Source: Candidatus Woesearchaeota archaeon
Lineage (GTDB): Archaea > Nanobdellota > Nanobdellia > Woesearchaeales > GW2011-AR9
Assembly (NCBI GenBank): GCA_016203205.1
Contig: JACQNE010000014.1
Coordinates: forward strand, 1-32,000
DNA length: 32,000 nucleotides
Direction: 5' to 3'
Part shown: piece after piece, positions 1-32,000 of the stretch
Layout of the letters: each line of letters begins with the position of its first letter
How positions within the stretch are numbered: the first letter of the stretch is position 1
Translations under genes and position numbers: made by a program
The notes under the pieces: model-generated
The model's input: only the letters and a program-made list of their open reading frames with translations
Told to the model about the DNA's origin: nothing
Databases searched by the model: none

Positions 1-55
1 CCTTAATATAATACTAATGCCTACATCAAACATAAATTCTTTATTTATAGAAACA

Positions 56-65
56 TTTATATAAT
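56..65 (+). promoter_or_regulatory. TATA-box-like element upstream of CDS 86..706
   Basis: TTTATATAAT ends 20 nt before the ATG at 86, in a very AT-rich leader. The spacing fits an archaeal leaderless transcript. Confidence 0.3.
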
Positions 66-85
66 AGTTATATCTAGAATAAACT

Positions 86-706
86 ATGGAAAAGAGAGAA
101 CTTTTGCAAAAACTAGCTGGAATCCAGACAATAGAGTCTGTTATGGATCTACTTAAAGTAGATAAGAGGATGGCGATTTACTATATCCACCGCCTTAGAA
201 AAGAGGGCTATGTTAAAACGAGAAGACAGAGTAATAACCGAAGGGTTTACACCGTCTCGCTTGATAATAAATTAGGCGGTAAAAGTTACTATGAGATTAT
301 TAATCAACATTCTCCTATTAAAATCTCAACGCCAGTAATTTATAGAATATATGGTAAAGAACCAAGTCTAGAAGAAACTTTAATTTATGCAATCAAAACC
401 AAAAGTCTCAGAACCATTCTTGCGTCATTGGCTTTATTTAAAAAAATGAACAATTGGGTAGAATTATACCATCTTGCCAAAGAAAACCATATTGAACGAC
501 AAGTCGGAGCATTGTATGATCTTGCTGTTCAGATCATGAAAGTAAGGAAAATGTCCTCTAAATTTAGAAGTAGTGCTCTCCCAAAAGAAGCATATAAGTT
601 TGAATATGTTGTTCCAGAATTAAAATCTAGAGATTTCACGGAAATAGAAAAAGTATGGAGAATTTATCTCCCATTCAACAAAAAAGATTTGGAGGAATAC
701 AAATGA
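86..706 (+). CDS. winged-helix DNA-binding protein, AbiEi-antitoxin-like (putative)
   Basis: 206-aa ORF with an N-terminal wHTH-like segment (VDKRMAIYYIHRLRKEGYVKTRR). Its TGA overlaps the ATG of the next gene (ATGA at 703-706). The region is AT-rich. Confidence 0.6.
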   Translation: MEKRELLQKLAGIQTIESVMDLLKVDKRMAIYYIHRLRKEGYVKTRRQSNNRRVYTVSLDNKLGGKSYYEIINQHSPIKISTPVIYRIYGKEPSLEETLIYAIKTKSLRTILASLALFKKMNNWVELYHLAKENHIERQVGALYDLAVQIMKVRKMSSKFRSSALPKEAYKFEYVVPELKSRDFTEIEKVWRIYLPFNKKDLEEYK

Positions 707-1371
707 TCACTATAGATCAACAACAAAAATTACTATTAAATGTTGCCGGAAGACTTAGCCAAAAGATAACTGTTTATGCTATAGGTGGAACTGCTATGAT
801 GTTCCTTGGTTTTAAAGATGCGACTTTAGATATTGATTTAGTCTTTGAAAATGAGAAAGACCGTGCTGTATTCAAAGAAGCGATAAAATCTCTGGGTTAC
901 TTGGAAATGGATGCCCTTAAAATTTATGGAATAAAAAGAAATACTCCGGAGATGTTTAAACTTAATGATGAACGCTTTGATTTATTTGTTGTAGAAGTAG
1001 TTGATTTTATCTTTTCAGAAAAGATGAGGCAAAGAGCAGAACAGACCCATCAGTTTGGAGAAAAGCTCGTTCTAAAAATAGCTAACCCTTTGGATATTAT
1101 CCTTATGAAATGTGCTACTGATCGTTTAAAAGATAAAGATGATGCACGAAGAATTATTACTTCTACAAAAATTAATTGGGATATCGTCATCGGAGAAGCT
1201 AAAAACCAGATGGGATTGGGAAAAGAAAGAGCAGTATTTGATTTAACTTGTTTTTTAGAAGATCTAAGAAAAATGACGGGAGTGGATATCCCCTCAGATA
1301 TCATGGAAAAACTCTTTGAGCTAATTGAAAGACAAGTAAAGGAAAAAAAGAAAAAGTCTAGAGAAAACTAA
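703..1371 (+). CDS. nucleotidyltransferase-fold protein, AbiEii/DUF1814-like toxin candidate
   Basis: Carries the pol-beta NTase signature GGTAMMFLGFKDATLDIDLVF (G[GS]-x9-13-D-x-D) and a later KCATDRLKDKDD segment. I prefer the ATG at 703 (ATGA overlap with the upstream stop) to the track start at 655. Confidence 0.55.
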   Translation: MITIDQQQKLLLNVAGRLSQKITVYAIGGTAMMFLGFKDATLDIDLVFENEKDRAVFKEAIKSLGYLEMDALKIYGIKRNTPEMFKLNDERFDLFVVEVVDFIFSEKMRQRAEQTHQFGEKLVLKIANPLDIILMKCATDRLKDKDDARRIITSTKINWDIVIGEAKNQMGLGKERAVFDLTCFLEDLRKMTGVDIPSDIMEKLFELIERQVKEKKKKSREN

Positions 1372-1404
1372 CTTCCCACCACACAAGAACCAATTTCCAA
1401 AATT

Positions 1405-2886
1405 CTACCTCAACCCTTCCAAATACCCCGCCAGCTGATCAATCGCCACCCTTTGTTGTTCCGTTGTATCACGGTCACGTACAGTAACGGCATTATCTGT
1501 CAAAGAATCGAAATCAATGGTGATACAATATTTTATGCCAATTTCATCAGCGCGGGCATAGCGTCTGCCAATAGAAGCAACTTCGTCATAGAATGGTTTC
1601 AGATTATGGCGGCGCAGGAGCGCGTCTACCTCTTCCGCTTTTGTAACGACTTCCTCTTTGTTTTTCACCAGCGGAAAGACAGCACAGAAGAAAGGCGTGA
1701 AAGATGAAGGCAAGTGCAGAACAATATTGCCGCGTTTTTTGTCGTCGTCATACGCCAAATCCAATAAAGCATAGACCGTACGATCAACACCGAGACTTAA
1801 TTCCAAGACGTGAGGAACAAAGCGTTCCCCTGTTGCTTCTTCTAAAACTTCCATGCTCTGTTTAGAGATCTTTTGATGGCCGCCCAGATCGTGGTCAGTT
1901 CGGTAATGCAAACCGCCCATCTCCGTAAAACCATGATCGGCTAATTCGACTTCAAAATCGAAATGATATTTGTTGTAGAACGCTTTTTCTTTGTCATCTA
2001 ATTGATAGAAACGGAATTTTGCCAGGGGAATGCTGAGTAAATCTACATAGAATTTCTGGATGACAACTAGATGATAGACATAAAATTCCGGCAAGCCTCT
2101 CTTGACGAGTTCAGCAGCGGTCCTCTCCACCGGCTGATTCTTTTTACGATCTTCCTCCAGCAAGACGCGGAGTTTGTAATTCTTGACTGAGGAGAAGAGG
2201 GGGTGTTTGCTGATCGTACTGGGATTAAAGAAAATCTGCAGTTCTGCCTGAGTGATTTCGCGCAGGCGCAAAGTCAGATTACGCGGTGAAATCTCATTAC
2301 GGAACGCCTTGCCGATGAGAGCTAAGCCGAGGGGCAGTTTTTTTCTCTGTAATTCATATTGCAGCTTAAAATTGACATAAGGTGATTGTGCAGTTTCCGG
2401 ACGAAGAAAAGCACGTTGAGCTGTGCCCACGCCTAAATGCAGAGGAAACATCATGTTAACCGCAGTAACCGGCTTGAGTTTGGACTTACATTTCGGACAG
2501 GTCAACTGATGCTTTCCAATCAAAGAATTTAATTCCTCCGGGGAGAAACCTTCAGTGCGCTGTTTGGTTACCTGCTGGACAAAATGATCTGCTCGTTCAG
2601 TAAAATTACATTTAGAACAGTCAACTGTCGGGTCGCTAAAGTTCTCAAGATGGCCCGATGCTTTGAAGACAGATTCATGCATGATCTGAGCAGTGTCGAT
2701 CTCAAAGAAATTACGATCCAATCCCAGAAAATAATTCCGCCACACATTCTCAAAATGATGTTTAAGTAATGTACCCAGATGGCCATAATCATAGAGACCG
2801 GCTAATCCACCATAGATCTCGGAAGAAGGATAGATAAAGCCCTTCTTTTTGCAGAATATCGCCAGATCTTGAGCGGTGTGGGTCAT
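1405..2886 (-). CDS. glyS: glycine--tRNA ligase (archaeal/eukaryotic-type class II)
   Basis: 493 aa. N-terminus reads KKGFIYPSSEIYGGLAGLYDYGHLG, motif 2 reads FRNEISPRN, and motif 3 is ELSLGVDR-like. A C-terminal anticodon-binding region is present. Confidence 0.9.
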   Translation of the reverse strand: MTHTAQDLAIFCKKKGFIYPSSEIYGGLAGLYDYGHLGTLLKHHFENVWRNYFLGLDRNFFEIDTAQIMHESVFKASGHLENFSDPTVDCSKCNFTERADHFVQQVTKQRTEGFSPEELNSLIGKHQLTCPKCKSKLKPVTAVNMMFPLHLGVGTAQRAFLRPETAQSPYVNFKLQYELQRKKLPLGLALIGKAFRNEISPRNLTLRLREITQAELQIFFNPSTISKHPLFSSVKNYKLRVLLEEDRKKNQPVERTAAELVKRGLPEFYVYHLVVIQKFYVDLLSIPLAKFRFYQLDDKEKAFYNKYHFDFEVELADHGFTEMGGLHYRTDHDLGGHQKISKQSMEVLEEATGERFVPHVLELSLGVDRTVYALLDLAYDDDKKRGNIVLHLPSSFTPFFCAVFPLVKNKEEVVTKAEEVDALLRRHNLKPFYDEVASIGRRYARADEIGIKYCITIDFDSLTDNAVTVRDRDTTEQQRVAIDQLAGYLEGLR

Positions 2887-2912
2887 TTGCTCTAGGGAAG
2901 GGAAGATGTTTA

Positions 2913-3911
2913 TTAATGTTTTTGTGGCTTTTTAGTCTTGGAATTGAGGAATTCTTCAGGGAAATAGGAATACTTATAGATTTTAAGAGCCTGATAAAAA
3001 GAATAATGTCGAATTTTTTGAGGGAATAATTTTTTTAACTCATCCATGAATTGATAAAATTCCAAATCATTCTTAAATTCACCATCGAATTCAAAATCAG
3101 ATCCCCCCAGAGTAATCTCGCGATAAATGATATTTGGGTGTTGAAGAATATATTGTGCAAGTGCGGGAATAATAGAAAGATCTTCTAATTCTAAGTCGAT
3201 TTTAAAATATTGATAGCCCAACTGAGAGAAATCAAGTAATATCTTATATCCCAAAATCACTTTTTGTTTCTCAAGACTGCGTAACTTATATTTCACCCCC
3301 GCCGGAGTCATTTTCAATTCATGAGCTAAATCTAACAAGGTAATTCTCGCATTCTCTTTAATGATATTAAGAAGCTGAAGATCTTTCTCATCATAAACGA
3401 AGGTGTCTTGATTCCCCGTAATTATAATAGAGTGATCTTGCTGCTTTTTATCAACCAGATAATTGCGGCAAAAATGATGATAGCTGAGGAAAAGACTAAT
3501 GAATCTATGAGCAACATGTGCACGAAATTGTTGAAGGAATCGATCATAAATTTGTTGATATTCCGCCAAACTCTTTACAAGAAAGCCGGCAACAAGATCA
3601 TGTCGACCACTACTGCGAAAAACGATCTGACAATGCTTCTCCTCAACAAAAAAACGAGCAATATTTTCTTCAATCTCTGGAGTAGTATTCTGCAATCCCA
3701 CATAAAGACGAATAAATTGATAAGAAAAACGTCCATAATCAATAACTGCGATGTACTTTTGAATAATTCCCGCTTTTTCTAATTGCTTCATACGATACGA
3801 GACGACATCCCGGCTTAGTTTCGTAATGCTTGCTAATTCGTTGATAGACTGGCGGGAATTACGATCTAGTTCGAAGACGATCCGCCGGTTCTTCTGGTCT
3901 AATTTGTACAT
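2913..3911 (-). CDS. Lrp/AsnC-family transcriptional regulator with two tandem HTH+effector modules
   Basis: 332 aa with two AsnC-type HTH segments: LDQKNRRIVFELDRNSRQSINELASITKLSRDVVSYRMKQLEKAGII and LDEKDLQLLNIIKENARITLLDLAHELKMTPAGVKYKLRSLEKQKVI. Each is followed by about 80-100 aa of RAM-like sequence. Confidence 0.8.
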   Translation of the reverse strand: MYKLDQKNRRIVFELDRNSRQSINELASITKLSRDVVSYRMKQLEKAGIIQKYIAVIDYGRFSYQFIRLYVGLQNTTPEIEENIARFFVEEKHCQIVFRSSGRHDLVAGFLVKSLAEYQQIYDRFLQQFRAHVAHRFISLFLSYHHFCRNYLVDKKQQDHSIIITGNQDTFVYDEKDLQLLNIIKENARITLLDLAHELKMTPAGVKYKLRSLEKQKVILGYKILLDFSQLGYQYFKIDLELEDLSIIPALAQYILQHPNIIYREITLGGSDFEFDGEFKNDLEFYQFMDELKKLFPQKIRHYSFYQALKIYKYSYFPEEFLNSKTKKPQKH

Positions 3912-4019
3912 TTTAGGATTATTTTACTGATATTTTAAATTTACTATATAAATATTATCTTTTTTAAGTAAAAATAAAGAGGTAATTTTATATCTTGTTT
4001 AACACCTTAAAGTAGTAAA
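3912..4019. promoter_or_regulatory. divergent AT-rich promoter region between the Lrp-like regulator and the racemase
   Basis: 108-nt intergenic region holding several TATA-like strings (TTTAAATTTACTATATAAATATTA, TTTTATATC). It is flanked by divergently transcribed genes. Confidence 0.35.
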
Positions 4020-4712
4020 ATGAACAAAACACTTGGCATTGTTGGAGGACTAGGCACAGAGACCAGTTGTAGCTTTTGCTTTAATGTCAACCGGCAGGTC
4101 AAAGAAATTTCACCGCATCAACCACATATTATTATGGATAACGTGCCGGTTCCAAAAGATGTAGAGAGAGCAATCGCCCATGGCGAACATTCCAAAGAGA
4201 TGGGTTTTTTACTAAAAAGCTCCGTGAGAAGGCTTGACAAATCAGGCGCACACTTAATTGTAATACCCTGCAACACCGTTCACGTCTTTATTGACGAACT
4301 ACGGCAACAATCAACAGTTCCACTTCTCAGTATCATCGAAGAAACAACAAAAGAATGTGCAAAACAGGGCTTTCAAAAGGTCGGACTTCTGGCCTCTTCA
4401 ACAACCGTAAGGCAGAAGCTCTACAATGAAAAACTACGGGAAAATGGAATGGAATTATTAACACCAGATGAACAACAACAAGATTTCCTTAGTGAATGCA
4501 TCATTAAGATTCTAAATAATCGTTTGGAAAAAGAAGATAGACAGAAAATAATCGGGATACTTGAGCGATTGCAAGAAAGGGGAGCAGAGGCAATTATTCT
4601 CGGTTGCACGGATCTCTTTTTAGCCGTAAAACCGGAAGATGTTACCCTGCCTCTGATTAATTCAACTGCTGTCCTCCAAAATAGTGTTATAGAATGGCTT
4701 TTGCGCGAATAA
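4020..4712 (+). CDS. aspartate/glutamate racemase family protein (aspartate-racemase-like)
   Basis: 230 aa with GIVGGLGTETS at the N-terminus. The two catalytic-Cys contexts are present (VIPCNTVH and ILGCTD). Confidence 0.8.
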   Translation: MNKTLGIVGGLGTETSCSFCFNVNRQVKEISPHQPHIIMDNVPVPKDVERAIAHGEHSKEMGFLLKSSVRRLDKSGAHLIVIPCNTVHVFIDELRQQSTVPLLSIIEETTKECAKQGFQKVGLLASSTTVRQKLYNEKLRENGMELLTPDEQQQDFLSECIIKILNNRLEKEDRQKIIGILERLQERGAEAIILGCTDLFLAVKPEDVTLPLINSTAVLQNSVIEWLLRE

Positions 4713-4797
4713 TATTTTGGAGGGGATTTTGTTTTTTTGAACTATCCCTAAAATAGATGTCGACACCTTTTTAAATTCTCTCGTCTTTTGAATAACC

Positions 4798-6576
4798 ATG
4801 GGGTGGAAAGATGAGCCGGTCGTGTTTCTCACGCGAAAAACCTGGAAGTATTCTGGTGAGAACCAGCCAAAAATTGTTCTCTATGTTATTCTGTTTGTCA
4901 TTGCTAACGCCATCGACCTATTATGGCCGCTCCTGATCGCCAAGATCCTCAATTTTATTCAAGAAAACGGCGTTACAACGCAAAATATCCCTACGTTGAT
5001 CGGATATCTGTCATTTTTCCTAGTGCTCACCATCGGATTCTGGATTTTTCACGGCCCGGCCCGTGTCATTGAAAATAAAAATGCTTTTCTCGCCAAAGCA
5101 AATTACAAGAGATACCTGTTGGATGGAACGATGAGCCTTCCGGCAGAATGGCATACGGAACATCATTCCGGAGATACGATCGATAAAGTTGAAAAAGCGA
5201 CAACCGCGCTGTTTCAATTCTCCTCCGAATCATTCGAGGTTATCGAGACAATCGTCCGGTTTATCGGCTCGTATCTCGCTTTGGTTTATTTTAATCTTCA
5301 GGCAAGTTATCTTGTCCTGCTGATGGTCATCCTAACTATTTATATGATCCTCCGCTTTGACAAGATTCTGGTGAGGCAATATTCTGAACTCTATGAAGCG
5401 GAAAATGGCATCTCGGCAAAGATTTTTGATACGCTGAGCAACATCACCACGGTCATCATCTTACGCATTGAGAAATTGCTCTCTAACGTCATCTTTCGCA
5501 AGATGCTGCAGCCGTTCAAGCTTTTTCTGCGTAATAACAAGATCAATGAAGTAAAGTGGTTTCTGGTTTCGCTCTTCGCTTCGACGATGACAGCGTTGGT
5601 TTTGTTTACCTACATCTATTCCCAAGCTAAGGTAGAAGCGACAATTCTCATCGGAACCGTCTATGCTTTGTATGGATATTTATATAATATCAATACTCTC
5701 TTCTACCGCTTCGCGTATAAATATAGCGACATCATCAAGCAAAAAACGGCGGTTCTAAATGGAGAAAAGATCGCCCGGGAGTTCAAAGATCTGGAGAAAT
5801 TCAAGCCGAGGGCAGTATCGTCTGACTGGAAATCAATCGAAATTAAAGGCTTATCATTTTCCTATCACACAGAAGAAGGAGCTGATCTGCATCTGGAAAA
5901 TATTTCTTTTACGATCCGGCACGGGGAGAAGATCGCTTTTATTGGTGACAGCGGAAGCGGGAAGACGACACTCCTGAGGGTGATCCGTGATATCTACCAC
6001 CCCAAGTCCGGCAAAATTGTCTTGGATGGGAAAGAACTCCCAAAGGGGTTTAAGTACATCAGCACGATGATTTCCCTGATCCCTCAGGATCCAGAAATTT
6101 TTGCAACGACAATCAAAGAGAACATTACTTTTGGAGTGCGACATTCCCAAGAAGAAATAAAGAGATATACGGATATGGCCACATTCACCGAGGTTATCTC
6201 TCAATTGCCCCGCGGCGTGCAATCGTCTATCGTTGAAAAAGGAGTAAGTCTGAGCGGCGGACAAAAGCAGCGTCTTGCTCTCGCGCGAGGCCTGATGGCT
6301 TCGGAAGATAAAGAGATCATCTTATTAGACGAGCCGACGAGCAGTGTAGATGTCAAAAATGAATTGCTGATCTACCAGAATATCTTTAGACAGTTTAAAG
6401 AGAAGACGATCATTTCCTCAGTGCATCGGCTTCATCTCCTTACGCTCTTTGATACAATCTATTATTTTAAGAATGGAAAAATAATCCATTCCGGAACATT
6501 TGACCAATTATTACGAGAATCAGAGCCGTTTCGGATACTGTGGAAGAAATATACCAAGACAACGAGCAAGAGATGA
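4798..6576 (+). CDS. ABC transporter, fused permease/ATP-binding protein (exporter type)
   Basis: 592 aa with an N-terminal multi-TM domain. Motifs: Walker A GDSGSGKTT, signature LSGGQKQR, Walker B ILLDEPTS, H-loop SVHRL. Confidence 0.9.
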   Translation: MGWKDEPVVFLTRKTWKYSGENQPKIVLYVILFVIANAIDLLWPLLIAKILNFIQENGVTTQNIPTLIGYLSFFLVLTIGFWIFHGPARVIENKNAFLAKANYKRYLLDGTMSLPAEWHTEHHSGDTIDKVEKATTALFQFSSESFEVIETIVRFIGSYLALVYFNLQASYLVLLMVILTIYMILRFDKILVRQYSELYEAENGISAKIFDTLSNITTVIILRIEKLLSNVIFRKMLQPFKLFLRNNKINEVKWFLVSLFASTMTALVLFTYIYSQAKVEATILIGTVYALYGYLYNINTLFYRFAYKYSDIIKQKTAVLNGEKIAREFKDLEKFKPRAVSSDWKSIEIKGLSFSYHTEEGADLHLENISFTIRHGEKIAFIGDSGSGKTTLLRVIRDIYHPKSGKIVLDGKELPKGFKYISTMISLIPQDPEIFATTIKENITFGVRHSQEEIKRYTDMATFTEVISQLPRGVQSSIVEKGVSLSGGQKQRLALARGLMASEDKEIILLDEPTSSVDVKNELLIYQNIFRQFKEKTIISSVHRLHLLTLFDTIYYFKNGKIIHSGTFDQLLRESEPFRILWKKYTKTTSKR

Positions 6577-6580
6577 TGAG

Positions 6581-6723
6581 GTACGTATTTAGTTTGCCGC
6601 TCGCTCGGCGTTTTTCCACAATTTTCTCTGAAGTGAAAAAACTGTTTTCCCGAAGAAAAACGCTCCAACCTTGTCTTACGAAGAGATTCTCTCGCTCGCA
6701 TCTTAGCGAAACTAAATACGTAC
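6581..6723. repeat. 143-bp imperfect palindromic element with GTACGTATTTAGTTT termini (X1)
   Basis: Left arm GTACGTATTTAGTTTGC pairs with right arm GCGAAACTAAATACGTAC. There is an internal stem GCGTTTTTC/GAAAAACGC. The element starts 4 nt after the ABC transporter stop, between convergent genes. Confidence 0.6.
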
Positions 6724-6766
6724 ACAATGAGCTGGTTCTTGATCTCCTCCACGTATCTTGTCTGTT

Positions 6767-7303
6767 CTATCCCGAATAAGAACAGACCTTCTTCACGACG
6801 GCAGCACCATCCAACGAAACCAGCTCTTCCAGAATCTGGTCTGAAGTCCGGGCGATTTTGATGAGAGCCTGAATCTCTTCATCTTCTAACGCGGCATTCA
6901 TGCCGTCTCCGATGGAATGAGCAATCAGCGTTTCAGGGGCCAGATCAGTACGGGCTTTCAAATAAAGCAAAGCCCCCAATTCCGCAATCATTTCCTCGGC
7001 AACCACTTCCGGACAAAATTCTCTTTTCGCTTCAGAAATGGCGAAGAGCGTCGGATTAACGATCCGATGCAGATAATGGCTGGATTCGTGCCAAAGCACA
7101 TAAAGTAAGCGCTTTGGATCGAGATCATCAGAAAGATAAATCATAGCGTCGCCGAGAGCACCATCACCTAATAATGGCCTGATCGTGGTCGGAAAATATC
7201 CCGGATGTTCTGCTATCCCATAGCCGGAAAACATCGTGTCGACAAACTGCCGATGCTCCTCTTCGGCATCTGCCTGTTTCTCCGCGGAAGTATTGCCGGT
7301 CAT
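6767..7303 (-). CDS. HExxH-motif protein (putative zinc metallopeptidase-like), co-transcribed with rfcL
   Basis: 178 aa containing WHESSHYLH. Its ATG (7301-7303) lies 1 nt from the rfcL stop codon (7305-7307). Confidence 0.6.
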   Translation of the reverse strand: MTGNTSAEKQADAEEEHRQFVDTMFSGYGIAEHPGYFPTTIRPLLGDGALGDAMIYLSDDLDPKRLLYVLWHESSHYLHRIVNPTLFAISEAKREFCPEVVAEEMIAELGALLYLKARTDLAPETLIAHSIGDGMNAALEDEEIQALIKIARTSDQILEELVSLDGAAVVKKVCSYSG

Positions 7304-7304
7304 T

Positions 7305-8501
7305 TCACTGCCCCAGCCATTCTGCTTCCTCTTCGGTCAGTTCCCATTCTCTGATCAGTTCTGTCTGCGCGCTTCCGGCAAAAATAGCCTGATAGTACGG
7401 AAATTGCGCGACCACGCTCTGGCGTGAAGTGTGTATTTTCCGGGCAATTTTGGCAGCGATTTCTTTACGCCGGGCATATTTCTGATTAGCCTGCCAGATC
7501 TTTAATAAGCGCATTGTACGTTTATATTCGGTGAATTTCGGGTTGCGCTCCTCTTTGGCAGAAGAGATCCCGGCCGTGAGAAGATTATTGATATACACGA
7601 GAAACCGCCAATGCTGCTGCCTTTTGATCCTGCCGCGGAAAACGTCAGCCCGGGCAAGATGTTCATAGGCACGAGCCAAAGCAAGGGAAGAGGTATATTC
7701 CCGAGGCAGATTTTCATCCAGCCAGAGAAAAACTTCGTCAAGATCAACAGCGATGTCTTCTAATGCGGGTAAAGCATTCTCAATGGTAGACGACTTGAAA
7801 ATGAGACTAAGCGCCTGGAGGATCGATGCCGTGCGCTTGCGGTCGGAGAGCTGGGTGACCGCGGCAAAGGTAACTGGCCCATTTGCGGAGGTTATCTGCA
7901 GATCAAGTAGAGCCGCGCGAACATCGCCGTCAACCTGGCGGGCCAAGGAACGTAATGCACTTTCTTCAGAAGAAAAATGCTCTTTTGCGGCGATCAGCTG
8001 CAGCAAGAAGAAAATCGACTGGTGGTCAACCTTCGGAAATACAATCTCCAGACAGATCTTGCGCAGTGCCTTCAACTTATCATCATAAAGATCATTTGCC
8101 GTGAGAATGACCGGAAAAGCCGCTTTTTCCAATGCTTTGACCAACGCCGGAATGCAGCCTCGATCATTAGTCCCGGACAGGGCATCAATCTCATCGATGA
8201 GGATGATCTTTGGCCGGAAGAACAGAGATTGCTGGCCCAAAGCAGATCCGAGAAACGTGTGAATTGCCGCAGCATTACGCAGATCAGAAGAGTTCAATTC
8301 GAGAAGATCGTAGTTCAATTCCTGCGCTAAAGCATACACGGAAGAGGTCTTTCCCACGCCAATCGGCCCAGATAATAGGGCAGCATTCTGTTTCTTCTGC
8401 TGATGATGGAGGATGAAATCTTTTAGTTGGGAAACGGCAAGATCCTGGCCGATTATTTCCGAGGAATGCTGGGGAGCGTACTTAATGGTGAGAAGAGACA
8501 T
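7305..8501 (-). CDS. rfcL: replication factor C large subunit (AAA+ clamp loader)
   Basis: 398 aa. Motifs: Walker A GPIGVGKTS, ELNSSDLRN, Walker B ILIDEID. The N-terminus KYAPQHSSEIIGQD is typical of RFC. Confidence 0.8.
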   Translation of the reverse strand: MSLLTIKYAPQHSSEIIGQDLAVSQLKDFILHHQQKKQNAALLSGPIGVGKTSSVYALAQELNYDLLELNSSDLRNAAAIHTFLGSALGQQSLFFRPKIILIDEIDALSGTNDRGCIPALVKALEKAAFPVILTANDLYDDKLKALRKICLEIVFPKVDHQSIFFLLQLIAAKEHFSSEESALRSLARQVDGDVRAALLDLQITSANGPVTFAAVTQLSDRKRTASILQALSLIFKSSTIENALPALEDIAVDLDEVFLWLDENLPREYTSSLALARAYEHLARADVFRGRIKRQQHWRFLVYINNLLTAGISSAKEERNPKFTEYKRTMRLLKIWQANQKYARRKEIAAKIARKIHTSRQSVVAQFPYYQAIFAGSAQTELIREWELTEEEAEWLGQ

Positions 8502-8524
8502 CTGATGGGGAGAGAACGGCTATT

Positions 8525-8730
8525 TTAAATGTTTATTGGTACGTATTGCGTTAAGTCTGTGCGGGCTTGGTCAAGATGGTCTGCCGAGCGCTGGCTTTGA
8601 GCCAGAAATTCAGAGTCTCGCTTATCTCTGAGCATAGTTCGGGAGAGAAGATGTTCTATTCTTTGGGCGAGACGAGGCAGACCGACCTGCCCAAGCACAG
8701 ACTTAATACGTATGGTTAAATGTTTATTGG
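8525..8730. repeat. 176-bp rod-like palindromic element (X2, 8540..8715) bracketed by a perfect 15-bp direct repeat TTAAATGTTTATTGG
   Basis: The direct repeats lie at 8525-8539 and 8716-8730. Nested arms are TACGTATT/AATACGTA, TTAAGTCTGTGC/GCACAGACTTAA, GGGC/GCCC, GGTCTGCC/GGCAGACC and GTCTCGC/GCGAGAC. Confidence 0.6.
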
Positions 8731-9719
8731 CTCTGGATCGCCGCTTTTTGGATCTCATCTTCATCTTCATGCTCATCGAGAATCTCTCCGACGATCTCTT
8801 CCAGAACGTCTTCTAAAGTTATGATGCCGACGATCTTATCTGATTTATTGAGGACAATGAAAATATGGACACGATTCTTTTTAAATAGATTTAAGACTTT
8901 ATCCAGCTTGTCCGCTTCCTGGATATAGAAGATTATCGGCCGCATAATCTCCCGGACAGTGAGCGGGAGGAGATATTCTTTACTGACCAGATCTTTAGTG
9001 AAAAAAATGCCGACCACTTTCTTTTCATGAGGATCATAGACGGGAATACGCGAACAGCCCTGCAGCTGAATCTCTACACGCAAAGAAGGAGTAAGACGCA
9101 TCGAAGGACGGAGGTGATAGGTATTCTTCCAGGGAGTCATCACCTGCCCAACATTTTTATCTGAAAAATGCAGGCCGCGCTGCAGCAGGGAAAATTCTTG
9201 CTCGCGGATATCCGATTTCTGAAATTTTTTCTGCTGTTCGATGAACAGAGAGAACTCTTTTTTGGTGAAGACTGCGGGAAGTTCTTTCCCCAGCATGCGA
9301 TCAAGGCCGTAGGCAATCGGCCAGGTAACTGGATAAAAGAGGTAAAAGAAAAATGAAACCAGCCAGGCAAAACGCGCGCCGAATTCTAGCGCGTGGCGGG
9401 AAAAGATCGCTTGGGGCAGGATCTCACCAAAGATGACAATCAATCCCGTAGCGGTAAGGCTGGCGATGATACCCTGAGTTAGCGAACCCAAAAAAACAGC
9501 AAGGGCAGAATTCACCGCGACATTTCCTAACAACAAAGTACACAGGAGCTGGTTTCCCCGCTTACGGAGAGGGTATACTTTCTGCGCATTTTTATTCCCC
9601 AGCTTTATTTTCCGTTGTAAGGCATAAGGTCCCAGGCTCATTAAGCCTAACGACAGGCCGGAAAATAACGCCGAAAGCCCGATCAAAAAAGTGATAATCA
9701 AGTAATTAAAGAGGACCAT
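8724..9719 (-). CDS. CNNM/CorC-type transporter (DUF21 membrane domain + CBS pair)
   Basis: 331 aa with N-terminal TM helices and the GEILPQ motif, followed by a CBS-pair region. The usual CorC_HlyC C-terminal domain is absent. Confidence 0.85.
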   Translation of the reverse strand: MVLFNYLIITFLIGLSALFSGLSLGLMSLGPYALQRKIKLGNKNAQKVYPLRKRGNQLLCTLLLGNVAVNSALAVFLGSLTQGIIASLTATGLIVIFGEILPQAIFSRHALEFGARFAWLVSFFFYLFYPVTWPIAYGLDRMLGKELPAVFTKKEFSLFIEQQKKFQKSDIREQEFSLLQRGLHFSDKNVGQVMTPWKNTYHLRPSMRLTPSLRVEIQLQGCSRIPVYDPHEKKVVGIFFTKDLVSKEYLLPLTVREIMRPIIFYIQEADKLDKVLNLFKKNRVHIFIVLNKSDKIVGIITLEDVLEEIVGEILDEHEDEDEIQKAAIQSQ

Positions 9720-9776
9720 GAGCTATTCAGTAAGATTGTATCAGGAGCAGCAGTTTATAAGATTTTGCCTAAAAAT

Positions 9777-9938
9777 TGCTTTGTAGAAAAAGTCGTCCTG
9801 GCCATTGACCGCGGCGAAAACCGGTTGTGTTGATGGTTGCGTACGAGTTATTCTCGTCGCTGGTTTTCGCACCTGTTCCTGCATATCGCTTCTCACGGTC
9901 AATCTTCAGGCCAGGCGGACGACTTTTTCTACAGAGCC
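9777..9938 (+). mobile_element. MITE-like non-autonomous element, copy A
   Basis: 162 bp. Its ends are (T)GCTTTGTAGAAAAAGTCGTCC ... GGACGACTTTTTCTACAGAGCC. It is homologous along its length to 13195..13357 (inverted) and 21172..21333. The 9-nt flanks CCTAAAAAT and ACTCAAAAG match at 6/9 positions. Confidence 0.75.
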
Positions 9939-9973
9939 ACTCAAAAGTACGTATCGTCTCCAGCCGCATAATC

Positions 9974-9981
9974 TATTTAAA
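9974..9981 (+). promoter_or_regulatory. TATA-box-like element upstream of guaB
   Basis: TATTTAAA ends about 30 nt upstream of the ATG at 10011. Confidence 0.35.
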
Positions 9982-10010
9982 TCAAAACAAGATTACGAAA
10001 TCACGTGGTA

Positions 10011-11432
10011 ATGACACGTTTGGGGTTGACTTTTGCAGATGTCCTTCTGGTACCAAAGCGAACGCCCCTCTCTTCTCGGACAGAAGCCACATTTAAGACT
10101 CATTTCACCAAAAATATTGTTCTGAACAATCCTTTAGTCAGCGCCAATATGGCTACGGTAACGGAGCATAAGATGGCCATTGCGCTAGCCCGGGAAGGGG
10201 GTTTGGGAATAATCCATCAATTTAGTACGATCGAAGAACAAGTTACCGAAATCAAGAGAGTGAAGCGGAGTACCAGTTATGTTATCGAAAATCCAATTTC
10301 GGTGCCGCCAACGATGACCATCGCTGACGCAGCACAGAAGATGAAAGAAGAAGAGGTCACCAGTCTTTTGGTTGTAGAAAGCGGAAAATTAGTGGGAATT
10401 TTTACCTCCCGCGATTATCTTTTTGAAATAGATTTAACGAAAAGAATCAGTGAGGTGATGACTCCCCAAGAAAAATTGATCAGCGCATCCCCTCAGATTC
10501 TGCTGGAAGAAGCGAAACAACTCCTGCATAAACACCGGATTGAGAAACTGCCTTTGGTGGAAAACAATGTTGTCAAAGGGTTGATCACGACAAAAGACAT
10601 CAAGAAATTAGAGCAGTGGCCAAACGCCGCACGCGATAGCAAAGGAAGATTGTTGGTTGGCGCAGCTGTCGGCGTGAAAGATACATTAGAACGCGCCAAA
10701 GCAGTTATCGAAGCCGGCGCAGATGTTTTAGTTTTGGACATTGCCCATTGCCATTCGGATTATGCTATTCAAAGACTAAAAGAACTTAAAACACATTTCT
10801 CCATTGACGTGATGGCGGGAAATATTGCCACGGGAGAAGCTGCACGTGATTTGATCGAGGCCGGTGCAGATGGGTTAAAAGTGGGGATCGGCCCTTCGCC
10901 GGTCTGTACGACGCGGATTATCGCCGGAGCTGGCGTACCACAGATAACGGCAATCATCGACGTGATGGAAGTTGCCCAGAAATATCATGTGCCGGTCTGT
11001 GCTGATGGCGGGATGAAGTTCCCTGGCGATGTGGCAAAAGCATTGGCTGCGGGCGCGAGTTCCATCTTCTCAGGATATCTTTTTGCGGGAACCGATGAAG
11101 CGCCGGGGATGGTCATCATGAAAGATGGCAAGCGTTATAAGAAATACATGGGCAGCGCATCATATGACAGCAGCCACGAGCGGCGTGAATTATCGCAGGG
11201 AAAACAAGTCAAAGAACGCTTAGATGTCTTTGTCGAAGGAGTTGCCATTCTTGTTGATTACAAAGGGCCAGTGCGTGATGTAATCAACAGCTTGCTGAAA
11301 GGCGTACAGAGCGGGATGAGCTACTGCGGCGCGCGGACGATCCAGGAAATGCAGGCTAATGCTGAATTTATCCAGATTACTTCTGCCGGCTGGGAAGAGA
11401 GCAAAGAGAGAGGACAGAAGCTGAGTGAGTGA
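10011..11432 (+). CDS. guaB: inosine-5'-monophosphate dehydrogenase with CBS pair
   Basis: The N-terminus [10 protein letters not shown] is typical of IMPDH. The catalytic loop reads [11 protein letters not shown] and a CBS pair is inserted. I prefer the ATG at 10011 to the GTG at 10005 used by the ORF track. Confidence 0.9.
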
Positions 11433-11438
11433 AGAGGT

Positions 11439-11750
11439 TTAAGAGCTATAAATTTCAACAATTCTCTCTAATTCGGGGGGTAAATCCTGCGTCTCTTTGA
11501 ATTTCTGGCGGGCATGGATGGATGTGGGAATATCAGTTATCGTACGATATCGCTGTTCTAAAGCCCACGGAAGAAGCTTTTCTTGCCAACATCCCCAACC
11601 GTGATCCCATGCCTCCGTGAACAATCCGCTCCAATAGTAGGGATTTGCACTTTTACTGAAACCGGCTCTCGCCGCAGCAAAGCCTTTGATCGTTGCGCGA
11701 TCTTCCAGAGCAACAATCCCGGCGCGTTCCCCCTCATAGGCCTGACACAT
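11439..11750 (-). CDS. hypothetical protein with Rmf (ribosome modulation factor)-like motif
   Basis: 103 aa. The segment RATIKGFAAARAGFSKSANPY...WDHGW aligns by eye with the E. coli Rmf core RAHQRGYQAGIAGRSKEMCPY...WLGGW, which I recall from memory. A TATA-like TTTTATAC lies about 25 nt upstream. Confidence 0.5.
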   Translation of the reverse strand: MCQAYEGERAGIVALEDRATIKGFAAARAGFSKSANPYYWSGLFTEAWDHGWGCWQEKLLPWALEQRYRTITDIPTSIHARQKFKETQDLPPELERIVEIYSS

Positions 11751-11785
11751 GAATTTAAAGATAGAGAAGAAGTATAAAAGAATTT

Positions 11786-12430
11786 CTATTCCTTGTGTAC
11801 TTCTCGTTTGATCAATTCAATAATCTCCGGAAACTCGGTGATCTTAAAGTGTCCTTTGATATGGTTAAAAGTAATAATGTTTGCACTCTTTAATTTCCGA
11901 CGATATTTTTTCGCATGAGATACCGGAACAACATCATCATTTTTTGAAAATAATAATGTAAGATGCGGGGAATTTCTCTCCAGCAGGGATAAGTTTGATT
12001 TAAGCTTAAATCCGCCAGCGAGATCTTCATTGGGGAGGGTATCATCAAAAGGTGGTGCAATGAGAAAAGTAGAAAGAATCTTTTTGGGAAATTTATTCTC
12101 GGAGAGATATTTCGCCAGGAAAATTCCTCCCAAAGATATTCCAATGAGGATGATATTGTTTCTTAATAAAGGAAAATGCCTTTCAAAATGAATCTTCCAA
12201 TCGATGTATTTTGCATTGTCAGGAGAGGGCATATCTGGCGTTATGATCTGAAACTTCTGTCCTAATTTCTTCTTAAGATATTCATCGCGCCAGCGTATCT
12301 TCTCTTCAATGGATATCTTTCTGGTTTTTAAAAAGTGGAGGTAATCTTTCCTGCTCTTAAACGTCATCCCACCATGAATGATCATGATTTGAACTTTCTT
12401 CATGGTAGATTTAGATCCAAATTTAGGCAC
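11786..12430 (-). CDS. alpha/beta hydrolase (YdeN/RBBP9-like serine hydrolase)
   Basis: 214 aa with the nucleophile elbow GISLGG. Conserved Asp and His candidates lie further downstream (NDDVVP, KGHF). Confidence 0.75.
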   Translation of the reverse strand: MPKFGSKSTMKKVQIMIIHGGMTFKSRKDYLHFLKTRKISIEEKIRWRDEYLKKKLGQKFQIITPDMPSPDNAKYIDWKIHFERHFPLLRNNIILIGISLGGIFLAKYLSENKFPKKILSTFLIAPPFDDTLPNEDLAGGFKLKSNLSLLERNSPHLTLLFSKNDDVVPVSHAKKYRRKLKSANIITFNHIKGHFKITEFPEIIELIKREVHKE

Positions 12431-13151
12431 TCATTTTTCTTCGCGCCGAGAAGATCATCGTGATGAAACCGAACGCGGCGAGAAGATAAGCCGAACTATA
12501 GAGAAGGTTACGGAGGATGCCGGTGACATCGATTTCTAACCCCGCTGTTGAGGAAACATAAAGGATATCCGCAATCAGGATGCCGACACTGGTGATAAAG
12601 AGCATCAACAGGCTGTTTCGGAAATGTTCTATCTTGGAATAATATAAAGGGATGATCGAACCAAAAGTGATGATCAAACAGTCGGCGAGAGGATAGAAGA
12701 ACGAGACAAAAAGATGGCCTTGACCGGTTGTAAGTTTAGCCAGATCGCTCTGCAGAAGATACAAAAGCACGGCTCCGAAAAGAACGACTCCTCCCACGAC
12801 CATCGCAACTAATTTAGATGATTCTCGATGTGTCTTATGGCAAGTCCAGGCGAAGGCAAAAAATGACAAGATCAAAGTCACCGCACCTAACGTCCAATAG
12901 ACATCGGGCATGCTGGCCGGCGGGACTTCGCCGTAAACTGTGAAAATGAGATAGTACGTTAATTCACCTAACGCATATAAAGAGTAGCCGATCACTAAAG
13001 AGAAATAGATAAAGAAAGTTTTGTCTGTAAACAAATCTTTGATCTTATTCTTGAAGAGAGTGTTGAGCATGAACAGGCCGGAGACAGCCGTAAGAAGAGC
13101 GAAGGAAACGGTCGTGAGATAGAGAACATTGCTTACCTGCTCTAACACCAT
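12423..13151 (-). CDS. multi-pass membrane protein, unknown function
   Basis: The body of the protein is a run of hydrophobic helices. I place the start at MVLEQ (13151). The 52 upstream codons in the track ORF (to 13307) read through the MITE copy B, and a TATA-like TTTATATA lies about 28 nt upstream of 13151. Confidence 0.65.
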   Translation of the reverse strand: MVLEQVSNVLYLTTVSFALLTAVSGLFMLNTLFKNKIKDLFTDKTFFIYFSLVIGYSLYALGELTYYLIFTVYGEVPPASMPDVYWTLGAVTLILSFFAFAWTCHKTHRESSKLVAMVVGGVVLFGAVLLYLLQSDLAKLTTGQGHLFVSFFYPLADCLIITFGSIIPLYYSKIEHFRNSLLMLFITSVGILIADILYVSSTAGLEIDVTGILRNLLYSSAYLLAAFGFITMIFSARRKMSA

Positions 13152-13194
13152 ACTTTTAGAGAATATTTGGAGGTATATAAATGATTCGGAAATG

Positions 13195-13357
13195 GGCACT
13201 AGTAGAAAAAGTCGTCCGCTTGGCCGGAAGATTGACCGTGAGAAGCGATTTACAGGAACAGCTGCGAAAACCAGCGATGAGAATAGCTCGTACGCAACCA
13301 TCCACACAACCGGTTTTCGCCACGGTCAATGGCCAGGAGGACTTTTTCTCCAGAGCC
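13195..13357 (-). mobile_element. MITE-like non-autonomous element, copy B (inverted relative to A and C)
   Basis: By hand alignment it is the reverse complement of copy A, with about 11 mismatches over about 150 nt. GGAAAT hexamers sit on both flanks. Confidence 0.75.
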
Positions 13358-13417
13358 GGAAATCGCTGTTTTGCCAACGCCAGAAAATAATATAAATCAG
13401 AGAAATATTATCAACCG

Positions 13418-13846
13418 ATGGATTATGCAAAGAGCGGGGAAGACCACTGGGATCCAAAGCTGAACCCCTGGCGGGCACAGGCAGGGAGCGGTGTTGTGGC
13501 GATGGACTTTTCTGGATTCTATGTCCGGCCAGAGAGTCATACGCTCGGAAGAGACGAGGCACTGCGCTACGTCGATGCCCGGGCCGCGAGACAAATAGTT
13601 GCCGCAGAGACCGAACAGATCGCTCCAGAAGAAAAACCGCCGTATGCCGACCAGAACAAATTTGCTTTAATTCATCTTCAAGGACCACAACTGCCACTTC
13701 TGGATCGAAAGCCATTTCAGAGCCTGTACGAACTAGCCCGAAGACAGATGGACAGCCTTCCGACACGGCAAGATCGGCCGCCCCTGGATAACATCGAAAG
13801 AAGAATGGCTGAGAAATGGGAAAACAGGAGAGATTCGAGATCGTAA
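13418..13846 (+). CDS. hypothetical protein (G+C-rich ORF)
   Basis: 142-aa ORF with a charged, plausible composition. TAATATAAAT ends 20 nt upstream of the ATG. A longer ORF is open on the opposite strand, so strand assignment is uncertain. Confidence 0.4.
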   Translation: MDYAKSGEDHWDPKLNPWRAQAGSGVVAMDFSGFYVRPESHTLGRDEALRYVDARAARQIVAAETEQIAPEEKPPYADQNKFALIHLQGPQLPLLDRKPFQSLYELARRQMDSLPTRQDRPPLDNIERRMAEKWENRRDSRS

Positions 13847-13871
13847 AGTATTCTGACAAAATATACAACAA

Positions 13872-13879
13872 TTTTTAAA
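13872..13879 (+). promoter_or_regulatory. TATA-box-like element upstream of valS
   Basis: TTTTTAAA ends 25 nt upstream of the ATG at 13905. Confidence 0.3.
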
Positions 13880-13904
13880 GAACTAACCTCTCTCCTCAAA
13901 ATCG

Positions 13905-16427
13905 ATGGAACTTCCACAACGCTATGATCCTAAAGAAGCAGAACCAAAGTGGCAAAAGTATTGGGAAGACCTGAAAGTCTTCAAATTTGATCCACATTCC
14001 CCAAAACCGATTTATTCTATTGATACGCCTCCACCTACTGTATCAGGAAAGATGCATCTAGGTCATGCATTTAGTTATTCTCAAGGAGATTTCATTGCTC
14101 GTTATCAACGGATGAAAGGGAATAATGTATTTTATCCGTTTGGTACGGATGATAATGGGTTGGCCACGGAAAAACTTGTTGAAAAAACGAGAAAAGTCAT
14201 TTCTAAAAAGATGGAGCGAAACGAGTTCATTAAACTATGCTTAGAAACGTTAAATGAACTACGGCCGGGATTTGTCCAAGATTGGAAACGGATAGGGATG
14301 AGTTGTGATTTCTCGATTTTCTATTCTACAATTAATGATCACTGCCGCAGAATTTCACAGAAGTCATTTGTAGATTTGTATAAAAATGGCCGTATTTACC
14401 AAAAAAAAGCCCCAATCATTTTCTGTCCAGGATGCAAAACTGCAATTGCACAAGTAGAGATGGAAGATGTAGAAAAAGATACTACTTTAAATTATATCAA
14501 AGCAAAAATCGAAACGGGAGAGTATATTATCTACGCTACGACAAGACCAGAATTACATCCCGGATGCGTAGGTATCTCTCTTGATCAAAACGGGGATTAC
14601 GTCACCGTACTACGTGAAACAGGAGAAAAATGGATTATTAGTGAGGATGCTGTAGAGAAGATGAGTAAAGCTTTCCCGATGAGCGTGTTAAAGAAGTTTA
14701 AAGGGAAAGAGCTTGTTGGAAAAAAAGTTGAAATCCCCTTCAGTCAAAAGCCCGTTCTGATTACACATGATGTTTCAGCAAAAACAGGGTATGGTTCCGG
14801 AATTGTATTTTATTGCACCTATGGTGGCTTGGATTGTGTAGAATGGATGGTACGTCATCCCGATGTTCAACCAATATTGATTATGGATGAATCAGGAGTG
14901 TATAACGAATTAAGCCCTTACAAAGGGATGAATTCGACAGAAGCACGCAAAGAGATTCTTCAGGATTTAGAGAAGAAAGGAGTGTTACTTAAGAAAGAGC
15001 CATTACACCATGTTGTTAATGTCCATGAACGTTGTGGCACTGATATTGAATATATTGCAACAAAACAATGGTTTGTGAAGTATCTTGATTTAAGAGAGAC
15101 CTTCTTAGAAGCAGGAGCGCAATTACATTGGTATCCCCCCCACATGAAAGTTCGATATGATCATTGGATTAAAGGTTTAAACTGGGATTGGTGCATATCC
15201 CGACAGCGACATTTTGGCATTCCCATACCGGTATGGTATGATGAAAAAGGGAAGGTCATTTTACCCGCTGAAGAGCAATTGCCCGTTGATCCATTAAAAG
15301 ACAAGCCTAAGAGTTACAAAGGCAAGGTTACGGCGGAAAAGGACGTATTGGATACGTGGGCAACGTCATCGATGACGCCGCAATTAGCGATAGAATTATT
15401 TGACGACGAACAGTTAAGGAAAAAATTGTTTCCGATGAGTTTGCGGCCACAAGCTCATGACATTATTACTTTTTGGCTGTTTAATACGTTAGTGAAGTCA
15501 CAACTTCACTATGGGGTTAATCCTTGGAAAGACGTCGTAATTTCAGGACATGCACAAGATCCCCACGGTAAGAAAATGTCGAAGTCGAAAGGAAATGTGA
15601 TAGAACCGCAATTGATGGTAGATAAATATTCTGCTGACGCGCTCCGCTTTTGGGCAGCAGGTTCTACACTAGGAGATGATTTACCATTTCAGGAAAAAGA
15701 TTTGGTGACCGGCCAGAAATTTGCGACAAAGTTATGGAATGCGGCGAAATTTTGTATCATGCATCTGGAAGATTTTAGAGTTGCCGAGAATCATTCCGTC
15801 ACTGAAGAGATGGATCGATGGCTGTTAAGTAAATTACAGAAAATAATGACAGAAGGTACTGAAAGTTTTGAACGCTATGAATATTCTAAGACCAAAACAA
15901 AAGTAGAGCATTTTTTCTGGCATGATTTCTGTGATCAATACCTGGAGATTGTCAAAGAGCGGTTATATAATCCTGAAGCACGCGGAGCGGCTGGGAGGAG
16001 AAGCGCGCAATATACGTTATACCACACTTTATTAACAATCTTAAAGATGATGGCACCGATCACTCCCCATATCACCGAAGAGATTTATCAGCTGTTTTTC
16101 GCCGCGAAGGAAGGAGCAAAAAGCATTCATCTCTCCGCTTGGCCGGCAGCCAACTCTCAACTGATCGACGAGCATGCTGAATTAACGGGTGACATTGCCG
16201 TCGATATCATTAGTGCTGTCCGAAAATGGAAGTCGGAACAAAAAGTGTCGCTAAAAGAGGAAATTGCAGAATTAATTGTCATCAGTGAAGAGAAAGGATT
16301 CGGCGAGATGCTTGGACAGGTCAGAGGCGATCTTCGGGCAGTACTGAACGTCAAAGAGATTGTCTCCTCTGGCGAGGCATCATTGGTATCAGAAAAGTTT
16401 GGAGTTAAGATTGGTGTACGACGGTAA
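13905..16427 (+). CDS. valS: valine--tRNA ligase (class Ia)
   Basis: 840 aa. Motifs: DTPPPTVSGKMHLGHAFSY (HIGH-type) and KMSKS (KKMSKSKGN). An editing-domain insertion is present. The length and N-terminal motif fit archaeal ValRS better than LeuRS or IleRS. Confidence 0.8.
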   Translation: MELPQRYDPKEAEPKWQKYWEDLKVFKFDPHSPKPIYSIDTPPPTVSGKMHLGHAFSYSQGDFIARYQRMKGNNVFYPFGTDDNGLATEKLVEKTRKVISKKMERNEFIKLCLETLNELRPGFVQDWKRIGMSCDFSIFYSTINDHCRRISQKSFVDLYKNGRIYQKKAPIIFCPGCKTAIAQVEMEDVEKDTTLNYIKAKIETGEYIIYATTRPELHPGCVGISLDQNGDYVTVLRETGEKWIISEDAVEKMSKAFPMSVLKKFKGKELVGKKVEIPFSQKPVLITHDVSAKTGYGSGIVFYCTYGGLDCVEWMVRHPDVQPILIMDESGVYNELSPYKGMNSTEARKEILQDLEKKGVLLKKEPLHHVVNVHERCGTDIEYIATKQWFVKYLDLRETFLEAGAQLHWYPPHMKVRYDHWIKGLNWDWCISRQRHFGIPIPVWYDEKGKVILPAEEQLPVDPLKDKPKSYKGKVTAEKDVLDTWATSSMTPQLAIELFDDEQLRKKLFPMSLRPQAHDIITFWLFNTLVKSQLHYGVNPWKDVVISGHAQDPHGKKMSKSKGNVIEPQLMVDKYSADALRFWAAGSTLGDDLPFQEKDLVTGQKFATKLWNAAKFCIMHLEDFRVAENHSVTEEMDRWLLSKLQKIMTEGTESFERYEYSKTKTKVEHFFWHDFCDQYLEIVKERLYNPEARGAAGRRSAQYTLYHTLLTILKMMAPITPHITEEIYQLFFAAKEGAKSIHLSAWPAANSQLIDEHAELTGDIAVDIISAVRKWKSEQKVSLKEEIAELIVISEEKGFGEMLGQVRGDLRAVLNVKEIVSSGEASLVSEKFGVKIGVRR

Positions 16428-17130
16428 GAATTTTTTCTTTCATTTTTTCAAATGGATCAAAATCAAATGGAAAGATATCTCCTTCCACATCAAGATATTC
16501 TTTGCCATAGGAAGCGAGATACGGCTGGGAGAAATCGGTGAAGGCACGATCATCTAGGGCAGGAAGTATTCCTTTCTCCCGTTTGACAGCATACGCGAAC
16601 CGCCAGGCGATTCGTTCGTCATAACGATTAAATCCTGCTTGTTGTTGAGAACTAGGAAACTCTGCAAACTGTTTAGAGAAATGCTGTAAAGTTTCAATCA
16701 GATAGGAGGTATGTGAACCTTTCTGCGTAAAAGCAAAATCCTGCTGGACAAGATAATCATACAGGGTCTCGTTAAAAATCGCATGGCCAATCTCGTGCAG
16801 CGCAGCAAGGAGGGAAATTTCCGCTTCAAGAATGCTCGGTACACCTCCGATCTGGATCGTGGCCAGATGAATCTCTGGCTTAGGCAGAACACGGCCTTCT
16901 CTTCGCAACTGGACCTGGAATCTGCTTTCCGCTGGATACAAAGACCATTCTTCACCGACAAGATCGTTGAGACAAAGCATTTTTTTGTCGTGGTAATACT
17001 CAAAAAGAGAACCGCCGGTAGGATTAGATGTATAAATCAAGCGATTGCCGCCGGCATAGGCCACTTCGCCTTCAGCTTTGGCTGGGTAAAATGCCCAGAA
17101 GTCAACATTTATTCCTTGGTGGTCACTCAT
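16405..17130 (-). CDS. HExxH-motif protein (putative zinc metallopeptidase)
   Basis: 241 aa containing LAALHEIGHAIF. Its 3' end overlaps the valS 3' end by 23 nt in convergent orientation. Confidence 0.65.
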   Translation of the reverse strand: MSDHQGINVDFWAFYPAKAEGEVAYAGGNRLIYTSNPTGGSLFEYYHDKKMLCLNDLVGEEWSLYPAESRFQVQLRREGRVLPKPEIHLATIQIGGVPSILEAEISLLAALHEIGHAIFNETLYDYLVQQDFAFTQKGSHTSYLIETLQHFSKQFAEFPSSQQQAGFNRYDERIAWRFAYAVKREKGILPALDDRAFTDFSQPYLASYGKEYLDVEGDIFPFDFDPFEKMKEKILTVVHQS

Positions 17131-17309
17131 TTATTCCTTTTTGGGGCAGGACTTTATAATATGTACTGCAAGAAAAATTCTGGAAAGAATTCTCAAAAAA
17201 CTGCGAAACCAGGCATATCCCTACGAAAGCTTTTTAAGGGGAAAGGTGCTTATAGGAAGAAAGGGGCGTGAAATGTACGTTCTTCAAAAAAATAGTCGAG
17301 GTGTGAATA

Positions 17310-17483
17310 ATGGCAGGAGCAGCTGTAGAAGCATATTGTGTTAAGTGTAAAGCAAAACGCCAGATGGCTGATGCTAAAGAAGTTGCCATGAAAGGAAAAG
17401 GTGGCGTCGCTCGTAGGGCGATGAAAGGCAAGTGTCCAAAATGCGGCACGACGATGTTCCGGATCATGGGCGCTAAAAAGTAA
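17310..17483 (+). CDS. small zinc-ribbon protein (57 aa, DUF5679-like)
   Basis: Translates as MAGAAVEAYCVKCKAKRQMADAKEVAMKGKGGVARRAMKGKCPKCGTTMFRIMGAKK, with CxxC...CxxC. A GAGGTG Shine-Dalgarno-like motif lies 7 nt upstream and a T-rich tract follows. It falls below the ORF-track length cut-off. Confidence 0.65.
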   Translation: MAGAAVEAYCVKCKAKRQMADAKEVAMKGKGGVARRAMKGKCPKCGTTMFRIMGAKK

Positions 17484-17487
17484 AGAG

Positions 17488-17519
17488 TTTTTTACTTTTC
17501 TATTTTTTTTTTATTTTTT
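17488..17519 (+). terminator. oligo-T tracts (archaeal-type terminator candidate)
   Basis: TTTTTTACTTTTCTATTTTTTTTTTATTTTTT lies immediately after the zinc-ribbon gene stop. Confidence 0.35.
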
Positions 17520-17538
17520 CGATGTGGGTTTAGGTTAA

Positions 17539-19263
17539 ATGGCAAGTAATCTCCCAAAACCAAAAGTCATTGTTTGTGGAGCTGGTATTGGCGGCCTGAC
17601 CGTAGCCCACGAATTGGCAAAGAGAAATTTTGCGGTGACTATCTATGAACAAAACAAGATAGTTGGTGGTCTGGCCAGAAGCAGCTACCATACCAAGAAT
17701 AATCAAAAATATCCCACGGAATATTCCTGGCGGGTGTATGGTGCCAATTATAAAAATCTATTACGGTTAATCAATGAGATCCCTTTACGCAGCCGGCGGA
17801 ATAGGTCGGTATTTCATAATTTAGTCCAGGTCTGCACTTATATTTTTCCCAGATTTGGCAAAGAGGAAGTGATCATTTCCCGTGGTAAAAATAAAGGAAA
17901 GTTGATGAACAATTTTAAGACAGGCGACATCTTCAAAATAATCGACAAGATTCTTTACTGCCTGACAATGTCCACCCGCCGGGCGGATTCTCTCGATCAT
18001 ATTAAATGGAAAGATTATTGCCAAGACTTATCACCGGAAGCAAAAAAATACATGATCCAATTATGGGGGCCGGTGCTGGGCATGGACACCACCAAGATGA
18101 GTTTCCCGGTCATTGCGCGGATGGTCGGAATCCTACTTGGCGGATTGATCAATTACCCCAGCCGGCTATATCTGATGAACAAGCCGACAAATGATGGATG
18201 GTTTGACGAGTGGACAGATTATTTACAGAATACACGGAAAGTAAAGATAAAGACCGGTTACAACATCGTTGATTTTAAGATGAAAAACGGAATGATTGAT
18301 CACGTCTTTGTCAACGATCAAGAAAAAAATGAAACGACGAAAGATACTGCCGATTATTATGTCTGCGCCTTGCCGGTGGAAGCTGTCGCCGGCATCGTAT
18401 CCAAGAATCCCCAACTAGCTCAAATCTCCACCCTCCAGAATACGATCAAATTAGCCGAAAAATGCCGGCAGATACAGCTTTCCGTCCAATTATTTTTAGA
18501 TCAGGAGATCATCTATCCCAGCACAGAAAAAGTGATTTTATATCTGCCGGATACGCCTTGGTCGCTGATCATTGAACCGCAGGATCTGATCTGGGGCCGA
18601 ACTTACTGTACGGATCAAGAAGTAAAAGCCGTGCTTTCCGTGGGCATCTGCCAGACCGATAAACCCGGGATTCTGTACAACAAGCCATTCATAAAGTGTA
18701 CTAAAGATGAAATCAAAGAAGAAGTGTGGAGTCAAATCCTAAAATCCTGCCATTTTTCTAGTATTGCGATTAAAAATAAAAGAAAATTGGATAAAGCAAA
18801 CATTGTGTTTTTCTATATCTGGGACAGTTTTCAGTTTGATCGTCAGAAAAAAGAGATGGAAGTGTGGGAGCCTAAATTTAGCAACAACAGTCATTCACTC
18901 AAATATCAGCCGGATCATGCGACAGAAATTCCTAATTTTCTGTTTGCGACGGGATATACTAAAACAGACAGATACATCTACAGCATGGAGTCTGCGGCGG
19001 AAGCAGGCACGCTGTGCGCAAATGAAATTATCAGAAAGCAGAACCAAAAGTCAGGGGAATCGCTGCCTTTAACTAAAATCCATCCTTTTTCCGGATCGAC
19101 GATCATCCTGAAACCCCTGATCTTCCTTGATTCCCTCCTCTACACAATAGGTCTCCCTCATCTTAGCAAATTAACGGTTAATAGTATTTTTCTGGTGGCT
19201 GCCTATGCGCTGATCCTCCTCGGATTGCTGATCTTTTTCGCCCGACTGTTGATTGTAAAATAA
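17539..19263 (+). CDS. FAD-dependent amine-oxidase/phytoene-desaturase-family oxidoreductase with C-terminal membrane anchor
   Basis: 574 aa with the N-terminal dinucleotide-binding motif VCGAGIGGLTVAHELAKRNFAVTIYEQNKIVGGLA. The C-terminal hydrophobic helix reads IFLVAAYALILLGLLIFFARLLI. Confidence 0.8.
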   Translation: MASNLPKPKVIVCGAGIGGLTVAHELAKRNFAVTIYEQNKIVGGLARSSYHTKNNQKYPTEYSWRVYGANYKNLLRLINEIPLRSRRNRSVFHNLVQVCTYIFPRFGKEEVIISRGKNKGKLMNNFKTGDIFKIIDKILYCLTMSTRRADSLDHIKWKDYCQDLSPEAKKYMIQLWGPVLGMDTTKMSFPVIARMVGILLGGLINYPSRLYLMNKPTNDGWFDEWTDYLQNTRKVKIKTGYNIVDFKMKNGMIDHVFVNDQEKNETTKDTADYYVCALPVEAVAGIVSKNPQLAQISTLQNTIKLAEKCRQIQLSVQLFLDQEIIYPSTEKVILYLPDTPWSLIIEPQDLIWGRTYCTDQEVKAVLSVGICQTDKPGILYNKPFIKCTKDEIKEEVWSQILKSCHFSSIAIKNKRKLDKANIVFFYIWDSFQFDRQKKEMEVWEPKFSNNSHSLKYQPDHATEIPNFLFATGYTKTDRYIYSMESAAEAGTLCANEIIRKQNQKSGESLPLTKIHPFSGSTIILKPLIFLDSLLYTIGLPHLSKLTVNSIFLVAAYALILLGLLIFFARLLIVK

Positions 19264-19286
19264 AAATTCCCGAAACCAAAAAACTC

Positions 19287-20336
19287 ATGAAAAAAATCAT
19301 CATCATTGGCGGCGGATTTGCCGGAGCATACATCGCTCGGCAATTAGAATCTGAATTTGCAGTCACTCTATTTGACACCAAAGATTATTTTGAATTCACT
19401 CCTTCTGTACTAAGAACATTGGTCGAGCCAAGACATCTTCCCAAGATCGAAGTGCCGCATCAGGCCTATCTGCAGAAAGCAGTGATCGTCAGAAAACCTG
19501 TGATGGAAGTGGCCGACAATAAAGTTATTGCCGGGGGAATGGAGTATCTCTTTGATTATTTGGTGATCGCCTCAGGATCACGATATACCGTGCCGATCAA
19601 AGAAGAGAACATCGTCATCGCCGCCCGGGGGCGTGACCTACAACAATGGGCGCACCAGTTAGAAAAAGCAAAAAAAGTCTTAATCGTCGGCGGCGGAATC
19701 GTCGGTACGGAATTAGCCGCGGAGATTGTGGACAGATTTCCTGAAAAAGAAATCACGCTGGTTCATTCTAAAAAAGATCTTTTGGACCGGAATCCCCGAA
19801 AAGCCAAAGAATATGCGCGGCGTTTTCTGCAACAGCGCGGGATAAAGCTTATCTTCGAAGAAAAGGTTATTGATACGCAAAAAGAGCGCATTCCTACGGC
19901 AAAAAAATATATCACCAATAAAAGAGGAGAGATTTTCGCCGATCTGGCTTTTCTCTGTACGGGAATCGTTCCCAACTCGGAATTTCTGAAAAAAAACGAA
20001 AAGATCTCCCTTGCTGAAAGCGGCTTTGTGCAAGTAAATGCGCATCTTCAAGTCGCGAACTGTCCAAACATCTTCGCCGCGGGAGATATTACCAATATCA
20101 AAGAAGAGAAAACAGCACAGGCCGCAGAAAAGCAGGCAGAAGTAGTAATAGACAATATTCGCGCACTAGCCGCAGGAAGAAAATTACGAGAGTACGCCTC
20201 AAAAGCACGGCCGATGGTCATCAGCTTGGGAAAATGGAAAGGGATTTTAGTCTATCGCCAGTTTGTCTGGACCGGTTTTTTTCCCGGACTGCTCAAACGG
20301 CTGATCGAGTGGAAGACGATGCACAGGTATCGGTAG
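19287..20336 (+). CDS. FAD/NAD(P)-dependent pyridine nucleotide-disulfide-family oxidoreductase (NDH-2/AIF-like)
   Basis: 349 aa with two Rossmann motifs (IIGGGFAGAY and IVGGGIVGTELA) and the C-terminal FAD motif FAAGDIT. Confidence 0.85.
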   Translation: MKKIIIIGGGFAGAYIARQLESEFAVTLFDTKDYFEFTPSVLRTLVEPRHLPKIEVPHQAYLQKAVIVRKPVMEVADNKVIAGGMEYLFDYLVIASGSRYTVPIKEENIVIAARGRDLQQWAHQLEKAKKVLIVGGGIVGTELAAEIVDRFPEKEITLVHSKKDLLDRNPRKAKEYARRFLQQRGIKLIFEEKVIDTQKERIPTAKKYITNKRGEIFADLAFLCTGIVPNSEFLKKNEKISLAESGFVQVNAHLQVANCPNIFAAGDITNIKEEKTAQAAEKQAEVVIDNIRALAAGRKLREYASKARPMVISLGKWKGILVYRQFVWTGFFPGLLKRLIEWKTMHRYR

Positions 20337-20489
20337 GGGTTAAATAGAGTGGATCATAAAGTTTTGGATAAATAATCCTGTCGTTGACGATATCAGTAAA
20401 ATTATTTTTGAGCGTCATCAAGAGACTAAGAACTTTGGCAAACCCTTCTTTTCCGAAACATTCTTTAACCTTAAGATCATCACTCTTCC

Positions 20490-21203
20490 ATGCGTAAGCA
20501 AAGGCTGGGCGGGATCAAGGCCGTTGGCTTCGATTTTGATGGGACGCTGATCGTCTCCGAAGAGCAGAAAGCAAAAGCAATGGCCGAGATCTTCCGCGAA
20601 CAATTCGGCATCAAAAAAGGAGTGGAAAAAGCCTATGCCTCACTTGTCGGCTCAGCATCGAACCGCCACCAAAAAGTCAATAGTCTTTTTCAGAAGCTGC
20701 TCCATCGCACCCCTACGGTCCGTGAACGGCAATCCGTGGCGAGGGAATTTGGGAAGCATTACCAACGCCACATGAAGATGTGTCCATTGTTTCAGTGCAG
20801 CAATCTCATCAAAGAATTGCGTAAACAAGTCTCTTTTTTGTTTCTGCTTTCCTTGGAAAATAAAAAAGAAGTGACTGCCATCGCACAGCACTGCGGCGTG
20901 GCAAAGCATTTTGATGAGATTCTTGGCGGACCGAAACCGAAGGTAGAAAACTTGCTCCATATCATTAAGAAGCATAAACTAAAGCCCCATCAAGTCCTCT
21001 ACATCGGCGACGCACATTCCGATGTTATTGCCAGCAAGAAAATGAATGTGCGGGTCGTTCTTCTGGGTAAGAAGCACACATACGAACGGCTGAAAGAAGA
21101 CTTGGCAGCAGATTTTGTCTTTAGCTCTTTATGTGATGTGCCAAAAGTTTTTTCTACAATGATACTTGACCGGCTCCGTAGAAAAAGTCATCCTGGCCAT
21201 TGA
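20490..21203 (+). CDS. HAD-superfamily hydrolase (phosphatase-like), C-terminus rewritten by MITE insertion
   Basis: HAD motif I FDFDGTL and motif IV-like GDAHSDV are present. The last 10 codons and the stop (LRRKSHPGH*) lie inside MITE copy C. Confidence 0.8.
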   Translation: MRKQRLGGIKAVGFDFDGTLIVSEEQKAKAMAEIFREQFGIKKGVEKAYASLVGSASNRHQKVNSLFQKLLHRTPTVRERQSVAREFGKHYQRHMKMCPLFQCSNLIKELRKQVSFLFLLSLENKKEVTAIAQHCGVAKHFDEILGGPKPKVENLLHIIKKHKLKPHQVLYIGDAHSDVIASKKMNVRVVLLGKKHTYERLKEDLAADFVFSSLCDVPKVFSTMILDRLRRKSHPGH

Positions 21204-21333
21204 CCGTGGCGAAAACCGGCGCTGTTTCTGATTGCAGATGAGCTATTCCAGTCGCTGGTTTTCGCACCTGTTCCCGTAAATCGTTTCTCACGGTCAATCT
21301 TCAGGCCAAGCAGACGACTTTTTCTACAGAGCC
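21172..21333 (+). mobile_element. MITE-like non-autonomous element, copy C, with perfect 9-bp target-site duplication
   Basis: The ends are GGCTCCGTAGAAAAAGTCATCC ... AGACGACTTTTTCTACAGAGCC. TACTTGACC is present at 21163-21171 and again at 21334-21342. Confidence 0.85.
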
Positions 21334-21392
21334 TACTTGACCGTAATACATAAAAAGGAGAAATCCTTCCTTCCCTAAAAAGAGGTGTGAAC

Positions 21393-21533
21393 ATGGCACT
21401 ATGCAAATGCTTGATGTGCGGCAAGAATTCTTTCCATTATACCTATAAAGGAAAGTGTACCGGCTGTGGCGCCGGCGTGATGACCGCATCGCAAGCGAAA
21501 GCAAAGAAAGCGAAAATGAAAAAAAGGAGATAG
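21393..21533 (+). CDS. small zinc-ribbon protein (46 aa) with Lys-rich tail
   Basis: Translates as MALCKCLMCGKNSFHYTYKGKCTGCGAGVMTASQAKAKKAKMKKRR, with CxCxxC...CxxC. GAGGTG lies 6-7 nt upstream and a T-rich tract follows. It falls below the ORF-track length cut-off. Confidence 0.5.
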   Translation: MALCKCLMCGKNSFHYTYKGKCTGCGAGVMTASQAKAKKAKMKKRR

Positions 21534-21555
21534 AATTTTTTTATTTGTTTAATTT

Positions 21556-22290
21556 TTATTTTTTATTGTTGTGTACTTTCATATTTCTGAGCCTATCAAG
21601 TACTTCCCGTTGGAAGATATAACCTGCTTTCTGATAGGACTGCAAACTCTCATCGTCAAGATCATTGGTATACTGCCAATTCCAGCAAAGAGTTGAAGGA
21701 ACATTAAAGCCATAAAACTGCAAGACTTTTCGTTGGGTGCGTACCACTTCCTTTCCGCGCCAATTCTGGCCGACAACAATAATACCTGCATCAATACTCC
21801 CGACGATATTCTTTTCTTTGAGCGTGCTAAAACGATTTTCAATCCAGCTGAGCCTTTCAATTAAGGTTTGGTAATAGGCATTCATCTGCCCCCACCGCAC
21901 CGAACCAAAGAAAATGACACAGTCGGACTGGAAAAGTTCTTTAGTGATCTTCCACAGATCATCATCTTTGTTATTGATGCTTGCCCAACAGCGATGAAAG
22001 CCAGAAGGGTTCTTGAGCTGATCTTTGAGGACAGCATTTTGTACACCGCAATTATTGCCATCCGCGCGGGAAATGTTTCCCTCACAATGAAATATCTTAA
22101 GGGCAGGAACATTCAGAACCGTCACTTTTTTCTTTCCTATTCTGGCAGCAAGCGCTTCGGCAAGAAGAGTACTCTTTGGCTTTTCTTTATCGCCAGCCCA
22201 GCGATTTGAAGTAGTCAGAAAGAGGATCCTACTTTTCTTCTGGAGATAAGAACAAATGTTCTGGATTTGTGTTGTCATCGTGATTGCCAC
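21556..22290 (-). CDS. flavodoxin-fold NAD(P)H-dependent FMN reductase-like protein
   Basis: 244 aa. ILFLTTSNRWAGDKEKPKS near the N-terminus and FFGSVRWGQMNAYYQTLIERL are typical of flavodoxin-like-fold reductases. Confidence 0.7.
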   Translation of the reverse strand: MAITMTTQIQNICSYLQKKSRILFLTTSNRWAGDKEKPKSTLLAEALAARIGKKKVTVLNVPALKIFHCEGNISRADGNNCGVQNAVLKDQLKNPSGFHRCWASINNKDDDLWKITKELFQSDCVIFFGSVRWGQMNAYYQTLIERLSWIENRFSTLKEKNIVGSIDAGIIVVGQNWRGKEVVRTQRKVLQFYGFNVPSTLCWNWQYTNDLDDESLQSYQKAGYIFQREVLDRLRNMKVHNNKK

Positions 22291-22298
22291 TATTTCTT

Positions 22299-22514
22299 CT
22301 ATTCTAATTGAGCTGGAAGTTGTAAGATATAACCCAAAATGATAAATACAATGCCCAAGAGCGCAAAAACCCGTTCACGGCGGAATTCACGAGTAAAATG
22401 AAGATCTATTTTTTTCTCTTTGGCGACTTGTCGATGAACGAAATAGACGCTCATTCCCAGAAAAAATTCTCCAATAACATTAATTGTAAATCCCAAGACC
22501 TCAATGAAAGACAT
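22299..22514 (-). CDS. small two-helix membrane protein
   Basis: I prefer the start MSFIEVLGF at 22514 because TATAAA lies about 26 nt upstream. There are two hydrophobic helices. The stop is 8 nt upstream of the flavodoxin-like gene. Confidence 0.45.
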   Translation of the reverse strand: MSFIEVLGFTINVIGEFFLGMSVYFVHRQVAKEKKIDLHFTREFRRERVFALLGIVFIILGYILQLPAQLE

Positions 22515-22667
22515 TGTGAGAGGTAGTGGACAAGGATTTATAATATTATCCCATCGCACCATTCGGTCGTTCCGCAGCAAGCAACGAGGTATTGAACCAA
22601 GTGAGCAATGAACCAAAAATACAGCATATACCTCACCTTAAAATAGGGAGCGCCGTCTTCTCTGCAG

Positions 22668-25187
22668 ATGCTGGAAAGATTAGTCGAACGTTTTACAAGA
22701 AGAACATCCCGCCTATTTTTAGCGTTAGCTTTGACAGCGGGATGCCATTATGGGCCAAACCTCCCCTCTTCTGGCTATGCGGAAGGAGACACGACCCAAT
22801 TATACGATGCAACAAGTGATTCTACACAGGATGCATCTGCCGAGGACGGCCAATCGGACGACGGAATTGACACGGGGGGGAGAGGGTACAATGTTGTGAT
22901 CCCGTCTTCCCTCTTGGATATTCACATTCTTTCCCTTTTTGATACACAAGAAGATGACTCTGGAGAAACCAATGTTTCGCCAGGTTATGATCCAGAGAAT
23001 TGCCCCGACGGGAATAAAAATACCTGGTGTGCTGACCGGGATGGTGATGGCTTTGGCAACAAGAGCGAGAACAAATTCGATTGTTTTCCACCACCGGGTG
23101 AAGTTAAATATACAAAGAATTGCGGTGACTGTAACGATAAGAAAGAAATAAATAAGTTTGGTGTGTATGGCGCTGACGTGTATCCCGGCGCGGTGGAACT
23201 GTGCAACTTAGTCGATGATGATTGTGATGGCAAGACTGATGAGGATCTTCTTGAAAAATGCTCCACCGACTGCGGACCGGGCTACAACGAGTGCATTAGC
23301 GGCCAGTGGGTCTGCGATGCACCTCTGCCGACAGCAGAGATCTGTGATGGGTACGATAATGATTGCAATAACATTATTGACGACAGCTTTCCGATAACGG
23401 AAGAACAATGCGGCCCACAGGACGAAGAAGGCAATTATATTACAGTAGGAGTCTGCAAGCCCGGTGTTAGTGTAACTTATTGCGATTCCCTTGCCGGTAA
23501 GATGACTACCACTGCTTGTGATGCTTTTTTTCCGCAAGGGGAGATCTGCGATAATTACGACAATGATTGCGACGGCAAAACAGATGAAGATTTTATGGTT
23601 GGCGAACTTTGTTATGTTGGTATCGGCGAATGCGTCAATAAAGGGCAGTTTGAATGTCTATCTGACCTAGTGCAGGTGTACTGCGATGCGATGCCCAAAG
23701 ACTCCGGCGAAGAGATCTGCGATGGGAAAGACAATGATTGTGACGGGCAGACGGATGAATATGAAGATATTGCCCCTCAGCTGGAATCGATCGAAGAACT
23801 ATGCGCTTCGGCGTGCGGAAGTGGAGACTGGCTTTGCATCGACGGACAGATCTCTTGCAGTGCGCCTCTTCCGAAAGAAGAGATCTGCAACGGGTATGAC
23901 GATGATTGCGATAAAGTCATCGACAATGGATATAATGTCGGCCAGCCCTGCACCTTGGGAGCTGGCGCGTGTATGGACATCGGCGAGATGGTCTGCACGC
24001 CCAGTGGATTGAGCACGATCTGCAACGCCGCACCGGGGAAACCAGAACCAGAATCATGTGATGGCGTCGATAACGATTGTGATCTGTATATCGACGAACT
24101 CCCGGACATTCAGTTTCAGCTGGATCAGGTTTTTGCAGAAAACGGCATCTGCCAGACCGACTGCGGACCAGGCGAATATATTTGTTTCCAAGGGAGCATC
24201 GCGTGCAACGCTCCAGAACCCGGTATTGAAGTATGCAACGGCCTGGACGATGATTGTGACGGGCTGATAGACGAAGATTATGTGCAGATGGGCTTAGGAA
24301 AACCTTGCGAAGTAGGCATCGGAGCATGTTATGATAAAGGGAATTATGTCTGTACCAAAGATGGTAAAAGTATTGTCTGCAATGCCGTTGAAGGCCAGCC
24401 GCTGGAAGAGATGTGCAACGATCACGTCGATAATGACTGCGACGGCCTGGTTGATGAGGATTGCTGTGATGACGCCGAGCCGATCAAAGATATTGTTCCC
24501 TGTAAAGAACTTGTTCTTTATTTCAAGATAGATGATACGGGCAGTATGGCTGGGGCGATCTATCAAGCTGGTCAGCTTTCAAAGGAGATTGGCACAACTA
24601 TTTTCTCATCTGTTGATAAGGTCAATTTTGGATTAGGAACATTTAAAGACACAGAAGGAGAACAGATAGAGTATGGTCTTCTGCCTTATGACGAATGGAA
24701 AGTTATTGTTCAAAGTATTAAAGTAAGTGGAGGCGGTGACGCTCCTGAATCTTCTCTCAATTCGCTCTACGAGATGCTGGGACAGGATTGGGCTGACGCC
24801 GTGGGAGTTTCTGGACCTGATAAAGTAAGTATCTATGCCATCCATATGACTGATGCTGCCTGGCATAAAGATGGAGATGGGACCAGCTACTCGACGGGAT
24901 TAACGATTTCTGGTACTGCTCAAGAATTTGTTGCAGAAAAGATAAATTACATTGGGATTAGTTTTTCCAGTACCGATTATGGCCTTGCGGATATGGCTCT
25001 GTTTGAAAGCAAGTATCCAGAGGGTAGCAAACCAACTGCGTCGATGTATAAGTTTTACAACTCTTCTTCAACTTCAACTCTGGCGGGAATCGTTGCTGCG
25101 GAAATCATGGAGAACGAACCGCTGCAATCTTGGACGCAGTGTATCGATGGAAAATATGTACAGAAGAATGGCATCTGTGAGCAGTGA
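22668..25187 (+). CDS. secreted/lipobox-like cysteine-rich repeat protein with C-terminal vWA-like domain
   Basis: 839 aa with a signal-like N-terminus LFLALALTAGC. Eight C-x-x-x-D-[ND]-D-C-[DN]-x-x-x-D motifs are present. The C-terminal segment YFKIDDTGSMAG...HMTDAAWH resembles a vWA MIDAS. Confidence 0.85.
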   Translation: MLERLVERFTRRTSRLFLALALTAGCHYGPNLPSSGYAEGDTTQLYDATSDSTQDASAEDGQSDDGIDTGGRGYNVVIPSSLLDIHILSLFDTQEDDSGETNVSPGYDPENCPDGNKNTWCADRDGDGFGNKSENKFDCFPPPGEVKYTKNCGDCNDKKEINKFGVYGADVYPGAVELCNLVDDDCDGKTDEDLLEKCSTDCGPGYNECISGQWVCDAPLPTAEICDGYDNDCNNIIDDSFPITEEQCGPQDEEGNYITVGVCKPGVSVTYCDSLAGKMTTTACDAFFPQGEICDNYDNDCDGKTDEDFMVGELCYVGIGECVNKGQFECLSDLVQVYCDAMPKDSGEEICDGKDNDCDGQTDEYEDIAPQLESIEELCASACGSGDWLCIDGQISCSAPLPKEEICNGYDDDCDKVIDNGYNVGQPCTLGAGACMDIGEMVCTPSGLSTICNAAPGKPEPESCDGVDNDCDLYIDELPDIQFQLDQVFAENGICQTDCGPGEYICFQGSIACNAPEPGIEVCNGLDDDCDGLIDEDYVQMGLGKPCEVGIGACYDKGNYVCTKDGKSIVCNAVEGQPLEEMCNDHVDNDCDGLVDEDCCDDAEPIKDIVPCKELVLYFKIDDTGSMAGAIYQAGQLSKEIGTTIFSSVDKVNFGLGTFKDTEGEQIEYGLLPYDEWKVIVQSIKVSGGGDAPESSLNSLYEMLGQDWADAVGVSGPDKVSIYAIHMTDAAWHKDGDGTSYSTGLTISGTAQEFVAEKINYIGISFSSTDYGLADMALFESKYPEGSKPTASMYKFYNSSSTSTLAGIVAAEIMENEPLQSWTQCIDGKYVQKNGICEQ
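23028..24461 (+). repeat. in-frame coding repeats (Cys/Asp-rich modules, about 113-120-aa super-repeats)
   Basis: Super-repeat boundaries fall at about 23259, 23763 and 24102. Module A reads C(S/A/Q)(T/S)(D/A)CG(P/S)G...C...(P)LP...E(I/V)C. Module B reads G(E/Q/K)(L/P)C..G.G.C...G...C...........C. Each module ends in a DNDCD motif. Confidence 0.8.
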
Positions 25188-25195
25188 TTATCTTT

Positions 25196-25237
25196 AGAGG
25201 ACTGTGCTCATTCCTGATCCGCGGTGTAAAGTCCTCT
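25196..25237. terminator. hairpin between convergent genes
   Basis: AGAGGACT (25196-25203) pairs with AGTCCTCT (25230-25237). CTCATTCCT occurs twice in the same region. Function is unproven. Confidence 0.25.
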
Positions 25238-25246
25238 CATTCCTCC

Positions 25247-26227
25247 TTATCTTTTCTTATACACTTCCGGATTGACGGCGTGCGGCGCTTTTTTCCCTCT
25301 CAAAACTGCCAGAATATTCTTTGCCGCAATCACTGACATCGCCTGGCGTGCTTCCAGCGTTGCTGATGCCGTATGAGGAGTAAGTATTACATTAGGGAGT
25401 TTGTTCAATCCCGGAGCGAGCTTAGGTTCAAACTCATAGACGTCAAGCCCTGCGCCGGCAATCATCTTTTTCTGTAACGCCCGCACCAACGCTCTTTCAT
25501 CGACAACTGGACCGCGTGACGTGTTGATAAGATATGCCGTCTTCTTCATCATTCTTAGTTCTTTTGCGCCGATGAGATGACGGGTTGCCGGAAGAAGCGG
25601 GACATGCAGACTGACAAAATCAGCGGTTTTGAGCAACACCTCTTTAGAAACGAAGCGGGCCTGGAATTTTTTTTCAAATGCAGGATTACGCTGGACATCA
25701 GTATAGGTCACCTGCATCCCCATCGCCCGCGCTTTCTCGGCAACGCTGCTGCCGATCCGGCCCAGCCCCACAATGCCCAAGACTTTGCCTTTAAGCTGCG
25801 GACCGAGGAAAAGCAGTGGTTCCCAGCTTTTGTATTTTCCTCTACGCGTGAAGCGGTCTGCTTCGACGAGATGTTTGCTGATCGCGAACAATAACGCAAA
25901 CGTATGCTCCGCGACAGCATCTTCTAATACGCCGGGTGTATTCGTCACCGGAATACTTTTACTGGTTGCAGATGTGACATCGATGTTGTCAAAACCGACG
26001 GCATAATTAGCGACGATCTTTAGTTTTGGATTGGCATCAAGCACTTCTTTGTCGATCCTTTCCGTAAGCAGCGGCAGAAGAGCATCACACCATTTCACGC
26101 CGCGGAGCAGCTCTTGGCGCGGTATGGGCTGATTTTGGGGATAGATCCGAACATCACACGTTTTTTTTAATAATTGTATTCCGCTATCCGCTATTTTTCG
26201 GGTGATGAACACTTTGGGGCGGGGCAT
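25247..26227 (-). CDS. D-isomer-specific 2-hydroxyacid dehydrogenase (glyoxylate/hydroxypyruvate reductase-like)
   Basis: 326 aa with the NAD motif GIVGLGRIGSSVA. The catalytic-region strings NTSRGPVVDE and TPHTASAT are present. Confidence 0.9.
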   Translation of the reverse strand: MPRPKVFITRKIADSGIQLLKKTCDVRIYPQNQPIPRQELLRGVKWCDALLPLLTERIDKEVLDANPKLKIVANYAVGFDNIDVTSATSKSIPVTNTPGVLEDAVAEHTFALLFAISKHLVEADRFTRRGKYKSWEPLLFLGPQLKGKVLGIVGLGRIGSSVAEKARAMGMQVTYTDVQRNPAFEKKFQARFVSKEVLLKTADFVSLHVPLLPATRHLIGAKELRMMKKTAYLINTSRGPVVDERALVRALQKKMIAGAGLDVYEFEPKLAPGLNKLPNVILTPHTASATLEARQAMSVIAAKNILAVLRGKKAPHAVNPEVYKKR

Positions 26228-26334
26228 GAGAAAGTGGATGATTTTTGGTTATATAAAGATTATTCACTATGAGATAAGGGTTAAGGGGAGAAATGACCAG
26301 AACTTTTTTATAAGAAAGTAATTTTTCCAAGAAT

Positions 26335-26973
26335 ATGGCAGAACGGGACGGTTGGTCGCAAAAAGGATTAGAACATTTTATTCAAAATCTAGCCCAAAAG
26401 TATCCCTCCGAAGCCGTTGCCGAAATCGCCTACTGTCCAACATGTAAAGAATACAGCGCTGCATTGGAAAGACATATGCCCGAACGGCATAAGAATGCTG
26501 GTTGGGTGGCCATGCTCTGGGAAAAAGCGAAGACAAAAAAAACTCTGGCCACAACCATCACCGATCCTGACTTTCTCGGAAAGCATACACCTTCATTGAT
26601 CGTTGTGTATCCTGAAATCCAAGGATATTCCCCAGAAGAATGTCTGTCCATCATCAAAGATCATGCATATGTCTATGCTCAGGATTGGTTTGACGGCATC
26701 CCCATCAACGCCACGCGGCGCATAACTGCAGAAGAAGGAGAGCATTTCTTGAGAAAGACAATTTATGGCATCCTGGAAGCACGAGCGTATCGGCATCAAT
26801 TAGCGGTCATGCCCGAGCACTTGAAGGAAGAAAGAATGGGGCGGACGGCAAAACAGAGATATCAAGAGCATCTTCGCGCGTTGGATCTGCTTTCATATTC
26901 AATATTAATGCCTCTGGAACGGGAGACGATCAAGCTGTTTCTGAAAGAAGTGGGGTACACTCCCCAGAAATGA
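26335..26973 (+). CDS. hypothetical protein, paralog 1 (CxxC...HxxxxH present, HExxH degenerate)
   Basis: 212 aa. It carries YCPTCKEYSAALERHMPERH. The position equivalent to the paralog's HExxH reads DHAYVYAQDW. The next gene starts 12 nt downstream. Confidence 0.7.
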   Translation: MAERDGWSQKGLEHFIQNLAQKYPSEAVAEIAYCPTCKEYSAALERHMPERHKNAGWVAMLWEKAKTKKTLATTITDPDFLGKHTPSLIVVYPEIQGYSPEECLSIIKDHAYVYAQDWFDGIPINATRRITAEEGEHFLRKTIYGILEARAYRHQLAVMPEHLKEERMGRTAKQRYQEHLRALDLLSYSILMPLERETIKLFLKEVGYTPQK

Positions 26974-26985
26974 GGGCAAGTCAAC

Positions 26986-27621
26986 ATGGTCTCAGAGAGA
27001 TATTGGACCGATCATTCGCTGGAAGAATATCTTGGTTCATTTCTAGAAGAACATCCCCACGCGGCAGTTTCAGAGATAGTCTATTGTCCGACAGAAAAAC
27101 GATTCCAACAAGTATTGAAAAAATCTTTTCCACAGCATGTGTGGAGCCCGCAAAAAGTAGGCTTACTCTGGTTTAGAATGCAATTTGCCGAGACGGCGAT
27201 GTCGGTAATGTACGATATAAACCGGCTGGGTACGAGTATTCCCGCGGTCATCGTGGGGTATCCACCAACTCTCTTAGTGCAGGAAGATGAACTTGTCTCG
27301 ATCATCCGAGATCATGAATATGTCCATGCCTCAGATTGGAGCGCTGGGATCCCAATCAATTCTCAATATCGGATCACAACCCAAAATAAAGATCAATTAA
27401 TTTTAGATACGATTAACGCGATCATGGAAGTACGTGCATATGAGCATCAGTTGGAAGCCATGCCTCTGGAATGGAAAGAACGATCTATTTTTGACACGAT
27501 ATCTTCCAACCATTCTCGGCATTATCAGTTTTTGAGAAGCCGCCTTGCCGCTGAAGATTCATCACCTTCGGAAAAAAATATTATTCAGGATTTCTTAAGA
27601 GCGCTCAATTTCTCTCCATAA
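26986..27621 (+). CDS. hypothetical HExxH protein, paralog 2
   Basis: 211 aa, colinear with 26335..26973 at roughly 30% identity by eye. It carries DHEYVHASDW (HExxH), but the CxxC position is degenerate (YCPTEKRF). Confidence 0.7.
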   Translation: MVSERYWTDHSLEEYLGSFLEEHPHAAVSEIVYCPTEKRFQQVLKKSFPQHVWSPQKVGLLWFRMQFAETAMSVMYDINRLGTSIPAVIVGYPPTLLVQEDELVSIIRDHEYVHASDWSAGIPINSQYRITTQNKDQLILDTINAIMEVRAYEHQLEAMPLEWKERSIFDTISSNHSRHYQFLRSRLAAEDSSPSEKNIIQDFLRALNFSP

Positions 27622-30112
27622 ATCTTCGGTTGATCTCGATATGTTCTAGCACCTGTTTCACGACCAGCTTGACATCATCCCGCATGTTCTTTTTTAACGA
27701 GAAGAATTGGGCGATGTCGTTCTCCATCTTTTCCTCAGAACACGAGGACATCGTCTTGACAAAAGTGCCAAGCATGTGCGTGCCGCTGGTGAATTTTTTT
27801 AAAAATTGCGGCCAGTGTTTTTTTGTCCACGACCAGAGGAGGGTGTTCATTCCAGGATTCAGCGAGATCATGATCGGGATCATATATGAATCCTGCAGAC
27901 GGACGCCGGAGAGAGAGAACGCTAAGGCCTTTTCGACGAACGCTTTCTGACGAAACATGCCGATAGCGCGCAGAAGACGGCGGCTTTCTTCCGGCAGCGT
28001 TTCTTTCTGGTATTGCTGGATAAAATAAGTGAACATCTTCTCGTCTCCTTGGCGTGCGGCGAGCAGGTATATTGTACTTCTAAGATTTTGATCGACGGAA
28101 CCATGGCCGTGCTGAAGCTGTTGAAAGAGTTCCTTTCCTTTTTTAAGCGTCTCCGCATGTCCGGCTAATCCCAGATTACTGATGACCTGAGAACGGAGAA
28201 GAGTCGTGGTATTACGTTCATTTTTGACACGCCGCCAACCGACTTTTTTCAGTTGTTCCAGATGGAAAAGCAGGCTTGTTCTTCTCACAGCATCTTCCAG
28301 AGTACTTCCCGCAGCCAGACGGAGAAGCCAGCCGAGGTGTCCGGAAATGCTGGAATTTAAAGGATATTCCGCATCAAGACAATACTGTTCGACAAAGCCG
28401 AGATATTCAGCGAGAGAATATTGTCGCGAGACCATCAGCGAGAAGAGATCATTCTCCAGGCCGGCGGCATCCAGTGAGGAAAGTTTTTTCCGGCGCAGGG
28501 CATTTCCTAATTGCGCCAGAAGTGGCGCGTCGTATGTAACGCGATAAAATCCCGGCTGGCCGTGGTTTACTTTAATCCAGTGAGCAGAAGAGGGGAAGGA
28601 TGTCGTTTTCTCCCGGAGAATGGTTGTTCCGGCTTTACCCTGATCCGTGAAATAGCGCAGAGGAATGATCCAGCTCTCAGAATGCTGTTTTCCCAGAAGA
28701 GAGAAACGCTGCTGTGAAAGATAATATTTATTTTTCTCTTTTTTTACGGAAACAAGCGGGTAACCGGATTGGGTGATCCAACCGTGCACCATGGTCGAGA
28801 CAAAATTCTCTTGTTTAGCTTCCTGAATCGCCGTCCAGAGATCGTGTTTCGTCGCATTCTGGTACGCATGTTTTCTGAGATAGAGCGTGAGACCCTGGCG
28901 GAACGCAGCTTCTCCGACCGCGTCTTCGAGCATATGTAAGACACTGCCGCCTTTGTCGTAGCTGATGTTATCAAAGATCTCGTCAATCTCGCCCGGCGTA
29001 TTGACATGGACATTAATGGGATGTGTTGCTTCAATCTCATCGGCAGAAAGAGCGTCGGCAATTGTATCTTCAAAATATTGAAGAGGTAAATCCCAGGCCG
29101 GAAAAGCATCATTGACGGCTTTGTAACTCATAAATGTAGCAAAACTTTCATTGAGCCAGAGATCATCCCACCACTGCATCGTCACGAGATTGCCAAACCA
29201 TTGGTGAGCAAGTTCATGCGCGATGGTGATGGCAATATTCTGTTTCACGGCAACAGAGGTCTTTTCATCTCCCAGCACAGCGATCTCACGGAAGGTGATC
29301 GCACCCCAATTCTCCATCGCGCCGGCGGCAAAGTCGGGGATCGCAATGATATCCACTTTTGGAAGAGGATACTTCACTTGAAAATATTTCTCAAAAAAAG
29401 CTAAAAATTTTTTGGTATAGCCCAACGCGAGCGGGGCAAGATGGATCTTTTCAGGAGTAGTGAGCACACGGATCAGAATATGGCGATGCTTGGTCTGGAT
29501 AGATTGGAAATTTCCAATACCTAGATAGAGGAGATACGTTGACATCCGCGGGGAAGTAAGGAAAGAAACTTGTTTTTGATTATTCTGAAGAGTTTTTTCT
29601 TTCTTGATCGGCATGTTAGAGATAGTGAAGAGATTCCGGTCTACGATGAATGAGACGTCAAATGTCGCTTTGAATGCCGGCTCGTCAAAGCAGGGAAAAG
29701 CTGCTCGCGCATTAGCGGCCTCGAACTGAGAAGTGAGAAGATATTCTGTCTTTCCTTTGTGCTGATAGGAACTGCGATAGAAACCGTACATCCCCTCGTT
29801 ATGCCTTCCGGTGAACTGCAGGTGGATCTGGGCTTGACCATGGACAGCTTGGGGAAAAGTAAGAGTTAATTCTTCTTTCTGAGGATTATAGTGTGTTTTC
29901 CCGGCAAGCGAGAGATTTCTCTGGCGAAGTTCTGCTGTTTTGATCTGAAGTTCTTTGGCATGGAGTTTAATCGTTTTGGTGGGTTCTTTGATGGAAACAA
30001 CGATGTACGCCGTTCCTTTAAAAGTGAATGTTTTAAAGTCTGGCTCGAAGAGAAGATCGTAATGAGAAGGGAGGATGTTCGTTCCGAGTGTCTGATGTAT
30101 TTGCGTTTCCAC
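27605..30112 (-). CDS. pepN: M1-family aminopeptidase (aminopeptidase N / tricorn-interacting-factor-like)
   Basis: 835 aa with GAMENWG and HELAHQWFGNLVT...WLNESFA. The apparent start codon is GTG at 30112. Confidence 0.9.
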   Translation of the reverse strand: METQIHQTLGTNILPSHYDLLFEPDFKTFTFKGTAYIVVSIKEPTKTIKLHAKELQIKTAELRQRNLSLAGKTHYNPQKEELTLTFPQAVHGQAQIHLQFTGRHNEGMYGFYRSSYQHKGKTEYLLTSQFEAANARAAFPCFDEPAFKATFDVSFIVDRNLFTISNMPIKKEKTLQNNQKQVSFLTSPRMSTYLLYLGIGNFQSIQTKHRHILIRVLTTPEKIHLAPLALGYTKKFLAFFEKYFQVKYPLPKVDIIAIPDFAAGAMENWGAITFREIAVLGDEKTSVAVKQNIAITIAHELAHQWFGNLVTMQWWDDLWLNESFATFMSYKAVNDAFPAWDLPLQYFEDTIADALSADEIEATHPINVHVNTPGEIDEIFDNISYDKGGSVLHMLEDAVGEAAFRQGLTLYLRKHAYQNATKHDLWTAIQEAKQENFVSTMVHGWITQSGYPLVSVKKEKNKYYLSQQRFSLLGKQHSESWIIPLRYFTDQGKAGTTILREKTTSFPSSAHWIKVNHGQPGFYRVTYDAPLLAQLGNALRRKKLSSLDAAGLENDLFSLMVSRQYSLAEYLGFVEQYCLDAEYPLNSSISGHLGWLLRLAAGSTLEDAVRRTSLLFHLEQLKKVGWRRVKNERNTTTLLRSQVISNLGLAGHAETLKKGKELFQQLQHGHGSVDQNLRSTIYLLAARQGDEKMFTYFIQQYQKETLPEESRRLLRAIGMFRQKAFVEKALAFSLSGVRLQDSYMIPIMISLNPGMNTLLWSWTKKHWPQFLKKFTSGTHMLGTFVKTMSSCSEEKMENDIAQFFSLKKNMRDDVKLVVKQVLEHIEINRRFMERN

Positions 30113-30223
30113 CGGAAAAGGCTGCTTTAAAGGTTAATAAAGATTACGATTTAAAAGCACAATTCAGAAGGGGAGTGTTATATTCAATTCAAAAGTTTGC
30201 TAAAATTAGAAAAGGCAGGAGAC

Positions 30224-30709
30224 TTACTCAGATGGTTTGTAACCAGAAATCATTAGAAACCCTTGACCAGCCATTTGTCTTGCTGTTGCGTCATCCATTC
30301 CAAGTGTTTTGGCACTCATAACATCCCACATTCCTAATGTTTTTCCTAATGCCATAACTCTTAATGCACCTTCTTGTTCCATACCCATATTTGGTGCCAA
30401 TTCAATGTATGATGGACCACCAGCAAGTCTTTCTGGTTGTGGATAAGCTCTCATTTGTTCTGCTAAAGCTCCTCTATATTGTTCCGCTCTAGCTTTATCC
30501 ACAACAACATCTACAAAAATCATATCAACTTTATCAAAATTATCTCCAGATGGAGCTTCACTTATGTGATCATAACCGAATAGTTCTACGACATCAACAT
30601 TTCCAACCCGTCCTCTTTCAACAGATTCTCCTTTTCTAAATACTCTTGTTGAGTCTTGAACAATATCATATAATTTTTGCGCGTTCATACTATCTGAAAT
30701 AAATAGCAT
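30224..30709 (-). CDS. hypothetical protein in AT-rich islet
   Basis: 161-aa ORF in which I recognised no motif. A spot count of 30481-30540 gives 19/60 G+C. Confidence 0.6.
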   Translation of the reverse strand: MLFISDSMNAQKLYDIVQDSTRVFRKGESVERGRVGNVDVVELFGYDHISEAPSGDNFDKVDMIFVDVVVDKARAEQYRGALAEQMRAYPQPERLAGGPSYIELAPNMGMEQEGALRVMALGKTLGMWDVMSAKTLGMDDATARQMAGQGFLMISGYKPSE

Positions 30710-30790
30710 ATTTATAAATCTGTTGGTGATTTACTATATTAAAGTTAATATTAAATACGCCCGAATTCTGAACTCAAAATCCTTCGGATT

Positions 30791-30994
30791 TTGCCCCGCT
30801 GCGCTCGCTCAAAAAGGACTGATCCTATTTGTAACGGTTCGAAAATGCCAGCTGAAGATAAAAAGCTACGATATACTGACTGTGTTAATACCAAAAACGC
30901 CTTTAGGCTGATTCAATCAATTCCCTCCAAGAAGGCAGAACCGTTTAAGAGGTGGTTAGCTCCAGTGGGCAACGAATATTTTAAATACTTTTAA
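30791..30994 (+). pseudogene. truncated Bro-N-domain-like fragment (phage/mobile-element antirepressor family remnant)
   Basis: KLRYTDCVNTKNAFRLIQSIPSKKAEPFKRWLAPVGNE matches the C-terminal half of Bro-N domains as I recall them (...LIQSIPSPKAEPFK.WLA.VG.E). The N-terminal half is missing and a stop follows shortly after. Confidence 0.5.
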
Positions 30995-31025
30995 TCATTC
31001 ATTTCTCCTAAAAAGAGGTAAAGAT

Positions 31026-32000
31026 ATGCAGATTTTCGATCTTATTGTCATCGGCGCTGGTTCGGGATTAGATGTGGCAGCAGGAGCGGCAGATGCAGGA
31101 TTAAAAGTTGCGATTATCGAAGATGGGCCTTTAGGAGGAACGTGCCTTAATCGTGGCTGCATCCCTTCCAAGATGATCATTCATTCTGCGGATATGCTGG
31201 AAGCGGCCCAGCATGCTGATAAGATCGGACTCTCACTAAAGGCCGCCCCAGTCAACTTGAAAAGAATAACGGAACGGGCTAGTTCTTTGGTTGACGAAGA
31301 TGCCCATAATATCGAAAAAGGCGTGAAGGCTGCGCAGAACCAAACGCTGTTCAAAGGGAGAGGTGTATTCATTGATGCACAGACAATTGAAGTGAACGGC
31401 GAACAGATCAGAGGAAAGAAAATTGTCATCGCCACCGGTTCACGGCCGTTCATCCCGCCGGTGAAAGGGCTGGATACAGTGCCGTTTCTGACCAGTACAG
31501 AAGCATTGCGCCTCACGACTCTGCCCCAGAGCATGATCATCATCGGAGGAGGGTATATCGGAGCGGAATTAGGCCATTTCTTTTCGGCGATGGGCACGGA
31601 CGTGACGATCGTCCAGCGCAATACGCTGCTCATCCCTCGCGAGGATGGGGAAATTGCCGGTACATTCACCCGGTTATGGATGAAAAGAAGAAAAGTATAT
31701 ACCAATGCGGAGGTCACTGCAGTTTCCCGCTTTGGGGGAAAAGTGCGTGTCCAGTGTATAATGAATGAGAAGAAGAAAATACTTACTGCAGAAAAAATTT
31801 TGGTGGCTGCAGGCGTAAGGCCAAATACAGATTCACTGGGATTAGAACAGGCAGGTGTGCGCATCAATGAAAAAGGATTTGTTCTGGTCAATAGATATTT
31901 AGAAACATCTGCAAAAAACATCTGGGCGCTCGGCGATGTCGTTGGAGAATATCTGTTTAAGCATAGCGCTAACCTGGAAGCGGAATATGTCCTTGACGCA
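31026..32000 (+). CDS. class I pyridine nucleotide-disulfide oxidoreductase (dihydrolipoyl dehydrogenase/mycothione-reductase-like), 3'-partial
   Basis: I translated 325 codons by hand and found no stop before the window edge. Motifs: GAGSGL, redox-active GGTCLNRGCIPSK, second Rossmann IIGGGYIGAELG, and ALGDVVG. The gene is absent from the ORF track because it has no stop inside the window. Confidence 0.85.
   Translation, partial: MQIFDLIVIGAGSGLDVAAGAADAGLKVAIIEDGPLGGTCLNRGCIPSKMIIHSADMLEAAQHADKIGLSLKAAPVNLKRITERASSLVDEDAHNIEKGVKAAQNQTLFKGRGVFIDAQTIEVNGEQIRGKKIVIATGSRPFIPPVKGLDTVPFLTSTEALRLTTLPQSMIIIGGGYIGAELGHFFSAMGTDVTIVQRNTLLIPREDGEIAGTFTRLWMKRRKVYTNAEVTAVSRFGGKVRVQCIMNEKKKILTAEKILVAAGVRPNTDSLGLEQAGVRINEKGFVLVNRYLETSAKNIWALGDVVGEYLFKHSANLEAEYVLDA

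Follow-up and report, generated by a model that had tools for sequence, protein, structure and literature searches.

Archaeal MITEs have been reported from Sulfolobus, Halobacterium, Haloquadratum and others, and the review that covers them also describes QMITE2 of Coxiella burnetii, which combines 7–9-bp direct repeats with 23–29-bp terminal inverted repeats (TIRs), a 113–145-bp core and a very stable full-length hairpin (PMC10969869). The repeat family described here, found in a 32,000-nt stretch of DNA that was analysed as a whole (the window), has almost the same architecture as QMITE2, but the two are unrelated in sequence, QMITE2 has a bacterial host, and TATA-proximal placement has not been reported for it. 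An automated census of MITEs in 8,220 archaeal genomes (NAR 2024, PMC11602168) lists in its main text 'a Woesearchaea genome' among the most MITE-dense archaea, with 105 per Mb. Set beside that figure from the main text, the three copies in 32 kb of the window correspond to ∼94 per Mb, and several families coexist in related loci. The window family may already be catalogued in bulk by the census, in whose main text we found no account of the anatomy, empty sites or promoter placement of Woesearchaeal MITEs; apart from what that text provides, nothing specific was found in the literature on Woesearchaeota transposons. The original prediction had not recognised the sequence as any named element, and this still stands, with no match in Rfam and with the 16-nt terminus, in either orientation, absent from the literature searched. 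DPANN archaea have very small, compact genomes, and to our knowledge their mobile elements have been little studied.

The host is a tiny groundwater archaeon of the Woesearchaeota (DPANN). The window carries housekeeping genes, among them those for GlyRS, an Lrp-type regulator, an ABC exporter, the RFC large subunit, a CNNM/CBS protein, IMPDH, ValRS and a HAD hydrolase, and it can be recognised as archaeal because of the archaeal RFC large subunit and the archaeal-type GlyRS, together with Lrp regulators. No identical protein is on record for the IMPDH; in a homology search, its best relatives were 92% and 91% identical and included proteins named Candidatus Woesearchaeota archaeon. The G+C content of the window is ∼44%, and no tRNA or tmRNA genes were found in it.

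Exactly three copies of a 162–163-nt sequence are present in the window, two direct and one inverted. Copy A (9777–9938, plus strand, 162 nt) lies between the divergent CNNM/CBS and IMPDH genes; copy B (13195–13357, minus strand, 163 nt), inverted relative to the other two, lies between a gene for a 242-residue protein and an ORF of 142 codons; and copy C (21172–21333, plus strand, 162 nt) is inserted in the 3′ end of the gene for a HAD-family hydrolase. Probes of 25 nt from the interior and 22 nt from the end each matched only these three sites and gave no matches in 100 shuffles of the window, so that the number, positions and orientations originally predicted are borne out. The TIRs are 21–22 nt long (consensus GGCTCTGTAGAAAAAGTCSTCC), in agreement with the predicted length of ∼22 bp, and are 95% complementary over 21 nt in copy A and 90% over 21 nt in copy C. 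In copy A the left TIR, TGCTTTGTAGAAAAAGTCGTCC (9777–9798, plus strand), has two mismatches against the right-end sequence, and the right TIR is GGACGACTTTTTCTACAGAGCC (9917–9938, plus strand). Inside the TIRs, as had been described, nested inverted repeats ATTGACCG/CGGTCAAT and GCGAAAACCGG/CTGGTTTTCGC flank a variable core. The differences between copies are somewhat greater than the hand counts of the original prediction. Over their full length, copies A and B differ by 16 mismatches rather than about 11, and by a single 1-nt indel close to the right end, a slight departure from the claimed absence of indels; they are 92% complementary over the 155-nt ungapped core. Copies A and C differ by 23 mismatches rather than about 20, although the 12 assigned to the variable core were counted correctly. 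The sequence has no coding capacity of its own, and the ORFs overlapping it in the window are in a different frame and position at each of the three copies.

Each copy has altered its gene neighbourhood. Copy A pushes apart the divergent promoters of the CNNM/CBS gene on its left (8724–9719, minus strand) and the IMPDH gene on its right (10011–11432, plus strand). Copy B likewise separates a pair of divergent promoters; beside its right end is the 242-residue gene (12423–13151, minus strand, ATG at 13151), and the mechanically called ORF at 12423–13307 appears to be ∼52 codons too long, its 5′ end running into copy B. Also beside copy B is the 142-codon ORF (13418–13846, plus strand), which has no Pfam match. 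The HAD-family hydrolase gene (20490–21203, plus strand) carries copy C near its stop codon, the element having inserted two codons upstream of the stop. The C-terminus now reads ...DRLRRKSHPGH* (237 residues), and excising copy C with one duplication gives ...DRNT* (230 residues). Downstream of copy C is a Cys-rich ORF of 46 codons (21393–21533, plus strand).

Several further features of the window were observed in comparison with its closest relative. A stretch of ∼500 nt (13358–13865) that adjoins copy B and holds the 142-codon ORF has no counterpart in the closest syntenic relative (L066), whose flanking genes are separated by only 108 nt. An 839-residue protein (22668–25187) consists of multiple Cys-rich, MopE-like 'putative metal-binding' repeats, which correspond to a 51-nt DNA repeat family (D1), together with a VWA domain; its gene, the HAD gene and copy C share a ∼4.9-kb block that is missing from the closest relative. 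Two adjacent paralogous ORFs of ∼211 codons without Pfam match (26335–26973 and 26986–27621) are represented there by a single 211-codon gene. Finally, a pair of 38-nt imperfect inverted repeats, 71% complementary and spanning 189 nt (6558–6746), lies between the ABC exporter gene and a 178-codon ORF that the closest relative lacks; this pair may be another small repeat element.

The repeat recurs well beyond the window. With one genome searched per species, an internal probe of 20 bases gave 13 loci, 10 of them in the metagenome-assembled genome (MAG) Candidatus Woesearchaeota archaeon RIFCSPLOWO2_01_FULL_44_20; the remaining 3 of 13, in Prevotella, Sunxiuqinia and a Pseudonocardiaceae MAG, are chance matches at which the element is absent. 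A gapped probe matching either arm, scanned against metagenomes, gave 46 loci. The element is present in 41 of these, all from three JGI metagenomes of Rifle aquifer samples (Ga0209541, Ga0209542 and C687J35174), and the other five are unrelated contigs with chance matches and no element. Neither of the two collections includes the contig of the window itself. Once duplicate contexts were collapsed, the Woesearchaeota MAG and related metagenome contigs provided 25 more distinct full-length insertions, in line with the expectation of further copies elsewhere, and gave, with the three in the window, a set of 28. A viral origin was considered and rejected: the internal probe had no matches in viral contigs, and the six matches of the end probe were all single chance matches, in unrelated sequence and without an inverted partner. 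Pairwise identity among the 28 copies ranges from 73% to 100% with a median of 82%, and the TIRs are kept in all of them. Conservation is ∼92% in the asymmetric right arm (for example CACCTGTTCC and ATCGCTTCTCACGGTCAATCTT), where 24 of 54 columns are invariant, and 76% in the core. The search patterns demanded parts of the left or right arm, and the conservation of those stretches is therefore partly an artefact; conservation of the non-terminal arms could nevertheless reflect binding of a transposase or host factor, or some other function.

Flanking duplications were scored in all 28 insertions with strict fixed boundaries, nine bases on each side. All nine positions match in 10 of the 28, eight in three and seven in four, the chance of at least 8/9 matching at any one site being ∼2.6e-4, and the duplicated sequences differ between sites. 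As claimed for the window, the duplication is perfect at copy C (TACTTGACC at both 21163–21171 and 21334–21342) and decayed at copy A, where the left CCTAAAAAT (9768–9776) and the right ACTCAAAAG (9939–9947) agree at 6 of 9 positions; at copy B, which the original prediction did not score, it is 8/9 (CGATTTCCG versus CCATTTCCG) once the boundary is shifted by 1 nt. Within the duplicated 9-mers, A or T is found almost without exception at positions 3 and 7. One duplicated 9-mer, CAATACACC, is identical at two insertions (L008 1052–1213, which is the same as L032 7970–8131, and L047 9511–9673) that are independent, since both core subtypes and outer flanks differ. Such sharing is unlikely by chance (∼0.001 over all pairs), which suggests some target-sequence preference.

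Empty orthologous sites were also found, as the MITE reading had anticipated. Copy A is absent from three syntenic relatives. The closest (L066/L067, GCA_016181265.1) has an IMPDH that is 92% identical and the same gene order, and its alignment gap at copy A is exactly 171 nt, that is, 162 + 9. The more distant relatives L070 and L072/L073 also lack copy A, and the empty site in L070 reads ACATAAAAA where the window has the two decayed copies of the duplication. No copy of the element was found anywhere in the loci of these three relatives. The empty site for copy B is not clean, as it borders the ∼500-nt indel that holds the 142-codon ORF; for copy C, the closest relative lacks the entire region, and in the others the C-terminus of the HAD protein has diverged too far for comparison. 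Two insertions elsewhere (L047 and L050) are identical apart from a single-base gap and lie at different sites with different perfect duplications, which points to recent movement.

These repeats are short and non-coding, bear TIRs and site-specific 9-bp duplications, are dispersed, and have empty sites. We also observed directly the insertion of one family member next to another, deletion derivatives, and sister families with shared ends. We therefore conclude that the three repeats very probably represent a non-autonomous DNA transposon, a MITE, in the chromosome of a Woesearchaeote. The original MITE call is thus upheld by the further copies, the 9-bp duplications, the empty sites and a lack of covariation that is described below. 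We propose that a DDE-type transposase encoded elsewhere would bind the 21–22-bp TIRs, probably together with the conserved subterminal arms, and that it would insert the element through cuts staggered by 9 bp, gap repair then yielding the 9-bp direct duplication.

No transposase domain was detected by Pfam or NCBIfam in the window ORFs scanned, in accordance with the original prediction. The longer IS with the same TIRs that had been suggested was found neither in the window nor in ∼400 kb of related loci: a longer parent element would be bounded by inverted GGCTCTGNAGAAAAAGTC ends, and the related loci contained no distant inverted pairs of ends and, among 782 ORFs of at least 120 codons, no multi-copy transposase-like ORF. 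The solo ends that were followed up belong to small decayed or variant elements. Because neither a transposase nor a longer partner was found in these sequences, we regard the element as non-autonomous, and mobilisation would accordingly occur in trans. The kind of transposase, and a choice between cut-and-paste and copy-out movement, are matters that we infer only. IS1-family elements, as described in ISfinder, have ends of the form GGnnnTG, 8–9-bp duplications and a preference for AT-rich targets. The element ends, GGCTCTG, fit this pattern, the duplication is 9 bp and the flanks are AT-rich and TATA-like, so that the GGCTCTG end and the 9-bp duplication may be a lead towards IS1, although such features are weak and not unique to that family, a derivative of which would be mobilised by an InsAB′-like DDE transposase from an element with matching ends. 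The ends of IS1595/ISH4-type and ISL3-type elements, which are GCTCTT-like and accompany 8-bp duplications, are superficially similar to the element ends too.

The position of the insertions relative to promoters is less ordinary and had not been expected. Reading outward, both flanks are A-rich at +12 to +13 and then show a TTTATAAA-like sequence at ∼+16 to +23. In 17 of 28 copies a TATA-like motif is first encountered 14–18 nt past the right end, and in 5 of 28 at that distance past the left end, a very large excess over the baseline of 3.7% of non-ORF positions in the same loci, which is itself probably an underestimate for true intergenic DNA. The orientation bias (17 right ends versus 5 left ends facing TATA at 14–18 nt) has a p value of 0.017. 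In 11 copies the ATG of a sizeable ORF is 45–49 nt from the right end, and in 10 of those 11 the spacing from TATA to ATG is 28–33 nt, which is the geometry of a leaderless archaeal promoter. This spacing places the duplicated 9-mer directly against the BRE/TATA of the promoter. In tandem gene pairs there are usually 13–370 nt of spare spacer to the left of the element, yet the element lies against the promoter. In the window, the TATA-like box TTATAAA of the CNNM/CBS gene (9754–9761, minus strand) starts 17 nt outside copy A, at the canonical distance from its left end, and is conserved in the empty-site relatives; the TATA box TTTATATA (13173–13180, minus strand) starts 14–15 nt past the right end of copy B and ∼30 nt before the ATG at 13151; and a TATA-like ACATAAAAAGG begins 17 nt past copy C, upstream of the 46-codon ORF. 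Insertion or retention is strongly biased to a position 5–9 bp upstream of an archaeal TATA box, with the right end usually facing the promoter.

Co-resident repeats show a similar placement to varying degrees. A sister family of ∼152 nt with related ends (GGCTCTGTCAAAAATCTCCAAAAAGTCAGCC...), a different interior and 9-bp duplications is absent from the window and present in related loci (L011 5974–6125, L026 8020–8171, L051 7015–7166, L058 3766–3916 and L013 3194–3345); its members lie ∼14–17 nt from TATA boxes, with the same placement in 5 of 6 copies, and the insertion in L011 lies 6 bp from a member of the window family. A 91-nt deletion derivative (L034 7260–7350) and a ∼230-nt shell carrying a nested foreign element (L035) have the same ends as the window family. 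A palindromic family with GGCACAATCC ends, one insertion of which shows a 9-bp duplication, ends ∼14–15 nt from TATA in roughly 9 of 16 contexts. By comparison, a ∼156-nt family with 8-bp duplications and unrelated ends has the TATA placement in only 2–3 of 9 copies. Presence of the placement in families with 9-bp duplications and its weakness in the 8-bp family favours an insertion preference tied to the type of transposase.

The ∼156-nt family (L035 1207–1362, L028 6770–6925, L060 782–937, L044 1611–1766, L041 1374–1529 and others) has perfect 13-nt ends, GTATTTGTTTAGC, and mostly 8-bp target duplications. Two other kinds of repeat were noted in the related loci. An element of ∼93 nt consists of two adjacent hairpins, TAGTAACTGTGAA...TTCACAGTTACTA and TAGTAAATGTGT...ACACATTTACTA, and is inserted at TATA sequences inside other MITEs; it occurs within a copy of the window family (L063 348–440), within family-2 copies (L027 9508–9601 and L028 7961–8054) and at L045 1743–1836, and may represent either a MITE that targets TA or a palindromic element of IS200/IS605 type. 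A 22-nt motif, ATCACTCA-N6-GGATTGTGCC, recurs in many contexts, often as inverted pairs ∼106 nt apart (L012 3599/3705, L029 5303/5409, L055 269/375 and L064 1495/1601) and also as many singles. The pair in L012 has a 9-bp duplication, CGTAATCGG, and a TATA box usually begins 14–15 nt past the motif, which may be a transposon end only or a promoter-upstream signal as well. Three copies of the window family sit exactly in the 14-nt gap between a GGCACAATCC-ended repeat or the 22-nt motif and TATA.

One way to account for the placement is that the transposase of the window family, and that of at least one co-resident family with 9-bp duplications, picks its targets by reading the archaeal promoter, inserting 5–9 bp upstream of TATA in a preferred orientation. 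We put this forward tentatively, as a possibility with the odds still against it. Such reading might proceed via DNA bent or bound by TBP/TFB, or via the BRE/TATA sequence itself. We infer targeting from the positions of surviving copies only, and selection after insertion in a very compact genome may instead be the source of the placement.

Tight placement at promoters is not a usual property of MITEs, and it leaves room for a selected role. The repeats might then be MITEs in origin that have been retained or spread because they serve the promoter, as a putative insulator or bidirectional terminator or as a platform for a DNA-binding protein. The fixed position relative to TATA and ATG would suit such a role, as would the orientation bias (17 right versus 5 left, p=0.017), the location against the promoter despite the 13–370 nt of spare spacer on the left, and the strong conservation of the non-terminal arms; moreover, the ends read GACTTTTTCTAC outward, so that a T5 tract follows the hairpin on both strands. 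However, close relatives manage the same promoters without copy A, and both the decay of the duplications and the free variation of the core are what neutral insertions would show. Furthermore, the GGCACAATCC-type family, with different ends and a 9-bp duplication at one insertion, lies at an equal distance from TATA, an observation that a common insertion preference explains at least as well as a common function does. On this evidence we consider a promoter role improbable.

A structured RNA is less probable still. Either strand of copy A is predicted to form a single long, imperfect hairpin (−75.6 and −73.5 kcal/mol) and folds far better than shuffled sequences (z=−7.0 and −8.2 for the two strands), and many copies lie just upstream of genes, which might suggest that the repeats are genes for a structured non-coding RNA, either an sRNA or a cis-regulatory leader, with the hairpin under selection. 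This alternative to the MITE call was rejected. Rfam 15 gave no matches at the gathering score for the whole window and none for copy A even at E≤1, and neither strand folds better than the other, as a DNA palindrome would predict. RNAalifold, applied to the 28-copy alignment, gave a covariation term of only −0.21 kcal/mol, and pairs changed on both sides number 6 compared with 4.9 expected, a value reached in 146 of 500 shuffles; hence double changes are not above shuffles, and there is no meaningful compensatory covariation. Most stem pairs are invariant and the variable ones mostly break: the four outermost variable pairs are unpaired in 10–17 of the 28 copies, extending to the whole alignment the claim, made from the window alone, that substitutions in the terminal stem are not compensatory. 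A single pair, in the core, has many double changes; these follow the division into two core subtypes and are likely a lineage effect. Moreover, the position of the copies, upstream of the TATA box, keeps them out of the leader transcribed with the neighbouring gene, copy C is inside a coding region, and the copies carry target duplications and have empty sites. We accordingly give the RNA reading very little credence.

Equally hard to sustain is the view that these are REP/ERIC-like palindromic repeats spread by recombination or by a REP-associated tyrosine transposase rather than by a DDE-type enzyme. The repeats are indeed intergenic, palindromic, of similar size and numerous in a genome. 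However, direct duplications of fixed length are a signature of staggered-cut transposition and are unexpected for REP-type elements, and here they are 9 bp long and of varied sequence; the TIRs are defined, and the gap at the empty site has the length of the element plus 9 bp. The anatomy likewise led us to reject integron attC sites and CRISPR repeats, the copies being dispersed, in mixed orientation, 3–8 kb apart and each with its own 9-bp duplication.

We thus return to a DNA transposon, and the family is a genuine MITE family; the basic call is an ordinary one, and it is the promoter-hugging position that is noteworthy. Together with its sister families, it shows that the MITEs of these genomes are diverse and active, with roughly 100 copies in each Mb. 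Repeats of this kind interrupt metagenome assemblies and lead to spuriously extended ORFs, as in the ORF at 12423–13307 and the HAD C-terminus, and their annotation improves gene calls. The near-fixed promoter position is a testable hint of promoter-directed insertion in archaea, and is relevant to the question of how transposons locate safe sites and how archaeal promoters tolerate disruption upstream. If promoter reading proves true, it would offer tiny DPANN genomes a route to tolerate ∼100 MITEs per Mb without gene loss.

In comparison with known systems, the window family resembles prokaryotic MITEs generally in being small and non-coding, with TIRs, short duplications, dispersed and mostly intergenic copies and a long hairpin, and in its clustering with, or insertion beside, other small repeats. 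It differs from them in its DPANN host and in its fixed distance upstream of an archaeal TATA box. In this last respect the nearest parallels are eukaryotic. Yeast Ty3 inserts at Pol III start sites and rice mPing upstream of genes, through demonstrated tethering or preference; the insertions described here similarly occupy a defined position at the core promoter rather than a motif within the duplicated target, although targeting has been demonstrated for the eukaryotic elements whereas here it is deduced from the copies that survive. A promoter-reading transposase, if confirmed, would be an archaeal counterpart of the promoter-tethered integration of Ty3.

Follow-up and report, generated by a model that had tools for sequence, protein, structure and literature searches.

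A MITE with a 9-bp target-site duplication at the 3' end of a HAD hydrolase gene in a woesearchaeote, and the placement of its family beside BRE/TATA motifs

The DNA considered here, referred to throughout as the window, is a 32-kb stretch from a Candidatus Woesearchaeota archaeon. On its forward strand, positions 20490-21203 hold a gene for a HAD-family hydrolase which in its current form encodes 237 amino acids and is identical to NCBI MBI4152405.1 (Candidatus Woesearchaeota archaeon). The protein matches Pfam HAD_2 (PF13419) with E = 2.5e-20 and 73.8 bits against a cut-off of 23.8, and it contains the catalytic FDFDGT of HAD motif I (DxDGT) together with every column that is invariant among its aligned homologues. 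The reading frame ends in ...TMILDRLRRKSHPGH*, with a TGA at 21201-21203. Its codons from 21172 onward and this stop derive from a MITE, copy C (21172-21333, + strand), a 162-bp element without coding capacity of its own that aligns with two further copies in the window, A and B, and has an nhmmer score of 184.7. Downstream lies a 46-aa ORF of the CxxC...CxxC type (21393-21533, + strand; NCBI hypothetical HY495_01735), with GAGGTG 6 nt upstream of its ATG; no homologues of this orphan were found. Farther along, an 839-aa ORF (22668-25187, + strand) contains a Cys/Asp-rich repeat (...C-D/N-G-x-D-N-D-C-D-G-x-x-D-E...) six or more times, visible in the DNA as 51-nt direct repeats.

Copy C is bounded by terminal inverted repeats of 18-21 bp. 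The left repeat, GGCTCCGTAGAAAAAGTCATC (21172-21192, + strand), has an IS6-like tip when set against the inverted repeat of IS6100, and the right repeat is GACGACTTTTTCTACAGAGCC (21313-21333, + strand); comparing GGCTCCGTAGAAAAAGTC with the reverse complement of GACTTTTTCTACAGAGCC gives 19 of 21 bases complementary. Immediately outside them stand two copies of the 9-mer TACTTGACC, the left one within HAD codons (21163-21171, + strand) and the right one just past the element (21334-21342, + strand), an arrangement whose coordinates and sequences the first-pass annotation had given correctly. The 9-mer occurs exactly twice in the 32-kb window, abutting both ends of the element, where 0.12 occurrences are expected by chance, and identical 9-bp flanks would arise by chance with a probability of 4^-9, or ~4e-6. 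Each 9-mer is followed on its 3' side by a G (21172 and 21343), which makes the literal repeat 10 bp long. The G at 21172 opens the GG tip of the element and so belongs to it, and other copies have exactly 9 bp; the duplication is therefore scored as 9 bp rather than 10.

Deleting 21172-21342 produces ...ACA ATG ATA CTT GAC CGT AAT ACA TAA, or ...TMILDRNT*, and the reconstructed empty site reads ...TTCTACAATGATACTTGACCGTAATACATAAAAAGG.... This reconstruction confirms the proposal that removing the element and one duplicate restores an ending in ...ILDRNT*, just as translation confirms that the present gene ends inside the element at 21201-21203, with its last codons and stop supplied by it. 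The insertion point falls at the fifth- to third-last codons of the HAD gene. From there the HAD frame runs 10 codons into copy C, adding nine element-encoded residues (LRRKSHPGH) before the element's TGA. The ancestral tail would be VFSTMILDRNT and the present one is VFSTMILDRLRRKSHPGH; the orphaned remnant of the ancestral 3' end (cGT AAT ACA TAA) would, by this reconstruction, now lie downstream of the element at 21343-21353 (+ strand). The assertion that the MITE had replaced the C-terminus holds insofar as the tail was altered by the element. It is overstated in that just two residues (Asn-Thr) were lost and nine gained, in an unconserved tail past the last conserved HAD column. In an alignment of 19 homologues (61-70% identity), conservation stops at ...LCDVPK and the tails beyond it, 0-16 residues long, are unrelated; none ends in ...LRRKSHPGH, as might be seen if that ending had predated the insertion. 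A functional consequence appears unlikely and the change probably neutral, given that the tail is not part of the conserved HAD fold. In its three frames the element presents stop codons within 2, 9 or 19 codons of the left end and 2, 10 or 47 of the right, and thus any ORF that enters it is soon closed.

Two independent Logan assemblies, SRR12113383 and SRR12113384, contain the left junction of copy C with 100% identity. Their contigs (L001 and L002), which come from the source samples and cover window positions 18809-21220, both end 49 nt inside copy C, as contigs tend to do on entering a repeat, and show that this family breaks up short-read assemblies of the organism. Such breakage, together with a right junction seen in the window contig only, is what one would point to if the 9-mer repeat and the HAD read-in were an assembly artefact, arising either from mis-assembly of the repeat or from a chimera that joined two different MITE copies. 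That origin is exceedingly improbable. A chimera of unrelated copies would not yield identical 9-mers on both sides (chance ~4e-6, as above), the HAD frame is completed, with a stop codon, by the sequence that follows the right 9-mer, and the left junction is the same in both independent assemblies. The alternative, a genuine and clean insertion footprint of a MITE with a 9-bp target-site duplication, as originally proposed, is borne out by the flanks, by the inverted repeats and by the duplications around other copies.

Those other copies begin within the window itself. Copy A occupies 9777-9938 on the + strand and copy B 13195-13357 on the - strand; A, B and C are mutually 86-92% identical over the element, and their flanks are unrelated. 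The duplication of copy A is degenerate (CCTAAAAAT / ACTCAAAAG, 6/9), and so is that of copy B, with a shared core ATTTCC. A scan of one genome per prokaryotic species returned nine further copies, all in the Woesearchaeota MAG RIFCSPLOWO2_01_FULL_44_20 (Rifle groundwater), and a metagenome scan found additional ones on Ga0209541 and Ga0209542 contigs and revealed a sister family. The total is 36 non-redundant sites in related Woesearchaeota, 21 of family 1 and 15 of family 2; nearly all of the sister copies trace to Rifle groundwater, to one woesearchaeote or a few related ones, a narrow taxonomic sample for a targeting rule. Family 2, represented by copies in the fetched loci L009 (5975-6127) and L011 (3191-3346) and also in L065, L078, L088, L075 and others, is ~152 bp long with the terminal repeat GGCTCTGTMRAAAATCTCNAAAAAGTCAGCC. 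It has its termini and 9-bp duplication in common with family 1 and a different interior.

Perfect 9-bp duplications flank 11 of the 36 sites and 10 more match at 8/9, so that 21 of 36 stand at 8/9 or better. The perfect ones, GGAAAGACA, GAAAGCAAC, CAATACACC, TTTCCGTTC, CAATGAAGA, GGTGATTTG, GCCCCATTC, CGCTTCGTC, TCTTCGATC, GGTGCTTCT and TACTTGACC, are all different. Because they differ from site to site, the 9-mer is target DNA that was duplicated, and the family as a rule duplicates 9 bp. Were the 9-mer instead a part of the element, it should accompany the other copies, whereas A, B and more than 30 elsewhere are flanked differently and the 11 perfect duplications are each their own. Copy C is a MITE, a non-autonomous DDE-type transposon, in every structural respect apart from a known autonomous partner: it is short (162 bp) and encodes no transposase, with stop codons in all six frames; its 21-nt arms are complementary at 19 of 21 positions and the same ends recur in all copies; its target duplication is fixed in length and variable in sequence; and its copies are many and dispersed, with three in the window and 36 sites overall.

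Several observations concern the surroundings of these copies. A third element of ~88 bp, with two hairpins, terminal repeats TAGTAAnTGTG and a TA duplication, an IS630/mariner-like signature, is nested in copies of both MITE families (L026 9513-9600, L036 6866-6954 and L116 352-438), and a more divergent insert of the same type occurs at L049 5273-5365. In the window, a 181-aa ORF (13326-13871, - strand; ...LWRKSPPGH) was considered as a second gene clipped by copy B and rejected as probably spurious. It runs antisense to a better-supported 142-aa ORF (13418-13846, + strand), which has 52-56% G+C against ~42% around it and a TATA box, AATATAAAT (13390-13398), ~25 nt before its ATG; neither Pfam nor Rfam has a match to this 142-aa ORF. 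In L025, the 125-aa ORF running into the MITE copy also appears spurious. An RNase P RNA at 13400-13880, considered from a GAAAAGTCC-like motif, was dropped with no covariance-model match, and an E-value search of 13300-13950 against Rfam gave one chance-level hit only.

The first-pass annotation had taken the clean footprint to date the insertion as recent, and this is not established. Copy C does have the best-kept duplication and terminal repeats among the three copies in the window. Its identity to the family consensus is only 84.7%, none of the other copies seen comes closer to it than 87%, and a 9-bp duplication is too short for dating. Across the family, how well a duplication is preserved does not go with how close the copy is to the consensus, and divergence is therefore mostly a matter of different source copies. 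Neither an empty site nor an ancestral allele occurs in the databases searched. The predicted ancestral protein of 230 aa is absent from a collection of 15 billion proteins, the HAD protein is a cluster of one, and its closest homologue is 70% identical. Database look-ups of two proteins encoded downstream of the HAD gene found nothing. In the relatives L121 and L122 the upstream synteny is kept, and downstream stands a different, convergent gene.

The ends of the family offer a hint of its parentage. They read GGCTCTGTAGAAAA...TTTTCTACAGAGCC, and the terminal repeat consensus GGCTCTGTAGAAAA agrees with the IS6100 inverted repeat GGCTCTGTTGCAAA (PMC10470526) at 12 of 14 positions, the deviations being t>A and c>A. 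The repeat also displays the GG tip, cTGTt and caaa that PMC7986276 gives as IS6 hallmarks. According to the same source, IS6 elements generate 8-bp target duplications, as against the consistent 9 bp here. An autonomous partner might be enclosed by two terminal repeats 0.4-4 kb apart, and no such pairs were found in the window or in ~1 Mb of fetched loci; apparently solitary terminal repeats, considered as partner ends, turned out to be degenerate MITE ends. Two scans of viral contigs for a partner gave chance matches in coding DNA or nothing, and tblastn with an approximate IS26 transposase query gave no match in the ~1 Mb of fetched loci. The terminal sequences suggest an IS6-family-like parent, with IS6 the closest family, unproven as parent.

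What the earlier reading missed is the reason for the position of copy C, namely that the family inserts beside TATA boxes. At 31 of the 36 sites, an 8-mer matching TTTAWAWA at 7/8 or better starts 4-8 bp beyond the 9-bp target; among the intergenic positions of these loci, the share with such a box is only 6.4% (binomial P ~3e-32). The gap between target and TATA, over 35 scored sites, is 6 bp in 24, 5 bp in six, 7 bp in two, 8 bp in two and 4 bp in one. A matrix anchored on the TATA box reads R-A-A-A-M-W followed by TTTAWAWA, in which the hexamer is the archaeal BRE, and the target lies flush with the outer edge of this motif. Read outward from the target, example promoter sides run GAAACC TTTAAATA, ACAAAA TTTATAAA and AAAAGC TTTATAAA. 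The last bases of the duplication are biased as well: of the 36 sites, 22 carry C at -7 and 21 carry A at -9. Some 30 nt past the TATA box there is a start codon or, in two cases, a tRNA gene. As a control, promoters of long ORFs in the same loci carry the same box 27-33 nt upstream of the ATG; because they share the motif, the boxes next to the MITEs are normal promoters, mostly of leaderless genes. The two copies at tRNA gene promoters, located at the BRE/TATA edge in L005 (~355-400) and L026 (~9900, minus strand), imply that targeting is not confined to protein-coding genes.

The elements can have either end towards the promoter. The end that faces the promoter is the right one at 23 sites, the left one at 11 and both at two, with a modest bias of 16:5 in family 1 and none in family 2; a strict rule in which the right end always faces the promoter was rejected once more copies had brought in the left-facing cases. 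In L009, a family-2 copy has landed directly against the end of a family-1 copy, with GCCCCATTC as its duplication, and one promoter-edge site serves both. On the non-promoter side, GATTGTGC or the palindrome GCACAATC...GATTGTGC recurs just beyond the duplication in the flanks of L004, L025, L105 and L060; this motif could reflect an additional target preference or be a small repeat in its own right.

The window's own copies can be read against this pattern. The left end of copy A lies 6 bp from the TATA box CTTATAAA (9754-9761, minus strand) in the promoter of gene 8724-9719, and the right end of copy B lies 5 bp from TTTATATA (13181-13174, minus strand) in the promoter of a membrane-protein gene (12423-13151). 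Beyond the right duplication of copy C, a BRE-like hexamer GTAATA and a TATA-like box CATAAAAA together occupy 21343-21356 (+ strand), the box itself at 21349-21356 and 6 bp from the duplication. The target therefore reads ...ACC, then GTAATA, then CATAAAAA, with consensus bases at -9, -8, -7, -6, -4, -3 and -1. The box is a weak match, 6/8 to TTTAWAWA, with the ATG of the next ORF (21393) 44 nt downstream; a promoter at CATAAAAA driving the 46-aa orphan ORF is thus predicted from motifs that include this weak 6/8 box. As judged by these matches, copies A and B obey the spacing rule of the family and copy C fits it weakly. The ancestral HAD stop TAA (21351-21353) falls inside the TATA-like box. 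At copy C, the recognised site would be the TATA-like box of the downstream small ORF, and an insertion at the usual position 6 bp upstream would clip the last HAD codons. Copy C would then have struck the HAD gene because the HAD stop overlapped the next TATA-like box.

Proximity to TATA boxes could also be a matter of survival rather than targeting, if insertion were near-random and tolerated just between the end of an upstream gene and the next promoter. The genomes in question are compact, with intergenic spacers often <100 bp, insertions into BRE/TATA or coding DNA would be deleterious, and the far-side spacer is at most 5 bp in ~10 of 32 sites, all of which would suit such a filter. The spacing is nevertheless too sharp for it, with the modal 6 bp in 24/35 sites and 4-8 bp in 35/35. 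On the non-promoter side, moreover, the non-coding DNA left unused has a median length of 34.5 bp and reaches ~500 bp, and the joint probability of this under uniform placement is ~1e-28. The base preferences at -7 and -9, furthermore, lie inside the duplication. Survival by itself is an unlikely explanation, and from the positions of the copies we conclude that target choice is tied to BRE/TATA, since selection alone cannot give a spacing so sharp. Purifying selection, which removes insertions within genes and promoters, surely contributes to the pattern.

A different way to account for the promoter-side position is to regard the element as a module maintained by the host, such as a structured RNA, a terminator or insulator, or a palindrome bound by a regulator, whose location reflects its function. 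Copy C folds as a full-length hairpin of -42.9 kcal/mol (z = -8.55). The arms are near-invariant between copies and the centre is variable, the unpaired segment GCACCTGTTCC is conserved, the element always sits just upstream of a promoter, and on either strand the long hairpin is followed by T5, oligo-T being an archaeal termination signal; in copy C a T5 tract occupies 21319-21323. Each of these properties could be expected of a functional module. Set against them, transposition is proven by the target-site duplications, and the binding sites of a transposase explain the conservation of the arms equally well. Across 16 copies, moreover, none of 35 predicted pairs shows a compensatory change, and Rfam at gathering thresholds has no matches in the whole window, findings on which the element was rejected as a structured RNA. 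The element is a conserved palindrome, structured RNA being not demonstrated, and a host-maintained module is a very unlikely reading beside that of a mobile element with a preferred target. Within the palindrome, window positions 21265-21290, GCACCTGTTCC(n)ATCGCTTCTCAC, are unpaired in the predicted hairpin and nearly invariant in all family-1 copies, while the centre varies freely; this segment may be a site of protein binding.

Taken together, the locus is probably best explained jointly by a MITE insertion at a 9-bp staggered cut that clipped the end of the HAD gene and by the targeting of the family to the BRE/TATA edge, with an IS6-like parent suggested; in this combined form we hold the explanation with good confidence. 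As for how the target might be chosen, the mobilising transposase would read either the BRE/TATA sequence or the bent TBP-TFB-DNA complex, and would cut one helical turn upstream of it. Such a scheme would amount to a DPANN DDE transposase guided by the basal machinery (TBP-TFB at BRE/TATA) or by the motif itself, inserting one helical turn upstream of the TATA box as a prokaryotic counterpart of TFIIIB-guided Ty3-type integration. Drawn as it is from the positions of the copies, this last step is tentative, and we regard it as possible rather than probable.

As a single event, the insertion of copy C is textbook and ordinary, and it adds no more than a new MITE family for a group of archaea that has been little studied. 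Of greater interest is the rule that holds across the family, insertion at the outer edge of BRE/TATA with a precision of ~1 bp. If the archaeal core promoter is the point from which a transposase or its partners gauge distance, this would represent a new mode of target selection for prokaryotic DNA transposons. It would also explain how mobile DNA persists in the very compact genomes of DPANN archaea without killing genes, and MITE copies would then mark active promoters, providing a way to map promoters in uncultured archaea from sequence alone.

Fusions between MITEs and host ORFs are documented for the Rickettsia RPEs, ERIC, BOX and QMITE (PMC10969869), and a Halobacterium MITE at bop swaps a few terminal residues of Bop (PMC7002104). 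Copy C resembles all of these in being a short palindrome with inverted repeats and a target duplication that gives codons to a host gene. It differs from the ORF-fusing MITEs in that two codons are clipped at the 3' terminus and the element provides the stop, as opposed to an internal in-frame insertion, and in that the host is a DPANN archaeon. No description of a MITE in DPANN archaea was found in the literature searched, the coverage of which was incomplete. The MITEs of Sulfolobus, Halobacterium and Haloquadratum (PMC10969869) are, like the family described here, non-autonomous derivatives of insertion sequences and mostly intergenic; the literature searched contains no report of a fixed BRE/TATA spacing for them. 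The IS6 family (IS26, IS6100 and the archaeal ISPfu/ISH) is common in archaea and has MITE derivatives (PMC7986276), and it shares the GG tip, the CTGT core and the A-rich run with the present family. It is set apart by its 8-bp duplication, as opposed to 9 bp, and neither an IS6 transposase nor a full-length partner was found in the fetched loci. Targeting of the TATA/BRE edge by IS6 receives no mention in the passages that a term search of PMC7986276 returned. In the literature searched, again with incomplete coverage, no transposon of archaea or bacteria is reported to choose the BRE/TATA edge as its target.

Parallels for such placement come from eukaryotes. Integration at a fixed position on the promoter side is known for Ty3 and Ty1 at Pol III genes, Dictyostelium TRE5-A, S. 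pombe Tf1, plant Mutator and mPing, among which Mutator also makes a 9-bp duplication. Ty3 targeting uses TFIIIB (TBP and Brf1), and Brf1 is homologous to archaeal TFB. Like these eukaryotic elements, the woesearchaeal MITEs are found at a defined distance upstream of the core promoter and avoid coding DNA. Those eukaryotic systems are mostly retroelements or eukaryotic DNA transposons with known tethers, whereas here the element is a MITE of prokaryotic type, recognised by a positional signature alone, for which the DNA sequence or TBP/TFB would be the candidate tethers.
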